Origin: Acidimicrobiales bacterium | GTDB lineage: Bacteria; Actinomycetota; Acidimicrobiia; Acidimicrobiales; CATQHL01 | NCBI GenBank assembly: GCA_965221525.1 | Contig: CBDCSG010000008.1 | Span: 852,575 to 916,574, forward strand | DNA length: 64,000 bases | Direction: 5' to 3' | Shown: positions 1 through 64,000 of the stretch, piece after piece | How positions within the stretch are numbered: the stretch's first letter is position 1 | Layout of the letters: every line of letters begins with the position of its first letter | Program-made: the position numbers and the translations under genes | Notes under the pieces: model-generated | What the model was told of the DNA's origin: nothing | What the model saw: the letters and a program-made list of their open reading frames with translations, nothing else | Databases searched by the model: none

Positions 1-1
1 C

Positions 2-217
2 CTCGACCTCCGCGGCGAGGGCACCCTGATGGATGCCCGCCAGACGGGCCGCAGCGACCTGAAGCTGGCCTCGTTGCGCCGCGACCGGGACTGGGTGCCC
101 AAGGCCCGCCGGGCGGCCATCGAGATCATCGACGGCGGTGGTCCGGGGCCGGTGCTGGACGATGAGATCGACCTCCTGCTGACCGATTCGGACATCGACT
201 ACTTCGACAAGTCCTGA
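2..217 (+). CDS. recG: ATP-dependent DNA helicase RecG, C-terminal fragment (5'-truncated by window)
   Basis: Frame from base 2 reads LDLRGEGTLMDARQTGRSDLKLASL, matching the RecG TRG motif (LRGxGxxxGxRQSG..LKLA); lies upstream of rsmD-coaD as usual in Actinobacteria. Confidence 0.85.
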   Translation, partial: LDLRGEGTLMDARQTGRSDLKLASLRRDRDWVPKARRAAIEIIDGGGPGPVLDDEIDLLLTDSDIDYFDKS

Positions 218-344
218 AACGGCGCCGGCGCGACGCCTCGACGCCGTCCCCGCGGCCGGCGTGGCGCGAAAGCGGCGCTGCCGCGGTATGCCATAGGGGA
301 GGCCGGGCCGCACCGCGGATCCCGGCCCGAGCCAGGAGGAGTCC

Positions 345-986
345 ATGAGCGCCGAACGTCGCCCGAGCGAGTTGGCCCGGCTGTCCGAGGTGCGCCGCGT
401 CGGGACGGAGCGCACCGGCCAGGTCGCCGGTGTCCTCGGCGCCGCCTTCGCCGACGATCCGCTGCTGGTCTGGCTGCTGGCGGACGTCGAGGTCACCGAG
501 CGGGCCGAGCGCGGCGTTGCCTGGTGGCGCTTCATGGTCACCCACCTGCCGCGGGGCAGCGAGATGCACGTCACCGGCGACGGGTCGGCCGTCGCCTGCT
601 GGCACCCGCCGGGCGCCGAACCCCTGCCGGCCGCCGTCGTGGGGGACTTCAGGGCGATGGTCACCGAGCTCACGGGCGAGCGTGCGCCCCTGGTCCTGGA
701 GTCGCTCTCGCGGATCGCCCGCCGCGCGCCGCACGAGCCGCACTGGCACCTGGCCGCGGTCGGCGTGGATCCCGATCACCAGGGCCGGGGAGTCGGCGGG
801 CGGCTGCTCGGCGCCATGCTCGGACGTTGCGACCGGCAGGGGGTCCCCGCGTACCTCGAGTCCTCCAACTCGCGCAACGTCGGCTTCTACGAGCGCCTCG
901 GATTCCGGGTCACCGGCGAGGTGGCCACCGTCGACGAGCGGGTCCTCCTCACGCTGATGTGGCGAGATCCGGGGAGCGGGCGATGA
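345..986 (+). CDS. GNAT family N-acetyltransferase
   Basis: HWHLAAVGVDPDHQGRGVG acetyl-CoA motif A, AYLESSN and FYERLGF; GGAGAG RBS upstream. Confidence 0.9.
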   Translation: MSAERRPSELARLSEVRRVGTERTGQVAGVLGAAFADDPLLVWLLADVEVTERAERGVAWWRFMVTHLPRGSEMHVTGDGSAVACWHPPGAEPLPAAVVGDFRAMVTELTGERAPLVLESLSRIARRAPHEPHWHLAAVGVDPDHQGRGVGGRLLGAMLGRCDRQGVPAYLESSNSRNVGFYERLGFRVTGEVATVDERVLLTLMWRDPGSGR

Positions 987-1552
987 CGCGCATCATCGCC
1001 GGCGAGGCCCGGGGGCGCCGCCTCAAGGTGCCGCGGGGCAACCAGGTGCGCCCCACGGCCGACCGCGTGCGCGAGTCCATCTTCGGGGCGCTCGGCAGCC
1101 TCGTCGACCTCGACGGGATGACGGTGCTCGACGCCTTCGCCGGCAGCGGTGCGATGGGGCTCGAGGCGCTCTCGCGGGGTGCGGCGCACGCCACGTTCGT
1201 GGAGCGGCACCGGCCGACCCTGGCGGTGCTGCGCGCCAACGTGGAGGCCCTCGACTTCGGCGACCGGGCCCGCGTCGTGAGCGCCGACGTTCTGCGGTGG
1301 CTCGGCGCCGCGGGCGGGGCCTCCTTCGACGTGGCCTTCTGCGATCCGCCGTACGACTTCCCTGTGTGGGACCGGTTGCTCGGGCGCCTCGAGGCCACGA
1401 TTCTCGTCGCCGAATCCGACCGGGCGGTCGTGGCGCACCCCGCCTGGAGTGTCATCTCCGAGCGCCGCTGGGGGAGTACCGTGGTGCAGATGGCGAGACG
1501 TCAACCGGCTGGGCCCGCACAAGCGCCGGCGGCATCCGGCGAGGAGCGCTGA
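983..1552 (+). CDS. rsmD: 16S rRNA m2G966 methyltransferase RsmD
   Basis: MTRIIAGEARGRRL, RPTADRVRES, LDAFAGSGAMGLEALSRGA, DPPY; ATGA overlap with the GNAT stop. Confidence 0.93.
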   Translation: MTRIIAGEARGRRLKVPRGNQVRPTADRVRESIFGALGSLVDLDGMTVLDAFAGSGAMGLEALSRGAAHATFVERHRPTLAVLRANVEALDFGDRARVVSADVLRWLGAAGGASFDVAFCDPPYDFPVWDRLLGRLEATILVAESDRAVVAHPAWSVISERRWGSTVVQMARRQPAGPAQAPAASGEER

Positions 1553-1553
1553 C

Positions 1554-2036
1554 GTGGTCCGCGTGCTGTACCCGGGCTCGTTCGATCCCGTTCACAACGG
1601 GCACGTCGAGATCGTCGAGATGGCCGCCGACATATTCGACGAGGTGATCGTGGCCGCCATGCGCAACCCGCAGAAGGGCGAGACGCTGTTCGGCATGGAC
1701 GAGCGGGAGGCCATGCTGAAGGAGTCGTTCGCGCACCTCTCCAACGTGTCGACCACGATGTTCTCCGAACTGGTCGTCACGCTCGCACGCAGGGAGAACG
1801 TCGACTTCATCGTGAAGGGTCTGCGCGCGGTGACGGATTTCGAGAGCGAGTTGCAGATGGCCCAGACCAACCTCGAGGTGGCGGGCGTCCATACCGTGTT
1901 CCTGCCGACCGCCTCGGCCAGCTCGTTCATCGCCTCCAAGTACATCCGCGAGATCGCCCGCTTCGGGGCGGACGTCACGTCGATGGTGCCGCCCGCAGTG
2001 GCGCGGCGCCTCGCCGATCAGTGGCCGGCGGCGTGA
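1554..2036 (+). CDS. coaD: Pantetheine-phosphate adenylyltransferase
   Basis: YPGSFDPVHNGH, IVKGLRAVTDFESELQMA. Confidence 0.96.
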   Translation: MVRVLYPGSFDPVHNGHVEIVEMAADIFDEVIVAAMRNPQKGETLFGMDEREAMLKESFAHLSNVSTTMFSELVVTLARRENVDFIVKGLRAVTDFESELQMAQTNLEVAGVHTVFLPTASASSFIASKYIREIARFGADVTSMVPPAVARRLADQWPAA

Positions 2037-2677
2037 GTCTGTACGACGATCCGTTCGACCCGGGCGAGGGCCCGGTGCCGCCGGTCGGCGACGACACGGC
2101 GACGGGTGCGGGCGCCTTCGAGTCGCTCGCCGGCGCCACACCGGGGGTCGTCGAGGACGTCGAAGCGGCACTCGCCGACCTGGAGCGCTACATCCGCGGG
2201 GCGCGCTCGTCGAGCCTCTCCGCGCACGTGCGCGTGGACCGCGACCATGTCCTCGAGATGATCCAGGCCGTCCGGGCCCGGTTGCCGGTGGCCCTCCGCA
2301 GCGCCCGGTGGCTCATCAAGGAGCGGAACGACTACCTGGCCCGCGCCAAGCGCGACGCCGAGGAACTCGTCGACCAGGTGAAGTCGGAGGCCGCCCGCAT
2401 GGTGCATCGCACCGAGGTCGTCAAGCAGGCCGATGTCCGGGCGCGCCGGATCGTCGAGGCGGCCGAGGAGCAGGCCCGGCGCCGGCGTCTCGAACTGGAG
2501 GACTACTGCGACGCGCATCTGGCCCGGTTCGAGGACGCCCTGAGCCGCGCCCTGGCCAATGTCCAGGACGGCCGCCAGAAGCTGCAGGGCGACGTCGAGC
2601 TACCCGCCGGCGCGCCGGCGGAGCCCGACGACGATCCCGAGGACGACTCGGGGTTCTTCGACCAAGATCAGGGTTGA
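2033..2677 (+). CDS. Coiled-coil DivIVA/SepIVA-like (Rv2927c-type) protein
   Basis: Coiled-coil sequence (A..EAE.I...A) in the conserved coaD-X-yceD-rpmF position; GTGA overlap with coaD. Confidence 0.7.
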   Translation: MSLYDDPFDPGEGPVPPVGDDTATGAGAFESLAGATPGVVEDVEAALADLERYIRGARSSSLSAHVRVDRDHVLEMIQAVRARLPVALRSARWLIKERNDYLARAKRDAEELVDQVKSEAARMVHRTEVVKQADVRARRIVEAAEEQARRRRLELEDYCDAHLARFEDALSRALANVQDGRQKLQGDVELPAGAPAEPDDDPEDDSGFFDQDQG

Positions 2678-3198
2678 GCGAGCAGAATCCAGACCCTGGC
2701 TCGCTGCCCGTGGCGGTCAGCGATCTTCTGTCGCAGCCGGGCAAGCGCCGGACGATCGACGGGCGGCAGGTCCTCCGGGAACTGTCGGTGGGCGCCGGGG
2801 GCGTCGCGGGGGACGCCGTGGAACTGCAACTCCTGCTGGAGGCTCAGGCGGGGCGGATCCTGGTGTCCGGCGTGGTCCAGGCCTCGTGGGAACTGGAGTG
2901 CAGGCGCTGCCTGCGCCCTGTCCGCGTCGCGGTGGCGCCGGCGGTGACCGAGGTCTTCGAGGACGCGCCGACCGAGGGCGAGACGTTCCCGCTGGTCGAT
3001 GAGACGATCGACCTGGCGCCGATGCTGCGCGAGACGGTGCTCCTCACGCTCCCGCTCGCCCCGCTGTGCGGAGCGGACTGCCACGGACCCGCCGAAGGCG
3101 CCTACTACGGGCAGGGCGGCGAGGGTGACGAGCCCGCCGTACCGGAGCGCGATCCGCGCTGGGCCGCTCTGGACGACTTCCGGCCCGACGACGGCTGA
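2674..3198 (+). CDS. yceD: YceD/DUF177 family 23S rRNA accumulation protein
   Basis: ECRRCL, IDLAPMLRETVLLTLPLAPLC, DPRWAAL; immediately upstream of rpmF. Confidence 0.9.
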   Translation: MSEQNPDPGSLPVAVSDLLSQPGKRRTIDGRQVLRELSVGAGGVAGDAVELQLLLEAQAGRILVSGVVQASWELECRRCLRPVRVAVAPAVTEVFEDAPTEGETFPLVDETIDLAPMLRETVLLTLPLAPLCGADCHGPAEGAYYGQGGEGDEPAVPERDPRWAALDDFRPDDG

Positions 3199-3231
3199 GG
3201 AAGCGACCACCGGGGCCGCTACCGTCACGGT

Positions 3232-3411
3232 GTGGCCGTTCCCAAGAAGAAGACGTCCAAGTCCCGCACCCGTAGCCGCCGCGCCGCCGCGTGGCGTCTT
3301 GGCTCGCCGGCCCGGTCATCCTGCTCGCGCTGCGGTGCAACCAAGCTTCCCCACCGTGTCTGCGGGCAGTGCGGTTGGTACGGCGGTCGCCAGGCGGTCG
3401 AGCCGGACTGA
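3232..3411 (+). CDS. rpmF: 50S ribosomal protein L32 (zinc-ribbon form); missing from the ORF track
   Basis: Manual translation: MAVPKKKTSKSRTRSRRAAAWRLGSPARSSCSRCGATKLPHRVCGQCGWYGGRQAVEPD. Confidence 0.96.
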   Translation: MAVPKKKTSKSRTRSRRAAAWRLGSPARSSCSRCGATKLPHRVCGQCGWYGGRQAVEPD

Positions 3412-3482
3412 CACACGGCGCGACCCGTGAGCCGCCTTCTCCGGGACCTGTCGCGTAGCGCCGAGTCGCAGCCGCAGTCGCC

Positions 3483-4472
3483 GTGAGTTCGCTTCCCGTC
3501 GCCGTCGACGCCATGGGGGGCGACAACGCGCCCGGGGCGATCGTGGAGGGCGCCCTCATGGCCGCCGCCGGCGGCCTCGAGGTGCTCCTCGTGGGGCCGC
3601 CGGAGCAGCTCGACGGCAGCGGGCTCGAGGTGATCCCCGCCCGGGAGGTCGTGGGCATGGACGCCGACCCCGGCGCCAGCGTGCGACGCCTGAAGGATGC
3701 CTCGGTGGTGCGAGCCGCCGAGGCCGTGCGCGACGGCCGGGCGTGCGCCATGGTCTCCGCCGGCAACACCGGTGCGGCCATGGCGAGTGCGCTCCTGCGC
3801 TTCGGCAGGATCAAGGGCGTCGCCCGCCCTGCGGTCGCCTGCCTGTTCCCGGTTCCCGGACGGGCCACCCCCACGGTGGTGCTGGACTGCGGCGCCAACC
3901 CCGACTGCACGGCCCCGTGGCTGGTGCAGTTCGCCCGCATGGGCGCCGTCTATGCCCGGGCGGGATCCGGCGTGGCCGAGCCGCGGGTCGGGCTGCTGTC
4001 CATCGGCGAGGAGGCCGGCAAGGGCTCGGCGCTCGTCAAGGAGGTCTTCGAGTTGCTCGGCGACGAGGCGTGGCAGGCCCGTGCGGGGGCGCGCTTCGTG
4101 GGCAACGTCGAGGGCCGCGACCTGCTGGTTGATCGCGCCGACGTCATCGTCACCGACGGGTTCACGGGCAATGTCCTGCTGAAGACGGCCGAGGGTGTGG
4201 CCGGCGTGATCGCCGAGCAGATCATCCTGGCGGCGGACAGCTCCCCCGATGCGCGCGCCGGCGCCGACCTGTTCTTCCCGGCCCTCATGGGGCTCTACGA
4301 GACGTTCGATCCCGAGAACACCGGCGGTGCGGTGCTGCTGGGGGTCCGCGGCGTGTGCACCATCTCGCACGGGTCCTCGAGCCCCAAGGCGATCGCCAGC
4401 GCCATCGGTGTGGCCCACGGGCTTGCCGCCGGAGGCATCGTGTCGCAGATCGCGGCCGCGGTCGCCGGTTAG
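3483..4472 (+). CDS. plsX: Phosphate acyltransferase PlsX
   Basis: AVDAMGGDNAP, SAGNTGA, GNVEGRD, DGFTGNVLLK, SHGSS. Confidence 0.96.
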   Translation: MSSLPVAVDAMGGDNAPGAIVEGALMAAAGGLEVLLVGPPEQLDGSGLEVIPAREVVGMDADPGASVRRLKDASVVRAAEAVRDGRACAMVSAGNTGAAMASALLRFGRIKGVARPAVACLFPVPGRATPTVVLDCGANPDCTAPWLVQFARMGAVYARAGSGVAEPRVGLLSIGEEAGKGSALVKEVFELLGDEAWQARAGARFVGNVEGRDLLVDRADVIVTDGFTGNVLLKTAEGVAGVIAEQIILAADSSPDARAGADLFFPALMGLYETFDPENTGGAVLLGVRGVCTISHGSSSPKAIASAIGVAHGLAAGGIVSQIAAAVAG

Positions 4473-4527
4473 AATCACCTCCCCGACGGGCGCCGCCGCG
4501 CGCCAGCCACAGAGAGGAGGCAGCGCC

Positions 4528-4818
4528 GTGCCGGCCGAAACCCACGTTTCGCAAGGTCCGATGCCGCGGTCGGAGATTCTGGATCAGATCCGGGGCCGGT
4601 TGGCCGACATCCTCGAGATCGATCCCGCCGACATCGCCGAGGGGGACTCGTTCCTCGACGACCTCGATGCCGATTCCCTGGCCCTGATCGAGCTGGTCGA
4701 GGCCCTCGAGGAGGAGTTCGGCGAGCGCACCGTGGGATTCCGCATCGACGACGAGGACCTGCAGGATCTGCGGACGGTCCGCGACGCGGTGGACTACGTC
4801 GAGGCTCGCCTGGGCTGA
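4528..4818 (+). CDS. acpP: Acyl carrier protein
   Basis: DLDADSLALIELV phosphopantetheine site; AGAGGAGG RBS before the GTG at 4528. Confidence 0.92.
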   Translation: MPAETHVSQGPMPRSEILDQIRGRLADILEIDPADIAEGDSFLDDLDADSLALIELVEALEEEFGERTVGFRIDDEDLQDLRTVRDAVDYVEARLG

Positions 4819-5745
4819 GTGGCCGCCGTCGACCCCGACGCGCTCGCCGAGCGCATCGGCTACCGGTTCCGTAACGAGTCGCTCGGCGAGTTGGCTCTCC
4901 GTCACCGCTCCTGGGTGGCCGAGCAGCCCGCCCGCCCCGGGGACGAACCGCAGTCCAACGAGCGGCTCGAGTTGCTCGGCGACGCCGTGCTGGACGTGGT
5001 CGTGTCCGAGCACATCTACGCGGCCTATCCCGACATGAGCGTCGGCGAACTCGCCAAGGTGCGCGCCTCGGTGGTCTCGGCCGGCAGCCTCGCAGAGGCG
5101 GCCCGCCAGCTGCGTCTCGGCGACGCCCTCCTCATGGGCCGGGGCGAGGCGGCCGCCGGTGGCCGCACCAAGCGCTCGATCCTCGCCGACGCCACCGAGG
5201 CGATGATCGGTGCCGTCTACCTCGACGGGGGCTGGGAGCCGGCTCGCCGGCTGGTGATGTCGCTGCTCGGCGGACGTATCGAGGCCACCGCCGCCGAACC
5301 GGGCCGGGACGACTTCAAGACGGTGTTGCAGGAACGCGCCGCCCACCTCGCCGGCACGGCGCCGTCGTACGAATCGAGCCACAGCGGCCCCGATCATGAG
5401 CGTGTCTACCGCGCGATCGTGCGGATCGACGGGCAGGAGTGGGGGACCGGCGAGGGGACGACCAAGAAGCAGGCCGAGCAGGCGGCGGCGTGTGCCGCCC
5501 TCGGTCGCTTCGACGTCGCCCCATCCCCGGACGCCCCATCCCCGGACGCCCCATCCCCGGACGCCCCATCCCCGGACGCCCCATCCCCGGACGCCCCATC
5601 CCCGGACGCCCCATCCCCGGACGCCCCATCCCCGGACGCCCCATCCCCGGACGCCCCATCCCCGGACGCCCCTGTCGAGGATGCGAACATATTGGGCGCG
5701 CCGGCTCCGGGCGGGGACGGCAACGATGTTCGAAGGAACTCATGA
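4819..5745 (+). CDS. rnc: Ribonuclease III with (SPDAP)10 C-terminal tail
   Basis: NERLELLGDAVL signature, ADATEAMIGAVYLDGG, dsRBD (KTVLQE..GPDH..GEGTTKKQAEQAAA). Confidence 0.96.
   Translation: MAAVDPDALAERIGYRFRNESLGELALRHRSWVAEQPARPGDEPQSNERLELLGDAVLDVVVSEHIYAAYPDMSVGELAKVRASVVSAGSLAEAARQLRLGDALLMGRGEAAAGGRTKRSILADATEAMIGAVYLDGGWEPARRLVMSLLGGRIEATAAEPGRDDFKTVLQERAAHLAGTAPSYESSHSGPDHERVYRAIVRIDGQEWGTGEGTTKKQAEQAAACAALGRFDVAPSPDAPSPDAPSPDAPSPDAPSPDAPSPDAPSPDAPSPDAPSPDAPSPDAPVEDANILGAPAPGGDGNDVRRNS
5518..5672 (+). repeat. Perfect 15-bp tandem repeat (CCATCCCCGGACGCC)x10 inside the 3' end of rnc
   Basis: Ten identical units visible at 5521-5670. Confidence 0.98.
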
Positions 5746-6593
5746 TCGAATCACCTGAAATAGAGGTCGTGCGCCGCGAGTTGGAGCGCGACATCATCGG
5801 CCGGCGGGTGAAGGCGGTCACGGTGCATTCCGCCAAGGCCACCCCGGACCAGAGCGCCGAGGAACTCAACGAGCGGCTGGGAGGGGCGAGGATCGTCGGC
5901 GAGGTCGCCCGCCAGGGCCTGCAACTGCTGGTCAGCTTCGACAACGACGAGATCGCGGCGATCTCGCTGGGCACCGGCGGCCATCTCCGCCGCTATCCCA
6001 GCAAGGAACCCGTCGATCCCCAGACCCGTGTCGTCGTCGCCTTCACCCAGCACCGCCAGGAGTTGCGCCTGCTCGACCACAAGGAGGGCGCCCGCCTGCG
6101 GTTGTCGACGCCCGAGGAACTCGCCGAGCAGGTATCGCCGGGGATCGATCCGCTCCAGACCTCGCTCTCGTGGACCGACTTCTCCAACCTGCTGCTGAGC
6201 GTGCCCGAACCGGTGCACCTGAAGGTGTTCCTGACCAGCGACGCCACGATCGTGGGTGTGGGCGACATGTACGCCGATGAGATCCTGTTCAACGCCGGTC
6301 TGCGCCACGACCGGATGACCGACTCGCTCGGCCGCCAGGAGGTCCGGCGGCTCTGGCGTGCCATCGTCGAGGTCCTTCACGACGCCGTGAAGTACCGGGG
6401 CTCGACGGTGGTGGAGGGACTCGGCCTGCCGGGCAATCACTATGTCCTGCCGTTCGGCGAGTCGGGCCAGTACCAGAACCATCACAACGTGTTCCGCCGC
6501 GACGGCCAGTTGAGCCCTCGCTCGCGCCGGCCGATCGTGCGCGCCAAGTACCGGGGACGCTGGACCTACTACTGCGAGCAGTCCCAGGTCTAG
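5742..6593 (+). CDS. Fpg/MutM-Nei family DNA glycosylase homologue, atypical catalytic residues
   Basis: rnc-X-smc position; H2TH motif IVGVGDMYADEILFNAGL; N-terminus MIESPEIE instead of MPELPEVE; degenerate C-terminal finger. Confidence 0.85.
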   Translation: MIESPEIEVVRRELERDIIGRRVKAVTVHSAKATPDQSAEELNERLGGARIVGEVARQGLQLLVSFDNDEIAAISLGTGGHLRRYPSKEPVDPQTRVVVAFTQHRQELRLLDHKEGARLRLSTPEELAEQVSPGIDPLQTSLSWTDFSNLLLSVPEPVHLKVFLTSDATIVGVGDMYADEILFNAGLRHDRMTDSLGRQEVRRLWRAIVEVLHDAVKYRGSTVVEGLGLPGNHYVLPFGESGQYQNHHNVFRRDGQLSPRSRRPIVRAKYRGRWTYYCEQSQV

Positions 6594-6595
6594 AC

Positions 6596-9500
6596 GTGTT
6601 CCTGAAGTCCCTCACGCTCAAGGGGTTCAAGTCGTTCGCGCAGACGGCGGTTGTCGACTTCACCCCGGGGCTCTCGGTCATCGTGGGTCCCAACGGCAGC
6701 GGCAAGTCCAACATCGTGGATGCCGTCTCGTGGGTGCTCGGCTCGCAGGCCCCCACGGCGCTGCGGTCCCAGCAGATGGACGACGTGATCTTCGCCGGGA
6801 ATCCCGGCCGGCCCGCACTCGGCCGGGCCGAGGTGACCCTGACGCTGTGCAACGACGACGGGCGGCTCCCGGTGGACCTCCCCGAGGTGGCGATCTCCCG
6901 GACGCTGTTCCGCAGTGGTGAGAGCAACTACGCCATCAACGGTGCGCCGGCCAGGCTGATCGACATCGCCGAGCTGCTCGCCGCGGCCGGCGTCGGCCGG
7001 CACCGGCACGTGATCGTCTCCCAGGGGCGGATCGACGCGGTCCTGAACGCCAAGCCGACCGAGCGGCGCGCCATCCTCGAGGAGGCGGCAGGGGTGTCGG
7101 CGTTCCGGCTGCGCAAGGAGAAGGCTCTGCGGCGCCTGGCGGACACCGAGGCGAACCTGGCGCGGCTCGCCGACCAGTTGAACGAGGTGCGCCGTGCGCT
7201 GCGCCCCCTCGAGCAGCAGGCCTCGGTGGCGCGCCGGCACGGTGCACTGGCGACCGAGCTCGAGGCGTTGCAGATCCACCGGCTCGGTGTCGAACTGACC
7301 GACCTGCGCGCCCGCCGCAGGGACGCGGCCACGCGGCGTCGCGACCTGGCGGACCGCCGCGCCGCGGCCGGGCGCCGGTTGACCGTCGTCGACGGGCGTA
7401 TCGGCGAGGCCGAGTCGCGGCTCTCGGGGATGGGTCACATGCGCCTGGCGGAGGCATCCGAGCGCCTCGCCGTCCTGCGCGACCGCACCGGGGCCGCCCA
7501 GCGGGCGATCACCGAGCGCCGGCGCGACGAGGAGCGGAACCGCCAGGCGCGCCTGGCGAGCGACGTCGTGGCGACGCTGAGCGGCGAGGCCGCCCGGATC
7601 GAGACGGCGCTGGCCGACAACCGGTCCCGCCGGGCGGCCCTGGCGAGCGCCCAGGAGAAGCTCACCGCCGCCACCCGGCTGCTCGAGGCCGACGTCGAGG
7701 CCCACGCGGCGCGCTGGCGCCGGCCCGCCGGCGACGGGGAGTCCTCTGCGGAACTCCGGGGCCGGCTGGCGGCTCTCCGTGACGCCGCCGAGCAGGCCGA
7801 ATCCCACGAACGCGAGCTCACCGGTGCCAGCCGGCGGTTGCAGGAACGCCTCGAGGGCGCCACGGCCGCCCTGGGGCAGTCGAGCGACGAGGTGGAGGCC
7901 CGGCGGGCGGACGAGGTGACCGCGTCGGAGGCTCTCGACGCCGCCGCCCGGCGGCAGGCGGAGGCCGATGAGGTGGAGGCCGCGGCCCGCCGATCGCAGA
8001 GCGAGGCGGCGGCCGCCCACGACCGGTGGCGCTCGCGGGTCGATGCGCTGGCGCTGGCGATGGGCGATGTCCGGGCCCGCTCGGGGATGGAGGTCCTTGC
8101 CGGGAGCGACGGTGTGGTGGGCGCGCTCGGTGATCTGGTCGCGGTGGACGACGGGTGGGAGGCGGCATTCGAGGCCGCAGCGGGCGACGCGCTCGCAGCC
8201 GCCGTGGTGGATGGCAGCGGGGCGGCCCGCGCGGCCCTCGCAGCCCTCAGCAGCGCCCACGTGGCCGGTGCGGTGCTGCCGTCGCATCTTCGCGACGCCG
8301 ATCCGCCGCCGGTGGGCGATCCCCTGCGCCGGCACGTGCGGGCGCGGAACGACACCGTGGCCCGGGTGCTCGACAGCCTCGTCGGATCGGTCGCGGTGGT
8401 GCCCGGCTGGTCGGAGGCGCTCGACGCCGTCGAGGCCCATCCCGATGCCACGATCGTCACGCCCGACGGGGACTGCTTCTCGCCAGGGGGCTGGCGCGTC
8501 GGCGTGACCCGCTCGGGGGCGACCGGGGAGGCACTCACCGAGGCCCGCGAGAACCTCCGTCTGGGTGAGACTGCGCTGGCCGCGGCCGACCGGGAGGTCG
8601 CGGAGGCGGCGTCGGCCGCGGCTGCGGCATCAACCGCCCGCGAGGCCGCCGCCGGCGCGCACCGCGCCGCCGTTCGCCGCCTCGGAGAGGCCAGGCAGCA
8701 AGCCGCCGACATCGAGCGCAGGCGGGCATCGGTCCGCGCCGAGGCCGATGTCGCCGCCGCCCGCGCCGAGGAGTCGGCGCAGCGAGCCCGGCGGCACCGG
8801 TCGGATGTCGAGGAGACCGCGGCGCAGCTCGCGGAGCGGGCCGACGCCGAGCGGGCCGCCGAGGAGTCGGCGGGCTCCGAACGGGCCGGGCTGGACCGCC
8901 GCCGAGCCGATCTTGCGGGCGAGCGCCGCTCGCTCGAACTCGGCGCCTCGGAGATCCGGACCCGGCGCACCGTGCTGTCCGACCGCCTCGCCGAGATCCG
9001 CGCGCGGCTGGCGGGACATGAGTCGGCGATGGCGGAGGCCGATGCCGACGCGCAGCGCAGTGCCGCCCTGGGGGAGCTGGCGGAGCGGCTCGGGGCCGCC
9101 GCCGGTGAGTGCACCGAAGGACTCGAGCGGTTGCGCGCGCGCCAGCGCCGCGCGGCCGAGGCCGTCGCCCGGGCGGCGGCGCAACTCGAGACCGATCGCC
9201 GGCGCCGCGGCGAGTTGGCCTCGTCGCTGGAGGAGCTGGCCACCGAGCTGCTCGGCGCCCAGCGCAGCGAGGACGAACTGGGCCTGCGGATCGAGAACGT
9301 CGTCGAAACCCTGCGAGACCAGTACGACTGCGACGATGTGCGTGCGGCGCAGTCCGCCGAACCCGCGCTCCCCTCCGGCGCCACGATCGGCGGGAGGATC
9401 AGGGAGCTGGAGCGCCTCCTGCGCAGCATCGGTCCGGTGAACCCCCTGGCGGTGCGCGAGCACGAGATCCTGCGCGAGCGCCACGACCAGATGGCGTCGC

Positions 9501-10069
9501 AGATCGAGGACGTGCGGACCGCCCGCCGCGACCTCACCAAGCTCGTCCGGTCCATCGACGCCGAGATCCTCGACGCCTTCTCCCGCTGCTACGGCGAGGT
9601 GGCCGAGAGCTTCGAGACTCTGTTCGGGGTCCTCTTCGAGGGCGGTGCCGGCAGGTTGCGCCTCACCGAGCCCGACAACCCGCTGGAGTCCGGCGTCGAG
9701 ATCGAGGCCCAACCTCCGGGCAAGAACCTCCGGAGGCTGGCGCTGCTGTCCGGGGGGGAGCGGTCGCTGGCCGCGCTGGCGTTCCTCTTCGCCGTCTTCC
9801 AGTCGCAGCGGTCCCCCTTCTACATCCTCGACGAGGTCGACGCGGCGCTCGACGACGTGAACCTGCATCGCTTCCTGCGGCTCGTGGAGGAGTTCCGCTC
9901 GCAAGCCCAACTCGTCCTCGTCTCACACCAGAAACCCACGATGGACATCGCCGACTGCCTGTACGGGGTGACGATGCGGCCGGGGAGCTCCAGCAAGGTG
10001 ATCGCCGAGCGCCGCAGCGCCGCTCACTCGCTCGTGGCGAGCGCCGCCGGGGGGCCGCAGGCCAACTGA
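6596..10069 (+). CDS. smc: Chromosome segregation protein SMC
   Basis: MFLKSLTLKGFKSFA, GPNGSGKSN, long coiled coils and hinge, LSGGERSL, LDEVDAALD. Confidence 0.97.
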   Translation: MFLKSLTLKGFKSFAQTAVVDFTPGLSVIVGPNGSGKSNIVDAVSWVLGSQAPTALRSQQMDDVIFAGNPGRPALGRAEVTLTLCNDDGRLPVDLPEVAISRTLFRSGESNYAINGAPARLIDIAELLAAAGVGRHRHVIVSQGRIDAVLNAKPTERRAILEEAAGVSAFRLRKEKALRRLADTEANLARLADQLNEVRRALRPLEQQASVARRHGALATELEALQIHRLGVELTDLRARRRDAATRRRDLADRRAAAGRRLTVVDGRIGEAESRLSGMGHMRLAEASERLAVLRDRTGAAQRAITERRRDEERNRQARLASDVVATLSGEAARIETALADNRSRRAALASAQEKLTAATRLLEADVEAHAARWRRPAGDGESSAELRGRLAALRDAAEQAESHERELTGASRRLQERLEGATAALGQSSDEVEARRADEVTASEALDAAARRQAEADEVEAAARRSQSEAAAAHDRWRSRVDALALAMGDVRARSGMEVLAGSDGVVGALGDLVAVDDGWEAAFEAAAGDALAAAVVDGSGAARAALAALSSAHVAGAVLPSHLRDADPPPVGDPLRRHVRARNDTVARVLDSLVGSVAVVPGWSEALDAVEAHPDATIVTPDGDCFSPGGWRVGVTRSGATGEALTEARENLRLGETALAAADREVAEAASAAAAASTAREAAAGAHRAAVRRLGEARQQAADIERRRASVRAEADVAAARAEESAQRARRHRSDVEETAAQLAERADAERAAEESAGSERAGLDRRRADLAGERRSLELGASEIRTRRTVLSDRLAEIRARLAGHESAMAEADADAQRSAALGELAERLGAAAGECTEGLERLRARQRRAAEAVARAAAQLETDRRRRGELASSLEELATELLGAQRSEDELGLRIENVVETLRDQYDCDDVRAAQSAEPALPSGATIGGRIRELERLLRSIGPVNPLAVREHEILRERHDQMASQIEDVRTARRDLTKLVRSIDAEILDAFSRCYGEVAESFETLFGVLFEGGAGRLRLTEPDNPLESGVEIEAQPPGKNLRRLALLSGGERSLAALAFLFAVFQSQRSPFYILDEVDAALDDVNLHRFLRLVEEFRSQAQLVLVSHQKPTMDIADCLYGVTMRPGSSSKVIAERRSAAHSLVASAAGGPQAN

Positions 10070-10131
10070 CCCGCCGTCGCGGCCCGGCGCGTAATCGACG
10101 GTGCAGTGCTCCGGGGCTACCGTTTGACGTG

Positions 10132-10908
10132 ATGCGAGTGCTCGTCGTCGACGACGAAGTGGACCTGGTGCTGGCAGTCGCCCGCGGCCTCCGCCGCGAG
10201 GGATACGCCGTGGACGAGGCGTTCGACGGTGCCGAGGCTCTCGAGAAGAGCGCCGCGGTGGCCTACGACGTCATCTGCCTGGACCTCACGATGCCGGTCA
10301 TCGACGGTGCCGAGGTCTGCCGCCGGCTCCGGGACCGCTCCCGCAGCAACCAGCCGCGGATCCTGATGCTCACCGCCCGCGACAGCCTCGAGGATCGGGT
10401 CGCCGGTCTCGACGACGGGGCCGACGACTACCTGGTGAAGCCGTTCGCGTTCAGCGAGTTGAGTGCGCGGATCCGGGCCCTGCTGCGCCGCGACGCCGGT
10501 CGGGGCGGCTCGCGGCTCGCCGTCGGCGACATCGAGATGGACGTGAGCCGGCACTCCGTCCGCCGCCAGGGCCACGAGGTCGTGCTGGCCCCCAAGGAGT
10601 TCACGCTGCTGCGATACTTCCTGAGCCGTCCCGGCGAGGTCATCTCCCAGGAGGAGCTGCTGGACCACGTCTGGGACGAGCACACCGATCCGTTCACCAA
10701 TACGGTGCGCGTGACGGTCGGCACGCTGCGGCGGAAACTCAGCCTCCCCGGCAGCCCCGCACCGATCGACACGGTCGTGGGTTCCGGGTACCGGCTCAAC
10801 GGATCGCCGGCCACAGCGGTGCCGGTGGGTTCGGGGCCCGAGGATCCCTCCTGCGTGCTCGGCGACGTGCCCACGTCGGCATCGTCGAGTTCGGCCCCGT
10901 TCCCCTGA
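10132..10908 (+). CDS. OmpR-family response regulator
   Basis: MRVLVVDDE, LDLTMP, GADDYLVKPF, winged-helix C-terminus; an in-frame GTG at 10129 is an alternative start. Confidence 0.94.
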   Translation: MRVLVVDDEVDLVLAVARGLRREGYAVDEAFDGAEALEKSAAVAYDVICLDLTMPVIDGAEVCRRLRDRSRSNQPRILMLTARDSLEDRVAGLDDGADDYLVKPFAFSELSARIRALLRRDAGRGGSRLAVGDIEMDVSRHSVRRQGHEVVLAPKEFTLLRYFLSRPGEVISQEELLDHVWDEHTDPFTNTVRVTVGTLRRKLSLPGSPAPIDTVVGSGYRLNGSPATAVPVGSGPEDPSCVLGDVPTSASSSSAPFP

Positions 10909-10948
10909 TCGGCCACGTCGCCGTGGGACCCGCCGCCGGACGACACCC

Positions 10949-12214
10949 ATGACTCCCACCGGGCGTGACGAGCCCCTCCGCCGCCGTCTCTACCGTTCCG
11001 CCGGTTCGATCCGCTTCCGTCTCGCCCTGATCTACAGCGTGCTGCTCGTCGGGTTGGGGGCCATCGTCGTGGGCGGGATCTATTGGGGGCTGTCACGGCG
11101 GCTCGACGAGTCGCCGGTGGCGCAGTCCATCCCGGTGGAGCGGGTCGACCCTGGCGGAGCGGTCCTCGCGGGCGACGAGGCGGCGTTGCGGGAGGCACTC
11201 GTCGTCGTTGAGATGGAGTCCAACGACCGCGTCCGGCGGATGCTCCGGGACGACTCCCGCATCGCCCTGGCGATCCTGGCCGGCGCGAGTCTCGTGGTGG
11301 GTTGGCTCCTGGCCGGCCACGTGCTCAAACCCGTGGGGCGCATCACCGAGGTGGCGCGACGGATCAGCGCGACCGACCTGTCGCAGCGGATCGCTCTGGA
11401 GGGCCCGCCCGACGAGATGCGGCGTCTCGCCGACACGTTCGATGAGATGCTCGACCGCCTCGATCGCTCCTTCGGCGCGCAGCGGAGATTCGTCGAGGAC
11501 GCGTCCCATGAGCTGCGCAACCCGCTGGCGGTGATCCGGAGCAATCTCGACACGACGCTGGCGGACCCCGATGCCACCACCGAGGACCTGCGCTTCGCCA
11601 CCGAGCAGGTGAACCGCTCGGTGGACCGGATGGCCCGCGTCGTGGAGGATCTGGTGACTTTCGCCCGCCACGAGACGCGCCCGCAGCAGTTGACACTCGT
11701 GGATCTCGGCGAGCTGGGGCGCCACACGATCGCCGAGTTCGAGGCGTATGCCGCCAACCACGATGTGCAGTTGACGCATTACGCGCCCCAGAGCCTGCTG
11801 GCTCTGGGTGACAGCGGGAGCCTCCGGCAGGCGGTGGCCAACCTGCTGTCCAACGCCCTGCGGGTGGCGCCGGGTGGCACCGAGGTCCGGGTCACGGCGG
11901 GCGGCGACGGATCCTGGGTGTGGCTGGCGGTCGAGGACCAGGGTCCCGGGATCCCCGAGGCCGACCAGGAGCGTGTGTTCCAGAGGTTCCAGCGCGGCCG
12001 GGAGGCGTCGGGACTGGGGACCGGCCTGGGCCTGGCGATCGTGCGCCAGATCGCCGAATCGCATCGCGGCGAGGTGCGTCTCTCGTCCACCGAGGGCGTC
12101 GGATCCATCTTCACGATCCTGCTGCCGGCGACCGGTGCGGGCAGCCCCGGTGCCAGGACGAGGCGAGCCCGACCCAGCAGGCGCAGCCCGGAGCAGGTTC
12201 CCGCATCGCTCTGA
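10949..12214 (+). CDS. HAMP-domain sensor histidine kinase
   Basis: Two TM segments, HAMP, ASHELRNPL H-box, NLLSNA, DQGPGI, GTGLGLAI. Confidence 0.94.
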   Translation: MTPTGRDEPLRRRLYRSAGSIRFRLALIYSVLLVGLGAIVVGGIYWGLSRRLDESPVAQSIPVERVDPGGAVLAGDEAALREALVVVEMESNDRVRRMLRDDSRIALAILAGASLVVGWLLAGHVLKPVGRITEVARRISATDLSQRIALEGPPDEMRRLADTFDEMLDRLDRSFGAQRRFVEDASHELRNPLAVIRSNLDTTLADPDATTEDLRFATEQVNRSVDRMARVVEDLVTFARHETRPQQLTLVDLGELGRHTIAEFEAYAANHDVQLTHYAPQSLLALGDSGSLRQAVANLLSNALRVAPGGTEVRVTAGGDGSWVWLAVEDQGPGIPEADQERVFQRFQRGREASGLGTGLGLAIVRQIAESHRGEVRLSSTEGVGSIFTILLPATGAGSPGARTRRARPSRRSPEQVPASL

Positions 12215-12317
12215 GAAACCGCGGCGCAACCGCGGGTTCCCGGCGTCTCTCCGGGTCCCCGCGCCAATAGCGTGGATGGCACGCACATGGCATTCGCGGC
12301 CCCGAAACAGAGTTCAC

Positions 12318-13961
12318 ATGGCTGACGACCATCGCCGCCCACCGGGCGATCCCGATGAGGCTCCGTCCGCGGCGCGGCCGACCGATCCGTCCGCGGCCGG
12401 TGGGCCCGGCGGCGAGGGTGGACAGGCCGAGCCCCGCCAGAGCGGTGCATCGTGGCCCCGCGCCTATGACCAGGCCTGGATGCACGGGTGGGGAGAGCAG
12501 GCCCGCGCCCCCGGCGCCGGAACGCCTCCGCCGGGGCCGGAGGGACCGCGCCGCGGTCGCAGGAGCCGCCGACCGACGTTGACCCCGGGCGCCTTCGCCG
12601 TCCTCGTGAGCCTGGCCGCGCTCGGGCTCGGTGTGACGGCGGTCTTCCTGGCGGTACCGGGTGCGCCGACCGAGACGGTCCGCTACATCCAGGTGCGTCC
12701 CCCGGAGGTCGTCGGGCCCGCCCCCGAGCCGGGGGCGCCGTCGCGCACGCCGCCGGTGGCCGCCGAGGCGCCGCTGCCGGTCGCACCGGCGGAGACCGAG
12801 AGCACCCCGCAGGGGGTGCCCGACCCGGGTGGAACGCCGCCGCCCCCGCCGCCGGTGGCCGCCGAGTCGCCGCAGCCGGTGGCGCCCGCGCCGGCGCCGC
12901 AGGAGCCGGTCGTCGCGGCCGCCAGCCGGGTGGAGCCGTCCGTCGTGCTGCTGCAGACGTCGCAGGGCCAGGGCTCGGGGATCATCTACGACTCCGCGGG
13001 GTTCGTCCTGACGGCGGCCCATGTCGTCGAGGGCGCCGAGCCGCTCGACGACCTCTTCGGGCCCGACGGTGGGGCTGCGCCCGGTGGCCCGCGCGGCGAG
13101 GATCTCGACATCGACCCCTCCGACGGGCTCGATGCGTTGGACACACCCGACGGGTCCGCGGGCGATGCCGCCGACGTCCCCGATGTCGTCGTCCAGCTCG
13201 CCAACGGCGTGCGGACCGGCGGCAAGGTGCTGGCGGCCAACCGCGAACTCGACGTGGCGGTCGTGCAGATCGACCCGTCGCTGGAGCTCACGGTCGCCCA
13301 GATCGGCAGTCTCGCGACCGTCGAGGTGGGCCAGACGGCGGTGGCGGTGGGGAGCCCGTTCGGCATGGAGAACATCGTGACCGTCGGCGTCGTCAGCGCG
13401 GTGAACCAGGTCCTCGGCGGCGACGACATGCCGCCCCTCGGCATGATCCAGACCGACGCCCCCATCAACTTCGGCAACAGCGGCGGCGCCCTCGCCGACC
13501 TCCAGGGCCGGGTGATCGGCATGAACGTGGCGATCCAGTCCACCGTCGGCGGAGGCAACATCGGCGTCGGCTTCGCCACGCCCATCGAGGTGGCCATCTG
13601 GATTGCCGAGGAGTTGCGGGCCGGCCGGGAGGTGCGGTTCGGGTTCCTGGGCATCACCGGCTACACCCCGCCGCTCGGCGAGCCCGGCGCGATCGTGGCG
13701 TCGGTCACCCCCGGTGGTCCCGCCGAGGCCGCCGGCATGGAGGTCAACGACCGGATCATCTCCTTCGACGGCCAGCCGGTTGCCTCGATGGACGAACTGG
13801 CGGTGGCGGTGCGGCTGCGGACGCCGGGCAGCGAGGTGGTCGTCGAGGTGGTCCGGGACGATCTCCTGATCCGTCTGTTCATCCCGCTCGGCGACCGCGG
13901 GGAGTCGCTCGACGTTCTCGTCGAGGACGAAGAGGGCGACGACCCCGAGATTGATCCCTAG
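12318..13961 (+). CDS. Membrane-anchored HtrA/DegP-type serine protease (trypsin + PDZ)
   Basis: TAAHVV, DVAVV, IQTDAPINFGNSGG triad motifs, C-terminal PDZ, one TM segment and Pro-rich linker; start uncertain. Confidence 0.92.
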   Translation: MADDHRRPPGDPDEAPSAARPTDPSAAGGPGGEGGQAEPRQSGASWPRAYDQAWMHGWGEQARAPGAGTPPPGPEGPRRGRRSRRPTLTPGAFAVLVSLAALGLGVTAVFLAVPGAPTETVRYIQVRPPEVVGPAPEPGAPSRTPPVAAEAPLPVAPAETESTPQGVPDPGGTPPPPPPVAAESPQPVAPAPAPQEPVVAAASRVEPSVVLLQTSQGQGSGIIYDSAGFVLTAAHVVEGAEPLDDLFGPDGGAAPGGPRGEDLDIDPSDGLDALDTPDGSAGDAADVPDVVVQLANGVRTGGKVLAANRELDVAVVQIDPSLELTVAQIGSLATVEVGQTAVAVGSPFGMENIVTVGVVSAVNQVLGGDDMPPLGMIQTDAPINFGNSGGALADLQGRVIGMNVAIQSTVGGGNIGVGFATPIEVAIWIAEELRAGREVRFGFLGITGYTPPLGEPGAIVASVTPGGPAEAAGMEVNDRIISFDGQPVASMDELAVAVRLRTPGSEVVVEVVRDDLLIRLFIPLGDRGESLDVLVEDEEGDDPEIDP

Positions 13962-15036
13962 GCGGATCCGGAGCAATGCCGACCGTGACGATCCCCGTCG
14001 TTCCGGGGAAGGCCGGAACCCATCATCAGCCGGCGCGACCGACGCTGTCGGCGGCCGGTTCGGCACACTGGCGGGTATCGACGGACCCGTGATCTCCGAT
14101 CGCGCGGGCAACGTGAGTCGGGACACCTCCCGCTGGCGCCCGCGCCTGGCCAAGGCCCGCGCCGCCCTCGGCGGGCGCCTCGGGGCCGCGCTGGCGCGCC
14201 CGAGCCTCGACGCCGGGACGTGGGAGGCGCTGGAAGAGGCCCTCCTGGTGGCGGACGTGAGCCTCGATGTCGCCGAGGACCTGCTGGGGCGGCTCCGGGC
14301 CGATGTCGCCGAGCGCCGCATCGCCGATCCCGCGGAGTTGCGCGCCCTCCTCGTCGATGCCGTCGCCGATCTGATGCACGCACCCGACGCCGGACTCGAC
14401 CGTTCAGGATCTCCGGCGGTCTGGTTGTTCGTCGGGGTCAACGGTTCGGGCAAGACCACGACCATCGGCAAGCTCGCAGCGGCCGAGGTCGCAGCGGGGC
14501 GGCGCGTCGTGGTCGCCGCCGGCGACACCTTCCGCGCCGCGGCCACCGAGCAACTCGGCGTCTGGGCCGAGCGGGCCGGGGCGCACATGGTGCGCGGCAA
14601 TCCCGGCGGGGACCCGGCCTCTGTCGTCTTCGACGCCATCTCCCATGCGGCCGCAACCGGTGCCGACGTGGTGATGGCCGACACCGCCGGTCGCCTGCAC
14701 ACCAACCACAACCTCATGGGCGAGTTGGCGAAGATCCGCCGGGTGGCCGGGAAGGCGCCGGGACACGTCAGTGAGGTCCTCGTCACCCTCGACGCCACGA
14801 CCGGTCAGAACGGCCTCGCCCAGGCCCGGCGCTTCGGCGAGGCGGCCGGTGTGACCGGCGCCGTGCTGACCAAGCTGGACGGCTCGGCGCGGGGCGGCTC
14901 CGTCCTGTCGGTGCGTGCCGAACTCGGCGTTCCGGTCAAGCTCGTCGGCCTCGGCGAGGGGCTCGGTGATCTCGTTGCGTTCGACGCGGCCGCCTTCGCC
15001 TCGGCCCTCGTGGGGGAGGAGTACGCCGATGTTTGA
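13951..15036 (+). CDS. ftsY: Signal recognition particle receptor FtsY
   Basis: GVNGSGKTTTIGKLA, DTFRAAA, DTAGRLH, TKLDGSARGG; true start may be later (e.g. GTG at 14089). Confidence 0.95.
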   Translation: MIPRRIRSNADRDDPRRSGEGRNPSSAGATDAVGGRFGTLAGIDGPVISDRAGNVSRDTSRWRPRLAKARAALGGRLGAALARPSLDAGTWEALEEALLVADVSLDVAEDLLGRLRADVAERRIADPAELRALLVDAVADLMHAPDAGLDRSGSPAVWLFVGVNGSGKTTTIGKLAAAEVAAGRRVVVAAGDTFRAAATEQLGVWAERAGAHMVRGNPGGDPASVVFDAISHAAATGADVVMADTAGRLHTNHNLMGELAKIRRVAGKAPGHVSEVLVTLDATTGQNGLAQARRFGEAAGVTGAVLTKLDGSARGGSVLSVRAELGVPVKLVGLGEGLGDLVAFDAAAFASALVGEEYADV

Positions 15037-16549
15037 GACGCTCAGCGGCCACCTCGAGGAGATCTTCGGTCGCCTGCGCCGCAAGGGGCGGCTGCGCCCC
15101 GAGGACATCGACGAGGCGCTCGCGGAGATCCGCCGGGCGCTGCTGGCGGCCGACGTGGCGGTGAGCGTGGTGACGGCGTTCCGGGACCGGGTGCGGACCC
15201 AGGCGCTCGCCGCCGATCTGCACCGGGCCCTGAATCCCGCCCAGCAGGTCATCCGGATCGTGCACGACGAGCTCGTGCGCACGCTCGGCGGAGACGCCAT
15301 GCCGATCACGTTCGCGTCGCGCCCGCCGACGGTGGTGCTGTTGGCCGGCCTGCAGGGCTCGGGCAAGACGACGGCTGCGGGCAAGCTGGCGCGCTGGTTC
15401 CGCAGCCAGGGGCGCAGCCCCCTGCTGGTGGGGGCCGATCTCACTCGCCCCGCGGCCGTCGAGCAGTTGCGCGTCCTCGGGTCGCAACTCGGGGTGCCGG
15501 TCTTCAGCGAGGCCGGCGATCCCGTGGCCGTGGCCGCCGCAGGGCTTGCCGAGGCGCGCCGGCTCGGCCGCGACGTGGTGATCTGCGACACCGCCGGGCG
15601 CCAGGTCGTCGATGAAGAGTTGATGGCCGAGGTGCGGGACGTCTCGGCGGCGATCGATCCGCACTACACCTTCCTGGTGCTCGACGCCATGATCGGCCAG
15701 GAGGCCGTACGCGTCGGCGAGACCTTCGGTGAGGTGCTCGGGCTCGATGCGGTGATCCTCACGAAGCTCGACGGCGACGCACGAGGCGGGGCCGCCCTGT
15801 CGGTCCGCGAGGTCGTGGGCTGTCCCGTGGCGTTCATCTCGGTGGGCGAGAGCCTCGGCGACTTCGAACGGTTCCACCCCGATCGCCTGGCCGGGCGGAT
15901 CCTCGGCATGGGTGACCTGCTCTCGCTGGCGGAGAAGGCCGAGGCGACCTACGAGGGCAAGCAGGCCGCCGAGGCGGTCGAGGCCGCGGGCCGCGTGCTC
16001 ACCGGCGACTTCACCCTCGACGACTTCGCCGAGCAGATGCGGCAGGTCCGCAAGCTGGGAGGGCTGGGCGACGTGCTGGCGCACCTGCCGTCCGAGCAGG
16101 CCGGCCAGGTCGCCGAGGCCGGGGTGGACGAGCGCCGGATCGCCCGGATGGAGGCCATCATCTGCTCGATGACGCCCGCCGAGCGGGCGCAACCGGCCAT
16201 CATCGAGGGTTCCCGGCGGCGCCGCATCGCCGCGGGCAGCGGCACGACGACCGCCGAGGTGGCCGAACTGATCCGCAACTTCAACGCCGCCCGCAAGATG
16301 ATGCGGACGGCCCAGCGGGCGGGGGCGCGCCGCAAGTCCAGGGGCACCAAGGGCACCAGGGGCCGCAAGGGCAAGGGCGGGGCCAGGGGCGGCGGCTCAC
16401 GCGTCACGCCTGCGGGAGGGGCCAGAACCGGGGCGGCGTCGGATCTGCTGCGCCAACTCGAAGGGTTCGAGTCGCCGCCGGACCCGGGAGGCTCGGGCAC
16501 GTCGCCGCGCCGCCCGGACCCCGGCCCGCTCGCCTTTCCCGGCCGCTGA
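15029..16549 (+). CDS. ffh: Signal recognition particle protein Ffh
   Basis: [29 protein letters not shown]-domain [11 protein letters not shown]. Confidence 0.96.
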
Positions 16550-16683
16550 CGGTCGGCGGGCCGGCCGCGGCGACCGGTGTCGGGCCCCGGAGATGGAACG
16601 GGGCCGATTTCACGGCACACTGTTTGGCGACGCCGGAGCCAGCGGGCCCGGCGACGGATCTCCCACCGAGAGGGGAACGAATC

Positions 16684-16992
16684 GTGGCAGTGCGGCTTCG
16701 CCTGATGCGCAGGGGCAAGAAGAAGCAGCCCACCTACAGGGTGGTGGCCGCCGACTCGCGCTCAGCGCGTGACGGGCGGTTCATCGAATCGATCGGCTAC
16801 TACGACCCCCGCCAGGAGCCGTCGGTCGTCAGCATCGACAACGAGAAGGCGCTGAAGTGGCTCCGCAACGGCGCGCAGCCCAGCGAGCGCGTCGAGAAGC
16901 TCCTCAAGATCTCCGGCGCCTGGACCGAGTTCCGGGGCGGGTCGTCCCGGCTCGAGGACCTCGACGCCGCCCCCGAAGGCGCGTCCTCGTGA
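16684..16992 (+). CDS. rpsP: 30S ribosomal protein S16
   Basis: [35 protein letters not shown]. Confidence 0.97.
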
Positions 16993-17261
16993 GCGACGAA
17001 TACAACGACGCGACCGACGCCCCCCGGGCGCGGGCGGTCCTGGAACACATCGTCCGCTCGGTCGTGGAGATGCCCGACGCGGCCCGCGTGGAGGCGGTCC
17101 CCGACGGCAGAGACATCCGGCTCGACGTGCACGTGGACCGCGACGACATCGGCCGGGTCATCGGCCGCCGCGGCCGCGTGGCGGGCGCCATCCGCACCGT
17201 CGTGCGCGCCGCCGCGGTGAACGACGGCTGTTCGGTGGTCGTCGACTTCGTCGAGCCCTAG
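16989..17261 (+). CDS. khpA: KH-domain RNA-binding protein KhpA
   Basis: [20 protein letters not shown]; rpsP-khpA-rimM order. Confidence 0.9.
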
Positions 17262-17268
17262 TCCCGAC

Positions 17269-17772
17269 ATGACGCCCCCGGCAGGCCCGGCGGCGGATCT
17301 TCTGGAGGTCGGGCGGATAGACCGGCCGCACGGCGTCAAGGGCGAGGTCGTGGTGTCGCTCGTGACCAACCGCACCGAACGGCTGGAGCCGGGCGCCGAG
17401 TTGCAGACCGTTGAGGCGACCCTGAAGGTGCGCCGTGCGCGCCCGTTCGGGAAGCGCTGGGTCGTCGCCTTCGAGGGCGTCGCCGACCGCGACGCCGCCG
17501 AGGGGCTCCGAGCGGCGGTGCTGCGCGCCGCGCCGCTGGAGGACCCGGACGAACTCTGGGTCCACGAGCTGATCGGCAGCGATCTGGTGTGCACGGCGGG
17601 CACGGCTCGCGGCAAGGTCGTCGCCGTGCAGGCCAACCCGGCCAGCGACCTGCTCGTCACCGACTCCGGGGCGCTGGTGCCGCTGAGGTTCGTGGTCTCG
17701 GCGGGACCCACCGACGGCGGGCCCGCTCGCGTCGTCGTCGACGCGCCGGCGGGCCTGTTCGACCTGCCCTAG
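17269..17772 (+). CDS. rimM: Ribosome maturation factor RimM
   Basis: [26 protein letters not shown] barrel. Confidence 0.93.
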
Positions 17773-17870
17773 CCGCGCCGCGTGATCCCGAGAAGCAGGT
17801 CGCGTCATTCCGGCGAGGGCCGGGACCCGTCCGGCGGCGTGCGGCCGGAGGCGCCGCAGGGGAGGAGCCG

Positions 17871-18602
17871 GTGAGGGTCGACGTGATCTCCATCTTCCCC
17901 GACATGATCGAGCAGTTCGCCGCCCACAGCCTGCTCGGCAAGGCCCGCGGGGACGGCGTCTTCGAGTTGCGGGTGCTGGACCTGCGGTCGGTGGCCATCG
18001 ATCCCCATCGATCCGTCGACGATGCGCCCTTCGGTGGCGGTCCCGGCATGGTGCTCGCACCCGAACCCATCTTCGAGACCGTCGAGCGCGCCGGGGTGCG
18101 GCGACCGCTGATCCTGCTCTCGCCTTCGGGGCGGCGGCTGGACCAGCAGACCGTCGCCGAACTCGCCGCCGGGGAGGGATTCTCGCTGCTGTGCGGGCGT
18201 TACGAGGGAGTGGACGAGCGTGTCCGCAGCGACCTTGCCGACGACGAGATCTCCGTCGGCGACTACGTGCTGGCCGGGGGCGAGGTGGCGGCGATGGTGG
18301 TCCTCGAAGCGGTCGTGCGGTTGCTGCCGGGCGTGATGGGGAACGCCGCCTCGGGCGCCGACGACTCGTTCAGCGGCGGTCTCCTGGGTTACCCGCAGTA
18401 CACGCGGCCGGCGGACTTCAGGGGCATGGGCGTCCCCGACGTCCTCCGCTCGGGGGACCACGGCCGGATCGACCGCTGGCGCCGGGCGCAGGCGCTGGCG
18501 CGGACCCGGGAGTCGCGTCCCGACCTGATCGAGGCGCGCGGCGGCCTCAGCGACGCCGACATCGAACTCCTCGAGGAATTCGACCTGCTGCCCGACGGCT
18601 GA
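17871..18602 (+). CDS. trmD: tRNA (guanine-N1)-methyltransferase TrmD
   Basis: [40 protein letters not shown]. Confidence 0.97.
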
Positions 18603-18721
18603 GCGCGCCGGCCGGCCCCACCCGGACCCGGCTTCCCGGTGGCGCCCGGGCGGCGGCGCCGTATCCTGCACTCTCGCGTTTCCCCCATCCCACGTGACGC
18701 AATCGTGATTGGAGACCGGAC

Positions 18722-19069
18722 ATGCAGCCCACCGACCTGGTCGATGTGCAGAGCCTGCGAAGTGACATCCCGGAATTCCGGCCCGGCGACACCGTCAAGG
18801 TGCACGTCCGCGTCGTCGAGGGCAACCGCGAGCGCATCCAGGTCTTCCAGGGTGTGGTCATCGCACGGCGAGGCTCGGGGGTGAGGGAGACCTTCACCGT
18901 TCGCAAGGTGAGCTTCGGTGTCGGGGTGGAGCGCACCTTCCCGGTCCACACGCCGAGCATCAAGCAGGTGGAGGTCGTCACCCAGGGCCGGGTGCGGCGC
19001 GCCAAGCTCTACTACCTGCGCGACCGCGTCGGCAAGGCCGCCAAGGTTCCCGAGCGGCGCACCGTCTGA
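18722..19069 (+). CDS. rplS: 50S ribosomal protein L19
   Basis: [34 protein letters not shown]. Confidence 0.98.
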
Positions 19070-19089
19070 ACCGGCGCGGCGCGGCGGCC

Positions 19090-19434
19090 ATGACCGTCGG
19101 CCGGCAGCGACTCGGTCGCTGGGGGGAGGACAAGGCGGCGGCGTGGTACCGCGAGCGCGGTTGGAACGTGCTGGACCGCAACTGGCGCGGTTCGGGCGGT
19201 GAGATCGACCTGGTGCTCCGGCGCGACGACGTCATCGTGTTCTGCGAGGTGAAGACGCGTTCGGGTACCCGCTACGGGACCGCGGCCGAAGCGGTCGACC
19301 ACCGCAAGCAGCAGCGGATCCGGCGATTGGCCGTCCAGTGGCTGCGCGGCGCCGACGAGGGGGCGGGGGAGTTGCGCTTCGATGTGGCCTGCGTGCAGAA
19401 CGGCCGGGTGGAGGTCCTGGAAGGGGCGTTCTGA
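19090..19434 (+). CDS. YraN family (UPF0102) endonuclease-like protein
   Basis: LGRWGEDKAA, RNWR..GEIDLV, VFCEVKTR, RFDV. Confidence 0.92.
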   Translation: MTVGRQRLGRWGEDKAAAWYRERGWNVLDRNWRGSGGEIDLVLRRDDVIVFCEVKTRSGTRYGTAAEAVDHRKQQRIRRLAVQWLRGADEGAGELRFDVACVQNGRVEVLEGAF

Positions 19435-19465
19435 GGTGGCCCGCCGGTACAGTGAACCTCCGGTA

Positions 19466-19540
19466 CGGGCTGTGGCGCAGCTTGGTTAGCGCGTTGGTCT
19501 GGGGGACCAAAGGTCCCGGGTTCAAATCCCGGCAGCCCGA
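19466..19540 (+). tRNA. tRNA-Pro (GGG)
   Basis: Cloverleaf CGGGCTG...CAGCCCGA; anticodon arm TTGGT-CTGGGGG-ACCAA; T-loop GTTCAAATCC; CCA not encoded. Confidence 0.96.
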
Positions 19541-19795
19541 CTCTGTGGTACCCGGGCGGGGGTGCCGGTGGCGCTCCGGCGGCCGCAGCAAATGGCAACC
19601 CTGCGCCGGCCCCCGGCACCCCCACCCTCCGCCGTCGTGGTCCGCCGGCACTTGCCGTTCCGGCGAATGCCGGAATCCGGGTTCGCCACCCCCGCCCCCG
19701 GTCGTCGGCGGCGTTCGCGGCGGGGCCGGGGTTGGGGAAGTCTTGCTAGAGTGCTCCGCGACCGCACTGATTCGACGTAGCCACGGAGGTCGGAA

Positions 19796-20722
19796 ATGCC
19801 CACGCCGCAACCAGCGATTTTTGCCGAGATGGGACAGCACCAGTGGTACGTCCACCTGAGCCGGGTGGACGGCGCCGACCTGGATCACATCAAGAGCGTG
19901 ATCGCCGACACCCGCGCCGCTGCCGACGCCGCCGGCGTCAACCTCGTGGTGGGCCTCGGACCCGGACTGCTGGCCGAACTCACCGACGAGGTCCCCGACG
20001 ACTTCCAGGACTTCGTGACCATCGAGTCCACCGACGGCAGCGGGCGCGAGGCCAAGGGCACCCAGGAGGAGTTGCTGTTCTGGCTGAACAGCCCCGACAA
20101 GGACAAGGTCTGGGAGACGCAGTACGACGCCCGCACCGCCCTGGCCGGCCACATGGTCGTGCCGCGCGACACGAACACCTTCATCCTGGGCGATTCGCTG
20201 GACATGACCGGGTTCATCGACGGCACCGGCAACCCCGAGCCCACCGACGAGCCCGAGGTGGCCCTGGTGCCCGACGGGTCGCCGGGCGCCGGCGGCAGCT
20301 TCATCCTCGCCCAGCGCTGGGTCCACGACCTCGATGGCTGGAACCAGATGAGCGTCGAGGAGCAGGAGAAGGTCTTTGGGCGCACCAAGGCCGAGAGCGA
20401 CCGGCTCGACCCGCAGGAGGACTTCTCGCACCTCAGCCACGTCGAGTTGCGCGAGGGAGCCACCGCGGACGCCTCCAAGCCGAAGCGCAACGAGATCGCC
20501 CGCCGCTCCACCCCCTACGCCTTCCACGGCGCCGTCTCCGTCGTGGGCCTGTACTTCATGGCCTTCTGCCGCGAGCAGGCGCCCTTCCGTGAGCGCCTGC
20601 GGGCCATGTACGGCCTTGACGGCGCCGGCGTGCGCGACCGGTTGACGGACTTCTCGAACCCCGCGTCGGGCTCGTTCTACTTCGCACCCTCGGTCGAGGC
20701 ACTCGACTCCATGCTCGCCTAG
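19796..20722 (+). CDS. Dyp-type (dye-decolorizing) heme peroxidase
   Basis: TGFIDGTGNP (GxxDG), QRWVHDL, FGRTK, proximal His (SHLSHV), IARRSTPY, GSFYFAPS. Confidence 0.92.
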   Translation: MPTPQPAIFAEMGQHQWYVHLSRVDGADLDHIKSVIADTRAAADAAGVNLVVGLGPGLLAELTDEVPDDFQDFVTIESTDGSGREAKGTQEELLFWLNSPDKDKVWETQYDARTALAGHMVVPRDTNTFILGDSLDMTGFIDGTGNPEPTDEPEVALVPDGSPGAGGSFILAQRWVHDLDGWNQMSVEEQEKVFGRTKAESDRLDPQEDFSHLSHVELREGATADASKPKRNEIARRSTPYAFHGAVSVVGLYFMAFCREQAPFRERLRAMYGLDGAGVRDRLTDFSNPASGSFYFAPSVEALDSMLA

Positions 20723-20749
20723 CGCCACCAGACCGGCGCTGAGCCGCTT

Positions 20750-20784
20750 TCGTGCCCCGGATCGCTCCGGGGCACGATCCTTTT
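20750..20784 (+). terminator. Intrinsic terminator-like hairpin after dyp
   Basis: TCGTGCCCCGGA-TCGC-TCCGGGGCACGA (12-bp stem) followed by TCCTTTT. Confidence 0.7.
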
Positions 20785-20867
20785 CGGCCCCGACCGGGCA
20801 CGATCGCGGCGCCGCGCCGGGTGCCGCGGTCGTCAGCGCCCCGGGCGGGGCCGGGTAGCGTGGCGGC

Positions 20868-21548
20868 GTGTGCGGGCGATTCGTTTCGGCGACCTCCCCT
20901 GAGGATCTGGCCGCCTACTTCGGGGCCCAACTCGACGACGTCGCCTCCCTCGACCCCAGCTACAACGTCGCGCCCACCAACGACGTGTACTCGGTGCTCG
21001 TGTCCGACGGCGTCCGCAGACTCTCCACCCTCCGGTGGGGCCTGATCCCGCCGTGGGCGAAGGACCCTCGCATCGGCAACCGCATGATCAATGCCCGCTC
21101 CGAGACCGTGGCCGACTCGAAGGCCTACCGGCGGCCCTTCCGGGCGCGCCGCTGCATCGTGGCCGCCGACGGCTTCTACGAGTGGGTGCCGGTTCCCGGC
21201 GAGCGGCACAAGCAACCCGTGTACATCCACCGCACCGACGGCCAGCCGCTGGCGTTCGCGGGACTCTGGGAGCGCTGGCAGCCGCCCGACGGTGACCTCC
21301 TGCGGTCGACGACGATCATCACGGGCCCCGCCAACGACCGGATCGCCGAGGTGCACGACCGGATGCCGATGGTGTTGCCGCCGAGCGCCTGGGAGCCGTG
21401 GCTCGACCCCGGCCTCGACGATCCGGTTGCCGCCGGGGAACTGCTGAGGCCCGCACCGCCGCAGTTGTTCACGTTCCACCCGGTCAGCCGGGACGTCAAC
21501 AACCCGCGCCGCAAGAGCCCCCACCTCATCGAACCGATCACCCCTTGA
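20868..21548 (+). CDS. SOS response-associated peptidase (SRAP/YedK/HMCES family)
   Basis: N-terminal MCGRF, SYNVAPT, INARSETV, DGFYEW, HDRMP. Confidence 0.95.
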   Translation: MCGRFVSATSPEDLAAYFGAQLDDVASLDPSYNVAPTNDVYSVLVSDGVRRLSTLRWGLIPPWAKDPRIGNRMINARSETVADSKAYRRPFRARRCIVAADGFYEWVPVPGERHKQPVYIHRTDGQPLAFAGLWERWQPPDGDLLRSTTIITGPANDRIAEVHDRMPMVLPPSAWEPWLDPGLDDPVAAGELLRPAPPQLFTFHPVSRDVNNPRRKSPHLIEPITP

Positions 21549-21556
21549 GGCAATCG

Positions 21557-23227
21557 ATGGTGCTCGCGCGACCTCCCGCGGCCCGCAGTCCCGCCTCGGC
21601 GCTCCCGGCCCGGGCCGGCTGGCGGTCGCGGCTGGAACGGGCGACCCTCCGCTGGCAGGCTCGGCTCGAGACCGCGGCCGTCGACAACGTGCTGCCCTGG
21701 CTCATGGCCCTCGTCCTGGGCGGTGCACTGGCGGGTCTCGCGCTGGCCCGTGCCTACTCGTTGCAGGCGGGAACGGACCTTGCCCTGTTCAATCAGAGCA
21801 TCTGGCAGGTGAGCCGCGGCTTCCGGCCCGACTCGACCCTCGTCGGCGGCGACTACCTGGCCCGGAACGGCTCGTTCATCATCTATCCCATCGCGGGCCT
21901 GGTGCGCTGGTTCCCGATCACCCCCGCCGTGCTGGCCCTCCAGTCCTCGGCGCTCGCGCTCGGGCTCGTCCCCCTGTGGCGCATCGCTCGCCGCCGGGCG
22001 AACCTGAAGGTGGCGCCGGCGTCCGCGGTCGCATTCGCCTACGCCTGCTACGCCGCCCTGCACAACGCCAACCTCGACGGCTTCCATCCGGAGACGCTGG
22101 CCCTGCCGGCGCTGCTGGGCGCCGTCTACTACGGGCTCGCGGCGCGCTGGGTGCCCTTCGGCATGCTCGTGGCGGTGGTGCTGGCGTGCCGCTCGGAACT
22201 CGGCTGGGTCGTGGCGGTGCTGGGGTTGGTGCTGGCGGTCGAGCTCCGCCGCCGGCCGGCCGCCGGAACCGAACCCGAGCGGGCGCCCTCGCCGTGGTGG
22301 ACGCCGGTGGGAGTCGGCCGCGAGCTGCTCACGATCTCGGGGCGGCACTCGCGCACCGCGCTCATCTGGGCGTTCGTGGGGCTCATCTGGGCGCTGCTGG
22401 CAATCGAGACGATCCAGCCGATCCTGGCCGGGGGCGAGTTCCCGCACCTGGCCCGCTACGCCGAGTACGGCGACTCCAGCACCGCGGACGTCATGTGGGG
22501 GATCCTGCGGCAACCGCACGTGTTCCTCGGCAACCTGGTGACGCAGGAGAACTTCCTCGTTGGCGTCACGTTGCTTGCGCCGGTGCTGTTCCTGCCGCTC
22601 GTGGAGTTGCGCTACCTGATGCCCGCCGTGCCCTTCTTCGTGCTGCAGCTTGCGTCGGACACTCCCGAGGCTCTGCTGGCCGAGTCGGTGCCGGTGGCGG
22701 CGTTCGTGCTGGTGGCGACCGTGTTCGCATTGCGGCGGGCGGGCGCCGTGCTGGTGCGGCGGGTCCGGGTCAACCGCCGGCTCGTGGTGACGCTGGTGCT
22801 GGCGACGGCCATCTTCTTCGTGCGCGACGCCGGCAGCTCGCCGTTCCACGCTCCCTGGGGCTGGACGCGAGACGCTGCCGACGCCGACCGCCTGGCGGCC
22901 GTCGAACAGATCCCCGACGACGCCGCGGTCCGGGCCTCGGGTCCGCTGTTGCCGCTCCTGGCCGAGCGGAACGTCCTGTTCGAACTGGAGGCGGGCGGGA
23001 CGTCGGCACGTGTCGACGCGCAACGCGCTGTCGCCGGCGTGGGATGGATCGCCCTCGATCTCGCCTCGGCGCCGCACTGGGGGTCGGAGTCCCTGGAAGT
23101 CGAACGGTTCGACACCACGCTGCGCCAGCAGGGCTGGGAGCGTGTCTTCGCCGCCGAGCAGGTGAGGGTGTATCGCTACAGCGGCCAGGACGCGGTGGCG
23201 CCGCCGCCGGCGCCGGGCAACACCTAG
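21557..23227 (+). CDS. DUF2079-like polytopic membrane protein (GT-C type glycosyltransferase-like)
   Basis: Multiple TM helices; DLALFNQSIWQ and GFHPETLALP motifs. Confidence 0.7.
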   Translation: MVLARPPAARSPASALPARAGWRSRLERATLRWQARLETAAVDNVLPWLMALVLGGALAGLALARAYSLQAGTDLALFNQSIWQVSRGFRPDSTLVGGDYLARNGSFIIYPIAGLVRWFPITPAVLALQSSALALGLVPLWRIARRRANLKVAPASAVAFAYACYAALHNANLDGFHPETLALPALLGAVYYGLAARWVPFGMLVAVVLACRSELGWVVAVLGLVLAVELRRRPAAGTEPERAPSPWWTPVGVGRELLTISGRHSRTALIWAFVGLIWALLAIETIQPILAGGEFPHLARYAEYGDSSTADVMWGILRQPHVFLGNLVTQENFLVGVTLLAPVLFLPLVELRYLMPAVPFFVLQLASDTPEALLAESVPVAAFVLVATVFALRRAGAVLVRRVRVNRRLVVTLVLATAIFFVRDAGSSPFHAPWGWTRDAADADRLAAVEQIPDDAAVRASGPLLPLLAERNVLFELEAGGTSARVDAQRAVAGVGWIALDLASAPHWGSESLEVERFDTTLRQQGWERVFAAEQVRVYRYSGQDAVAPPPAPGNT

Positions 23228-23628
23228 CCGTCCCAGCCCAGGGCGTCTCGCAGCCGGGCCGCGTTCGCGGCCAGTTCGGCCTGCTCGACGCTCGCCGCCG
23301 CATTGGCGAAGTCCAGGTCGCTCATCGAGTCGGCGCCGAAGACGTGCAGGTGGACGTGCGGGACCTCGAAGCCGGCCATCACCGTCGCCACCCGCTGCGT
23401 GCCGAAGGTGTCCATGATCGCCCGGCCCACCCGGTGCGCCACCTCGGTCAGGTGCATGTTCGTCTCGACGTCGAGGTCGAGCCAGTGGTCCACCTCGGCG
23501 ACCGGGACGACCAGGGAGTGGCCGGGGGTGAGCGGGTTGATGGTCAGGAAGACGGCGCAGCGGTCGTCCCGCCAGACGAAGTGCCCCGGTAGCTCGCCCC
23601 TCAGAATGAGCGTGAACAGCGTCGCCAT
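23224..23628 (-). CDS. HIT family hydrolase
   Basis: MATLFTLILRGELP, GHSLVVP, EVPHVHLHV histidine triad. Confidence 0.93.
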   Translation of the reverse strand: MATLFTLILRGELPGHFVWRDDRCAVFLTINPLTPGHSLVVPVAEVDHWLDLDVETNMHLTEVAHRVGRAIMDTFGTQRVATVMAGFEVPHVHLHVFGADSMSDLDFANAAASVEQAELAANAARLRDALGWDG

Positions 23629-23686
23629 GGTGCCCTCCCTGCTTTCCCGGAGCCGTGCGGCCGGCACTGCACGGTACTCTCCTGCC

Positions 23687-24298
23687 GTGCGCGTCGAGAA
23701 CCTTCGCGGTCAACTGTGGACGGTTCCCAACCTGGTCACGTTCGGGCGGTTGGCGTGCATCCCGATCTTCTGCTGGCTCCTGTTCGGCGTCGACAGCCGG
23801 ATGGCGGCAGGCATCCTCCTCGGCGCGCTCGGCGCCAGCGACTTCCTCGACGGGTTCCTGGCCCGGCGGCTCGACCAGGCCACCGAACTCGGCGCCATCC
23901 TCGATCCCGTTGCCGACCGGCTCATGTTCTTCGCCGCCGTGATCGCCATGGCCGTCAACGGCGACGTGGCGCTGTGGTTCGCGATCGTGGCCCTCGTGCG
24001 CGAGTTCGGGCTCTCCGTGGGGACGCTGGTCCTCGCCGGCCGCGGCGTGGGTTGGCTGGGGGTCAACCCGTGGGGCAAGGCCGGCAGCTTCGGCCTGATG
24101 TTCGCCTTCCCGATGTTCCTGCTGGGCTCGGCCGACATCCCCGGCGCCGGGGGCTGGACGATCTCCGGGTGGGTCTGGGGGATTCCCTCCCTCGCCATCG
24201 CCTGGTACGGGGCGTACCGGTACGTGCCTGCCGGTCGCGCCGCGCTGGCGGAACTGCAGCAGCAGGACTCGCAGGCGCCACCGGCGGGCGAGTCCTGA
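23687..24298 (+). CDS. CDP-alcohol phosphatidyltransferase (PgsA2-like)
   Basis: TVPNLVTFGR, SDFLDGFLARRLDQATELGAILDPVADR signature. Confidence 0.93.
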   Translation: MRVENLRGQLWTVPNLVTFGRLACIPIFCWLLFGVDSRMAAGILLGALGASDFLDGFLARRLDQATELGAILDPVADRLMFFAAVIAMAVNGDVALWFAIVALVREFGLSVGTLVLAGRGVGWLGVNPWGKAGSFGLMFAFPMFLLGSADIPGAGGWTISGWVWGIPSLAIAWYGAYRYVPAGRAALAELQQQDSQAPPAGES

Positions 24299-24403
24299 GA
24301 CCATCGGGCGACCTCGGTCGTTGATGGTGACCACACGGCGGTGGGGTAGCGTGAAACCGATGGTGGATCGGGAGCGGCGACGGACAGGGATGCTCGGAGT
24401 CCG

Positions 24404-24796
24404 GTGAGCGTCCCCGAGCTTCTGCGGTACTCCGAGGATCACGGCTGGGTCGCTCCGCCGGGCGAGGGGCCGGAGGGCCACGCGCGTGTCGGCCTCACCG
24501 ACTACGGCCAGGATCTCCTCGGTGAGGTCGAATTCGTCGACCTCCCGGCACCCGGCAGCCATCTCCGAGCCGGGGACCTCATGGCCGAGATCGAAGCCCG
24601 GAAGGCCACCAGCGAGCTGTACTCGCCGCTGGGCGGGCGGGTCGTGGCCGTCAACGAGTCGTTGCTCGATTCACCCGGGGCCATCAACAGCGACCCCTAC
24701 GGCGAGGGCTGGCTCTGCATCGTCGCCCCCGACGACGCCGGCGACATCGACCGGTTGATGGACCCCGGCGCCTACGCGAGGTTCGTCGATGGCTGA
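24404..24796 (+). CDS. gcvH: Glycine cleavage system H protein
   Basis: LRYSEDHGW, VGLTDYGQDLLGEV, lipoyl-Lys EARKATSELYSP, INSDPYGEGW. Confidence 0.92.
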   Translation: MSVPELLRYSEDHGWVAPPGEGPEGHARVGLTDYGQDLLGEVEFVDLPAPGSHLRAGDLMAEIEARKATSELYSPLGGRVVAVNESLLDSPGAINSDPYGEGWLCIVAPDDAGDIDRLMDPGAYARFVDG

Positions 24797-25514
24797 TGAG
24801 AGGCTCGCCCCGATCGGCGAGGTCGTCGATTCCCTGCGCGGCGACTTCCCGGACGTGTCGGTCTCCAAGTTGCGCTTCCTCGAGAGCCAGGGGCTCATCA
24901 CGCCGCAACGGACCGCCAAGGGATACCGGAAGTACTCCCGCACCGACGTGGCCAAGCTGCGCTGGATCCTGACGCAGCAGCGCGAGAACTTCCTGCCGCT
25001 GCGGGTCATCCGCGAGCGCATGGCGTCGGTGGAATGGGGCGCCCGCGTCGACGAGGAGGAGGAGAGCCGCCTGCCGGACGTGGACGTCAGCGACCGGGTC
25101 CGCCGGCTCGCGCCGTCTCCCGCGTCTCCCGACCCCGGGAGCGCGGGGATGACGCTGCCGCAACTCGCCAAGGCCAGCGGGCTCTCGCTGTCGCAGGCGC
25201 GGGAACTGACGCGCTACGGCCTGCTGGTTCCCCGCTCCACCGCCGACATCGACTTCTACGACGCGCACGCCTTGGAGGTGGCGCGCATCGCACGGCAGAT
25301 GTTCGACCAGGGGCTGGAGCCGCGGCACCTGCGCGTCTTCAAGGCGTCGGTCGAGCGCGAGCTGGATCTGTCCACCCCGGCGGTGCAGCGCATGCTGCAA
25401 CTCGGCGGCGGCGACGCCCAGCGCCGGGCGCGGGACCTGCTGGCCACGCAGGCGGCGCTCGCCTCCACGCTGCGCGAGGCCCTCGTGCGCCGCGCGCTGC
25501 AGAACCTCACCTGA
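24789..25514 (+). CDS. MerR-family regulator (Rv1828/FtsR-like)
   Basis: IGEVV..FPDVSVSKLRFLESQGLITPQRT..GYRKY; GLEPRHLR. Confidence 0.88.
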   Translation: MADERLAPIGEVVDSLRGDFPDVSVSKLRFLESQGLITPQRTAKGYRKYSRTDVAKLRWILTQQRENFLPLRVIRERMASVEWGARVDEEEESRLPDVDVSDRVRRLAPSPASPDPGSAGMTLPQLAKASGLSLSQARELTRYGLLVPRSTADIDFYDAHALEVARIARQMFDQGLEPRHLRVFKASVERELDLSTPAVQRMLQLGGGDAQRRARDLLATQAALASTLREALVRRALQNLT

Positions 25515-25516
25515 CC

Positions 25517-26143
25517 GTGGGGCCGACCGGGACCGGGACAGCCGCCGCCCGACTCACCGGCGGCAAGGTGTACGGCGCCGGTCTCATCGCCGAGCGCACC
25601 CGGGCGCTCGGATCGGCCATCACCGACGACTATGACTCGCGCCTCGCGGACGGGGCGGCCGTCGTCCTCGTCGGCGTTCTGCGCGGCTGCCTCCCGTTCC
25701 TCGCCGACCTCGCCCGATCGATCCGTCTCGACCTCGAGGTGGACTTCCTCGCCATCTCCCGGTTCGCTCCGAACTCGGGGCGCGTGCGCATCACCCGCGA
25801 CCTCGACATCGACATCGGCGGGCGCCACGTGCTGATCGTCGAGGACATCGTCGACAGTGGACTCAGCGTGGGCTTCCTGACCGGCGAGCTACGCCGGCGC
25901 GGCCCCCTGTCCGTGGAGGTGTGCACGCTCGTCGACCGCCAGGCGCGGCGCATCCTGCCGCTCGAGGCGCGCTACGCGGGCTTCACGGTGGACGACTCGT
26001 TCCTGGTCGGCTACGGGCTCGACTACCAGGGTCGCTACGGCAATCTCCCGGACCTGCGGGCGGTCGACCGTCACGCCCTGGAGCGGGATCCGGACGCATT
26101 CGTGGGCGCCCTCTACGCGCCGGAGGCGGCCGGCAGCGGCTAG
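25517..26143 (+). CDS. Hypoxanthine phosphoribosyltransferase-like protein (divergent)
   Basis: VLIVEDIVDSGLS PRPP loop, FLVGYGLDY..YGNLP; start uncertain. Confidence 0.85.
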   Translation: MGPTGTGTAAARLTGGKVYGAGLIAERTRALGSAITDDYDSRLADGAAVVLVGVLRGCLPFLADLARSIRLDLEVDFLAISRFAPNSGRVRITRDLDIDIGGRHVLIVEDIVDSGLSVGFLTGELRRRGPLSVEVCTLVDRQARRILPLEARYAGFTVDDSFLVGYGLDYQGRYGNLPDLRAVDRHALERDPDAFVGALYAPEAAGSG

Positions 26144-26198
26144 CGGCGGCGCCCGTGCCCTATGGGGTGCTCACGGCGTCTGCGGCTATTGTCTGAGC

Positions 26199-26717
26199 GT
26201 GATCGAGATGGATCTCGTCGGGGTGAGAATCGAACTGCCCACGAACACCCCCATCCTCCTGCTCCGCGAGCAGGCGCCGAACCCGCGCCTGCTTCCCATC
26301 TTCATCGGTGCGCCCGAGGCCACGGCCATCGCGCTCGCCCTCGAGGGTGTCGAGGTGCCGCGCCCCATGACGCACGATCTGATCAAGGTGATTCTCGACC
26401 ACATCGGCGTGGCGCTCGAGCGCGTCGTCGTGACCGAACTGCGCGACAAGACGTTCTTCGCCGAGTTGGAACTCGGCGAGAACGGCACGACGCGGCGGGT
26501 GTCGTGCCGTCCCTCCGATGCGATCGCCGTGGCGGTGCGCTGCGGTGCCCCCATCTTCGCCGCCGAGGAGGTTCTGGAGGACGCCGGCTACTGGGAGCCC
26601 GAGGACGCCGAGGAGCCCGAGGACGGCCCGGCGGACGCCGAGACCGATCCCGACGAGGTCGTCGAGCAGTTCCGCGAGTTCATCGACACCGTCCGCCCGG
26701 AGGACTTCGAGTCCTAG
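26199..26717 (+). CDS. Bifunctional nuclease family protein (DUF151/BFN)
   Basis: LPIFIGAPEATAIA, PRPMTHDL, CRPSDAIAVAVR, QFREFIDTVRPEDF. Confidence 0.93.
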   Translation: MIEMDLVGVRIELPTNTPILLLREQAPNPRLLPIFIGAPEATAIALALEGVEVPRPMTHDLIKVILDHIGVALERVVVTELRDKTFFAELELGENGTTRRVSCRPSDAIAVAVRCGAPIFAAEEVLEDAGYWEPEDAEEPEDGPADAETDPDEVVEQFREFIDTVRPEDFES

Positions 26718-26950
26718 CCCCGGCTGCCCGGGTGGGGGCTCGGGGTGCCGCTCTGCTCCTCCACGCACGGCGAAAGTCGTCGCAGCCCGGCCCCCCGACC
26801 CCCCACCCTCCTCTTGGTGGGCCTATTGCGCCTGGTCTCGGGGTTCGTCGGGGCTGTTGTGGGGGAGGGGAGGGAGAGATTTCCACAGGCTGGCGCGAAT
26901 TGCAGTAGAGTAGTTACACCCCTGAACGCAAACTCTCGGAGGGGACGTTC

Positions 26951-27484
26951 ATGAGCGACAACGTCGTGCGTAGCTACACGTCGAAGCAGACCCAGGAGAT
27001 CGCGGGCATCACGTACCGCCAACTCGACTACTGGGCTCGGACCGGTCTCGTGCAGCCGTCGGTTGCCGCGGCGCTCGGGAGCGGCAGTCGCCGCGCCTAC
27101 TCCTACGGAGATCTGGTCAAGCTGCGGATCATCAAGGACCTGCTCGACCGGGGTGTCGGTCTGCAGCAGATCAGGGACGTATTCCGCAACCACGAGAACA
27201 TCCTCGACGAGGATCTCGCCGGTGGCAGGCTCGTGATCAGCGGGGACGAGGTCCTCTTCATGACCAGCACGGACGAGTTGGTGGCGCTGGTCCAGCGCCC
27301 CGGCCAGCAGGCGCTGGCGCTCATCATGCTGGAGGTCGAGGGCATCAAGGAGCAGCTCGACGGCGCCATCGTGAGCGAACTCGGCCGGTGGCGCGACGGG
27401 GAAGGCGAAACGGCTGTCCGGGAGGACTCGCCCGCCGCGGGGGAATCCCCCGCAGGCGAGGCGGACGCCGGATACGGCGGCTGA
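26951..27484 (+). CDS. MerR-family regulator (Rv1830-like)
   Basis: AGITYRQLDYWARTGLVQPSV..GSGSRRAYSYGDL..LLDRGVGLQQIR; GGAGGGG RBS. Confidence 0.9.
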   Translation: MSDNVVRSYTSKQTQEIAGITYRQLDYWARTGLVQPSVAAALGSGSRRAYSYGDLVKLRIIKDLLDRGVGLQQIRDVFRNHENILDEDLAGGRLVISGDEVLFMTSTDELVALVQRPGQQALALIMLEVEGIKEQLDGAIVSELGRWRDGEGETAVREDSPAAGESPAGEADAGYGG

Positions 27485-27518
27485 GGGCACCGTCGCCGCA
27501 TCAACCTGGCTCCACGGC

Positions 27519-27878
27519 GTGAAGCAATCGGTTCCCGCCGCCGGCGAGGGCGGGGCCGGATTCGCCCATGCGTCCGAGCGGGCGTTCAGTGAGTTGCTCG
27601 ACTTCTACGGCGTGGCGTGGGAGTACGAGCCCACCACGTTCGTCCTGGAACGAGATGCCACCGGGCGGGTTCTCGAGGCGTTCACCCCGGACTTCTACCT
27701 CCCCGGCTACGACGTGTACGTCGAGTTGACGACGCTGAAGCAGAAGCTCGTCACCCGCAAGAACCGCAAGGTCCGCAAGCTGAGAACGAGCTATCCGGAC
27801 GTCCGCGTGAAGATGCTGTATCGGCAGGCCACGCTGGGGCTGCTGGCCAAGTACTCCCAGGAGCCGGTTCTGGTCTGA
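27519..27878 (+). CDS. Small PD-(D/E)xK nuclease-fold-like protein
   Basis: SE..F..LLD..GV.WEYEP...FTPDFYLP..DVYVELTT resembles the restriction endonuclease / phage endonuclease I core. Confidence 0.7.
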   Translation: MKQSVPAAGEGGAGFAHASERAFSELLDFYGVAWEYEPTTFVLERDATGRVLEAFTPDFYLPGYDVYVELTTLKQKLVTRKNRKVRKLRTSYPDVRVKMLYRQATLGLLAKYSQEPVLV

Positions 27879-27912
27879 GCGGCGGCCCGCGGTGCGGGTT
27901 CGCAGCGCCGGC

Positions 27913-29190
27913 TCAGATGGAGGCGGCCATCTCCAGGAGGTCGTCAGCGTCGGGACTGCCCGGTCCGTTGTCGACGATCTCTCCCGACGGTGACAGGAGT
28001 ACCCACCAGGGGTGAGAGGCGACTCCCAGCAGCGTCGCCGGGCCGAACGACTCGCTCCAAACCACCGGGAACGACTGGATTCCCGTCACGGCCGCAAAGC
28101 TCTGCGCCTCTGCCAGGGAGTCGGTCACCCCCAAGCCGATGACCAGGACCTCGTCGCCGTGGTTTCGAGCGAACTGCTCGATGCCGGGGGCCTCCCGGCG
28201 GCAGACCGGTCAATGGGGTGCCCAGACCCACACGAAGATGGGTCGGTCGGCGGGTGCGAACGAGGCCAGAACGATGCTGTCGCCGCTGAAGACGTCGATG
28301 ACCGTGGAGGTGGGAAGGTCGTTCGGTCCGACCACCTGGGTGGTAGGTGGTGGCGGCGGCAGATCGGGCGGCGGTGGCGGAGGATCGGGCGGTGGGGGCG
28401 GATCGGGCGGCGGCGGCGGAGGATCGGGTGGTGGCGCTGGTTCGACCTCGGCTGCCTGCTCGCCGGCCCGCTGTGCCTCCTCCTCGGCCGCAGCCGCCGC
28501 GGCCTGGGCTTCGGCTTCGGCTGCGGCCTGTTCGGCCGCGCGCTCTCTGGCCTCGGCCTCCGCCTGCTCCGCAGCCGCCGCGGCCTGGGCTTCGGCTGCG
28601 GCTCGGGCTTCGGCTGCTGCTTGTTCGGCTTCGGCTGCTGCCTGTTCGGCTTCGGCTGCTGCCTGCGCTGCTTCGGCTGCGGCCTGTTCGGCCGCGCGCT
28701 CTCTGGCCTCGGCCTCCGCCTGCTCCGCAGCAGTCTGTTCGGCGTCGGCTGCGGCTTGGGCTTCGGCTGCTGCTTGTTCGGCTTCGGCTGCTGCCTGCGC
28801 TGCTTCGGCTGCGGCCTGTTCGGCCGCGCGCTCTCTGGCCTCGGCCTCCGCCTGCTCCGCAGCCGCCGCGGCCTGGGCTTCGGCTGCGGCTCGGGCTTCG
28901 GCTGCGGCCTGTTCGGCTTCGGCTGCGGCCTGCTCGGCCGCGAGTTCGTCAGCCGATGGTGAGGGCTCGGGTGCGGGCGCCGGAGGTGGCGGTGCGGGTT
29001 CGCGGGGCGGCTCGGGGGCGGTGGCAGCCGGTGGCGCCGGCGAAACGCTGCCGGGCCGCGCCGGTTCGGCGCCGGAGCAGGCTGCGGCGGCCAGGGCTGC
29101 GATGGCGATGACCGCGGCGGCGACGGGGAACAGGGCACGCGGCGGTCGGGTTCGCCGGTCCCGGGGCCGCGTCGAGTCGGTGCAACTCAC
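27913..29190 (-). CDS. Putative selenoprotein: TlpA/redoxin-like thioredoxin-fold lipoprotein with long Ala/Glu stalk (Sec at TGA 28210-28212)
   Basis: Lipobox AAAAC; in-frame TGA within WVWAPH-U-PVCRREAP; the frame stays open for another 98 codons with thioredoxin-fold character (VIGLG, GVASHPWWVLLSPSGEIV); SECIS-like hairpin follows the TGA. Confidence 0.85.
28174..28209 (-). promoter_or_regulatory. Putative bacterial SECIS element 1
   Basis: After UGA: CCGGU-CUGC-C-GCCGGG-AGGCC-CCCGGC-AUCGA-GCAG; 6-bp upper stem, loop starts at +17 with G in second position, lower stem CUGC/GCAG. Confidence 0.72.
28445..28946 (-). repeat. Degenerate coding repeats encoding (AAEQAAAEAE/AEARERAAEQ)n helical stalk
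   Basis: Block GGCTGCGGCCTGTTCGGCCGCGCGCTCTCTGGCCTCGGCCTCCGCCTGCTCCGCAGC recurs at about 28519, 28675 and 28807, with shorter sub-repeats. Confidence 0.9.
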
Positions 29191-29244
29191 AGTTGGCAAG
29201 ACTCTACCGTCGAGGCCGCCGGTGTCGTTGGCGGCGGCCTCGTG

Positions 29245-29895
29245 TCAGAGTGAGGCCACCTGCTCGAGAACGGTGTCCTCATCGATCTCGCCGTAGCTGC
29301 CCACGAGGAGTTCCCCGGACGGCGTGAACAGGGCCCACGCAGGCTGGCTCGCAACGCCCAACTGGCTCCACGAGTCGAAGGTCTCGTCCCAGTACATCGG
29401 GAACGAGGAGATCCCGGTGCCCTCGACGAATTCCCGCGCGAAGTCCAGATCGTCCTGGGTTCCCAGGCCGGCGACCAGAACCTTGTCCCCGTGTTCTCGA
29501 GCGAACTGCTCGACGCCGGGCGCCTCCCGGCGGCAGACCGGTCAATGAGGTGCCCAGAACCACAGGAGTATCGGCCGGTCGGCGGGCGCCAGTGAGGACA
29601 GCACGATGCTGTCGCCACTGACGACGTCCACGACGTCGACCGCGGGGAGGTCATTGGGCCCCGACGCATCGGCGGGCGGCGGTTCGGCGGCAGCGGGCGG
29701 CGGGGACGGTTCCGCGGCAGCGGGCGGCGGGGGTGGCTCGGGCGCGGGCGGCGGCGAAACCTGGGCCGGTTCGGTGTCGCTGCAGGCGGCCGCCGCCAGA
29801 GCGGTGACGGACAGCAGCACGACGGCGAGGAGCTTCGCAGGCCCTCGCGCCGGTCGCGCCGAAGGCGTGGGTCGGGCTGGTCCGCTGCTGTTCAC
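29245..29895 (-). CDS. Putative selenoprotein: short TlpA/redoxin-like thioredoxin-fold lipoprotein (Sec at TGA 29542-29544)
   Basis: Lipobox LAAAAC; LWFWAPH-U-PVCRREAPGVEQFAREHGDKVLVAGLGTQDDLDFAREFVEGTGISSFPMYWDETFDSWSQLGVASQPAWALFTPSGELLVGSYGEIDEDTVLEQVASL; paralog of the adjacent gene on both sides of the TGA. Confidence 0.87.
29506..29541 (-). promoter_or_regulatory. Putative bacterial SECIS element 2
   Basis: After UGA: CCGGU-CUGC-CGCCGGG-AGGCG-CCCGGCG-UCGA-GCAG; 7-bp upper stem with the same geometry as element 1. Confidence 0.72.
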
Positions 29896-29947
29896 AGGTA
29901 GCAGACTCTACCGCTGGGCGGCGCGCGTGTGGCGGCGCCGCGTGCGG

Positions 29948-31738
29948 CTACGGCTCGATCCAGATGGCCTCGACGGCGGCGATTCTCGGCCCGCTCGACG
30001 ACAGGAAGTCGAAGATCACGCTGATCTGCGCCCGCAGCGGGTCGGGCGTCTCCTCGGAATCGCCGGACTCGCCGTCATCGGTCGGGAGCGCCGGCGGCAA
30101 CTCGTTGCCCCCGGTGTTCGTGTTGGCCGCGGTCGTCGTTGTCGGGGTCGGGGCGGACTCCAGTTTCGGAGGCAGTGTCGACCGGCCCACGGAGGCCTGG
30201 TAGATCGAGACGTAAGCCAGGTTGGCGAAGTCGGAGTGGGGTGCGCCGAGCGGTCCGGGGGCGTTGATCCTCACGACCGCGCTGTCGCCGCTGCCGTCGA
30301 TCCAGAAGAGGTCTGCCGGTGAGGCCGTCGTGTCGGAATCGCGCGGCGAGGGAATGTCGTGGGTGCGGTTCCACCAGTCGTCCCCGGTTCCGGCGTCGGA
30401 GGTCTCCAGAACCTTGACATCGCCGGGATCGGCTCCCCAGCGGACCACCAGCCCGCCGGGCACGAACGATGCGGACTCGACGTTCGGCCCGCTCGTGAGT
30501 TCTCCGGCCAGGCTCGCCATGACGTCCAACTGGTCGCTCGTCAGCGTGAGGGGTTGCGCCACGAGCGTGTCGGTCGACACCCAGCCGGCCTGCCCTGCGG
30601 TTGTGATGACCTCGGCCCATGTCGAGCTGGAGACGGTTGACCGGCGATCGGTCAGGCGGGTGCCGTCGGCGAGGAGGCCGACTTCGCCGGCAGCGTCGTC
30701 GGCCTCGGCGCGGATGACCGATCGGGCGTTGCCGATGGTGTGCGCCGTCAACTCGCTCGTGTGAACGGCGATGGCGTCGCCATCTCGCCGGTGCACCTGG
30801 CACGGCTGGTCGAGAAGGTCTCCGAACGCGGCGCAGTCGCCGTCGAGGCGATACTCGGCGACACCGACGTTGGAGAACTGGAAGACCGTGGCGTTGAGTT
30901 GGGTGAGGAACTGCTGGGCCGTCACCCCGACCTCGGCGTCGAATGCGTCGCCGAGGTCGCCGGGGAGATCGATCGTCACCCACCGGCTGTCCGATGCCGC
31001 CGTGGCGGTCCGCGTGGAGTCTGCGCTCAGTCCCCGGAAGCCCGCGGTGGTGTCGGCTTCGTTCGGGCCGCCGAGGAGGATTCCCAGAGCGGTTGCGAGG
31101 TCGTTGGTGGCGACGGCCCGCTTGCGGGGGGCGGCGGTGGTGTCGCCGCAGGCGAAGTAGACGGTGACCGACGCCGTCAGGGTGCCGTCGTCACCTGCCG
31201 GCTCGACCGGGCATGCCGTCGTTTCGGCGACGGTCGTGGTCGCCTCGTCCAGTCCCGTGTCGCTCTTCTCGCCGGCCTGCGGGGGTGGGGGAGTCGCAGG
31301 GGCATCGGCCGGCGTCGGGTCGACCGCGGGTGGTGTGGGCGGCGCGACGGTCGTCAGTTGCCCGGAGTCCCGTTCCGACGACTCGATGCCCGCCGGGGGC
31401 GGTGGAGGTGTCCCGCCCTCCGGCGGCGGGTCGGTGGTGCCCGGGTCTCTCTCCGGCAGCGGCGCGACAGCAGCCGGATCGGGGGTGGCGGCAACCGGCG
31501 GGGTTGCTGCGATCTCACCTCCGGGATCCGGGGCGGTCTGCGTCAGGGTCACCGATACGACGGTGGCGATCGCCGCGCAGGCCGCCGCGACGAGGACGAA
31601 CGCCGGTCGCAGGCGCACCTGCGGCAGGCGTCTCGTGCGGCTCGTGCGGCGCTGGATCTCGAACAGGGCGCCGGGGGTGACCTCGACCTCGCCGGTCCGC
31701 TGGGCGAAGGCGTCACGGAGGCGTTGTTCGATGTTCAC
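29948..31738 (-). CDS. Putative membrane anti-sigma-like protein with GerMN-like and SH3-like extracellular regions
   Basis: N-terminal EQRLRDAF..V....L.EIQRR then a TM helix; VTVYF..LGILLGGP..QLNATVFQF (GerMN-like); WAEV...GQAGWVS (SH3-like); coupled to the ECF sigma stop codon. Confidence 0.7.
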   Translation of the reverse strand: MNIEQRLRDAFAQRTGEVEVTPGALFEIQRRTSRTRRLPQVRLRPAFVLVAAACAAIATVVSVTLTQTAPDPGGEIAATPPVAATPDPAAVAPLPERDPGTTDPPPEGGTPPPPPAGIESSERDSGQLTTVAPPTPPAVDPTPADAPATPPPPQAGEKSDTGLDEATTTVAETTACPVEPAGDDGTLTASVTVYFACGDTTAAPRKRAVATNDLATALGILLGGPNEADTTAGFRGLSADSTRTATAASDSRWVTIDLPGDLGDAFDAEVGVTAQQFLTQLNATVFQFSNVGVAEYRLDGDCAAFGDLLDQPCQVHRRDGDAIAVHTSELTAHTIGNARSVIRAEADDAAGEVGLLADGTRLTDRRSTVSSSTWAEVITTAGQAGWVSTDTLVAQPLTLTSDQLDVMASLAGELTSGPNVESASFVPGGLVVRWGADPGDVKVLETSDAGTGDDWWNRTHDIPSPRDSDTTASPADLFWIDGSGDSAVVRINAPGPLGAPHSDFANLAYVSIYQASVGRSTLPPKLESAPTPTTTTAANTNTGGNELPPALPTDDGESGDSEETPDPLRAQISVIFDFLSSSGPRIAAVEAIWIEP

Positions 31739-32286
31739 GCCTCGTCCCCGGTCTCGTCGTCGTCGGAGCCACCGAGCGTGCGTTCGAGAGCCGCGAGGCC
31801 CCGGCTGGCGTGCGTCTTGACCGAGCCGCGCGAGATGCCGAGCACCTCGGCGATCTCGGCCTCGCTCAGATCGAGGTAGTAGCGCAGCGTGAGCACCTCG
31901 GACTGCCGGCGCGGCAGGGCTCGGACCGCATCGATCAGCGCATCACTCCGGAGGCGGTCCATGGCGCCGGACTCGGCACTCTCGATGGGTGGGGGCGCCT
32001 CGGGTGCCAGGCGGCGGCGCACCATGCGGCGGCGCATGCGCGAGCGGGCGCCGTTCATGACCATGCTGCGCAGGTAGGCGGCCTCCTTGCCGGGCTCCGG
32101 GAGGGTCTGCAGCGTGTGCATCTTCACGAAGGCGTCCTGCACGACTTCCTCGCAGCTGCCGACGTCATCGAGGAGAAGGGAGGCGAGGCGTACGAGATCC
32201 TTGTAGTGGTCGGCGAATAGCCGGACCAGCAGATCATCTTCTGTCTCTCTCCCTGGTGGGCTGCCTCGCCGCGGTGGGGGGCTCAT
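31735..32286 (-). CDS. ECF RNA polymerase sigma factor (actinobacterial SigE-like family)
   Basis: LVRLASLL..EEVVQDAF, AYLR, LPRRQSEVLTLRYYLDLSEAEIAEVLGISRGSVKTHASRGL. Confidence 0.93.
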   Translation of the reverse strand: MSPPPRRGSPPGRETEDDLLVRLFADHYKDLVRLASLLLDDVGSCEEVVQDAFVKMHTLQTLPEPGKEAAYLRSMVMNGARSRMRRRMVRRRLAPEAPPPIESAESGAMDRLRSDALIDAVRALPRRQSEVLTLRYYLDLSEAEIAEVLGISRGSVKTHASRGLAALERTLGGSDDDETGDEA

Positions 32287-32602
32287 GGCTGGAGGCTCGT
32301 CGCGTCAGCGCAGGCCGGATTGACCTGTACACGTACAGACGCACGAAGGGGCCTGCGCGTTGACATCGCGGGACGGAGAATCGGGTCGCTCATGGCAAGC
32401 GCCGACACGCTAACCAGCCCCGGACGCCACCGACTGCCACCCGCGGGAATCACCATCTCGCGGCGTTCCCCTGCCGACGTCAGACGGCATGAAAGCCGGT
32501 GGGCCGGGCGCGGGCGCGGGCGGGGTTGAGGGTTGCACACGTCGAATCCGGGTGGCCGCAGGATGTGCCGCGAGCCGCCCGGCGCCACGGGGCTCGCCGA
32601 AG

Positions 32603-32676
32603 TGGAGCTAACGGGACTCGAACCCGTGACCTCTGCCATGCCATGGCAGCGCTCTAGCCAACTGAGCTATAGCCCC
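32603..32676 (-). tRNA. tRNA-Ala (GGC)
   Basis: Reverse complement GGGGCTATAGCTCAGTTGGCTAGAGCGCTGCCATGGCATGGCAGAGGTCACGGGTTCGAGTCCCGTTAGCTCCA; anticodon GGC, G3:U70 identity pair. Confidence 0.97.
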
Positions 32677-32761
32677 GGCGAGTGAAGGTTACCAAGCGGG
32701 CATCGGTCTGCCTGCGGTGGCGATGGGCCGGATTCGGCGGTGGGCCATCTAGCATCGGGGC

Positions 32762-35236
32762 GTGCGGGACAGGTACGACGCCGTGGCCATCGAGCGCGCC
32801 TGGCAGGAGCGCTGGCGCAGCGAGGGCACCTACGAGATCGACAACGACGACCCGCGCCCCCCGTACTACGTGCTGTCCATGTACCCGTACCCCAGCGGTC
32901 CGGCGCACATGGGTCACGTGCGCAACTACACCTTCGGTGACCTGCTCGTTCGCTACCGCACGATGCGTGGCGACGGCGTGCTGTCGCCGATCGGCTTCGA
33001 CAGCTTCGGCCTGCCGGCGGAGAACGCCGCCATCCGCACCGGCGAGCACCCCCGCACGTTCACCGAGGCCCGCATCGCCGAACTCTCGTCGTCGCTGGAG
33101 CGCATCGGCGCCGTGTACGACCTGCGGCGGGTGTTCCGCAGCCACGATCCGGAGTACATCCACTGGACGCAGTGGATCTTCCTGAAGTTCTACGAGGCCG
33201 GTCTGGCCTACCGCGATTCCGCGCCGGTGAACTGGTGCCCCGGCTGCCGGACGGTGCTGGCGAACGAGCAGGTGCTCCCCGACGGCACCTGCGAGCGCTC
33301 GGGCGACCTGGCGGAGCACCGTGAGCTGGCCCAGTGGTTCTACCGGATCACCGCGTACGCCCAGCGGCTGCTCGACGACACCGCCGGCATCGACTGGCCC
33401 GAGCGGGTCAAGAACATGCAGCGCAACTGGATCGGGCGCTCCGTGGGCACCGAATTGGCCCTGCCGGTCGCCGACGCCGGGGGCCGCCCGCGTGACGACG
33501 TGGCGCCCGTCGAGGTGTTCACCACCCGGCCCGACACCGGCTTCGGTATCACCTACGCCGTGCTGTCGCCCGAGCACCCGCGGGTGGAGGAGCTGACGGC
33601 TCCCGCTCAGCGGGCCGCCGTCGAGGAGTTCCGCCGGTCGGTGGCGACCCGCAGCGAGATCCAGCGGCTCTCCACCGAGGGCCGGCTGGACAAACGTGGC
33701 GTGGTGTGCGGGACGTCGCTCGTGAACCCGTTCACCGGCCGCCCCGTGCCGCTCTACCTGGCCGACTACGTGCTGATGACCTACGGGACCGGCGCCATCA
33801 TGGGTGTGCCGGGCGAGGACCAGCGCGACTGGGAGTTCGCCGTGGCCCACGACCTGCCCATCGTGCGGACCGTGCAGCCGCCCGACGGCTGGGAAGGTGA
33901 GGCGTACAGCGGCGAGGGGCCGTCGATCAACAGCGACTGGCTCGACGGGCTGGGCGTCGCCGAGGCCATCGAACGGGCCGCGGACTGGGTGGAGTCCTCG
34001 GGTCTGGGGCGGCGCAAGGTGAACTACCGGTTGCGCGACTGGCTGGTGTCTCGCCAGCGCTTCTGGGGCTGCCCCATCCCGATGGTCAACTGCGAGTCGT
34101 GCGGCTACCGGCCCGTGCACGAGGCGGACCTGCCGATCCTGTTGCCCGACGACGTGGACTTCCTGCCGACGGGGCGGTCACCTCTCGGCGCCCACGAGGG
34201 CTTCCTGGCGGCGGACTGCCCGGCCTGCGGCGGCCCGGCCCGGCGCGAGACAGACACGATGGACACCTTCGTGGACTCGTCGTGGTACTTCCTGCGCTTC
34301 GCCGACCCCTCCAACACCGAAGCCCCGTTCTCGCCGGAGGCCGTGGCGCGCTGGCTGCCCGTGGACCAGTACATCGGCGGCATCGAGCACGCCATCCTGC
34401 ACCTGATGTACGCCCGCTTCTTCACCAAGGCGCTGGCCGACATCGGTGTGGCGCCGGCCGGTCTCAGCGAGCCCTTCGCTCGGCTGTTCACCCAGGGCAT
34501 GATCCGCCTCGGGGGCGCCAAGATGTCCAAGAGCAAGGGGAACCTCGTCGCACCCGAGGCGATCCTCGACCACCAGGGGGCCGATGCCCTGCGCCTGGCG
34601 CACCTGCAGGTGAAGCCGCCGCAGGACGACGTGGACTGGGAGGACTTCGGCATCGACGGCTGCGCCAAGTTCCTCGGGCGCGTCTGGCGGCTGGTGACCG
34701 GCGAGGTGCCCGGGGCCGTCGGCACCAGGTCGGGGCGGCGCAGCGGCGCCGACGACGAGATCGACCGCGGCGCCCACCGCCTCACCGACCGCGTCACCCG
34801 CGACTTCGAGCGCTGGTCGTACAACACGGCCGTGGCCGCCTGCATGGAGTACACCAACGACCTCTACCGCTACGTGCAGTCACCCGAGGGTCCGCACGGC
34901 GAGGTGCTCACCGGGGCGATCGACCGGCTGTTGCTGGTGATGGCGCCCATGGTTCCGCACGTCACCGCCGAGTTGTGGGAGCGGCGCTGCGGCCGTCACA
35001 TCCACACTGAGCCCTGGCCCGTCGCCGATCCGGCGAAGCTCGCCGCCAAACGGGTGACCCTCGTCGTCCAGGTGAACGGCAAGGTGCGCGACCGCCTCGA
35101 GGTCGACGCCGCCATCGGCGAGTCCGAGGCGGTTGAGCAGGCCCTGGCCTCCGAGCGCGTGCGCCGCCACCTCGACGGCACCAACCCCCGCCGGGTCATC
35201 GCCCGCCCCCCGAAGCTGGTCAACCTGGTGGTCTGA
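32762..35236 (+). CDS. leuS: Leucine--tRNA ligase
   Basis: [47 protein letters not shown]. Confidence 0.98.
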
Positions 35237-35275
35237 GAGACGCTCCGGAGGGAACGACGACCCCGGTCGTCAGCG

Positions 35276-35564
35276 CTAGACGCCGTCGACGGCGATGAGG
35301 GTCCCTTCGATGGCACCGGCGACCATCTTCCTTATCTCGGCCAGTTCCTCGGATTCGAACATGGCCCGCAGGTTGTCGGCGTCCTCGAACTCGACGACGG
35401 TGAGGTGCCGCGGGGTCCAGTCCCCCCCTGAGCACGTCGACGCTGCCGCCGTCGACGAGGTAGCGGCCGCCGTGGGCGTCCGCGAGCGCCTTGCCTCGCT
35501 CGCGGTACTCGCCGTGGCGGGCTTCATCGAGAACATCGATGCTTGAGATCACGTACATTGCCAT
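35276..35564 (-). pseudogene. DUF1330 family protein with +1 frameshift in a G7 tract
   Basis: N-half (..AHGGRYLVDGGSVDVLRG) and C-half (DWTPRHLTVVEF..) are in different frames and meet at C7 35422-35428; total length 289 nt = 3n+1. Confidence 0.8.
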
Positions 35565-35713
35565 TGTCGGGTCTCCTCAACCGTCGGTGACACTTCGGTC
35601 CATTATTGCCGCGCATCAGGTTCCGGGCCGCTTCGCATGTCGATCCTCGATGACGGGGGCGTTGGAGAAGATTGACCCCGCTGGGGCGTCCGTCCTACGA
35701 GGTTGGAGCGGGT

Positions 35714-36823
35714 TCACTCAATGTCATGAGCATCCGGTGATGGCCTCTCGTACACCGCGGATTGCCCGTGTCGGCGAGGTGGTGGGGGATTGCGGAGCCT
35801 CTCGACGAGGGGATCCCAGTCGGCCGGGAAGAGGACGGATCGCTCGGACCGTTGTCCCGGCAGCCTCTTCGCCGGCATGAGCGTGATCCGGTCGACGTGG
35901 CCGCCGAAGCGGGCCAGCAGGATGTCGGCGACCTCGATCGGTGTTCCCACCGCTGCGAAGGTGTGCAGCATCTCATCGTCGATGAGGTCGATCATGTCCG
36001 CCAGGCGCCCCTGCCGGAACAGTGCCTGCAATTCGTCCTGCGCCCCTTCCCAGCCGTGCTGGGCCAGTACGCCCCGGTAGGCCCACGTGGAGCCGATGAT
36101 GGCGATCTGCTCGCGGATGTCACGGGCCTGTATGTCGTACGACTCGGCGTCGTTCGCCGCCACGACCATCGCAAGCTGGCAGACCTCCACGCTCCCGGGC
36201 GCCCGGCCGGCGCCGTCCAGCGCGGCCCTCAGTGTCGGCAGCGTGATCTCCCGGAGGTAGTCGGCCGTGGTGAAGCTGTGGCAGAGCAGCCCATCGGCCA
36301 CCCGGCCAGCAACCTTGGTCATCAGCGGACCGACCGCGGCCAGGTGGACCCTCGGGCGGCCGAAGGAGTGGATCGGCGGGACGAACATCTCCCGGGTGAA
36401 CGTGTGCTGGTAGAAGTCGCCGCGGAAGTCGAGGCGCGCGCCGCCCTCCCAGGCGTCCCAGATGGCGTGCATCGCCGCCACGAACTCATCCATGCGTGCC
36501 GCCGGCTCGGACCACGGCATGCTGAAACGTTGCGTGATGTGGCCCTTGACCTGCGCCCCGAGTCCCAGCACGAACCGCCCGGCCGACAGCAGTTGAAGAT
36601 CCCACGAGGCGTGGGCGACGGTCATGGGGTTGCGGGCGAATGCCACGGCTATGTGGGTGCCCAGCTCGATGCTCGAGGTCCCGTCGGCGGCCAGGCCCAG
36701 CGGCATGAACGGGTCGTGGCGGTCCTCGCTGGACCCGGCGCGGCCGTAGCCGGCGGCTTCGAGCCGTTGAGCCTGTCGCCGCACGGTGGCCGGATAGGGA
36801 TTGAGGCGGGCGTCCAGCTTCAA
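35714..36823 (-). CDS. LLM-class F420-dependent oxidoreductase (TIGR03617-like), copy 1
   Basis: HDPFMPL, IAVAFARNPM, GRFVLGLGAQVKGHITQRFSMPWS, AAVGPLMT, HSFTT. Confidence 0.9.
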   Translation of the reverse strand: MKLDARLNPYPATVRRQAQRLEAAGYGRAGSSEDRHDPFMPLGLAADGTSSIELGTHIAVAFARNPMTVAHASWDLQLLSAGRFVLGLGAQVKGHITQRFSMPWSEPAARMDEFVAAMHAIWDAWEGGARLDFRGDFYQHTFTREMFVPPIHSFGRPRVHLAAVGPLMTKVAGRVADGLLCHSFTTADYLREITLPTLRAALDGAGRAPGSVEVCQLAMVVAANDAESYDIQARDIREQIAIIGSTWAYRGVLAQHGWEGAQDELQALFRQGRLADMIDLIDDEMLHTFAAVGTPIEVADILLARFGGHVDRITLMPAKRLPGQRSERSVLFPADWDPLVERLRNPPPPRRHGQSAVYERPSPDAHDIE

Positions 36824-36884
36824 GTCTTCTGCCTCCCCGAGACTGCCATGCCGCGGGTCCGGGCGGACCGAGGGTACCCGCCGC

Positions 36885-37934
36885 CTAGCCGGGAACTCGG
36901 CTTGTGGCGTCGCGGAGGTAAGCCAGCAGGCGCGCCTCGGCTTCGCGGTCGATCTCGAGTTCGGCCGGTGCGTCGCCGCTGACGCTCAGGACCGTGAAGC
37001 GGTCCACCAGGTCGCCGTAGCGGTCGGCGACGATACCGGCGACCTCGGCCGGCGTCCCCACCGCGGCGATGGTGCGCAGCATCTCGTCGTCGATCACGCC
37101 GGCCATTTCTTCCCAGCGGCCCTGCAGGGACAAGTCGCGCAGCTCGGTCTGTGCCTCACCCCAGCCGTGGTGCTCCAGGACGCCCCGGTAGGCCGGCGTC
37201 GAGCCGTAGAAGGCGATTCGCAACCGTGCCGCGAGCGACCGCCGGTCGAACTCCTCGGACGTCTCGGCGACGACGGTGATGGCCGGGAGGGAGAGTTCCA
37301 CCGATCCGGCCGGCCGGCCGGCGTCAGCCTCGCCGGCTCGCAGAGCCGGCAGCGTCACGTCGTTCAGGTACTCGGCGGTCGTGAAGCTATGACAATGCAG
37401 GCCGTCGGCCACGCGGCCCGCGGCCTTGGTCATCAGCGGGCCCACCGCGGCCAGGTAGACCTCCGGGCGGCCGTGCTCGTGCGGCGCCGGGCAGAACAGC
37501 GGCGCCGTGTAGGTGTGCTGGTAGAAGTCGCCGCGGAAGTCCAGCCGATCACCGGTCTCCCAGGTGTCCCAGATGGCGTGCAGCGCCTCGATGTACTCCT
37601 GCATGCGCGCCGCGGGGCGTGACCACGGCATGCTGAACCGCCGGACGATGTGGGCCTTGATCTGCGAGCCGAGCCCCAGGATGAACCGGCCGCCGGCCAG
37701 CGACTGCAGATCCCACGCCGCGTGGGCGGTGGTCATGGGGCTGCGGGCGAACGCCACCGCGATGTTCGTGCCCAGCGCGATGCGCTGCGTGCAGGCGGCG
37801 GCCTCCACCAGCGGGAGGAACGGATCGTGGTTCATCTCGCCCGACCAGGCTCCGTCGAAGCCGGCGGCCTCGATCTCTCGCGCCCGCTGGGACGCGCCGG
37901 TGGGGTTCGCCGGCAGGAGTGCGTCGAGTTGCAT
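36885..37934 (-). CDS. LLM-class F420-dependent oxidoreductase (TIGR03617-like), copy 2
   Basis: HDPFLPL, IAVAFARSPM, GLGSQIKAHIVRRFSMPWS, IAFYGSTPAY; AGGAG RBS. Confidence 0.92.
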   Translation of the reverse strand: MQLDALLPANPTGASQRAREIEAAGFDGAWSGEMNHDPFLPLVEAAACTQRIALGTNIAVAFARSPMTTAHAAWDLQSLAGGRFILGLGSQIKAHIVRRFSMPWSRPAARMQEYIEALHAIWDTWETGDRLDFRGDFYQHTYTAPLFCPAPHEHGRPEVYLAAVGPLMTKAAGRVADGLHCHSFTTAEYLNDVTLPALRAGEADAGRPAGSVELSLPAITVVAETSEEFDRRSLAARLRIAFYGSTPAYRGVLEHHGWGEAQTELRDLSLQGRWEEMAGVIDDEMLRTIAAVGTPAEVAGIVADRYGDLVDRFTVLSVSGDAPAELEIDREAEARLLAYLRDATSRVPG

Positions 37935-37972
37935 GGGGTTCTCCTGTCTCCGGTGGGCGCTGCCGGGTGCCC

Positions 37973-39028
37973 TCAGGTCATGCGGGCCGCGTGCTGGGTG
38001 GCCCGGGCCAGCAGGCCGTCGATGCGGCCCGCGAAACTCTCGATCCCCTCCAGGGGCGCCTTGTCCCCCATGGCGCGGGCGAGGTAGCGCGCCTCGACGC
38101 CGACGAGGATGCACGCCAGGCGCCAGGCGCCCCACGCCAGGTAGAACTCGATCTGATCGAGCGAGCGGCCCGAGGCCGCGGCGTAGGCGTCCAGCACCTC
38201 GGTCCGCGTGTAGAAGCCCTCGACGGCGGTCGGGGCGTTGTCCAGGGCCTGCGATTCGTCGCCGGGCTCGCTCCAGTAGGTGAGCAGTATCGCCACGTCG
38301 GCCAGCACGTCGCCCAGCGTGCAGAGTTCCCAGTCCAGGACCGCCCGCACATGCCCGTCGCCGCCGACGATGCAATTGTCCAGCCGGTAGTCGCCGTGGA
38401 CGATGCCGGTGGTGCCCTGCTCGGGAACACGTGCCGCCAGGTGGTCGTGGACGGCGTGGATCTCGGGCCGCTCGACGGTGCCGGTGTCGGTGACCTGGCG
38501 CAGCCAGCGGCGGAGCTGCCGGGCCACGTATCCCTCCCGCCTGCCGTGGTCGGCCAACCCCACGGCGTCGGGGTCGAAGCTGTGCAGGCGGGCCAGCACC
38601 TCGACGAGTGAGCGACTCAGTGCCCGCCGCGTCGGCACAGGGAGCGCACGGGACTCGTCCGCATCCCGCAGGATGGCCCCGTCCACGTACTCCATCACGT
38701 AGAACGGCGCACCGTTCACGGCGGGGTCGGCGCACATCCCGAGTGGTCGCGGCACCGGGAACCCTTCGGGGGCCAGCGCGGCGATGACCCGGTGCTCGCG
38801 TCCCATGTCGTGGGCCGTGGCCAGCACGTTGTGCAGGGGAGGCCTGCGCAGCACCCATTGCCGCTCGTCGACGTCGCTGACGACGAAGGTCATGTTGGAG
38901 TGTCCGGCCTCGATCAGGCAGAACGCCAGCGGGGGACGCGCCGCGGGCACGTGCACGGCGAACCAGGCCGTCACGGCCTCGGAGTCGACGCCCGGGGGCG
39001 CCCCAGCGGTGGGAACGGAGTGGCTCAT
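37973..39028 (-). CDS. APH-family phosphotransferase (ACAD10/11-like)
   Basis: GHSNMTF, VLRRPP..TAHDMGREH, HGDYRLDN, VLDWELCTLGD. Confidence 0.92.
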   Translation of the reverse strand: MSHSVPTAGAPPGVDSEAVTAWFAVHVPAARPPLAFCLIEAGHSNMTFVVSDVDERQWVLRRPPLHNVLATAHDMGREHRVIAALAPEGFPVPRPLGMCADPAVNGAPFYVMEYVDGAILRDADESRALPVPTRRALSRSLVEVLARLHSFDPDAVGLADHGRREGYVARQLRRWLRQVTDTGTVERPEIHAVHDHLAARVPEQGTTGIVHGDYRLDNCIVGGDGHVRAVLDWELCTLGDVLADVAILLTYWSEPGDESQALDNAPTAVEGFYTRTEVLDAYAAASGRSLDQIEFYLAWGAWRLACILVGVEARYLARAMGDKAPLEGIESFAGRIDGLLARATQHAARMT

Positions 39029-39105
39029 GGGTTCCCGGCCACGCTACTGCGGAGCCTCACCCGGATCCGTGCGGTGATTCTCGCCGGGCGTCCGTACGGC
39101 GAGAG

Positions 39106-39160
39106 TAAGTGATGTATTGAGCTATATCAAGCTATGTAATGCAGTATTAGAGTCTTAGGC
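39106..39160. promoter_or_regulatory. AT-rich divergent promoter region between the phosphotransferase gene and comEA
   Basis: Abrupt AT-rich tract TAAGTGATGTATTGAGCTATATCAAGCTATGTAATGCAGTATTAGAGTCTTA in a high-GC background. Confidence 0.6.
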
Positions 39161-39169
39161 TGGTGTGCC

Positions 39170-39868
39170 ATGGATCCAGAGTCGGGAGGGGGGTGGGGCG
39201 CAACAGTCCAAAGGTTCCCGCGGGTCTCGTGGCGCTCAGCGGGACTGGCGGTCGCCGTGCCGTTGGTGATCGCCGGCGGGTACCTCGCCCTCCGCGCAGA
39301 GCAACCCGCCGCGGCGATCGTGCTGCCGAGAGCGGCCGAAGCGCCCGTGCTTGCCACCACGACCAGTGCGGTTCCTGCCGGCGACCCCGGCGCACCGACG
39401 ATCGTCGTCCATGCCGCGGGCGCCGTGGCGCGGCCGGGCATCTACCGGTTCTCCGATCCGGCGCGGGTCGTCGATCTGCTCGACGCCGCCGGTGGCGCGG
39501 CGGCCGGTGCAGACCTCAGCGGGATCAACCTCGCGGCGCCGCTACCGGACGGCGCGCGGGTCTACTTCCCCTCGCTGGGGGAGGAGCCGCGGGCTGAAAT
39601 GGACGTCGTCGAGGCACCTCCCGGTTCGTCGGGTCCGGCGCGCCCGGGCGGTGGCGCCGACGCACACAGCGAGCCCATCGACATCAACGCGGCCTCCGCC
39701 GCTGAGTTCGAGCGGCTGCCGGGCATCGGCCCGGTCACCGCCGCGGCGATCGTCGAGCATCGTGATCGGATGGGACCCTTCCGGTCCGTCGAGTCGCTGC
39801 AGGACGTGAGCGGCATCGGGCCCGTGAAACTCGGCGGCATCCGGGACCTGGTGACAGTCGGCCCGTGA
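39170..39868 (+). CDS. comEA: Competence protein ComEA (SLBB + HhH)
   Basis: VVHAAGAVARPGIY, INLAAPLPDG, IDINAAS..LPGIGP..GPFRSVESLQDVSGIG. Confidence 0.93.
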   Translation: MDPESGGGWGATVQRFPRVSWRSAGLAVAVPLVIAGGYLALRAEQPAAAIVLPRAAEAPVLATTTSAVPAGDPGAPTIVVHAAGAVARPGIYRFSDPARVVDLLDAAGGAAAGADLSGINLAAPLPDGARVYFPSLGEEPRAEMDVVEAPPGSSGPARPGGGADAHSEPIDINAASAAEFERLPGIGPVTAAAIVEHRDRMGPFRSVESLQDVSGIGPVKLGGIRDLVTVGP

Positions 39869-41766
39869 CGGGGACCGGGCCCGAGGCCATCGCCGGCGAC
39901 GATCGGGTCCCGGCGCCGGCCCTCCCCGCCGGCGGCACCGCGGGGGACGGAGGGATGCCCGCGACACGCGGCGGGCGGGACCGCGCCATGTCGGACCGCT
40001 GGACGTATGCCCTTGCGGCCGCAGTGGCGCTCGGGTGCCTGACGGCCTGGCCGGGCCCGCGGCTGGTGGCGCTCGGCCTCGTCGTGGCGGCCTTGGCCTT
40101 GCGCCGCCCGTTGTTGCTGTGCTGTGCCGCCGGGTTTCTGGCCTCGTTCGCCGCGGCGGCAGAGACCGCCGCCGCGTCCAGCGAGATCGAACCCGGCCCG
40201 ATGGATGGGCGCATCGTCGTGGTGAGCGATCCGGTCCGCGACGGCGGGGCGACGCGCTTCGTGGGCGACACCGCCCGCGGGCGCCTGGAGGCCTGGGCCT
40301 GGGGACGCGCCGGAGCCCGACTCTCCCGTCTCGATGCCGGCGAGGTCGTCGAGGTGCAGGGTCGCATCGCAACCCTGCCCGGCCATGCGGACTGGCTGCG
40401 GCAGCGAGGGATCCGGGGTCGCCTGACCGTGACCGAGGTGGGCGATGTCCACCCCGGTGCGGCGCACTACCGCGCGGCCAACAGGCTGCGGTCGGTTCTC
40501 GTGCAGGGTGCGACCTCGTTGCCCGACGACCGGCGGGCGCTGTTCAGCGGACTCGTCTTCGGCGACGACCGGGATCGCTCGCCGATCACAGCGGACGACT
40601 TCCGGGGGGCCGGGCTGACGCACCTCCTGGCCGTGTCCGGGCAGAACGTGGCGTTCGTCCTGCTGATCTGCCAACCGCTCGTGTTGCGGCTGGGACTCTG
40701 GGGCCGCTGGTTGGCGATACTCGGCGTTCTCGGACTGTTCGCCACCGTGACGCGCTTCGAACCGTCCGTGCTGCGGGCGACGGTCATGGCGGCCGTCGCG
40801 GTGACCGTCTGGCTGGCCGGGCGCCAGGCCTCGGGGCGCCGGGTGCTGGCGCTGGCGGTCGCGGCGTTGCTGCTGTGGCAGCCGCTGCTGGTTCACTCGC
40901 TGGCGTTCCGCCTGTCGGTGGCGGCCTCGGCGGGGATCCTGTTCTGGGCGCCGCGCCTCGCCGAGCGGATCGGCGGTCCGCGCCCGCTGGCACGAGCCCT
41001 GGCGGTCACCGCTTCGGCCCAGCTTGCGGTGGCGCCGTTGATCGTGCCGATCTTCGGAGGCGTCCCGGTCGCGGCGCTGCCCGCCAATCTGCTGGCGGCG
41101 CCCGCGGCCGCGGGGGTGATGATGTGGGGTCTCACCGCCGGCTTCGTGGCCGGACTGGTTCCCGGCGCCGCGGCCGCCGTCCTTCATGTGCCCACACGAG
41201 CGCTGCTGGCGTGGATCGAAGGGATCGCCGCTGCGTTCACCGGGCTCCGTCTCGGATATCTCGGTCTGGCGCACGTCGTGGCGCTGGGCGCCGCTCTGGT
41301 CGTCGTGGTCGCCGCCCGGCGCCGGCCACGGACGGTCCTGGTTGTGTGGGCCGTTGCCGCAGGAGTGCTCGTCGCCCCCATGCTCGCCGAGCGAGCGGCG
41401 CCCGAGCCCGGCCCGCAGGCGCTCGCCGTCGGCCGGGCGTCAACCCTCTGGTGGGCCGCCGACGGCACCGTCCTGGCGCTGGGCGCCGCCGAGGATGCCG
41501 AGCGGCTGATCGGTGACATCAGGATCGCGGGGCCCGAGCGCATCGACCTGGTCGTGGCCTCGGCGGGCGGAACGCGCGCGGCATCCGATGTGGCAGTGCT
41601 GCGCCAGCGCTACGGCGATGCCGTCGTGTGGGCGCCGAGCGGGAACCGGATCGCCGGTGCGGCCGTCGTCACCGAGGGACTGACCGCGGTCGTGGGCTCG
41701 CTGCAGGTGACGGTCACCGGCGGCGGCACGGCACCGGGGATCCTGGTGACAGCGGCCGGCGGGTAG
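39865..41766 (+). CDS. comEC: Competence protein ComEC/Rec2 (degenerate C-terminal MBL domain)
   Basis: GLTHLLAVSGQNV, PSVLRATVM, FRLSVAAS, ANLLAAP. Confidence 0.9.
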   Translation: MTGTGPEAIAGDDRVPAPALPAGGTAGDGGMPATRGGRDRAMSDRWTYALAAAVALGCLTAWPGPRLVALGLVVAALALRRPLLLCCAAGFLASFAAAAETAAASSEIEPGPMDGRIVVVSDPVRDGGATRFVGDTARGRLEAWAWGRAGARLSRLDAGEVVEVQGRIATLPGHADWLRQRGIRGRLTVTEVGDVHPGAAHYRAANRLRSVLVQGATSLPDDRRALFSGLVFGDDRDRSPITADDFRGAGLTHLLAVSGQNVAFVLLICQPLVLRLGLWGRWLAILGVLGLFATVTRFEPSVLRATVMAAVAVTVWLAGRQASGRRVLALAVAALLLWQPLLVHSLAFRLSVAASAGILFWAPRLAERIGGPRPLARALAVTASAQLAVAPLIVPIFGGVPVAALPANLLAAPAAAGVMMWGLTAGFVAGLVPGAAAAVLHVPTRALLAWIEGIAAAFTGLRLGYLGLAHVVALGAALVVVVAARRRPRTVLVVWAVAAGVLVAPMLAERAAPEPGPQALAVGRASTLWWAADGTVLALGAAEDAERLIGDIRIAGPERIDLVVASAGGTRAASDVAVLRQRYGDAVVWAPSGNRIAGAAVVTEGLTAVVGSLQVTVTGGGTAPGILVTAAGG

Positions 41767-41776
41767 CGTCTCGGGC

Positions 41777-42688
41777 GTGCTGGTGGAGTTGGGCGAGCGA
41801 CGCTACGACCTGGCAGATCGTCCACTGGTGATGGGGATCCTGAACCGCACGCCCGACTCGTTCTACGACGCCGGGCAGTACTGGGGATTCGATGACTTCC
41901 TCCGCAAGGCCGCCCAACTCTCCGACGAGGGGGCCGACATTCTCGACGTCGGGGGGGTGAAGGCGGGTCCGGGCTGCGAGGTGACGGCCGCCGAGGAGAT
42001 CGACAGGGTCGTGCCGGCCGTCGAGGCGCTCGCCGCCCGCTTCGACGTGCCGCTCTCGGTGGACACGTGGCGCGCCCCGGTCGCCGAGGCGGCGTATGCC
42101 GCCGGTGCGGTCCTCGGCAACGACATCAGCGGCTTCGCCGACCCGGACTACCTGATCGTCGCCGCCGAGGCCGGCGCCAGCGTGGTGGCCTGCCACGTCC
42201 GGCTGGCCCCCCGCTTCGCCGACCCCGAACCGATCTATGACGACCTCCTCGCCGACGTCCGGAGCTATCTGGCCGAGCGCGCCGGCTGGGCGACACATGC
42301 CGGACTGAGCCGCTCCCGGGTTCTTCTGGACGCCGGGTTGGACCTCGGCAAGACCCCGGCCATGTCGGCTGAACTGCTGCGGCGCAGCGATGATCTCGCC
42401 GCCCTCGGCTATCCGGTGCTCCTGTCGGCATCCAACAAGGGCTTCCTCGGATGGTTGGGGGGCACGGACATCACGGACCGCCGCGTGGGGACCATCGCGG
42501 CCCACGCCGTGGGCCTGCTGGGTGGCTGCGGTGTGATCAGGGCTCATGACGTCAAGGGCACGAGGCGGGTCGTCGAGGTCGTCTCCTCGCTGGCGCGATC
42601 CCGACGGGGCGCCGCAGCGAGAGCCGGCGGCCACGCGGCACCCGACGGCCTGCGCCGGGTTGGGACGCCGGTGGGCTCGGGGCCATGA
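41777..42688 (+). CDS. folP2: Dihydropteroate synthase-like protein (FolP2 type)
   Basis: MGILNRTPDSFYD, DVGGVKAGPG, SVDTW, SNKGFLG, RAHDV. Confidence 0.85.
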   Translation: MLVELGERRYDLADRPLVMGILNRTPDSFYDAGQYWGFDDFLRKAAQLSDEGADILDVGGVKAGPGCEVTAAEEIDRVVPAVEALAARFDVPLSVDTWRAPVAEAAYAAGAVLGNDISGFADPDYLIVAAEAGASVVACHVRLAPRFADPEPIYDDLLADVRSYLAERAGWATHAGLSRSRVLLDAGLDLGKTPAMSAELLRRSDDLAALGYPVLLSASNKGFLGWLGGTDITDRRVGTIAAHAVGLLGGCGVIRAHDVKGTRRVVEVVSSLARSRRGAAARAGGHAAPDGLRRVGTPVGSGP

Positions 42689-43761
42689 CTCCGGCCGGCG
42701 CGGTGGACTCCGGTGTGCCCGCCACGAAGGGGGCCGGTCCCGAACTCGTGTCCGGCAGCGAGCCGGCGGTCCTCTCCCGGCTCGTCACCGACGCCACCGC
42801 CCGGCTCACCGGAGGTGCCGACGCCACCCTGGTCGTGACCGAGCTCGGTGAGAGCGACTACCTGCACGATGACGGTTCGATATCGGTGGCGCCGGTCGTG
42901 GAGGCTGCACAGACACCGCCCATGCTCGGCGGCCACCGCGTCATCGTGGCCCGCCAACTCGGCGTCGTCCCCGATCCGGAGGCGCTCGCCCCGCTGATCG
43001 AATACCTGTCCGAGCCCCTGGCGACGACGCGGCTGCTGCTCGTGTGGGAGAGGGGGTCGACGCAGTCTCAACTTCGCAAGGTGCCCGCAGTGCTGACCCG
43101 CGCCGTGGAATCGTCGGGGGGGACGTGCCGCCGTGCCGAGATCCCCCGGGCGCGTGCCGGAAGAACCTGGCTGGAGCAGCAACTCGACGGGGCGCCGGTG
43201 AACCTGGACCGGGCCGCCACCGCCCTGCTCACCGAGCATCTCGGGGAGGATCGGGCCAGGGTCTGGGCGATCCTCGACGTGCTCGCCGGCGCCTACGGCT
43301 CCGGAGCGACTCTCGGGGTCGATGACGTCGTGGCGTTCCTGGGCGAGCGGGGAACGGTTCCGCCGTGGGAACTCACCGATGCCATCGGCAAGGGCGACAT
43401 CGCCGGCGCGCTGGGTTGCCTGCAGCGGTTGTGCGGTCCCGAGGCGATGCATCCCATGCAGGTCATGGCGATCCTCCGGAACCACTTCGACCGGATCCTG
43501 CACCTCGACGGGTCCGGCGTGCGCGACGAGGCCGGCGCCGCGGAGGTGCTGCGTGGGGCGGGGCTGCTGCGTCCCGGAGCGAAGACGTTCGGTGCCCGCC
43601 AGGCGCTGGCCGCTTCGCGCCGGTTGGGGCCCGACCGCATCCGCAGGGCGATCGCCCTGCTCGCCGCCGCCGACCTGGATCTGCGCGGGGCGACGGCTCT
43701 CGCCCCCGAGACGGTGCTGGAGGTCCTCGTCGCCCGCCTCGGCCAGTTGTATCGCCACTGA
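42685..43761 (+). CDS. holA: DNA polymerase III delta subunit
   Basis: AQTPPMLGGHRVIV, WELTDAI, ADLDLRG..VLEVLVARL; position before rpsT. Confidence 0.87.
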   Translation: MTPAGAVDSGVPATKGAGPELVSGSEPAVLSRLVTDATARLTGGADATLVVTELGESDYLHDDGSISVAPVVEAAQTPPMLGGHRVIVARQLGVVPDPEALAPLIEYLSEPLATTRLLLVWERGSTQSQLRKVPAVLTRAVESSGGTCRRAEIPRARAGRTWLEQQLDGAPVNLDRAATALLTEHLGEDRARVWAILDVLAGAYGSGATLGVDDVVAFLGERGTVPPWELTDAIGKGDIAGALGCLQRLCGPEAMHPMQVMAILRNHFDRILHLDGSGVRDEAGAAEVLRGAGLLRPGAKTFGARQALAASRRLGPDRIRRAIALLAAADLDLRGATALAPETVLEVLVARLGQLYRH

Positions 43762-43774
43762 GGAGGCGGCGCGG

Positions 43775-44050
43775 CTAGATCTCCTCGCCGGCGTTGATGC
43801 GGGCGATGCGCCGGGTGAGGCGCGACTTCTTGCGGGAGGCCGCGTTGGGATGCAGGATGCCCTTGGCCGCGGCCATGTCGATCCGCTTGACCGCGACCCG
43901 CAGCTTCTCCGCCGCGTCGTCGTCACCGGCCCGCGCGGCGGCCTCGGCGCCGGCGGTGCGGGTGTTGATCTCCGAGCGCGAGGCGCGGTTGCGCTCCCGG
44001 CGCTTGACGTTCTGGCGGTTTCTCTTGATCTGGCTCTTGATGTTGGCCAC
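43775..44050 (-). CDS. rpsT: 30S ribosomal protein S20
   Basis: [36 protein letters not shown]. Confidence 0.97.
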
Positions 44051-44300
44051 GGTGCTCCTCAGGGTGGCTGTCCGGGCGACCGGTACCTGGCGCGCGTCGC
44101 CCTCGACTGCACGTTCGAATCGACCCGTGCATGCTACCGACGCCGAGTCCCGACCCGTCCCGGCACCTGGCGCGGGCGGTCGGCGGGCGACCGGTAGCAT
44201 TTTCCCGGAGGGATCTTCAGGCGCCCGCCCGCACCCGCAGGTCGTTCGATCGCCCGCCGAGTGCTCCGCCCTTGCATCTGCCGCCGTCGTCTCCGAGGTC

Positions 44301-46088
44301 ATGGATCAGTCCCGCATACGCAACGTTGCGATCATCGCCCACATCGACCACGGGAAGTCCACCCTCGCGGACCGTTTCCTGGAGTTGTGTCAGGCGGTGG
44401 AGCCGCGCGCCATGCGAGCGCAGTACCTCGATTCGATGGATCTCGAGCGCGAGCGGGGGATCACCATCAAGCTCCAGAGCGTGCGCCTGTCCTACGGGCC
44501 GTGGTCCATCAATCTGATCGACACCCCCGGCCACGTCGACTTCGGTTACGAGGTGTCTCGTTCCCTGGCCGCCTGCGAGGGGGTCATCCTGGTGGTGGAC
44601 GCCGCCCAGGGAATCGAGGCGCAGACCCTCGCCAACTGCACGATGGCACTGGAGCACGACCTGACGATCGTGGCGGCGCTCAACAAGCTGGACCTCCCCG
44701 CCGCCGACCCCGATCGGGTGGCCGCAGAGATCGAGCAGGTTCTCGGGATCCCGGCCGGCGACGTGCTGCGCATCTCGGCCAAGACGGGTGAAGGGGTGCC
44801 GGACCTGCTCGACGCGGTCACCGAGCAGGTTCCGGCTCCCGACGGTGATCCCGACGCCGAACTGCAGGCTCTGATCTTCGACTCGCACTTCGACCAGTAC
44901 CGCGGCGTGGTCAGTTCGATTCGTGTTGTGGGGGGCACGCTGCGCGCCGACTCGCAGGTGCGCCTCATGCAGACGGGCGCCACCCACGAGATCCAGGAGA
45001 TCGGCGTCCGCAACCCGGAGTCCACGCCGGTGACCGAACTCGGCCCCGGCGAGGTGGGTTATCTCATCGCGGGTGTGAAGGACACCGCCGAGGCGCGCGC
45101 CGGCGAGACCGTCACCGAGGCGCGCCGGCCCGCACCGGAGCCGCTGGTGGGCTACCGCGAGCCCAAGGCGATGGTGTTCTGCGGGTTGTATCCCATCGAC
45201 GGCGACGAGTACCTCGACCTGCGCGATGCCCTCGACAGGCTGCGCCTCAACGACTCCAGCTTCAGCTTCACCCCCGAGACGTCGACGGCTCTGGGATTCG
45301 GCTACCGCTGCGGGTTCCTGGGACTCCTGCACATGGAGATCATCACCGAGCGCCTCGAGCGGGAGTTCGACCTGGACATCATCGCCACGACCCCGTCGGT
45401 GGAATACCGCGTGCGCACCACCGCCGGAGGGGAGCTCGCCGTCGACAGTCCGAGCCGGCTGCCGCCCGCCGGGGAGGTGGCGACCATCGCCGAGCCGTTC
45501 CTGCTGCTGAGCATCATCGCCCCGGCGCGCCACACCGGCACCCTGATGGAACTGTGCCAGAAGCGTCGCGGCACCCTGAGGGGCATGGACTACCTGTCGC
45601 CGGAGCGGGTCGAACTGCGGTACCGCCTGCCCCTGGCGGAGGTCGTCACCGACTTCTACGACCAACTCAAGAGTCGCACCCAGGGTTACGCCAGCCTCGA
45701 CTACGAGTCCGACGGGTACGAGGACTCCGACCTCGTCAAGGTGGACATCCTGCTGCACCACGATCCGGTGGATGCCTTCAGTTCCATCGTGCACCGCAGC
45801 GAGGCGTACACCTACGGTCGGCGGATGACGGCGAAGCTGCGCGAGCTGATCCCGCGGCAGCAGTTCGACGTGCCGATCCAGGCCGCCATCGGCAGCCGGA
45901 TCATTGCCCGGGAGACCGTCAAGGCCTATCGCAAGGACGTCACGGCCGGGCTGTACGGCGGCGACGTGACGCGCAAGCGGAAGTTGCTCGAACGCCAGAA
46001 GGCCGGGAAGAGGCGGATGAAGGCGATCGGCCGGGTCGAGGTGCCGCCGGAGGCGTTCGTCTCCGCGCTCCGGATGCCGTCCGGCTGA
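44301..46088 (+). CDS. lepA: Translation elongation factor 4
   Basis: [52 protein letters not shown]. Confidence 0.98.
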
Positions 46089-46162
46089 GTACCCGGCGCG
46101 TGGCGCCGTCCGGTGCCCGGCCGGCGGAGGCCACCGATCATCGGCGGTATCATCGGAACGTC

Positions 46163-47179
46163 ATGGGTTCTCGAGCAGGTGCCCTCTCGTCGCGCAAGGA
46201 GGAGATCCTGCGCGCTGTGGTGGAGTGCTACATCGCGAGTGCCTCACCGGTTGGTTCGGGCACCGTCTGCGACTCGCAGGACTTCGGCGTCTCCCCGGCC
46301 ACGGTCCGCAAGGAGATGCTGGCCCTGGAGCACTCGGGTTACCTGCAGCAGCCGCACACCTCCTCGGGCCGGGTGCCGACCGAGACCGGCTACCGGTACT
46401 TCGTCGACACCTTGATGGAGCCGTACAGTCTCGGCGCCGTCGAGGGCCGGCAGATCGCGGACTTCTTCGAGCATGCACACGGTGAACTCGGTTCGGTCCT
46501 GGCGTCACTGTCCTCGCTGCTCGCCGATGTGACACGGTGCGCCGCGGTCGTGGTCGGGCCACGCGCCGACACCGCGGTCGTGAAGTCGGTCCAGCTCGTG
46601 GAACTCTCCAGCCACATCCTGCTCGTGGTGGCCGTCCTGTCGACGGGCGCGGTGGAGCAACGGGCGCTCGAACTCGACGCTCCCCTGGCGCGCGCCGATG
46701 TCGAGCAGGCCGCGGAGGTCTTGGCGCGGGCACTCGTCGGCAGGCCGGTCGACAGCGAGGTGCCGGTGGAAGTGCAGCCGGCTGCCGTCGGGCGGCTCGT
46801 CTCCTCGGCCGCCGACGCGCTCCGGGGGGCGGGCGACGGGCCCGCCGAGCACCTCTTCATCGGCGGCCATGCCACGGTGGTGCGTTCGTTCGGCGCCGTC
46901 GACACCGCCCAGCGGATCCTTGCCCTGCTCGAGCGGCAGTACGCCGTCATCTCCCTGCTGCGCGACATCGTGGACCGCGGCATGCGCGTGGCCATCGGCG
47001 GCGAGACCGGCCTCGTCCCGCTCAGCGAGTGTTCCGTCGTGGTCTCGCCCTACCTCGTCGAGGGCCAGACGGCCGGCTCCATCGCGGTGTTGGGGCCCAC
47101 ACACCTCAACTACCCCCAGGCGATGGCGACGGTTGCGGTGATCAGCCGGCAGCTCAGCCGGATGCTGAGCAACGGCTAG
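46163..47179 (+). CDS. hrcA: Heat-inducible transcription repressor HrcA
   Basis: VSPATVRKEM..QPHTSSGRVPTETGYRYFVD, VLGPTHLNY. Confidence 0.95.
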   Translation: MGSRAGALSSRKEEILRAVVECYIASASPVGSGTVCDSQDFGVSPATVRKEMLALEHSGYLQQPHTSSGRVPTETGYRYFVDTLMEPYSLGAVEGRQIADFFEHAHGELGSVLASLSSLLADVTRCAAVVVGPRADTAVVKSVQLVELSSHILLVVAVLSTGAVEQRALELDAPLARADVEQAAEVLARALVGRPVDSEVPVEVQPAAVGRLVSSAADALRGAGDGPAEHLFIGGHATVVRSFGAVDTAQRILALLERQYAVISLLRDIVDRGMRVAIGGETGLVPLSECSVVVSPYLVEGQTAGSIAVLGPTHLNYPQAMATVAVISRQLSRMLSNG

Positions 47180-47198
47180 GCCAAACCCGGCGATCGTC

Positions 47199-48287
47199 AT
47201 GAGTGAGCGCGACTACTACGACGTTCTGGGTGTGTCCCCGGCGGCAACCGCCGATGAGATCAAGCAGGCCTACCGGCGGCTGGCCCGCGAGTCCCACCCT
47301 GACCGCAACCCCGACGATCCGACCGCCGAGGAGCGGTTCAAGGCGCTGGCCGCGGCCTACGAGGTCCTCAGCGACCCCGAGAGGCGTGCCAACTACGACC
47401 GGTTCGGGACGGCGGAGGCGCCGTCGAACCCGTTCGACATCTTCTCGGCGTTCTTCGGGGATGCGGGTCTGTCGGGATTCGGCGGCCACAGCCGGTCCGC
47501 GGCCGCCACCGGTGCCGATGTGGAGACCGTCCTCGAAGTGGACCTCGCCGATGCCGTCTTCGGCGGCGCGCAGGATGTGACCGTGAATCTGGCGGTGCCC
47601 TGCGAGGACTGCGAGGCCACGGGTGCCGCGGCGGGCACCGACGCCGTGGGTTGCGTGGACTGTTCGGGGACCGGCCAGGTGCGCCAGGTCCGCCAGTCCG
47701 TGATCGGCCAACTGGTCACGGCCGGCCCGTGCCGCCGGTGCGCCGGACTCGGCCGGTACGTCGAGAGCCCCTGCCGGTCGTGTCGTGGCCAGGGGCGCAT
47801 CCGGGGAGAGCGCACCTACTCACTCGATGTGCCGCCCGGCGTGGACACGGGGACGGTGCTGCGGCTGTCGGGCCGAGGCGGCGTCGGGATGCGCGGCGGG
47901 CCTCACGGAGACCTCTACGTGCAGATCCGCGCCCGACCGCACCCCACCTTGGCGCGCCACGGCGACGACCTCCTGGCGCGCGTCGAGATCCCGATGACTC
48001 AGGCCGCCCTCGGCGGGAGGGTCACCCTGGAGACCCTCGACGGTCCCCAGGAACTGCGTATCGTGCCCGGCACGCAATCCGGGCAGACGATGGTGTGCCG
48101 CTACAAGGGTGTGCCGCGGGGGCGGGGCCGGGGTCGGGGCAACCTGCTCGTCGAGATCGCCGTGATGACACCCGAGAACCTCGACGGCGAGCAGACCGGG
48201 TTGCTGGCGGAGTTGGCGGAACGGCGCGGCGAGGAGATCGACTCCGGCGGTCTGCGCAGCCGGATCCGTTCCACGTTCGGCAACTGA
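47199..48287 (+). CDS. dnaJ: Chaperone DnaJ
   Basis: DYYDVLGV, HPD motif, four CxxCxGxG-type repeats, GDLYV. Confidence 0.96.
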   Translation: MSERDYYDVLGVSPAATADEIKQAYRRLARESHPDRNPDDPTAEERFKALAAAYEVLSDPERRANYDRFGTAEAPSNPFDIFSAFFGDAGLSGFGGHSRSAAATGADVETVLEVDLADAVFGGAQDVTVNLAVPCEDCEATGAAAGTDAVGCVDCSGTGQVRQVRQSVIGQLVTAGPCRRCAGLGRYVESPCRSCRGQGRIRGERTYSLDVPPGVDTGTVLRLSGRGGVGMRGGPHGDLYVQIRARPHPTLARHGDDLLARVEIPMTQAALGGRVTLETLDGPQELRIVPGTQSGQTMVCRYKGVPRGRGRGRGNLLVEIAVMTPENLDGEQTGLLAELAERRGEEIDSGGLRSRIRSTFGN

Positions 48288-48372
48288 GACGAGCGCCGCG
48301 GCGGCCGTTCCCGGGCGGCATCGTGCCGGCCGGATAGAACCGGGCGGTCCCCTCCGCCCGCCGACCGGCCGC

Positions 48373-49749
48373 TCAACCCGGCGGATCCCCCAGCGGCAGG
48401 TGCCAGGTCCCCCCGGCGTACTGCACGACCAGCTCGTTGCAGGCGCCCCGCGGGACGTCGGCCAGTTGCACCGGCGGCATCAGTTCGGCGACCAGCTCGC
48501 CGACGAGTGGTGCGTCCTCCGGCCAGCCGCCGAACAGGTAGACCCGGCCACCACTCTGCGCGAGGGCGACGGTTGCGATGCCGTCGCAGTCCCAGTCGCC
48601 GACCGCCACTTGGTCGCCGGCCTCGCCGACTGGGTAGCGGGCGCCGTCGACGAGAACCGATGCGGAATCGATGACGACCTCCTCGGCGCACCCGTCACCG
48701 GTGATGTCCCGGTAGCCGCGTGCCGGTGGCCGGCACGAGTCCGCGCCCGTGGTGATGCCGGTGGACGCCGGGCCGGCCGGCACGGCTGGGCCCGGGTCCG
48801 GTACGGCCGGAGGCGCCGCGGCACCGTCGAGCGTGCCGGCGGTCGCCGGCGCGAGGGGCGCGGCGCGATCGCCGTCGAGCCGCGTGACCATGAGAGCCCC
48901 GAGCGCGCAACCGGCGCACACCGCGACCGCGGCGATCACGGTCGCTCGCCGCGGGCGCCGGCGCCCTCGCTGCGCGCGCCGGAGAGTCACCCTGGGATCG
49001 CGCCCGCGCGCCTCGGGGCGACCGGCGAGGCGCCGGCGCGGTGCCCGGGGTCGAGCCATCGGGGACACTCGGAGGCGCTCCAGGATCTCTCCCGACCGGC
49101 GGAGCGGCAGCGGCTCGCCGCCGGTGCCGGTACCGGCGGGCTGCCGGTCGGAGGCACCGCCCTGAAGCGCCTGGATCTGGCCCGCCAGTGCCCTGGCGCT
49201 CGGGACACGCCCATCCGCGGCCGCCTGTGCCGCGGACCGCAGCCGTTCCCGGAGTCGCTGATCCTCCCGTCGCCGGCCCGTGCGCTGCGCCCGTTCCTCG
49301 ACGCCGTCGAGCACGCTTTGCAGCGTCGTACCGATAGCGGTGACATCGGCCGGCCGCGCATCGGCCGGATCGGTCCCCCCGCTCCGTCGTGCTCCGGAGA
49401 ACCCGCACAGGAGGGGCCGCCGCTGGGCGTCGATGATGACGTGCGCCGGCCGTATCGAACGATGGGTCACGCCCCGCGTATGCAGGTATTCGACGGCCTC
49501 GGCGAGTTCGACGAACACTCTGGCGAGTTCGTCGAGCCGGTTCGGTTGCCACGTCGCAAGTGTTTCCCGGCCGGCGTAGCGGGTCAGCAGGCGCGGTCCC
49601 TGCCCGCCCTCGGTGAGTGCCACGAAGCGGATGACCCCCGGATGGGCGAGGTCCTCCAGCAGGGCCGCCTCGCGCCTCAGTTCGTCAGGGGGGTGCCCAT
49701 CCTTGACAGCCACCAACTCGTTGTCGTGGAGATCCGATCGCAAGGCCAT
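48373..49749 (-). CDS. Membrane protein with degenerate Ser/Thr kinase-like domain and C-terminal GDWDCDG-containing domain
   Basis: VAVK, LRREAALL..LAHPGVIRF, YLHTRGVTHRSIRPAHV, LCGFS; TM helix; DITGDGC and VGDWDCDG in the C-terminus. Confidence 0.75.
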   Translation of the reverse strand: MALRSDLHDNELVAVKDGHPPDELRREAALLEDLAHPGVIRFVALTEGGQGPRLLTRYAGRETLATWQPNRLDELARVFVELAEAVEYLHTRGVTHRSIRPAHVIIDAQRRPLLCGFSGARRSGGTDPADARPADVTAIGTTLQSVLDGVEERAQRTGRRREDQRLRERLRSAAQAAADGRVPSARALAGQIQALQGGASDRQPAGTGTGGEPLPLRRSGEILERLRVSPMARPRAPRRRLAGRPEARGRDPRVTLRRAQRGRRRPRRATVIAAVAVCAGCALGALMVTRLDGDRAAPLAPATAGTLDGAAAPPAVPDPGPAVPAGPASTGITTGADSCRPPARGYRDITGDGCAEEVVIDSASVLVDGARYPVGEAGDQVAVGDWDCDGIATVALAQSGGRVYLFGGWPEDAPLVGELVAELMPPVQLADVPRGACNELVVQYAGGTWHLPLGDPPG

Positions 49750-49785
49750 CAGAATAGAAAGATAATGAAACAGATCGAAAGTTCC
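49750..49785 (-). promoter_or_regulatory. Candidate ECF-sigma promoter for the pseudokinase gene
   Basis: Minus strand reads GGAACTT-N16-TCTTT-CTATTCTG-ATG within an AT-rich patch. Confidence 0.5.
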
Positions 49786-49984
49786 ACACTGGGAGGGCGG
49801 CGAGCCGGCTCGCGGGCCTCGACCGAGCACCTGTGCCGCCCGGTCTGCGGTGACCGACGATGATTCGCCCGGACAGGATGCGCCGTTGCCCATATCCGGT
49901 GAGGCCGGCGCCGATGGCGCGGATCGAGCCCACGTCTAGGCTCGATCGCGCCAGGTTGATTGCCGACATGTCGAGGTAGGCAAC

Positions 49985-51124
49985 GTGCAGTCGTTTGACG
50001 CCGTCGTGATCGGCGGCGGAATCGCGGGGGTATCCGCCGCCTACTCGCTTGCGGCCCGGGGAGCCGACGTGGCGCTGGTCGAGCGGGAGGACTCGCTCAC
50101 GGCCCACAGCACCGGGCGTTCCGCTGCGCAATACATCGAGACGTACGGCGGCCCGGTCAACCAGGCTCTCACCGTCGCCTCGCGGGACTTCCTGGCCGGC
50201 GACGCCGATGGCCTCGCCGACGGTGCACTGTTGAGCCCGCGCCCCAGCCTGTGGGTGGGATCCGCCGGATCGCTCGACGACCTGGAGAATCTCCGCCGGA
50301 CGATGTCGCCGCTCTCGCCGGGGTTGGCATCGCTCGAACCCTCCGAGGTGCTGGAGCATTGCCCGGTGCTGGATCCGACGTGGCTCGCGGGGGGAGTCCT
50401 GGAGCCCGACAGCTACGACATCGACGTGGCAGGGCTCCACCAGGCCTTCCTGCGCGGCGCCCGGCGCGGCGGCGCAGCCGTCGAGCGCTCGAGCGCCGTG
50501 ATCGGCCTCGAGCGGGTGCGCGAGCGCTGGGAGGTGCAGACCACCGCCGGATTGTTCGTCGCTCCGGTGGTGGTCAACGCCGCGGGAGCGTGGGTTGATG
50601 AGGTCGCCCAACTGGCCGGTGTGGGGGCGCTGGGCCTCAGACCCCTGCGCCGCACGATCTTCACCTTCGCCGCACCGGACGATCTTCCCACCGAGGAGGT
50701 GTGGCGGTGGCCGCTGGTGGCCGACATCGGCGGCGACTTCTATTTCAAGCCCGAGGGCCCGTCGCAGCTGTTGGGCTCCCCGGCTGACGAGACGCCGGAC
50801 GTACCCCGCGATGCCCGGGCCGCCGAACTCGACGTGGCGCGGGGGATCGACGCCGTCAACGCCGCCACCACGCTCGGTGTGCGCGCCGTCCGCTCGGTGT
50901 GGGCGGGCCTGCGCACCTTCGCGCCCGACCGCCACCCGGTCGTGGGTTTCGACGAGTCGACGGAGGGGTTCGTGTGGTGCGCCGGGCAGGGAGGAACCGG
51001 CATCCAGACGTCCCCGGCCATGGGCGAGGTGGTCGCCTCGGTGGTCTGCGGGACACCACCGCCGGAGCCTCTTGCCGGTCTGATCGAGGATCTCGACCCG
51101 CAGCGATTGCGGACGGGCGCCTGA
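49985..51124 (+). CDS. FAD-dependent oxidoreductase (DAO/glycine oxidase family)
   Basis: VIGGGIAGVS, HSTGRSAA, NAAGAW, WAGLRTFAPD, GQGGTGIQTSP. Confidence 0.92.
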   Translation: MQSFDAVVIGGGIAGVSAAYSLAARGADVALVEREDSLTAHSTGRSAAQYIETYGGPVNQALTVASRDFLAGDADGLADGALLSPRPSLWVGSAGSLDDLENLRRTMSPLSPGLASLEPSEVLEHCPVLDPTWLAGGVLEPDSYDIDVAGLHQAFLRGARRGGAAVERSSAVIGLERVRERWEVQTTAGLFVAPVVVNAAGAWVDEVAQLAGVGALGLRPLRRTIFTFAAPDDLPTEEVWRWPLVADIGGDFYFKPEGPSQLLGSPADETPDVPRDARAAELDVARGIDAVNAATTLGVRAVRSVWAGLRTFAPDRHPVVGFDESTEGFVWCAGQGGTGIQTSPAMGEVVASVVCGTPPPEPLAGLIEDLDPQRLRTGA

Positions 51125-51285
51125 CCGCCCACCTGCGTCGCCGTGGCGCCCTGCGTCGCAGTCCGTCGCTTTGCCCGACCCTTCTCACAGCGGGGCGCGC
51201 GGTCTCGTGCGATGTAGTAGCGCGTACCCTGTCGGAGATGCCCGTGGTGGGCATCGCATGGACTCTGACGTGCTCGAGGTGGGCG

Positions 51286-54200
51286 ATGAAACGGATTCTG
51301 GTGGTCTCGCTGGCGACGATCGCTTTGGTTGCCGGTGCGTGCGGAGCCGACGATCCCGACGCGCCTCCGCCGGCCACGACCGAGGCTCCCGCACCTGAGC
51401 CTTCAGGTGACTCACCCGGCGAGCCGGCGCCCCAACCCGCCGAAGGCCCACCGTCACCGCCAGAGCCCCCCGCAGACCCCCCGCCACCGCCGGAACCTCC
51501 CGAAGATCCACCACCACCGCCGGAGGAGCCGGCTGAGGAGCCGGCCGAGGAGCCCGTCGAGGAGCCGGCCGAGGAGTCCGTTGAGGAGCCGGCCGAGGAG
51601 TCCGTTGAGGAGCCGGCCGAGGAGTCCGTTGAGGAGCCGGCCGAGGAGACCGCAGACGAGGTTGCTGACGATGAGCCGCCGGCCGCCGACGACGCGCCAC
51701 TGCCCGTGGATCCGGAAGTGCACATCGGCACGCTCGACAACGGGCTCACCTACTACCTCCGGAACAACGAGGAGCCGGGAAGCAACCTGTCGCTGCGCCT
51801 GGCGGTGAACGCCGGGTCCGTGAACGAGCCCGCTCGGGACCTTGGCATCGCCCACTTCCTCGAGCACATGATGTTCAACGGCACCGAGGAATACCCCCGG
51901 AATGAGATCCTGGATGTGCTGCGGGGCCTCGGCGTGGAGTTCGGCCCGGACATCAACGCCTACACCGCCTACGACGAGACGGTCTACATGCTTGACGTGG
52001 TCACCACCCAGGACGGTGCCGTGGAGACCGCATTCGGTGTCCTGGCCCAGTGGGCCCATGCGGCCACCATCGCCGAGACCGACGTCATCGAGGAGCGCGG
52101 CGTCGTCCGCGACGAGTTGCGGCTGCGCTACGAGACCGGCTCGGGCATCATCAACCGGATCTTCGATCAGGCCTACACCGAGGGCACCCCCTACGAGGGC
52201 TACCACCCCATCGGCACCGCCGAGGTCATCGAGTCCATGAGTCCCGAGATGCTGCGGGACTTCTACGAGCGGTGGTACGTGCCGTCCAACATGGCCCTGA
52301 TCGCCGTCGGCGACATGCCCGTCGACGAGTTGGCGGCGCTCACCGAGGAGTACTTCGGCGACATCCCGGCCGGCGAGGCACCGCCGGACCCCGACACCTT
52401 CTCGCCGATCAGCGACGAGCCGGTCTACCTCATCGCCACCTCGCCGAGCTGGAGCTACTCATACATGTCGCTGGACCTGAAGATCCCCACGTGGGAGGGT
52501 GGGACCGCCGACGGGGAACGCGCCCGGCTGCTGGAGACCCTCCTCGCCCACATGCTGGACGCCCGCCTGAAGGACGCCTACGAGCAGGGCTTCCTGTCGC
52601 AGCTGGACCCGGCCAAGTGGGATCCGTTCAACTACACCGACGGCATCCGCTTCTACGGCACGAACCTGCGCGCCGATGACCTGGCCACCGCCCTCGGCGA
52701 CTACTGGTCGATGGTGCTGAGCCTGGAGGCCGAGGGATTCAGCGCCGAGGACCTCGAACTGGCCGCGGACGTGGTGCGCAGCGACCTGCAGTTCGAATTG
52801 GACAGCGTCGGGACCATGCAGGACGACGAGTGGGCCGGCTTGTACGCGGCGCACTTCCTGGCCGGCGCCGACATCGGCACGGTGACCGAACGCCTGGCGC
52901 GGGTCGAGGCCCTGCTCGCCGAGATACGGGCCGAGGACCTCACCGAGTACTTCCGCTCGCTGATGAGCGCCGCCGCCCCGATCGTCATCGCGGTCGGGTC
53001 CGACCCCTCCGAGGTGCCCACCGTCGAGGAGATACGCGCCGCCGTCGAGGGCGCCGCGCCGGGACCGGTGCCCGAGCGGACCACCCAGATCAGTGCGCTC
53101 ATGGAGGCCCCCGCGCCGGTCGATCCGGTCTCGGAGGGCCCGGTTGAGGCCATCGAGGACGCCTACGAGTGGACATTCGCGAACGGCGCCACCGTGGTGT
53201 TCGTGCCGACCGACATCGCCGAGGCGCAGGTGGACCTCCGGGCGGTCTCCCAGGGCGGCTGGTCGGCCATGGAGCCCGGCGACCGGGTCCTGGCCGGCAG
53301 GCTGGCCACCCGGGCGGTCGGCAACAGCGGCCTCGGCGGCCTTGGTCCGTCGCAGGTGCAGCGCCTGCTCGAGGAGCGGAACGTCGCGGTGGTGTCCTTC
53401 ATCGGCGAGACCACGGAGGGCTTCAGCGGCTCGGCAGCGGCGGACAGCGTCGAGACGATGTTCCAGATGCTGCACCTCCTGGTGACCGCCCCCCAAGTGG
53501 ACGACCAGGCCTTCGCCGAGGCGTTCCAGGTGGGCGAGATCCTGCTCCAGTTCGCGGAATCCAACCCCGACTGGATGACGTGGATCGCCTCCATCGAGGC
53601 CCGCCACCCCGACGCCTTCGAGTGGTTCAACCCGATCGCCTCGCCGGAGGCGCTCACCGCCCTCACGCCCGAGTCGCTTCTGGACCGCTACCTGGCGCGC
53701 CTCGGCGATGTGGACGATCTACTCGTGGCCGTGGCGGGCGACATCGACCGGGAGACCGTGGCTGAGATGGCGCGCCGCTACGTCGGCACGCTTCCCGCCG
53801 GCGAGGCCGACACGTTCGTGAACCGCCGATCGGCCGAGCCGGCCGGCGTGGTGCGCCGCGACGTGGTGCTGCCGCCCGACACCCAGAGCACCGGAGTGGA
53901 GATCCACTTCGAAGCACCCCGCGCCGAGTTGACCGTGGCGCTGGACGTGACCATGGCGGCGCTCAACTCGATCCTGAACGCCCGCCTGGACGCCCAGGTC
54001 CGCGAGGACATCGGCGCCACCTACAGCGCCTCGAGCCGGGTGTCGGCGATCCTGGCCCCCGAGCCCGGGGTCAGCGGGCGGGTCGTGACGTCGGGCGACC
54101 CGCAGTACATCGACCAGATCCAGGTCACGATCTTCGAGATCCTCGCCGACCTGGCGTCCAACGGGCCGACCCTCGACGAGTGGGCGGAGGCGCTGGCGGT

Positions 54201-54405
54201 GCTGAACTCCGAGTACACCCATGAGGGCAACTCGGACTACCTGAACGCCATCCTCCGGCGTGCCTACGCCCCCGACACCGAACTGCCCACGAGGAAGCGG
54301 CTGTTCGAGGAGGTCGCCAACCTGGAGATCGGCGACGTGCAGGCCCTTGCAGCCGCCCTCTTCGACGTCGAGCAGCACATCGACATCGTCACCGTCCTGG
54401 GCTGA
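51286..54405 (+). CDS. M16 family zinc metallopeptidase (PqqL-like) lipoprotein
   Basis: Lipobox VAGAC, Pro/Glu linker, GTLDNGLTYY, inverted zincin HFLEH, NAYTAYDETVY, ERGVV. Confidence 0.92.
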   Translation: MKRILVVSLATIALVAGACGADDPDAPPPATTEAPAPEPSGDSPGEPAPQPAEGPPSPPEPPADPPPPPEPPEDPPPPPEEPAEEPAEEPVEEPAEESVEEPAEESVEEPAEESVEEPAEETADEVADDEPPAADDAPLPVDPEVHIGTLDNGLTYYLRNNEEPGSNLSLRLAVNAGSVNEPARDLGIAHFLEHMMFNGTEEYPRNEILDVLRGLGVEFGPDINAYTAYDETVYMLDVVTTQDGAVETAFGVLAQWAHAATIAETDVIEERGVVRDELRLRYETGSGIINRIFDQAYTEGTPYEGYHPIGTAEVIESMSPEMLRDFYERWYVPSNMALIAVGDMPVDELAALTEEYFGDIPAGEAPPDPDTFSPISDEPVYLIATSPSWSYSYMSLDLKIPTWEGGTADGERARLLETLLAHMLDARLKDAYEQGFLSQLDPAKWDPFNYTDGIRFYGTNLRADDLATALGDYWSMVLSLEAEGFSAEDLELAADVVRSDLQFELDSVGTMQDDEWAGLYAAHFLAGADIGTVTERLARVEALLAEIRAEDLTEYFRSLMSAAAPIVIAVGSDPSEVPTVEEIRAAVEGAAPGPVPERTTQISALMEAPAPVDPVSEGPVEAIEDAYEWTFANGATVVFVPTDIAEAQVDLRAVSQGGWSAMEPGDRVLAGRLATRAVGNSGLGGLGPSQVQRLLEERNVAVVSFIGETTEGFSGSAAADSVETMFQMLHLLVTAPQVDDQAFAEAFQVGEILLQFAESNPDWMTWIASIEARHPDAFEWFNPIASPEALTALTPESLLDRYLARLGDVDDLLVAVAGDIDRETVAEMARRYVGTLPAGEADTFVNRRSAEPAGVVRRDVVLPPDTQSTGVEIHFEAPRAELTVALDVTMAALNSILNARLDAQVREDIGATYSASSRVSAILAPEPGVSGRVVTSGDPQYIDQIQVTIFEILADLASNGPTLDEWAEALAVLNSEYTHEGNSDYLNAILRRAYAPDTELPTRKRLFEEVANLEIGDVQALAAALFDVEQHIDIVTVLG
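51523..51654 (+). repeat. 12/24-bp coding repeats (EEPA/EESV) in the peptidase linker
   Basis: GAGGAGCCGGCCGAGGAGTCCGTT repeated three times within a longer 12-bp periodic tract. Confidence 0.9.
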
Positions 54406-54415
54406 GAGCCTCAAC

Positions 54416-54449
54416 CGGTCCCGCCGCGGTTCAGGCCGCGGCGGGACCG
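54416..54449. terminator. Hairpin between convergent peptidase and citrate synthase genes
   Basis: CGGTCCCGCCGCGG-TTCAGG-CCGCGGCGGGACCG, perfect 14-bp stem. Confidence 0.75.
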
Positions 54450-54458
54450 AGACGGTCC

Positions 54459-55730
54459 TCAGGCGCGCTCTTCGAGAGGCGTGTAGGCGCGCTCGGGGTG
54501 GCCCGTGTAGAGCTGGCGGGGGCGGGCGATGCGCGAGTCCTTCTCCATCAGTTCGCTCCAGTGCGCCAGCCACCCGGACGTGCGCGGGATGGCGAACAGC
54601 ACCGTGAACATGTTCGTCGGGAAACTGAGCGCCTGATAGATCAGCCCCGAGTAGAAGTCCACGTTCGGGTAGAGCCTCCGGCTGATGAAGTACTCGTCGG
54701 CCAGCGCGACCTCCTCCAGCTTCAAGGCGATGTCCAGGAGCGGGCTGCTGCCCGTCAACTGGAAGACCTCGTCGGCGGCCTCCTTGATGATCTTCGCCCG
54801 CGGGTCGTAGTTCTTGTAGACCCTGTGCCCGAAGCCCATGAGCCGGTGCTTCCCGGCCTTGACGTCGGCGATGAAGGGGTCCACGTTGTCATAGGTGCCG
54901 ATATCCCGGAGCATGGCCAGGACGGCCTCGTTGGCCCCGCCGTGGCGCGGGCCGTAGAGGGCGGCGCAGGCGGCGGCGACGACAGAGTAGGGATCGGCGT
55001 GCGAGCTGCCGACGACCCGGGCCGTGGTTGTGGAGCAGTTCTGGCTGTGATCGGCGTGCAGGATGAAGAGGATCTCCAGTGCCCGGCGCACCGACGGGTG
55101 GCAGTGGTAGCGAGGCTCGGCGACGCGGAACATCATCGACAGGAAGTTGGAGGTGAAGTCCAGGTCGTTGTCGGGGTAGACGAACGGCATGCCGATGGAG
55201 AAGCGGTGGGCGGCGGCCGCCATGGTCGGAACCTTGGCGATGAGCCGCACGATCTGCCGCATGCGCACCTCGGGGTCCTCGACCTCCTTGGCCTCGGGGT
55301 AGAACGTCGAGAGTGCCGCCAGGGAGGAGACGAGCACGCCCATGGGGTGCGCGTTGTAGCGGAACGATTCCATGAAATGCTTGCGGAAGTTCTCGTGGAT
55401 GTAGGTGTGGAGGGTGATCTCCTCCTCCCACGCATCGAACTGGGCGACGCTCGGCAACTCCCCGTGCAGGAGCAGGTATGCCACCTCCAGGTACGTGGAA
55501 TGTTCCGCGAGCTGCTCGATCGGGTATCCCCGGTAGCGCAGGATCCCATCGCTCCCCACGATCTGGGTGACCGAACTCTCGCCGACGGCGGTGTGGCTGA
55601 AGGCGTCATCGGCAAACCAGATGTTGCCGAGGAGCTTCGCCCAGCCGCTGGAATCCACGCCGCCGTTGAGGATCGGGATCTCGATGGACTCGCCGGTGCG
55701 GTTGTCGGTGATCGTGATGGACTCTGTCAA
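54459..55730 (-). CDS. gltA: Citrate synthase (type II)
   Basis: GILRYRGYPIEQL, LHADHSQNCST, HGGANE, LMGFGHRVYKNYDPR, YPNVDFYSG, RPRQLY. Confidence 0.96.
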   Translation of the reverse strand: MTESITITDNRTGESIEIPILNGGVDSSGWAKLLGNIWFADDAFSHTAVGESSVTQIVGSDGILRYRGYPIEQLAEHSTYLEVAYLLLHGELPSVAQFDAWEEEITLHTYIHENFRKHFMESFRYNAHPMGVLVSSLAALSTFYPEAKEVEDPEVRMRQIVRLIAKVPTMAAAAHRFSIGMPFVYPDNDLDFTSNFLSMMFRVAEPRYHCHPSVRRALEILFILHADHSQNCSTTTARVVGSSHADPYSVVAAACAALYGPRHGGANEAVLAMLRDIGTYDNVDPFIADVKAGKHRLMGFGHRVYKNYDPRAKIIKEAADEVFQLTGSSPLLDIALKLEEVALADEYFISRRLYPNVDFYSGLIYQALSFPTNMFTVLFAIPRTSGWLAHWSELMEKDSRIARPRQLYTGHPERAYTPLEERA

Positions 55731-55915
55731 GACCCGCCTGCCTTTCCCGTTGTGCGGTCAGGCGCCCTGCGTCGCTCGGCCCCGGTGTCGAGCGCACCTG
55801 CATGTCCCCCGTCAGCACGTGCGTCACCGGCCTCGCACGGCTCACTTGGGAGCGTCCGAACCCATGCGATGATACCGGGGTTCGGCCGGTTGGGTTGAAC
55901 CCGCAGGTCGAAGGC

Positions 55916-57265
55916 CTAGAGCGGCGTGTTCCCGTGCCGGTTCAGGGGTAGGTCCTCGCGCTTGGTGGAGAGCAGAGCGAGGGCGTCGGCAACCTCGCGG
56001 CGGGTTTCGGCCGGGTCGATCACAGCGTCCACCGAGCCGCGCTCGGCGGCGCGGTACGGGTTGAGCAACCGCTCGGCGTAGTCCTCCTCCAGATCCTCCC
56101 GTTCTGACTCGGTCGCGTTGCGGTGCAGGATCTCGACGGCGCCCTTGGCGCCCATGACGGCGATCTCCGCGCTCGGCCAGGCGAAGGCCATGTCGTTGCC
56201 CATGTACCGGGAGTCCATGACGATGTACGCCCCTCCGTAGGACTTGCGCAGCGTCACGCACACCCGGGGCACCGTCGCGGCCGCGTAGGCGTATGCCATC
56301 TGGGCGCCGTGACGGATCATCCCTCTCCACTCGAGATCCTTGCCAGGTTGGAAACCGGGGGTGTCGACGAACGTCACGATGGGAAGGTTGAAGGCGTCGC
56401 AGAACGACACGAACCGCCCACCCTTCTGGGAGGCGGCGATGTTGAGCGTGCCGGCGAGGTGCTGCGGCTGGTTCGCCACCATCCCGAGGGCGACGCCGTC
56501 GATCGTGGCGAGGGCGGTCACGAGATTGGGCGCCCACCCGGCACGCAATTCGATCAGGGTGCCGTCGTCGGCCACCGCCTCCAGGACCGAACGGACGTCG
56601 TAGCCGCCGGTGGTGGAGGTCGGGAGGATGTCGGCGAGTTCAGGGCAGTGCCGGTCGGGGGGATCGGAGGTCGGGAGGCGTTCGGCGATCTCGTCGGTGT
56701 GCCGGGGGAGCAAACGCAACAACTCCCCGACGGCCGTACGGGCCGCGCCGGCGTCCGCCACGACGAGGGAGGCGACCCCGCTGCGGGTTGCGTGGATTGC
56801 GGATCCACCGAGGTCATCCGCCGCCACGGGCACCCCCGTGAACTGCTCCACCATGGCCGGCCCGCTGACGAAGGCATAGCCGTCGTTCACCATGACGACC
56901 AGGTCGGCAACCCCCAGCAGGAGTGCCGGCCCCGACAGCAGGGGACCGGTCACGCAGAGGATGATGGGCACCACTCCCGAGACCGAGACCAGGGCGCGCG
57001 CCGCGATTCCCCACCCGTGCACGGAGGTGATGCCCCCCGATACGTCGGGCCCCGTTGCGGCGACGAATCCGACGATCGGCAGCCGCTTCTCGAGGGCCGT
57101 CTCGACGGCGGCCTCGACCAACTCACCGACGTCGAGCGTGATGGCTCGATTGGACTCGTCGGCTCCGAGTTGCACCACGACCGCCGGTCGGCCACCAATC
57201 GTGTCGACCGCGGCCGAGACATGCGTGCGGGCACGGGCGCGGGCGCGCAGATCGACCGGTGGCAT
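55916..57265 (-). CDS. Acyl-CoA carboxylase carboxyltransferase (beta) subunit
   Basis: SGVVPII, VANQP..AGTL, FCDAFNLPIVTFVDTPGFQPG, RKSYGGAYIVM, AEIAVMG; start uncertain. Confidence 0.9.
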   Translation of the reverse strand: MPPVDLRARARARTHVSAAVDTIGGRPAVVVQLGADESNRAITLDVGELVEAAVETALEKRLPIVGFVAATGPDVSGGITSVHGWGIAARALVSVSGVVPIILCVTGPLLSGPALLLGVADLVVMVNDGYAFVSGPAMVEQFTGVPVAADDLGGSAIHATRSGVASLVVADAGAARTAVGELLRLLPRHTDEIAERLPTSDPPDRHCPELADILPTSTTGGYDVRSVLEAVADDGTLIELRAGWAPNLVTALATIDGVALGMVANQPQHLAGTLNIAASQKGGRFVSFCDAFNLPIVTFVDTPGFQPGKDLEWRGMIRHGAQMAYAYAAATVPRVCVTLRKSYGGAYIVMDSRYMGNDMAFAWPSAEIAVMGAKGAVEILHRNATESEREDLEEDYAERLLNPYRAAERGSVDAVIDPAETRREVADALALLSTKREDLPLNRHGNTPL

Positions 57266-57389
57266 AAGGCTCGTGCCGAGACTACCGGACGCCGGTCCCC
57301 GTCCCCGGTGTGGCGTGACCGGCGGGACGGTTCCGGGGTACCTACAGTGTGGGGCCGGCAGCGGAACGACCGGGGCGGTAGTCGAGGCA

Positions 57390-58595
57390 GTGACGGTGGA
57401 ATCGCGGATCAGCGACTGGGTCATCCAGCGCGTGGTGCGTCGAGTCATGGGTCCGCTGGTTCCGGTGGCGGCGACGATCGCGGCGCTGCTCGTCGGCGCC
57501 GCCATGGTGTGGGGGTTCGGGGGCGATCCCGTGGAGGGCTACCGCGCCATGTTCAGCGGCGCCTTCGGGGGGATCAGCGAGTTCGCGGACACAACCGTCA
57601 AGGCGACGCCGCTGCTGCTCGTGGGGGTGGGCATCTGCATCGCCTTCCGGGCCTCGGTCATCAACATCGGCGGCGAGGGGCAGATCATCGCCGGGGCGCT
57701 GCTGTCCACCGTCGTCGTGCTGGCGCTGCCCGGCCTGGACCGCTGGCTGCTGCTGCCGGTGGCGCTGATCGCCGGAGCGGTCGGCGGCGCCTGCATGGGC
57801 TTCATCCCCGGGGTGTTGAAGGCCTATGCCAACGTGAACGAGATCCTCTCCACGATCATGCTCAACATCGTGGCGGGGTACATGATGCAGTACCTGCTGC
57901 TGGGGCCGATGATCGACAAGGCGGCCGTGGAGGCCGGCAACCACATCGCCCAGACGAAGCGCCTGTCGGAGAATGCGGACCTCCCGATCCTGTTGGGGGA
58001 CACGCAGATGAACCTCGGCATCGTGGTCGGGGTGGCGGTGGCGATCGCCGTGTACTTCCTGCTGTGGCGCACCTCGCTCGGCTACGAGATCCGGGCCGTC
58101 GGGGGCAGCAAGGACGCCTCCCGCTATGCCGGTATGAAGGTGGAGCGCAGGATCGTGCAGGCGATGACGCTCAGCGGGATGATGTCGGGTCTGGGTGGTG
58201 CGGTGCTGGTGTTCTCCTCGGTCGCCCACCGGCTCAGCGTCGAGAGCGGCCCGGCGGGGTTCACGCAGCTGGCCGGCTTCAACGGCATCGTGGCGGCGCT
58301 GTTCGGGGGGCTGCACCCGCTCTGGACGATCCCCGCTGCCATCCTCTTCGGCGGACTGCTCGTGGGGGCGAACGCCCTGCAGCGGGCCGTGCAGGTGGCG
58401 ACGCCGCTGGTCGTGGCGCTCAGCGGCCTTGTGGTGGTGTTCGTGGTCAGCAGCGACCGGGCGGTCCGCTGGGCGCGCCACCTGGGTGAGCGGCTCGACA
58501 TCGGCGCAGCCTCGGAGGATGACCGCAGCGGGAACGCCGCCACCGCTGCGGCGGACGCTCCCGCGGCGCCGTCCGGCGAGGGAGCCGAGCCATGA
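57390..58595 (+). CDS. Nucleoside/sugar (CUT2) ABC transporter permease 1
   Basis: KATPLLLVG, INIGGEGQ, VNEILSTIMLN, GYEIRAVG, GFNGIVAALFG; start uncertain. Confidence 0.9.
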   Translation: MTVESRISDWVIQRVVRRVMGPLVPVAATIAALLVGAAMVWGFGGDPVEGYRAMFSGAFGGISEFADTTVKATPLLLVGVGICIAFRASVINIGGEGQIIAGALLSTVVVLALPGLDRWLLLPVALIAGAVGGACMGFIPGVLKAYANVNEILSTIMLNIVAGYMMQYLLLGPMIDKAAVEAGNHIAQTKRLSENADLPILLGDTQMNLGIVVGVAVAIAVYFLLWRTSLGYEIRAVGGSKDASRYAGMKVERRIVQAMTLSGMMSGLGGAVLVFSSVAHRLSVESGPAGFTQLAGFNGIVAALFGGLHPLWTIPAAILFGGLLVGANALQRAVQVATPLVVALSGLVVVFVVSSDRAVRWARHLGERLDIGAASEDDRSGNAATAAADAPAAPSGEGAEP

Positions 58596-59602
58596 TCGCG
58601 GGTCTCGCCTCCCTCGACCTTGCCACCGTGGAGGTGTTCGCCCAGGCCCGCAGCGGCTGGAGCGGCTTCTTCACCCTGGCCACGCTCGTGGCGACCGTGG
58701 CCGCCGCCATACGCCTTGCCACGCCGTACCTCATTGCGGCGGTCGGCGAGAGCGTCGGCCAGCGCAGCGGTGTGCTCAACCTCGGTGTCGACGGCGTGAT
58801 GCTGCTGGGCGCGTTCGGCGCCTACTACACCACGGTGCAGACCGGCCAGCCGTGGTACGGGATGCTGGTGGGCCTCGGCATCGGCATGGCCATGGGGCTG
58901 GTGTACGCCTTCATCACCGTGACGCTCCACGCCGAGCAGGGCATCAGCGGCATCGGCATCTACCTCTTCGGGCTGGGGTTCAGCGACCTGCTGTTCCGCC
59001 AACTCGTAGGCACGCCGCGCCCCATCCTCGGATTCGACGGCGTGTTCGACTTCACACTGCCCGAGGGCCGCCTCAAGATCGCCTACCCGGACCTGTACAA
59101 CCACAGCCTGATCATCTACCTGGCGTTCCTGCTGGTGCCTGCGGTGACCCTGCTCGTCAACCGCACCACCTTCGGGCTGAACATCCGGGCGGTCGGCGAG
59201 ACGCCCCAGGCTGCGGACAGCCTCGGCGTGAGCGTGGCCCGCACGCGCTACGGCACGATCCTCATCGGCAACACGCTCGCCGGCGCGGCGGGCGCCGTGC
59301 TGGCGCTCGAGAAGGGCATCTTCATCCAGAACATGACGAACGGCATGGGCTTCATCGCGGTGGCGCTGGTCTACTTCGGGGCATGGCGACCGCTGGGCGT
59401 GCTGGCCGGGTCGCTGCTGTTCAGCCTGGTCACCGCGGCCGTGCTGCAGTGGAAGACTCTGGGCATCCTCAGCGGTGCGGCTGCACAGCTCACCGAAATG
59501 GCACCGGCTGCAGTGACGATCATCGCCCTGGTGGTCGTCACACACCGCATCGGAGCCCCCAGAGCACTCACGCGACCATTCCGGCGCGGCGCCGAGCACT
59601 AG
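58592..59602 (+). CDS. Nucleoside/sugar (CUT2) ABC transporter permease 2
   Basis: QRSGVLNLGVDG, GLNIRAVGETP, GMGFIAVALVYFG, PRALTRPF. Confidence 0.92.
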   Translation: MIAGLASLDLATVEVFAQARSGWSGFFTLATLVATVAAAIRLATPYLIAAVGESVGQRSGVLNLGVDGVMLLGAFGAYYTTVQTGQPWYGMLVGLGIGMAMGLVYAFITVTLHAEQGISGIGIYLFGLGFSDLLFRQLVGTPRPILGFDGVFDFTLPEGRLKIAYPDLYNHSLIIYLAFLLVPAVTLLVNRTTFGLNIRAVGETPQAADSLGVSVARTRYGTILIGNTLAGAAGAVLALEKGIFIQNMTNGMGFIAVALVYFGAWRPLGVLAGSLLFSLVTAAVLQWKTLGILSGAAAQLTEMAPAAVTIIALVVVTHRIGAPRALTRPFRRGAEH

Positions 59603-59742
59603 CGGGTCGCGTGGTCGCCGAAGCCCTGAAACGACCAGATTGCCAAGAGCAAACAATTTGTAAAAGTGACAGGGAGTTTTGGCGTAGTCTCTGGCAATCC
59701 GGCCGTTGCCTGCCGGGTCCGCATCGAACGACAAAGGGGTCA

Positions 59743-61767
59743 ATGATGAGAATGTCGACAAGACGCGCCAAGTCCTCCGGACTGCTCGCGGCGCTGCTGG
59801 CGATCGTGCTGCTGACGGCGGCCTGCGCCGGCGACGACACCGAGGCGGTCAGCGAGGCGCCGACACCGGCGCCGACGCCGCCGGCAGAGACAGAGGCACC
59901 GGCGACCGACGAGGCGCCGGCAACCGACGAGGCACCGCCCCCACCGCCGCCGGCTGAGCCGTCGGGGCCGTTGCGGGTGGCGATTGTGGCGCCGTCGGCG
60001 TCGAATGACTTGGCGTTCACGCAGAGCATCGTGGATGGTGTCGCGGCGCTGGGTGAGACGCGCGAGTTGGAGGTGGAGATCACCGACGGGACCTTCATCG
60101 TGGAGGATGCCGCGGTGGCGATCCGGGAGTACGCGGAGGCCGGGTTCGATCTGGTGATCGCGCACGGTTCGCAGTACGGCGGGTCGTTGCAGGAGATCGC
60201 CCAGGACTTCCCGGACACGTCGTTCGCGTGGGGTACGTCGAACGACACGTTCGGTTTGGCGAATGTGTTCGCGTATACGGCCGCGTCGGATCAGGGCGGT
60301 TATGTGCTCGGGTCGATGGCGGCGGCGTTGACCGACACGGGTGTGATCGGCGTTGTGGGGCCCATCGAGGTGGGTGACGCGAAGCTGTTCGTGGACGGTT
60401 TCGTGTCCGGCGCGGGCGCCCAGGATGCCTCCGTGGACGTGAACGTGGTGTACACGGAGTCCTTCAGTGATGTGGCCAAGGCGGCGGAGACCGCCGAGGC
60501 GCACGTGTCGCAGGGCGCGGACGTGATGACCGGCACGGCGCAGATGGTCGTGGGTGCTGTGGGTGTCGCGCAGCGTGAGGGCGCGGCGTGGTTCGCCACG
60601 CAGGCCGATCAGACGGAGTTGGCGCCGGAGATCGTGGTGGCCTCCCAGGTCTATGAGTGGGAGGTCATCCTGGCGGATATCGCCGCGGCGATCGATCGGG
60701 GCGTCAAGGGCGGCGAGTCGTTCACGCTCACGCTGGCCAACGGCGGTCTGAACATTGCCTTCAACGACGGTTACGGCCTGGATGCGGCGATCCGCCAGAT
60801 CGGCGAGGCCACCGTCGCCGGCATCGTCGACGGCAGCATCGACACCATGGGCGGCCCGACTGCCGACGGTATCGACACCCCGTTGCGGGTGGCGATTGTG
60901 GCGCCGTCGGCGTCGAATGACTTGGCGTTCACGCAGAGCATCGTGGATGGTGTCGCGGCGCTGGGTGAGACGCGCGAGTTGGAGGTGGAGATCACCGACG
61001 GGACCTTCATCGTGGAGGATGCCGCGGTGGCGATCCGGGAGTACGCGGAGGCCGGGTTCGATCTGGTGATCGCGCACGGTTCGCAGTACGGCGGGTCGTT
61101 GCAGGAGATCGCCCAGGACTTCCCGGACACGTCGTTCGCGTGGGGTACGTCGAACGACACGTTCGGTTTGGCGAATGTGTTCGCGTATACGGCCGCGTCG
61201 GATCAGGGCGGTTATGTGCTCGGGTCGATGGCGGCGGCGTTGACCGACACGGGTGTGATCGGCGTTGTGGGGCCCATCGAGGTGGGTGACGCGAAGCTGT
61301 TCGTGGACGGTTTCGTGTCCGGCGCGGGCGCCCAGGATGCCTCCGTGGACGTGAACGTGGTGTACACGGAGTCCTTCAGTGATGTGGCCAAGGCGGCGGA
61401 GACCGCCGAGGCGCACGTGTCGCAGGGCGCGGACGTGATGACCGGCACGGCGCAGATGGTCGTGGGTGCTGTGGGTGTCGCGCAGCGTGAGGGCGCGGCG
61501 TGGTTCGCCACGCAGGCCGATCAGACGGAGTTGGCGCCGGAGATCGTGGTGGCCTCCCAGGTCTATGAGTGGGAGGTCATCCTGGCGGATATCGCAGCGG
61601 CGATCGATCGGGGCGTCAAGGGCGGCGAGTCGTTCACGCTCACGCTGGCCAACGGCGGTCTGAACATTGCCTTCAACGACGGTTACGGCCTGGATGCGGC
61701 GATCCGCCAGATCGGCGAGGCCACCGTCGCCGGCATCGTCGACGGCAGCATCGACACCGGTTCCTAG
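59743..61767 (+). CDS. BMP-family (PnrA/TmpC-like) ABC substrate-binding lipoprotein with two identical binding modules
   Basis: Lipobox TAAC; DLAFTQS, DLVIAHGSQYG, GVIGVVG motifs occur twice; ATG options at 59743, 59746 and 59752. Confidence 0.92.
   Translation: MMRMSTRRAKSSGLLAALLAIVLLTAACAGDDTEAVSEAPTPAPTPPAETEAPATDEAPATDEAPPPPPPAEPSGPLRVAIVAPSASNDLAFTQSIVDGVAALGETRELEVEITDGTFIVEDAAVAIREYAEAGFDLVIAHGSQYGGSLQEIAQDFPDTSFAWGTSNDTFGLANVFAYTAASDQGGYVLGSMAAALTDTGVIGVVGPIEVGDAKLFVDGFVSGAGAQDASVDVNVVYTESFSDVAKAAETAEAHVSQGADVMTGTAQMVVGAVGVAQREGAAWFATQADQTELAPEIVVASQVYEWEVILADIAAAIDRGVKGGESFTLTLANGGLNIAFNDGYGLDAAIRQIGEATVAGIVDGSIDTMGGPTADGIDTPLRVAIVAPSASNDLAFTQSIVDGVAALGETRELEVEITDGTFIVEDAAVAIREYAEAGFDLVIAHGSQYGGSLQEIAQDFPDTSFAWGTSNDTFGLANVFAYTAASDQGGYVLGSMAAALTDTGVIGVVGPIEVGDAKLFVDGFVSGAGAQDASVDVNVVYTESFSDVAKAAETAEAHVSQGADVMTGTAQMVVGAVGVAQREGAAWFATQADQTELAPEIVVASQVYEWEVILADIAAAIDRGVKGGESFTLTLANGGLNIAFNDGYGLDAAIRQIGEATVAGIVDGSIDTGS
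59968..61758 (+). repeat. Direct repeat 2 x 879 bp (59968-60846 and 60880-61758), period 912 bp
   Basis: Copies identical by eye except one synonymous change (GCC at 60682-60684 vs GCA at 61594-61596). Confidence 0.95.
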
Positions 61768-61776
61768 GAACGAACA

Positions 61777-61823
61777 GCGGGAGCCACCTCGCGGGCCACG
61801 CCGGTCCGCGAGGTGGCTCCCGC
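61777..61823 (+). other. Strong intercistronic hairpin after the BMP gene
   Basis: GCGGGAGCCACCTCGCGG-N11-CCGCGAGGTGGCTCCCGC, perfect 18-bp stem, no U-tract. Confidence 0.85.
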
Positions 61824-61883
61824 CGAACTCGACGAGCAACCCACGACAGTCAGGAACCCCGCGATGACGGAGCGAACCTGCAG

Positions 61884-63407
61884 ATGAGCGCCGCTCCGCC
61901 GCTCCTGGAGATGCGCGGGATCACGAAGCGGTTCCCGGGCGTGCTGGCCAACGACAGCGTCGACTTCAACCTCGAGGCCGGCGAGGTGCACACGCTGCTG
62001 GGGGAGAACGGAGCGGGCAAGAGCACGCTCATGAAGATCCTCTACGGCATGTACCGTCCCGACGCCGGCGAGGTTCTGCTGCGCGGGCGGCGCGTGACCG
62101 TGGACTCCCCGTCGGCGGCCATCGAGCACGGCATCGGCATGATCCACCAGCACTTCATGCTCGTGCCCACCCTCACGGTCACCGAGAACGTGGCGCTGGG
62201 GCTGCAGTCTCGCCGGCGTCCCCTGACGGACCTGCCAACGGTGGCGGATCGGATCCGGGAGCTCTCCGAGACCTACGGGCTGCAGGTCGACCCCGACGCC
62301 CTCATCTGGCAACTCGCCGTCGGGGAGCGTCAGCGTGTCGAGATCCTCAAGGCGCTCTACCGCGAGGCGTCGATCCTGGTGATGGACGAGCCCACGGCCG
62401 TGCTGACCCCCCAGGAGGTCGACGAGTTGATCGTGGTGCTGCGGCGCATGGTCGCCGACGGCCGCGGGCTGGTATTCATCTCCCACAAGCTGCACGAGGT
62501 GATGGCGGTGTCCGACCGCATCACGGTGCTGCGCGACGGCCGCGTCACCGGCGAGACGACGCCGGCGAACACCGATCGGGCCGAACTGGCCCGGATGATG
62601 GTCGGCCGGCCGGTGCAGATGGTGCCGGACCGCCCGGACGTGGAGATCGGCGCTCCACTGCTGCAGGTGAGCGACCTGCACGTGTTGAGTGACCGTGGAG
62701 ACGAGGCCGTGTCGGGCATTTCCTTCGCCGTGGCCGCCGGCGAGATCCTGGGACTCGCCGGGGTGTCGGGGAACGGCCAGTCCGAGTTGGCGCAGGCGAT
62801 CGCCGGCCTGCGCCCCACCGAGTCGGGCGGCATCCGGGTCGATGGAGCGGACGTGACCGGCGACCACCCCAGGCGGGTGCGCGACGCGGGGATGTCCTAC
62901 GTGCCCGAGGAACGCATGCGCGACGGTGTCATCGGGATGTTCTCCGTGGCGGAGAACCTCGTCCTGCTGAACCAGGGCACGGAGTTCAGCCGCCGCGGGT
63001 TCCTGCGCCTCGGAGCCATCCGGGAGCACTGCGAGGAGCTGGTCGAGCGGTTCGCCGTGAAGACGCCCGGACTCGATGTGCCGACATCGAATCTCTCCGG
63101 CGGCAATATCCAGAAGCTGATCCTCGCTCGGGAGCTGTCCGCCGAGCCGAAGGTGATCCTTGCGGCGCAGCCCACACGCGGCGTCGACGTGGGCGCGGCG
63201 GAGTACATCCATGCCCAGTTGGTGGCACAGAAGGCCTCCGGATGCGCCACGCTGCTGATCTCCGAAGACCTCGATGAGGTCCTGGCGCTCTCGGATCGCA
63301 TTGGCGTCATGTACGAGGGTCGCTTGATGGGTGTCCTCGACCGCTCCGAGGCGACGATCGAACGTCTGGGACTCTGGATGGCCGGAGTCGCGGAGGGTGC
63401 CGCCTGA
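61884..63407 (+). CDS. CUT2 ABC transporter ATP-binding protein (two ABC domains)
   Basis: LLGENGAGKSTL, DEPTAVL, FISHKL, LSGGNIQK, QPTRGVDVGA. Confidence 0.95.
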   Translation: MSAAPPLLEMRGITKRFPGVLANDSVDFNLEAGEVHTLLGENGAGKSTLMKILYGMYRPDAGEVLLRGRRVTVDSPSAAIEHGIGMIHQHFMLVPTLTVTENVALGLQSRRRPLTDLPTVADRIRELSETYGLQVDPDALIWQLAVGERQRVEILKALYREASILVMDEPTAVLTPQEVDELIVVLRRMVADGRGLVFISHKLHEVMAVSDRITVLRDGRVTGETTPANTDRAELARMMVGRPVQMVPDRPDVEIGAPLLQVSDLHVLSDRGDEAVSGISFAVAAGEILGLAGVSGNGQSELAQAIAGLRPTESGGIRVDGADVTGDHPRRVRDAGMSYVPEERMRDGVIGMFSVAENLVLLNQGTEFSRRGFLRLGAIREHCEELVERFAVKTPGLDVPTSNLSGGNIQKLILARELSAEPKVILAAQPTRGVDVGAAEYIHAQLVAQKASGCATLLISEDLDEVLALSDRIGVMYEGRLMGVLDRSEATIERLGLWMAGVAEGAA

Positions 63408-63418
63408 TTCGCGGTGGC

Positions 63419-63865
63419 CTACCCCGGAGTCTTGCCGACGTCCGGGGCGGGTTGCTCCATGGCGTTGATGTAGTTGTAGATGGTGATCCGGCTCACGCCC
63501 ATTGCCGCGGCGACGTCCTCCACCCCTTTGCGCAGCAGGAACGCCCCTCGTTCGTTCAGCAGCCGGACGGCCGCCTGCTTGCCGGTCCGGGTCAGTTCCG
63601 CCAGCGAGTCGCCCAATTCGCGTTCGACCGATCCGATGAGCCTGCCGAGGGCGCCGTCCAGCCCGCCCAGGCGCAACACGCCGACAATCTCACCTTCGAA
63701 GTCGAGGGGGATGTCGCCGGGCGTGCGTTCCGACGGCGGCAGCAATTCCCCGCCCACGGCCACAGCGACCGGCTGGAGCAACCGCCAGACCGGGTGATCG
63801 GAGTGGTTCGCGGGGGTCGCCTGCTCGCCGAGGTCCTCGGGCTTCGCGGAGTCCTCCCCGCTCAT
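63419..63865 (-). CDS. YheO/DauR-type C-terminal HTH domain regulator
   Basis: KQAAVRLLNERGAFLLRKGVEDVAAAMGVSRITIYNYIN. Confidence 0.85.
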   Translation of the reverse strand: MSGEDSAKPEDLGEQATPANHSDHPVWRLLQPVAVAVGGELLPPSERTPGDIPLDFEGEIVGVLRLGGLDGALGRLIGSVERELGDSLAELTRTGKQAAVRLLNERGAFLLRKGVEDVAAAMGVSRITIYNYINAMEQPAPDVGKTPG

Positions 63866-63999
63866 ACGGCGTCCGCTTCGGCGGCCGCCGGGCCGTGGTG
63901 GTCACGCTCCAGACGCAGCACGATCCGGGTGGCCCCCGCCCTCAGCGCTTCGCGAACCATGGCCGACGTCGCCTCCGCCGCCCCGTCTATGTCTCCGCT
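63862..63999 (-). CDS. 3' end of a small protein (thiamine-binding/ferredoxin-like fold suspected), truncated by window
   Basis: ..SGDIDGAAEATSAMVREALRAGATRIVLRLERDHHGPAAAEADAV*, ATGA overlap with the HTH gene. Confidence 0.55.
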   Translation of the reverse strand, partial: SGDIDGAAEATSAMVREALRAGATRIVLRLERDHHGPAAAEADAV

Positions 64000-64000
64000 C

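What the first reader, a model, noticed from the sequence alone, without database searches (positions are those of the whole stretch)
27913..29895. Hidden tandem pair of selenocysteine (UxxC) thioredoxin-fold lipoproteins
Seen: both minus-strand ORFs stop at ...WAPH-TGA (28210-28212 and 29542-29544), yet each frame continues as PVCRREAPG(I/V)EQFAR.HGD.VLV.GLG...GVAS(H/Q)P.W.L..PSGE for exactly 98 more codons. The paralogs are similar on both sides of the TGA, and both have a lipobox (AAAAC). Established: TlpA/ResA/redoxin proteins carry WAxWCxxC and a later cis-Pro loop (GVxxxP), and Sec typically replaces the N-terminal attacking Cys (UxxC). Inference: these are two membrane-anchored extracytoplasmic selenoproteins (425 and 216 aa) that standard gene callers split or miss. 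A shared nonsense mutation at exactly the catalytic codon in two otherwise diverged paralogs is far less likely. His in place of the Trp before the redox motif is also atypical.
Basis: partly seen in the sequence, partly recalled or inferred. Interest (0 to 1): 0.92.

Follow-up and report, generated by a model that had tools for sequence, protein, structure and literature searches.

The report
Two selenocysteine thioredoxin-like lipoprotein genes
Two neighbouring genes that seem to stop early at TGA almost certainly read that TGA as selenocysteine and encode membrane-tethered, cell-surface redox enzymes; the kind is already known, but gene callers cut these copies in half.

Summary
Two minus-strand genes (29895..29245 and 29190..27913) carry an in-frame TGA in WAPH-TGA-P-V-C, followed by exactly 98 more open codons. 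The genome has selA, selB, tRNA-Sec and a selD that itself contains TGA. The TGA sits at the same column in 24 of 41 related genomes, all selA-positive. None of the 9 genomes without a selA match has it; the four whose best homologues I read there carry Cys. The part after the TGA is under purifying selection. A hairpin (UCGAGC-AGUUC-GCUCGA, 28 nt after UGA) fits the published bacterial SECIS model. It is fully paired in 51 of 52 TGA-forms and in 0 of 11 Cys-forms, and it is built with rare codons. The read-through domain models as a thioredoxin fold (pLDDT 96) closest to M. tuberculosis DsbF/DsbE. Lipoprotein signal peptides are conserved.

UxxC selenoproteins of the TlpA/Prx-like class are already catalogued, so these are new, unannotated members of a known kind. 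The His before the motif is a subfamily trait shared with Cys forms. Selenium incorporation, redox direction and substrates remain untested.

The parts
29245..29895 (-). geneA: 216-aa precursor of a lipoprotein-anchored DsbE/DsbF-like thioredoxin-fold selenoprotein (GTG start at 29895, terminal TGA at 29247-29245)
29542..29544 (-). geneA Sec codon (TGA, residue 118) in the motif WAPH-U-P-V-C
   Evidence: same column is TGA or Cys in homologues
29497..29513 (-). geneA candidate SECIS core (hairpin 2): UCGAGC-AGUUC-GCUCGA, 28 nt after the UGA, encodes (V)EQFAR
29514..29532 (-). geneA hairpin 1: CGCCGGG-AGGCG-CCCGGCG, 9 nt after the UGA (7-bp form); seen only in the geneA/geneB paralogue types
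29782..29895 (-). geneA lipoprotein signal peptide; lipobox ...LAAAA|C with Cys codon 29784-29782
   Evidence: lgt and lspA present
29905..29910 (-). TAGAGT, a -10-like hexamer 9 nt before the GTG start of geneA (leaderless-type arrangement, inferred)
27913..29190 (-). geneB: 425-aa precursor, paralogue of geneA with a long repeat linker (GTG start at 29190; an in-frame TTG at 29199 overlaps the -10-like hexamer; terminal TGA 27915-27913)
28210..28212 (-). geneB Sec codon (TGA) in the motif WAPH-U-P-V-C
28165..28181 (-). geneB candidate SECIS core (hairpin 2), same sequence as in geneA
28182..28200 (-). geneB hairpin 1 (GCCGGG-AGGCC-CCCGGC)
29077..29079 (-). geneB lipobox Cys codon (...LAAAA|C)
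28349..29101 (-). geneB tether: Ala/Glu/Gln-rich tandem repeats (periods 21, 42, 132 and more) followed by a Pro-rich (PPPD) stretch, between the lipid-anchored Cys and the redox domain
   Evidence: linker length varies widely between orthologues
29201..29206 (-). TAGAGT, a -10-like hexamer 10 nt before the GTG start of geneB
29211..29242 (-). G+C-rich hairpin directly after the geneA stop codon (possible terminator; no U run)
   Evidence: z = -3.34; 0 of 200 shuffles fold as well
29948..31738 (-). 596-aa membrane protein of no known family, directly upstream of geneA; this synteny is kept in 15 of the 36 related loci compared, all of the window's taxonomic family
31735..32286 (-). SigE-family ECF sigma factor gene, heading the same-strand gene row
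   Evidence: TIGR02983, 144.1 bits against cut-off 141.55

Best explanation
Both genes are genuine selenoprotein genes. Each mRNA probably has its own promoter and little or no leader. It encodes a precursor with a lipoprotein signal peptide, a flexible tether and one thioredoxin-fold domain of the DsbE/DsbF-ResA-TlpA type. The tether is about 80 residues in geneA and about 290 residues, repeat-rich, in geneB. The first residue of the redox motif is selenocysteine (U-P-V-C).

During translation the in-frame UGA is read by Sec-tRNA(Sec), delivered by SelB. SelB is recruited by a hairpin in the coding sequence just downstream. The best candidate is UCGAGC-AGUUC-GCUCGA, 28 nt after the UGA; a second G+C-rich hairpin lies between it and the UGA. 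The precursor is exported and lipid-modified at Cys38 by Lgt/LspA, so it stays tethered to the outer face of the cytoplasmic membrane. There Sec acts as the attacking nucleophile and forms a selenenylsulfide with the Cys three residues on, exchanging thiol-disulfide bonds with envelope proteins.

Shown here: the gene structure, the Sec machinery, the Sec/Cys homologue pairs, selection on the downstream part, the hairpin, the fold, and the signal peptide. Inferred: actual Se insertion, which hairpin binds SelB, the lipid anchor, the redox direction, the redox partner and the substrates. On direction I lean about 55:35 to a reductant recycled by the genome's single CcdA-like protein rather than an oxidant like Mt-DsbE/F in vitro.
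For: (1) Sec machinery. selA and selB lie side by side on C5, tRNA-Sec (anticodon tca) is about 10 kb away, and selD carries the canonical ...HGAG-U-AGKLGP in-frame TGA.

(2) Sec/Cys pairs. I read TGA at the active-site column in 24 of 41 related genomes. All 24 are among the 32 with selA. None of the 9 genomes without a selA match has it; the four whose best homologues I read there carry Cys (G023, G028, G038, G026).

(3) More Cys forms. Cys forms at 36-51% identity have the same W-x-W-A-P-H-C-P-x-C motif and lipobox.

(4) Open frame and selection. 52 distinct TGA-forms in four paralogue groups all keep about 96-102 open codons after the TGA. Within the genus, downstream dN/dS is 0.17-0.43 in 24 comparisons.

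(5) Hairpin 2. It has 6 of 6 pairs in 51 of 52 TGA-forms and at most 4 of 6 in 11 of 11 Cys-forms. It is the only RNAalifold consensus helix. 98.4% of its cells are paired, with C-G to U-A and A-U to C-G double changes. Its 13-nt core occurs 3 times in the 3.65-Mb genome, each time 33 nt after one of the three such TGAs.

(6) Rare codons. The hairpin uses Ala-GCT (5% of Ala codons) and Arg-CGA (7.3% of Arg codons). dS of codons +1..+20 is 0.15-0.46 against 0.47-1.44 further on.

(7) Fit to the SECIS model. The hairpin meets the published bSECIS constraints: loop 3-9 nt, G in the first two loop positions, 16-37 nt from UGA to loop, MFE at most -7.5 (PMC13188914 Fig. 2 legend, passage read). Here the loop is AGUUC, the spacing is 34 nt and the energy is -8.0 kcal/mol.

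(8) TGA is still a stop. It ends 622 of 899 long ORFs, so it is not reassigned genome-wide.

(9) Fold. The AF2 model has pLDDT 96.3, with U at the start of helix 1. The best PDB matches are Mtb DsbF 3IOS (TM 0.83/0.86) and DsbE 1LU4, then ResA. By sequence, 3IOS scores E = 1.4e-16 across the U.

(10) Lipoprotein route. A lipobox is found in 29 of 37 homologue ORFs; some misses are contig ends or a fused copy. lgt and lspA are present.

(11) Assembly. Contigs of public runs cover both TGAs with no other letter there, including partial pieces from a second study.
Against: There is no direct evidence of selenium in the protein and no RNA data.

Independent compensatory events in hairpin 2 are few: one in genus g2, one in L042, and a register shift in L043. 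In one search the covariation score of the two-hairpin structure (0.137) is not far above versions slid by +1 (0.102) or +2 (0.118).

The peptide motif E-Q-F-A-R also occurs in one Cys form (P0035), and V-E-x-F-A is general in the subfamily. Part of the conservation is therefore at protein level.

Hairpin 1 also fits the bSECIS model (spacing 16 nt, -13.7 kcal/mol), so the SelB-binding element is not settled.

No Rfam SECIS family matches; one search gave only chance-level hits.

Pfam scores of geneB are just under the curated cut-offs (25.6 against 26).

The comparison with the most distant A-type homologue (L038) gives dN/dS of 0.73, with dS probably saturated.

The closest solved relatives are oxidants in vitro (PMC3853704), which argues against my lean towards a reductant.
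Confidence: 0.9

Rival explanations
1. The TGAs are true stops. The genes are pseudogenes, or they encode only the N-terminal pieces (signal peptide, tether and the first strands of the fold), and the downstream frames are not translated.
For: Standard gene calling gives exactly this. The public protein collections hold only N-terminal fragments ending ...WAPH and C-terminal fragments starting just after the TGA. TGA is the commonest stop in this genome.
Against: The downstream 98 codons stay open in 52 distinct TGA-forms and evolve under purifying selection. The Pfam domain and a pLDDT-96 fold need both halves. The TGA sits exactly on the catalytic Cys column of Cys homologues. A truncated product would lack the whole redox motif.
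Confidence: 0.03
2. The UGA is read through, but not as selenocysteine. It might be read as Cys or Trp by near-cognate decoding, or by a context-dependent read-through signal, with the downstream hairpin acting only as a read-through stimulator.
For: Read-through is all that sequence conservation can show. No experiment here identifies the inserted residue.
Against: TGA-forms were found only in genomes with selA: 24 of 24, against 0 of 9 genomes without a selA match. The position is the catalytic Cys, the classic site of Sec/Cys exchange in UxxC families (PMC1794560, passages read). The hairpin meets the bSECIS model, including G-U in the loop (PMC13188914). selD of the same genome uses Sec.
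Confidence: 0.04
3. Same selenoproteins, but working as oxidants. They would introduce disulfides into exported proteins, as Mt-DsbE and Mt-DsbF do in vitro, rather than acting as reductants of the ResA/TlpA/CcmG kind.
For: The closest solved relatives by sequence and by fold are Mt-DsbF and Mt-DsbE. These fold reduced hirudin oxidatively and do not reduce insulin (PMC3853704, passages read).
Against: The wider fold class (ResA, TlpA, CcmG, Etrx1, SdbA) consists mostly of reductants in vivo (recalled). The genome has a CcdA-like electron importer. The X-X dipeptide P-V/T does not discriminate. Nothing here measures a redox potential.
Confidence: 0.35

Closest known systems
Mycobacterium tuberculosis DsbF (Rv1677, PDB 3IOS) and DsbE/MPT53 (Rv2878c, PDB 1LU4)
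   Same: They are the best matches by sequence (E = 1.4e-16 and 4.3e-10) and by fold (TM 0.83/0.86 and 0.77/0.79). They share the WFWAPW-C-P-x-C...EAP context, a single thioredoxin-like domain with an extra N-terminal beta-hairpin, and an extracytoplasmic location.
   Different: They have Cys, not Sec, and Trp rather than His before the motif. Identity is only about 27-30%. They lack a long repeat tether. Their in vitro oxidant activity (PMC3853704) cannot simply be transferred.
[quoted passage not shown]
   Same: All are thioredoxin-fold thiol:disulfide oxidoreductase homologues with Sec as the first residue of UxxC and with Cys homologues (PMC1794560 Table 1; PMC13188914 table; passages read). 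The geneA domain matches PF00578 above its cut-off.
   Different: I could not fetch the reference sequences of those families, so identity with any of them is untested. The published examples that I read about are mainly Deltaproteobacteria or ocean metagenome reads. Here the carrier is a high-G+C actinobacterial lineage, with 3 paralogues in this genome and up to 4 in relatives.
NCBIfam NF041057, Rcas_1661 family thioredoxin-like (seleno)lipoprotein (listed as 'DsbG-like protein' in PMC13188914)
   Same: The concept is the same: a lipoprotein-anchored thioredoxin-like protein that occurs with Sec or Cys in UxxC.
   Different: It is not the same family. geneA scores 13.1 bits against a cut-off of 190, and only in the N-terminal region. 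geneB has no match.
ResA / TlpA / CcmG (DsbE) cytochrome c maturation reductases
   Same: Same fold class (ResA 1SU9 TM 0.79/0.81, CcmG 1KNG). All are membrane-tethered and extracytoplasmic.
   Different: NCBIfam scores are far below the cut-offs (ResA 25.6 against 170, DsbE 24.8 against 123, TlpA 26.9 against 230). The genome has a separate Cys-type ResA-like gene next to its CcdA-like gene (C8:23494-23943 and 22791-23333), which is the likelier cytochrome c maturation pair.

Membership tests
Bacterial selenoprotein gene (Sec-UGA recoding) | In-frame TGA aligned with Cys in homologues (Sec/Cys pair) | tested here: met
   The TGA column is Cys in L040, L041, L073-L079 and in P0026-P0033, P0035 and P0040.
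Bacterial selenoprotein gene (Sec-UGA recoding) | Coding conservation on both sides of the TGA | tested here: met
   One search gives dN/dS of 0.17-0.43 downstream within the genus (24 comparisons). All 52 distinct TGA-forms stay open for about 96-102 codons.
Bacterial selenoprotein gene (Sec-UGA recoding) | [quoted passage not shown] | tested here: met
   Hairpin 2 has loop AGUUC, 34 nt spacing and -8.0 kcal/mol. Hairpin 1 has loop AGGCG, 16 nt spacing and -13.7 kcal/mol. Hairpin 2 is present in 51 of 52 TGA-forms and 0 of 11 Cys-forms. No Rfam SECIS family matched.
Bacterial selenoprotein gene (Sec-UGA recoding) | selA, selB, selC (tRNA-Sec) and selD in the genome | tested here: met
   all four are above the curated cut-offs, and ARAGORN calls tRNA-SeC (tca).
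Bacterial selenoprotein gene (Sec-UGA recoding) | Selenium actually incorporated at the UGA | not testable with these tools
   This needs 75Se labelling or mass spectrometry.
TlpA/ResA/DsbE-like thioredoxin-fold oxidoreductase (Pfam AhpC-TSA, Redoxin, Thioredoxin_8) | Profile match above the curated cut-off | tested here: met
   geneA scores AhpC-TSA 33.2 (cut-off 26), Redoxin 29.8 (26.6), Thioredoxin_8 28.1 (27) and Thioredoxin 27.6 (23.5). geneB is just below (25.6 against 26), but its domain is 61% identical to that of geneA.
TlpA/ResA/DsbE-like thioredoxin-fold oxidoreductase (Pfam AhpC-TSA, Redoxin, Thioredoxin_8) | Thioredoxin fold with the redox motif at the N-terminus of helix 1, and a conserved Pro loop | tested here: met
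   pLDDT 96.3, U41-x-x-C44 directly before helix 42-58. Pro108 is nearly invariant; the top 500 PDB matches all have E at most 0.001, and all the listed ones are thioredoxin-fold proteins. That this Pro is the cis-Pro is recalled, not measured.
NF041057 Rcas_1661 thioredoxin-like (seleno)lipoprotein | Profile score above the curated cut-off (190 bits) | tested here: not met
   geneA scores 13.1 bits; geneB has no match.
Bacterial lipoprotein | Signal peptide with a lipobox Cys, plus Lgt and LspA in the genome | tested here: met
   ...LAAAA|C in both genes, and a lipobox in 29 of 37 homologue ORFs by a simple rule. LGT 205.6 bits, Peptidase_A8 99.9 bits. No dedicated lipoprotein predictor was available, and acylation itself is untested.

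The most novel reading that the evidence does not exclude
This may be the visible tip of a lineage-wide, unannotated, selenium-dependent envelope redox module in high-G+C actinobacteria of this class. It would comprise two to four Sec-containing DsbE/DsbF-like exported proteins per genome. They are arranged as tandem pairs with short and long tethers, and are sometimes fused into one protein with two Sec residues. All would be decoded through one shared family-specific SECIS hairpin (UCGAGC-AGUUC-GCUCGA, 28 nt after the UGA) that has shaped the peptide motif EQFAR. Together with selD, such a module could be a main reason why these largely aerobic organisms keep the Sec machinery.
Probability: 0.3. 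Interest if true: 0.55.

Novelty: new member of a known kind. Interest (0 to 1): 0.42.

Why it matters
The practical point is an annotation error that repeats across a whole lineage. The public protein collections searched here hold these genes only as halves, without names. Any proteome, pangenome or metabolic reading of these organisms therefore misses 2-4 exported redox enzymes per genome.

Biologically, extracytoplasmic lipid-anchored selenoproteins are uncommon. This family offers natural Sec/Cys pairs at 36-51% identity, paralogues with very different tether lengths, and natural two-Sec fusions. That is good material for asking what Sec buys a thiol-disulfide oxidoreductase outside the cell.

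The shared hairpin also gives a clean test case for how a SECIS element constrains the protein sequence it is embedded in.

None of this overturns current knowledge. UxxC replacement in thioredoxin-fold oxidoreductases is the most typical route by which bacterial selenoproteins arise (PMC1794560).

Tried and rejected
Rfam at a permissive threshold over 27500-30300 gave 7 chance-level matches (miRNA, snoRNA and lncRNA families) and no SECIS family. This is expected, since bacterial SECIS elements are poorly represented there.

NCBIfam gave only sub-threshold matches to named equivalogs (TlpA, ResA, StoA, DsbE, MauD, TrxA, NF041057), so I file the genes under none of them.

Two '1 TGA' rows (G033 and G036) turned out to be ordinary cytoplasmic TrxA genes with the TGA outside the domain. 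I dropped them from the TGA-form count.

G004 (77% complete) gave no TGA-form. It is counted as a miss: 24 of 41.

In one search (301 genomes of the class) 22 genomes have a match with a TGA inside and 5 have only stop-free matches. I did not fetch those loci, so the position of the TGA in them is unchecked.

The dN/dS against L038 (0.73) is unreliable because the sequences are too diverged.

Hairpin 1 as a universal element was rejected. Only 66% of its cells are paired, and it is absent in register from the WSPYU and WSPLU paralogue groups. It remains a possible second element in geneA and geneB.

Genome-wide reassignment of TGA was rejected (622 of 899 long ORFs end in TGA).

No RNA holder is listed for this stretch, so nothing can be said on expression. 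In one search depth and uncovered bins are not interpretable. Only the identity at the two TGAs in pieces that cover them was used. Three of the four runs are one sample that may be the source of the assembly.

Supplementary tables of PMC5029168 and PMC1794560, which list selenoproteins per organism, are closed and might already list members of this family. I also could not fetch the reference accessions named in the table of PMC13188914.

Literature: searches are the searches. None returned a paper that describes Sec-containing DsbE/DsbF-like lipoproteins in this lineage. That is not proof that none exists.
Full report
OBSERVATION. On the minus strand two ORFs end at ...WFWAPH-TGA (TGA at 29544-29542) and ...VWVWAPH-TGA (TGA at 28212-28210). 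With TGA read through, each frame continues P-V-C-R-R-E-A-P-G-(V/I)-E-Q-F-A-R... for exactly 98 codons, to a terminal stop that is also TGA. With GTG starts at 29895 and 29190 the products are 216 and 425 aa. Both begin with a positively charged stretch, a hydrophobic core and ...LAAAA-C, and in both the Cys is residue 38 of the precursor. Pfam AhpC-TSA, Redoxin, Thioredoxin_8 and Thioredoxin matches run across the TGA. geneA is above the curated cut-offs and geneB just below.

SEC MACHINERY. The genome holding the window (3.65 Mb, 8 contigs, 94.6% complete) has all four components.
- selA: 382.9 bits against a cut-off of 267.9.
- selB: 267 bits against 242, directly beside selA.
- tRNA-Sec: Rfam 66.5 bits, and ARAGORN calls tRNA-SeC with anticodon tca.
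- selD: 353 bits.
selD itself has an in-frame TGA in ...HGAG-U-AGKLGP, so the organism already has at least one other gene of the selenoprotein type. TGA also ends 622 of 899 long high-GC3 ORFs, so it is not reassigned genome-wide.

HOMOLOGUES. A six-frame search of the genome and 40 relatives, followed by my own reading of the loci, puts TGA at the active-site column in 24 of 41 genomes.
- That is 20 of the 21 genomes of the window's taxonomic family. The miss, G004, is 77% complete.
- It is also found in four genomes of other families of the order (G024, G030, G031, G035).
- All 24 are among the 32 genomes with selA.
- None of the 9 genomes without a selA match has a TGA-form. The four whose best homologues I read there carry Cys (G023 WFWAPW-C-TVC and G028 WFWAPW-C-EVC; G038 and G026 more distant).
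- Two further '1 TGA' rows (G033, G036) are ordinary TrxA genes with the TGA outside the domain and were dropped.

More Cys forms came from elsewhere. Records titled as Microthrixaceae and Sporichthyaceae MAGs hold Cys forms with W-F-W-A-P-H-C-P-(A/F)-C at 36-48% identity. An exhaustive HMMER search of 1.84 billion representatives found full-length lipoprotein homologues at 42-51% identity. All ten that I inspected have Cys at this column, and seven of them have His before it. So the His is a subfamily trait, not a Sec-linked oddity.

In the same collections the TGA-forms exist only as halves. N-terminal pieces end ...WAPH (P0003, P0004, P0005, P0020). C-terminal pieces start one to six residues after the TGA column (P0053, P0068, P0071, P0073). 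None has a name.

A sample of 301 genomes of the class gave 27 with a strong match. Of these, 22 have a TGA inside the match and 5 have none. The TGA position in those rows was not checked.

SELECTION. Nei-Gojobori estimates against orthologues of the genus give downstream dN/dS of 0.195-0.432 for geneA (12 comparisons) and 0.170-0.394 for geneB (12 comparisons). These are similar to the 40 codons upstream. The three comparisons with the sister genus give 0.23-0.45. The most distant one (L038) gives 0.73, with dS probably saturated. In total 52 distinct TGA-forms, in four paralogue groups, keep 96-102 open codons after the TGA. The groups are WFWAPHU (the geneA type), WVWAPHU (the geneB type), and WSPYUG(T/I)C and WSPLULTC (a second tandem pair elsewhere in relatives).

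SECIS.
- Nucleotide conservation. Identity between geneA and geneB is nearly complete for about 60 nt after the TGA and much lower elsewhere. dS of codons +1..+20 is 0.15-0.46 against 0.47-1.44 for the rest.
- Two hairpins follow the UGA. Hairpin 1 is (C)GCCGGG-AGGCN-CCCGGC(G), 9-10 nt after the UGA. Hairpin 2 is UCGAGC-AGUUC-GCUCGA, 28 nt after it.
- Consensus fold. On the gap-free alignment of the 52 TGA-forms, RNAalifold keeps only hairpin 2.
- Pairing. 98.4% of hairpin 2 cells are paired, against 66.2% for hairpin 1, which exists in register only in the geneA and geneB types.
- Double changes in hairpin 2. There is C-G to U-A (three sequences, but one event, in the sister genus, where it costs an Arg-to-Gln change) and A-U to C-G (L042). 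L043 has a shifted hairpin, GGCUGC-GGUC-GCAGCC.
- TGA-forms against Cys-forms. 51 of 52 TGA-forms have 6 of 6 pairs; none of the 11 Cys-forms has more than 4.
- Uniqueness. The 13-nt core occurs three times in the genome, each time 33 nt after one of the three such TGAs.
- Rare codons. The stem depends on Ala-GCT (5% of Ala codons) and Arg-CGA (7.3% of Arg codons).
- Fit to the model. Both hairpins meet the published bSECIS constraints (PMC13188914, Fig. 2 legend, passage read). Hairpin 2 has 34 nt from UGA to loop, loop AGUUC and -8.0 kcal/mol. Hairpin 1 has 16 nt, loop AGGCG and -13.7 kcal/mol.

Caveats on the SECIS. Independent compensatory events are few. The covariation score of the combined structure (0.137) is close to that of versions slid by +1 or +2 (0.102 and 0.118). 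V-E-x-F-A is a general motif of the subfamily, and one Cys form has EQFAR (P0035). Which hairpin binds SelB is open; I favour hairpin 2 because it is shared by all four paralogue groups.

THE PROTEINS. With a 36-row alignment the geneA domain models at pLDDT 96.3 and pTM 0.91. It is a thioredoxin fold with an N-terminal beta-hairpin, and U41-P-V-C44 sits at the start of helix 42-58. Foldseek ranks Mtb DsbF (3IOS, TM 0.83/0.86) and DsbE/MPT53 (1LU4) first. ResA, a pneumococcal surface thioredoxin lipoprotein, StoA, SdbA and CcmG follow. phmmer gives the same top two (E = 1.4e-16 and 4.3e-10).

A simple rule finds a lipobox in 29 of 37 homologue ORFs. The misses include contig ends, a fused copy and the own geneB copy, which the rule mis-placed. 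Lgt and LspA are encoded.

The distance from the lipid-anchored Cys to Sec is 67-105 residues in most geneA-type proteins and 101-306 in the geneB types the rule scored. In this genome it is 80 and 289 residues. The geneB tether is built of Ala/Glu/Gln-rich tandem repeats and a PPPD stretch.

CONTEXT. Each gene is preceded by GGTAGAGTC (a -10-like TAGAGT) 9-10 nt before its GTG. This arrangement is kept through the genus, which suggests separate, nearly leaderless transcripts. That is an inference. A strong hairpin follows the geneA stop.

Upstream on the same strand lie a 596-aa membrane protein of no known family and a SigE-family ECF sigma factor. The 596-aa gene precedes geneA in 15 of the 36 related loci compared, all of the window's family, down to 36% identity.

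The only CcdA-like gene lies about 830 kb upstream on the same contig, next to a Cys-type ResA-like gene. That pair is the likelier cytochrome c maturation system. The CcdA-like protein is also the only obvious electron donor if geneA and geneB are reductants.

WHAT IS KNOWN. Zhang et al. 2006 (PMC1794560; passages and tables read) list 25 bacterial selenoprotein families, 18 of them homologues of thiol-based redox proteins. These include 'Prx-like thiol:disulfide oxidoreductase' and 'Thiol:disulfide interchange protein'. The paper describes Cys-to-Sec conversion in UxxC motifs as the common route of origin.

[quoted passage not shown] In NCBIfam NF041057 is a thioredoxin-like (seleno)lipoprotein, and geneA and geneB do not match it.

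A 2026 preprint on Actinomarina (10.64898/2026.04.03.716425; passages read) reports Sec machinery and about 5 mostly uncharacterised predicted selenoproteins per genome in a related marine lineage, but names no thioredoxin-like one.

My five literature searches returned nothing on Sec-containing DsbE/DsbF-like lipoproteins of this lineage. Supplementary tables were closed.

VERDICT. These are real features, correctly seen and correctly interpreted. They are two (and elsewhere in the genome a third) unannotated selenoprotein genes of the extracytoplasmic TlpA/DsbE-like class. They are new members of a known kind, not a new kind. I put 0.9 on their being selenoproteins. The redox direction and the substrates are open. 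Contigs from public runs agree with the assembly at both TGAs, though three of the four runs laid are of one sample that may be the source of the assembly.

Noticed in passing
G000:C3:375771-376151 (L049, about 1492-1911 +): A third gene of the same kind lies elsewhere in the genome. It has WLWSPY-TGA-GTCQSHAPAIEQFAR, the identical hairpin 2, 99 open codons after the TGA, an ordinary signal peptide (no lipobox) and two roughly 55-aa internal repeats before the redox domain. In relatives it forms a second tandem pair with a WSPL-U-LTC paralogue.
   Followed up: partly
L028 (G007:C2, about 733-1917 -) and protein P0003: In one relative, geneA has no stop codon and runs in frame through a Pro-rich linker into the geneB domain. 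That gives one ORF with two TGA (two Sec) and only one signal peptide. A database fragment from another source (P0003) shows the same fusion.
   Followed up: partly
G000:C3:98780-99724 (L008): selD of this genome has an in-frame TGA at the active site (...HGAG-U-AGKLGP). Its downstream hairpin is unlike the one in geneA and geneB.
   Followed up: partly
window 29896-29912 and 29191-29208 (-): A conserved GGTAGAGTC (-10-like) lies 9-10 nt before the GTG start of each gene, with no Shine-Dalgarno sequence in between. It is kept in most orthologues of the genus, suggesting leaderless or near-leaderless mRNAs.
   Followed up: partly
window 29948-32286 (-): A SigE-family ECF sigma gene overlaps the start of a 596-aa single-pass membrane protein with no family match (weak SH3-like hint, E = 0.016-0.036). 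That protein is always directly upstream of geneA in the window's taxonomic family. It may be an anti-sigma-like partner; this is untested.
   Followed up: partly
G012:C3:108056-108147 and 110333-110424: One relative has two tRNA-Sec matches with equal scores (64.3 bits), 2.2 kb apart.
   Followed up: no
window 28162-28230 and 29495-29580: In three runs of one sample, an 11,299-base contig of a related organism matches only the two active-site/SECIS stretches, with 548 letters between them in place of 1264. This is a relative with a much shorter geneB tether. The codons flanking the TGA vary there, but the TGA does not (tables 3, 5 and 8).
   Followed up: no
window 21176-24562 (-): A 1128-aa ORF has no Pfam match at E at most 0.001. 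It was not examined further and could be a spurious long frame in this G+C-rich DNA.
   Followed up: no

Follow-up and report, generated by a model that had tools for sequence, protein, structure and literature searches.

The in-frame UGA codons of two thioredoxin-like genes, A and B, located in the 64,000-nucleotide stretch of Acidimicrobiales DNA analysed here (the window), very likely encode selenocysteine, and the signal that recodes them is proposed, with a probability of about 60% as judged from comparison of orthologous sequences, to be a bipartite RNA element lying within the coding sequence. A first hairpin (hairpin 1, about +11 to +27, counted from the nucleotide following the UGA) would act in this element as a folded spacer, and a second one (hairpin 2, +29 to +45) would bind SelB. 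The features concerned are collected in Table 1.

Table 1. Genes, UGA codons and hairpins, with their positions in the window
Feature	Position	Strand	Description	Basis
Gene A	27913..29199	-	TlpA/ResA-like thioredoxin-fold protein; 429 codons, U = codon 330	translation with TGA = U
Gene B	29245..29895	-	shorter paralogue of gene A; 216 codons; WAPH-U-PVC site as in gene A	translation
In-frame UGA of gene A	28210..28212	-	predicted selenocysteine codon 330	TGA in orthologues, TGC/TGT in Cys forms
In-frame UGA of gene B	29542..29544	-	predicted selenocysteine codon 118	translation
Hairpin 1 of gene A	28183..28199	-	+11..+27, GCCGGG-AGGCC-CCCGGC	fold and orthologue comparison
Hairpin 1 of gene B	29514..29532	-	+10..+28, CGCCGGG-AGGCG-CCCGGCG, 7 pairs	fold
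Hairpin 2 of gene A	28165..28181	-	UCGAGC-AGUUC-GCUCGA, loop 28171-28175	fold and orthologue comparison
Hairpin 2 of gene B	29497..29513	-	UCGAGC-AGUUC-GCUCGA, loop 29503-29507	fold

The start codon of gene A is uncertain (TTG at 29199) and its final stop is the TGA at 27913-27915, while gene B extends from a GTG at 29895 to a TGA at 29245-29247. Both translations display an N-terminal hydrophobic segment with LAAAAC at its end, followed in gene A by a long linker of Ala/Glu/Gln- and Pro-rich repeats and by the active site, and both UGAs sit within a W-A-P-H-U-P-V-C motif. The thioredoxin-like nature of the two products is indicated by Pfam, four families being above cut-off for gene B (AhpC-TSA, 33.2 bits; Redoxin, 29.8; Thioredoxin_8, 28.1; Thioredoxin, 27.6) and the same families just below for gene A (AhpC-TSA, Redoxin and Thioredoxin, each slightly). 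Gene A also gives weak NCBIfam matches to DsbE, ResA and MauD; since the scores against TlpA, ResA and DsbE fall far under the cut-offs, no equivalog was assigned.

With standard ORF calling, each gene falls into two parts at its TGA, as true stops or breaks in split genes or pseudogenes would have it. That the codons are of this kind is nevertheless scarcely credible, for the TGA occupies precisely the place of the first cysteine in CxxC and is kept in 75 distinct orthologues from many genomes, the frame is open on both sides, and the genome carries a full Sec machinery. The latter comprises profile matches above cut-off for selB (267 bits), selA (383 bits) and selD (353 bits), the selD gene having an in-frame TGA of its own with U in a GAG-U-AGK loop, as well as a tRNA-Sec (66.5 bits) with the anticodon TCA. 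At the family level, TGA occupies 32 of 32 distinct sites; at the order level, it is found in 32 of 33 sites from the 30 best loci, the remaining one being TGC, and further Cys forms have TGC or TGT aligned at the Sec codon. The Sec forms read WAPH-U-PxC and the Cys forms WAPH-C-PxC or WAPW-C-xxC, U standing opposite the leading cysteine of CxxC. The comparisons below use an alignment (A1) of 75 distinct Sec-form orthologues of the thioredoxin-like genes. Among the Cys-form candidates, 8 of 20 regions (L089-L094, L096 and L097) were dropped as they held no site fitting the active-site pattern; in a second Cys set of 8 loci, L185 has no site and L178 repeats 63 nt of L064.

The initial annotation concerned two UGA codons, which are confirmed in frame in minus-strand genes at the positions of Table 1, and described a SECIS-like hairpin in the 36 nt after each, said to differ at two positions only. 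Over this length, +21 (C/G) and +28 (A/G) are indeed the sole differences, but the identity continues to +45 with the same two, and the 36 nt captured only half of the element, half of hairpin 2 lying outside. The greater divergence of the flanks is also real: of the codons whose amino acid is shared by both genes, 1 of 14 differs at codons +1 to +15, versus 15 of 38 at codons −30 to −1 and +17 to +45 (Fisher p = 0.04). The GCCGGG/CCCGGC stem with its 5-nt loop (AGGCC or AGGCG) from +17 belongs to the minimum-energy fold of each 62-nt stretch, and the difference at +28 adds a seventh base pair in gene B, as had been noted. By contrast, the lower CUGC/GCAG stem drawn beneath it has to be given up: it is complementary on paper, but is absent from every minimum-energy fold, shows no both-side change among the orthologues, only C-to-U wobbles, and shares its GCAG bases with the covarying hairpin 2. 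In folding, suggested at the time as a check, the hairpin is present in the 62-nt folds, whereas the z-scores are weak (62 nt: −1.13 and −0.59; 96 nt: −0.53 and −0.80) and another pairing takes its place in the 96-nt fold of gene B. As single-sequence folding does no better than chance in DNA of 70% G+C, the case rests on the comparison of orthologues and not on folding energy.

In that comparison, hairpin 1 is present in all 75 Sec forms, with at least 5 pairs in 74, and its stem changes in a compensatory manner, thereby bearing out the covariation that the annotated hairpin called for. Even when the register is held fixed, 4 of the 7 pairs have changed on both sides; CGG/CCC becomes for example AGG/CCU, synonymous on both sides, and one replacement of the whole stem reads CCUGGGC-GAGG-GCCCAGG. 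The energy of the region is −14.7 and −13.0 kcal/mol in the two genes, with a median of −13.0 kcal/mol in Sec forms versus −5.8 in Cys forms. Hairpin 1 has, like hairpin 2, no counterpart in the Cys forms examined. The synonymous constraint put forward for the same hairpin held only in part: no more than 15 of the 75 sequences are more stable than 95% of their synonymous recodings (median fraction 0.105), so that its own signal is modest and the encoded amino acids account for most of its stability. Its loop is free, 24 different sequences being counted among the 75, with G within the first two positions in only 49 and no conserved GU.

Hairpin 2 is far more constrained. Its sequence is nearly invariant, 98.2% of its cells in A1 are paired, and two of its pairs change on both sides but are never broken: +30:+44 is CG in 67, UA in 7 and AU in 1 of the 75, and +32:+42 is AU in 69, CG in 3, UA in 2 and GC in 1. 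The loop is AGUUC in 48 sequences, AGUUU in 17, AGUUG in 8, AGUUA in 1 and GGUUC in 1, i.e. with G then U at positions 2 and 3 in 75 of 75. Crystal work on SelB bound to SECIS reportedly found a flipped-out G and U. Hairpin 2 is the sole helix in the RNAalifold consensus of A1, and again in that of −30 to +87 of the 75 sequences, where neither a closing stem nor a three-way junction around both hairpins was detected. Compared with 200 synonymous recodings, drawn for all genomes from the codon usage of this one, hairpin 2 is more stable than 95% in 67 of 75 cases (observed median −8.8 kcal/mol, also the value of both gene A and gene B, versus a recoded mean of −3.7). Shuffle controls overstate significance because the orthologues are related. 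Among 13 Cys forms, none reaches significance in the recoding test (median −2.8 kcal/mol), and the AGUU hairpin is absent at a further seven Cys sites, taken from named MAGs, six having 0.0 to −3.6 kcal/mol and L182 −8.2 with a different sequence.

These data bear on the view that neither hairpin has an RNA function and that both result from the encoding of a conserved peptide, PxCRREAPGxEQFAR, by G+C-rich codons. The weak single-sequence z-scores speak for it, as does the fact that the recoded hairpin 1 region still folds, with a mean of −9.1 kcal/mol. It remains very improbable in the light of the behaviour of hairpin 2 in the recoding test, of compensatory changes that include non-synonymous ones, and of the absence of the EQFAR peptide from the Cys forms examined. 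Besides, rare codons are retained at paired positions: +40 to +42 is GCT in 69 of 75 sequences and +43 to +45 is CGA in 53, although GCT makes up 4% of the Ala codons and CGA 6% of the Arg codons of this genome.

If the hairpins are RNA signals, the next question is which one SelB would recognise. The bSECISearch consensus, as outlined in PMC13188914, is a coding-region stem-loop just 3' of the Sec UGA, with a G at loop position 1 or 2 that G or U usually follows, a loop of 3-9 nt, an upper stem of 4-16 bp, 16-37 nt from UGA to loop and an energy of −7.5 kcal/mol or below. The placement fits the present genes, whose element directly follows, within the coding sequence, an in-frame UGA aligned with Cys in homologues. 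On the items given in that source, hairpin 2 agrees throughout (34 nt, AGUUC, 6 bp, −8.8 kcal/mol), and in this genome hairpin 1 does so too (5-nt loop, 6-7 bp, G at position 2, 16 nt). Since the putative spacer hairpin also passes, the model as outlined there would by itself pick the wrong hairpin or be unable to choose.

Accordingly, hairpin 1 could be taken, alone or together with the lower stem, as the SelB-binding SECIS and hairpin 2 as secondary: every item of the outlined consensus is found in both genes, including GG at loop positions 2-3 (PMC13188914), it is present in 75 of 75 orthologues and shows compensatory stem changes, and its start at +10/+11 is the canonical position, that of the minimal E. 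coli hairpin, for which a start 11 nt after the UGA is reported as required in the part of PMC8659212 concerned. The variable loop, however, makes such a role quite unlikely, as does the comparison with the rest of the genome, where a post-UGA hairpin with GU in its loop is found in each of the seven other Sec genes. These loops are GGUCU (AhpD-like 2 and Trx4), AGUGU and AGUUU (the two UGSC genes), CGUUG or GUU (AhpD-like 1), GGUCC (selD) and AGUUC (the third Trx paralogue), and the AGUUN of hairpin 2 agrees with them all; family-wide conservation of the GU loops was seen for selD, UGSC, AhpD-like 2 and Trx4. In addition, hairpin 2 is identical in every letter in the third, divergent Trx paralogue, whose hairpin 1 differs and has the loop CAU, and the lower stem brings no covariation of its own. 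What stands of the proposal that hairpin 1 is the SECIS of the lineage is therefore a conserved, Sec-form-specific RNA structure just 3' of the UGAs, whereas its unconserved loop without GU leaves the adjacent hairpin 2 as the likelier, predicted SelB-binding part. This assignment rests on loop similarity.

The motif of the initial annotation was also meant to seed a genome-wide search, but its pattern matches only genes A and B in the 3.65-Mb genome. For comparison with chance, 1185 hairpins combining a 5-nt RGUNN loop with at least 5 stem pairs occur in 7.29 Mb (both strands), which gives an expectation of about 0.004 per 27-nt search span. A scan for in-frame TGAs by codon-position G+C missed genes A, B and selD under a strict filter and returned 858 candidates, mostly antisense frames, under a loose one; the latter served solely for picking out further Sec genes by visual inspection, and these were then checked by orthologues. 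A descriptor scan combining the RGUNN loop, open frames and coding-like composition retrieved 5 sites, of which 4 look real and 1 resembles a stop followed by a start. As its composition and length filters made it miss the Trx genes and selD, the nine genes were tested directly.

Across these nine genes, the distance from the UGA to the GU loop falls at two values, 18-20 nt in five genes and 32-34 nt in selD and the three Trx genes. The longer one goes with two hairpins. In the Trx genes, the minimum-energy fold of +5 to +48 consists of exactly two hairpins in 74 of 75 Sec forms, the helices being 0-1 nt apart in 66 of these 74. Sec-form selD has long been known; among 43 distinct Sec-form selD sequences from the family and the order, 39 have two hairpins, with GU in the second loop in 38 of them, helices 0-1 nt apart in 37 of 39 and both-side changes in both helices. 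The earlier suggestion to compare with the post-UGA hairpins of selD has thus revealed a structured element there too, but one with a two-hairpin layout and GU in the second hairpin. While a Sec-form selD is mentioned for another Acidimicrobiia lineage in the portion of bioRxiv 10.64898/2026.04.03.716425 that deals with it, what the present analysis adds for selD is a predicted post-UGA element with the same spacer-plus-GU-hairpin build as in the Trx genes, seen across the order.

The close spacing of the helices would allow them to stack and, together with the start of hairpin 1 about 10 nt after the UGA, lends itself to another form of cooperation, in which hairpin 1 would act at the mRNA entrance to arrest or position the ribosome, with SelB held by hairpin 2, or in which SelB would contact the coaxial stack. 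Although the present data do not separate it from the spacer reading, this possibility is considered unlikely, because hairpin 1 lacks conserved nucleotides that would mark a contact and because one hairpin suffices in five other Sec genes of the genome.

Hairpin 1, whose shape is conserved and whose sequence is free, is probably a folded spacer for hairpin 2. According to this model, the UGA would be followed by about 9-10 unpaired nt, then by the 17-19 nt or so of hairpin 1 and, 0-1 nt further, by hairpin 2, whose 6-bp stem has G-C and C-G as closing pairs and carries the loop A-G-U-U-N, which would offer SelB the recognised G-U. With hairpin 1 folded back, the base of hairpin 2 would come to lie at a path of about 10-11 nt from the UGA, an offset equal to that of the single SECIS hairpins in the other selenoprotein genes of the genome. 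The likely reason for such a detour is that the codons right after U specify CxxC and the start of the next helix and cannot spell a hairpin with a GU loop; the recognition hairpin would therefore be placed further downstream, where it would dictate the residues (V/I/L)-E-Q-F-A-R.

The spacer idea would also reconcile the start of hairpin 2, 28 nt from the UGA, with the 11 nt of E. coli. In the fdhF SECIS, as far as PMC8659212 describes it, the bases that serve for recognition are a conserved G and U in the apical loop; hairpin 2 shares both, and with hairpin 1 folded out its effective distance would be similar (about 10-11 nt). It differs from the described fdhF element by its linear start at +29 and by an AGUUN loop in place of that of E. 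coli. Moreover, the bulged U (U17) of the 5' arm of the upper stem is absent, hairpins 1 and 2 both being uninterrupted helices. The single stem-loop of the consensus outlined in PMC13188914 departs from the present element in a further respect, namely the covarying second hairpin found here between the UGA and the putative recognition hairpin. As for the proteins, the Prx-like and thiol-disulfide isomerase-like UxxC selenoproteins of marine metagenomes resemble genes A and B by their description in PMC1088965, with a thioredoxin fold, U-x-x-C for C-x-x-C, Cys homologues and a post-UGA hairpin.

Bacterial SECIS elements are poorly modelled. The Rfam SECIS families gave no match in the window at gathering score, nor between 27900 and 29900 at E values up to 10, and a failure of Rfam to catch bacterial SECIS is also reported in the relevant part of bioRxiv 10.64898/2026.04.03.716425. 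A 2026 review states, in its treatment of the consensus, that a subset of elements misfits the single-hairpin form (PMC13188914). No description of a two-hairpin bacterial SECIS was found in the literature searched, which extended neither to the original bSECISearch paper nor to the figures of PMC1088965.

Beyond genes A and B, it is tentatively put forward, at somewhat less than even odds, that this actinobacterial order possesses a class of bipartite SECIS in which a spacer of conserved shape and free sequence presents a GU hairpin, encoded 30 nt downstream, at the canonical distance, the same solution having been adopted in the unrelated selD and TlpA-like families, whose Sec-adjacent codons would be too constrained to encode that hairpin, and the hairpin fixing the peptide (V/I/L)EQFAR. 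If so, single-hairpin SECIS predictors would systematically choose the wrong hairpin in such genes, while two distinguishable, covarying hairpins would provide a concrete and testable rule for the distance of the SelB site from the UGA. The loop consensus of the lineage, a stem followed by N-G-U-N-N, recovers the other selenoprotein genes of the genome, and hairpin 2 would stand as an example of an RNA signal that dictates a conserved peptide.

The two paralogues, genes A and B, both encode, according to their translation, a hydrophobic N-terminal segment up to LAAAAC followed by a Pro/Ala-rich linker, and a C-terminal thioredoxin-fold domain with a W-x-W-A-P-H-U-P-V-C site, where U stands for selenocysteine (Sec) read at UGA. 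The gene B protein lies above the Pfam cut-offs for AhpC-TSA, Redoxin, Thioredoxin_8, and Thioredoxin, the gene A protein just under the same cut-offs, and NCBIfam gives a weak likeness to TlpA, ResA, and DsbE and nothing stronger. As far as the text of PMC1088965 describes them, the thioredoxin-fold UxxC selenoproteins of marine metagenomes form the broad class to which the two genes belong. The linker of gene A is a long tandem repeat (window 28349-28938, minus strand; periods 21, 42, 132, and 153 by Tandem Repeats Finder), coding first for PPPPD units rich in Pro and after them for some 170 residues built of AEAQAAAEQ-type repeats, with no counterpart in gene B. Near gene B, the 3' end of an ECF-type sigma factor gene overlaps the start of a 596-codon ORF by 4 nt.

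Genes A and B, their surroundings, and the other predicted selenoprotein genes of the source genome G000 with their post-UGA loops (C3, C7, and C8, contigs of G000; Trx3 and Trx4, its third and fourth thioredoxin-like genes)
Feature	Position	Strand	Remarks
Gene A	window 27913-29199	-	429 codons with TGA read as U; U is codon 330
In-frame TGA of gene A	window 28210-28212	-	
Gene B, paralogue of gene A	window 29245-29895	-	216 codons; U is codon 118
In-frame TGA of gene B	window 29542-29544	-	
596-codon ORF near gene B	window 29948-31738	-	no Pfam match
ECF-type sigma factor near gene B	window 31735-32286	-	Sigma70_r2 and r4_2
tRNA-Ala near gene B	window 32602-32676	-	
Seven selenoprotein genes outside the window	C3:98672-99784, C3:375126-376181, C7:113600-114826, C7:120617-121180, C8:433097-433630, C8:975080-975622, C8:992510-993148		
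AhpD-like 2 loop	18 nt after UGA		GGUCU
Two UGSC gene loops	18 nt after UGA		AGUGU and AGUUU
AhpD-like 1 loop	19-20 nt after UGA		CGUUG or GUU
Trx4 loop	20 nt after UGA		GGUCU
selD loop	32 nt after UGA		GGUCC
Trx3 loop	34 nt after UGA		AGUUC; hairpin identical to hairpin 2 of genes A and B

The initial annotation had pointed to a conserved hairpin directly 3' of both UGA codons. As it stated, the 36 nt after the two TGAs differ at +21 and +28 alone (numbering from UGA), and the near-identity in fact extends to +45. The flanks do diverge more, since only 1 of 14 same-residue codons differs within codons +1 to +15, versus 8 of 22 upstream and 7 of 16 downstream (Fisher p = 0.04, +1 to +15 vs flanks). 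The proposed GCCGGG/CCCGGC stem with its AGGCC or AGGCG loop at +17 (hairpin 1) is part of the minimum-energy structure of each 62-nt stretch, but the z-scores of these stretches against dinucleotide shuffles are just -1.13 and -0.59, and in a 96-nt fold the hairpin of gene B is displaced. The lower CUGC/GCAG stem appears in no fold obtained; instead, +29 to +45 makes a second hairpin, UCGAGC-AGUUC-GCUCGA (hairpin 2). The motif proposed as a seed for a genome-wide search matches genes A and B alone in G000, and is therefore unusable for that purpose.

Orthologues were sampled at two levels. A family-level search with the query out of frame gave matches in 20 of 21 genomes, TGA being present in all 32 distinct sites, while an in-frame search at the order level (E <= 1e-8) had hits in 102 of 201 genomes (tallies counting three unpublished genomes, the fetched loci being all from other genomes), mostly with one TGA per row and in a minority with none. 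The best 30 order-level loci provided 33 sites, 32 with U and one with Cys, and the U site was found in all 20 additional TGA-bearing regions. Among 20 TGA-less regions fetched, the CxxC site was recognisable in 12, the other 8 being left out for misfit to the active-site pattern. The resulting Sec-form set comprises 75 distinct 54-nt stretches (alignment A1), and the Cys-form set 13; named MAGs of Microthrixaceae and Sporichthyaceae supplied seven extra Cys sites, including one that duplicates an earlier sequence. The names of these MAGs point to a place for the lineage in the Actinomycetota, and there probably in the Acidimicrobiia.

In alignment A1, 98.2% of the cells in the hairpin 2 helix (+29 to +34 with +40 to +45) are paired, and RNAalifold retains this helix only. 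Pair +30:+44 is CG in 67 sequences, UA in 7, and AU in 1, and pair +32:+42 is AU in 69, CG in 3, UA in 2, and GC in 1; both pairs stay intact in all 75. More distant Sec forms show other stems, for example UCGUGC..GCACGA and GUGGAGC..GCUUCAU. The loop is AGUUC in 48 sequences, AGUUU in 17, AGUUG in 8, and AGUUA and GGUUC in one each. The paired third positions fall in rare codons, GCT at +40 to +42 (69/75) and CGA at +43 to +45 (53/75), which account for 4% of Ala and 6% of Arg codons, respectively, in 938 long ORFs of G000. Compared with 200 synonymous recodings of each sequence, hairpin 2 is stabler than 95% of them in 67 of the 75 Sec forms (median -8.8 kcal/mol observed vs a recoded mean of -3.7), whereas none of the 13 Cys forms stands out and their median is -2.8 kcal/mol. 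The AGUU hairpin is also missing from the extra MAG Cys forms, the region of locus L182 folding at -8.2 kcal/mol with a different sequence. Since the encoded peptide (V/I/L)-E-Q-F-A-R is near-universal in the Sec subfamily and missing from the Cys forms examined, these sequences suggest that the RNA dictates the peptide.

Hairpin 1 behaves differently. A hairpin is present at its position in 75/75 sequences, with at least 5 pairs in 74 and a loop starting between +15 and +19, but the register shifts in many of them. Covariation among orthologues, on which its proposal had been made to depend, is present: with the register held constant, pairing covers 76% of cells, and 4 of 7 pairs have both-side changes. 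Compensatory changes include CGG...CCC to AGG...CCU (synonymous on either side), CGC..GGC to CAC..GGU, and CGU..GAC in place of the usual pair, and whole stems are replaced by CCUGGGC-GAGG-GCCCAGG or CGGCGCC-AUGG-CGCCG. Its median energy is -13.0 kcal/mol vs a recoded mean of -9.1, yet it beats 95% of recodings in only 15/75 (median fraction 0.105), codon choice thus contributing little. Together with 24 different loop sequences and a G within the first two loop positions in just 49/75, this weakens its reading as the recognised element. Hairpin 1 is nonetheless a genuine feature linked to the Sec form, conserved in shape and free in sequence, since the region folds less well in Cys forms (median -5.8 kcal/mol). 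The minimum-energy fold of +5 to +48 contains exactly two hairpins in 74/75 Sec forms, their helices being 0-1 unpaired nt apart in 66 of these 74, and no stem enclosing both was found in the Sec-form thioredoxin-like sequences.

G000 (3.65 Mb, 8 contigs; window at C8:852575-916574) encodes the Sec machinery: selB, selA, and selD score 267, 383, and 353 bits, each above its curated cut-off, and a tRNA-Sec of 66.5 bits has anticodon TCA. On the minus strand selA adjoins selB, and the tRNA-Sec gene lies about 10 kb off on the plus strand (C5:259725-262114 and C5:271720-271811). Outside the window, seven predicted selenoprotein genes each have a GU-loop hairpin after the UGA: selD (GAG-U-AGK), Trx3 (WSPY-U-GTC), Trx4 (WSSW-U-GC), two AhpD-like genes (C-x-x-U), and two UGSC-type genes, the in-frame TGA of the last six lying at the redox motif. 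Trx4 (L120, C7:113600-114826), an open frame of 409 codons conserved in 12 of the 21 genomes of the family, G000 among them, has an unusual W-U-G-C motif with a single residue between U and C. Further in-frame TGAs beside Cys, e.g. ...NYKGC-U and ...CPCWN-U, occur at C8(+) 150929, C8(-) 842800, and C5(+) 201915 (0-based on the named strand); they have coding-like composition on both sides but lack a clear GU hairpin, and may be normal stop codons ahead of a same-frame gene.

Because the Sec genes of one genome share one SelB, their post-UGA loops can be compared, and what they have in common is a small loop containing G-U, which is present in hairpin 2 of 75/75 sequences and lacking from hairpin 1. 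GU-loop hairpins of this kind are seldom met by chance, numbering 1185 in 7.29 Mb, about 0.004 per 27-nt span. The post-UGA hairpins are conserved in the family for selD (17 distinct sequences), UGSC (22 over two genes), AhpD-like 2 (13, its Cys paralogues lacking the hairpin), and Trx4 (13), and those of UGSC (GUGC-AGUNU-GCAC) share the G-C and C-G closure and the AGU start of hairpin 2. The loop G-U fits the bSECIS consensus given in PMC13188914 and likewise the E. coli bases G23/U24 described in PMC8659212. Both hairpins are absent from a second Sec subfamily of the same protein (WAPW-U..C..EAPAVAE); there, a single CUGC-GGUC-GCAG hairpin with its loop at +27, resembling the E. coli loop, was seen by eye in 11/20 regions (L192-L201, L204, from other genomes of the order). 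The initial annotation was largely right in its observation and half right in its interpretation: the region is that of the SECIS, but the hairpin it named is probably the accessory half.

The loop distances in G000 fall into two classes, 18-20 nt in five genes and 32-34 nt in selD and three thioredoxin-like genes, the distant class having an additional hairpin between UGA and the GU loop. Of 43 distinct selD Sec forms sampled at family and order level (alignment A2), 39 adopt the two-hairpin fold, which neither of two Cys forms does; 38 of the 39 carry GU in the second loop, and 37 leave 0-1 nt between the helices. Pairs changed on both sides occur in each helix: the first is 82% paired (pair 17:23 is CG in 13 and GC in 11), and the second 95.7%, with such changes at 4 of 7 pairs. 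We infer that folding of hairpin 1 would place the base of hairpin 2 about 10-11 nt of path from UGA, and that constrained codons beside U would have forced this detour to a downstream recognition hairpin. The single hairpins of the five near-class genes begin at +10 to +15, and the path would match the spacing that PMC8659212 gives for the minimal element of E. coli.

By its position and every testable item of the consensus model, the element of genes A and B is a bacterial SECIS with a predicted role in SelB recognition. The E. coli fdhF type does not apply to it, since the bulged U is absent and the linear spacing differs, and it matches no Rfam family. The bSECIS consensus model also accepts the filler hairpin, hairpin 1. 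In the literature passages searched, no description was found of the two-hairpin build, of its occurrence in two unrelated genes, or of the consensus model passing a filler hairpin.
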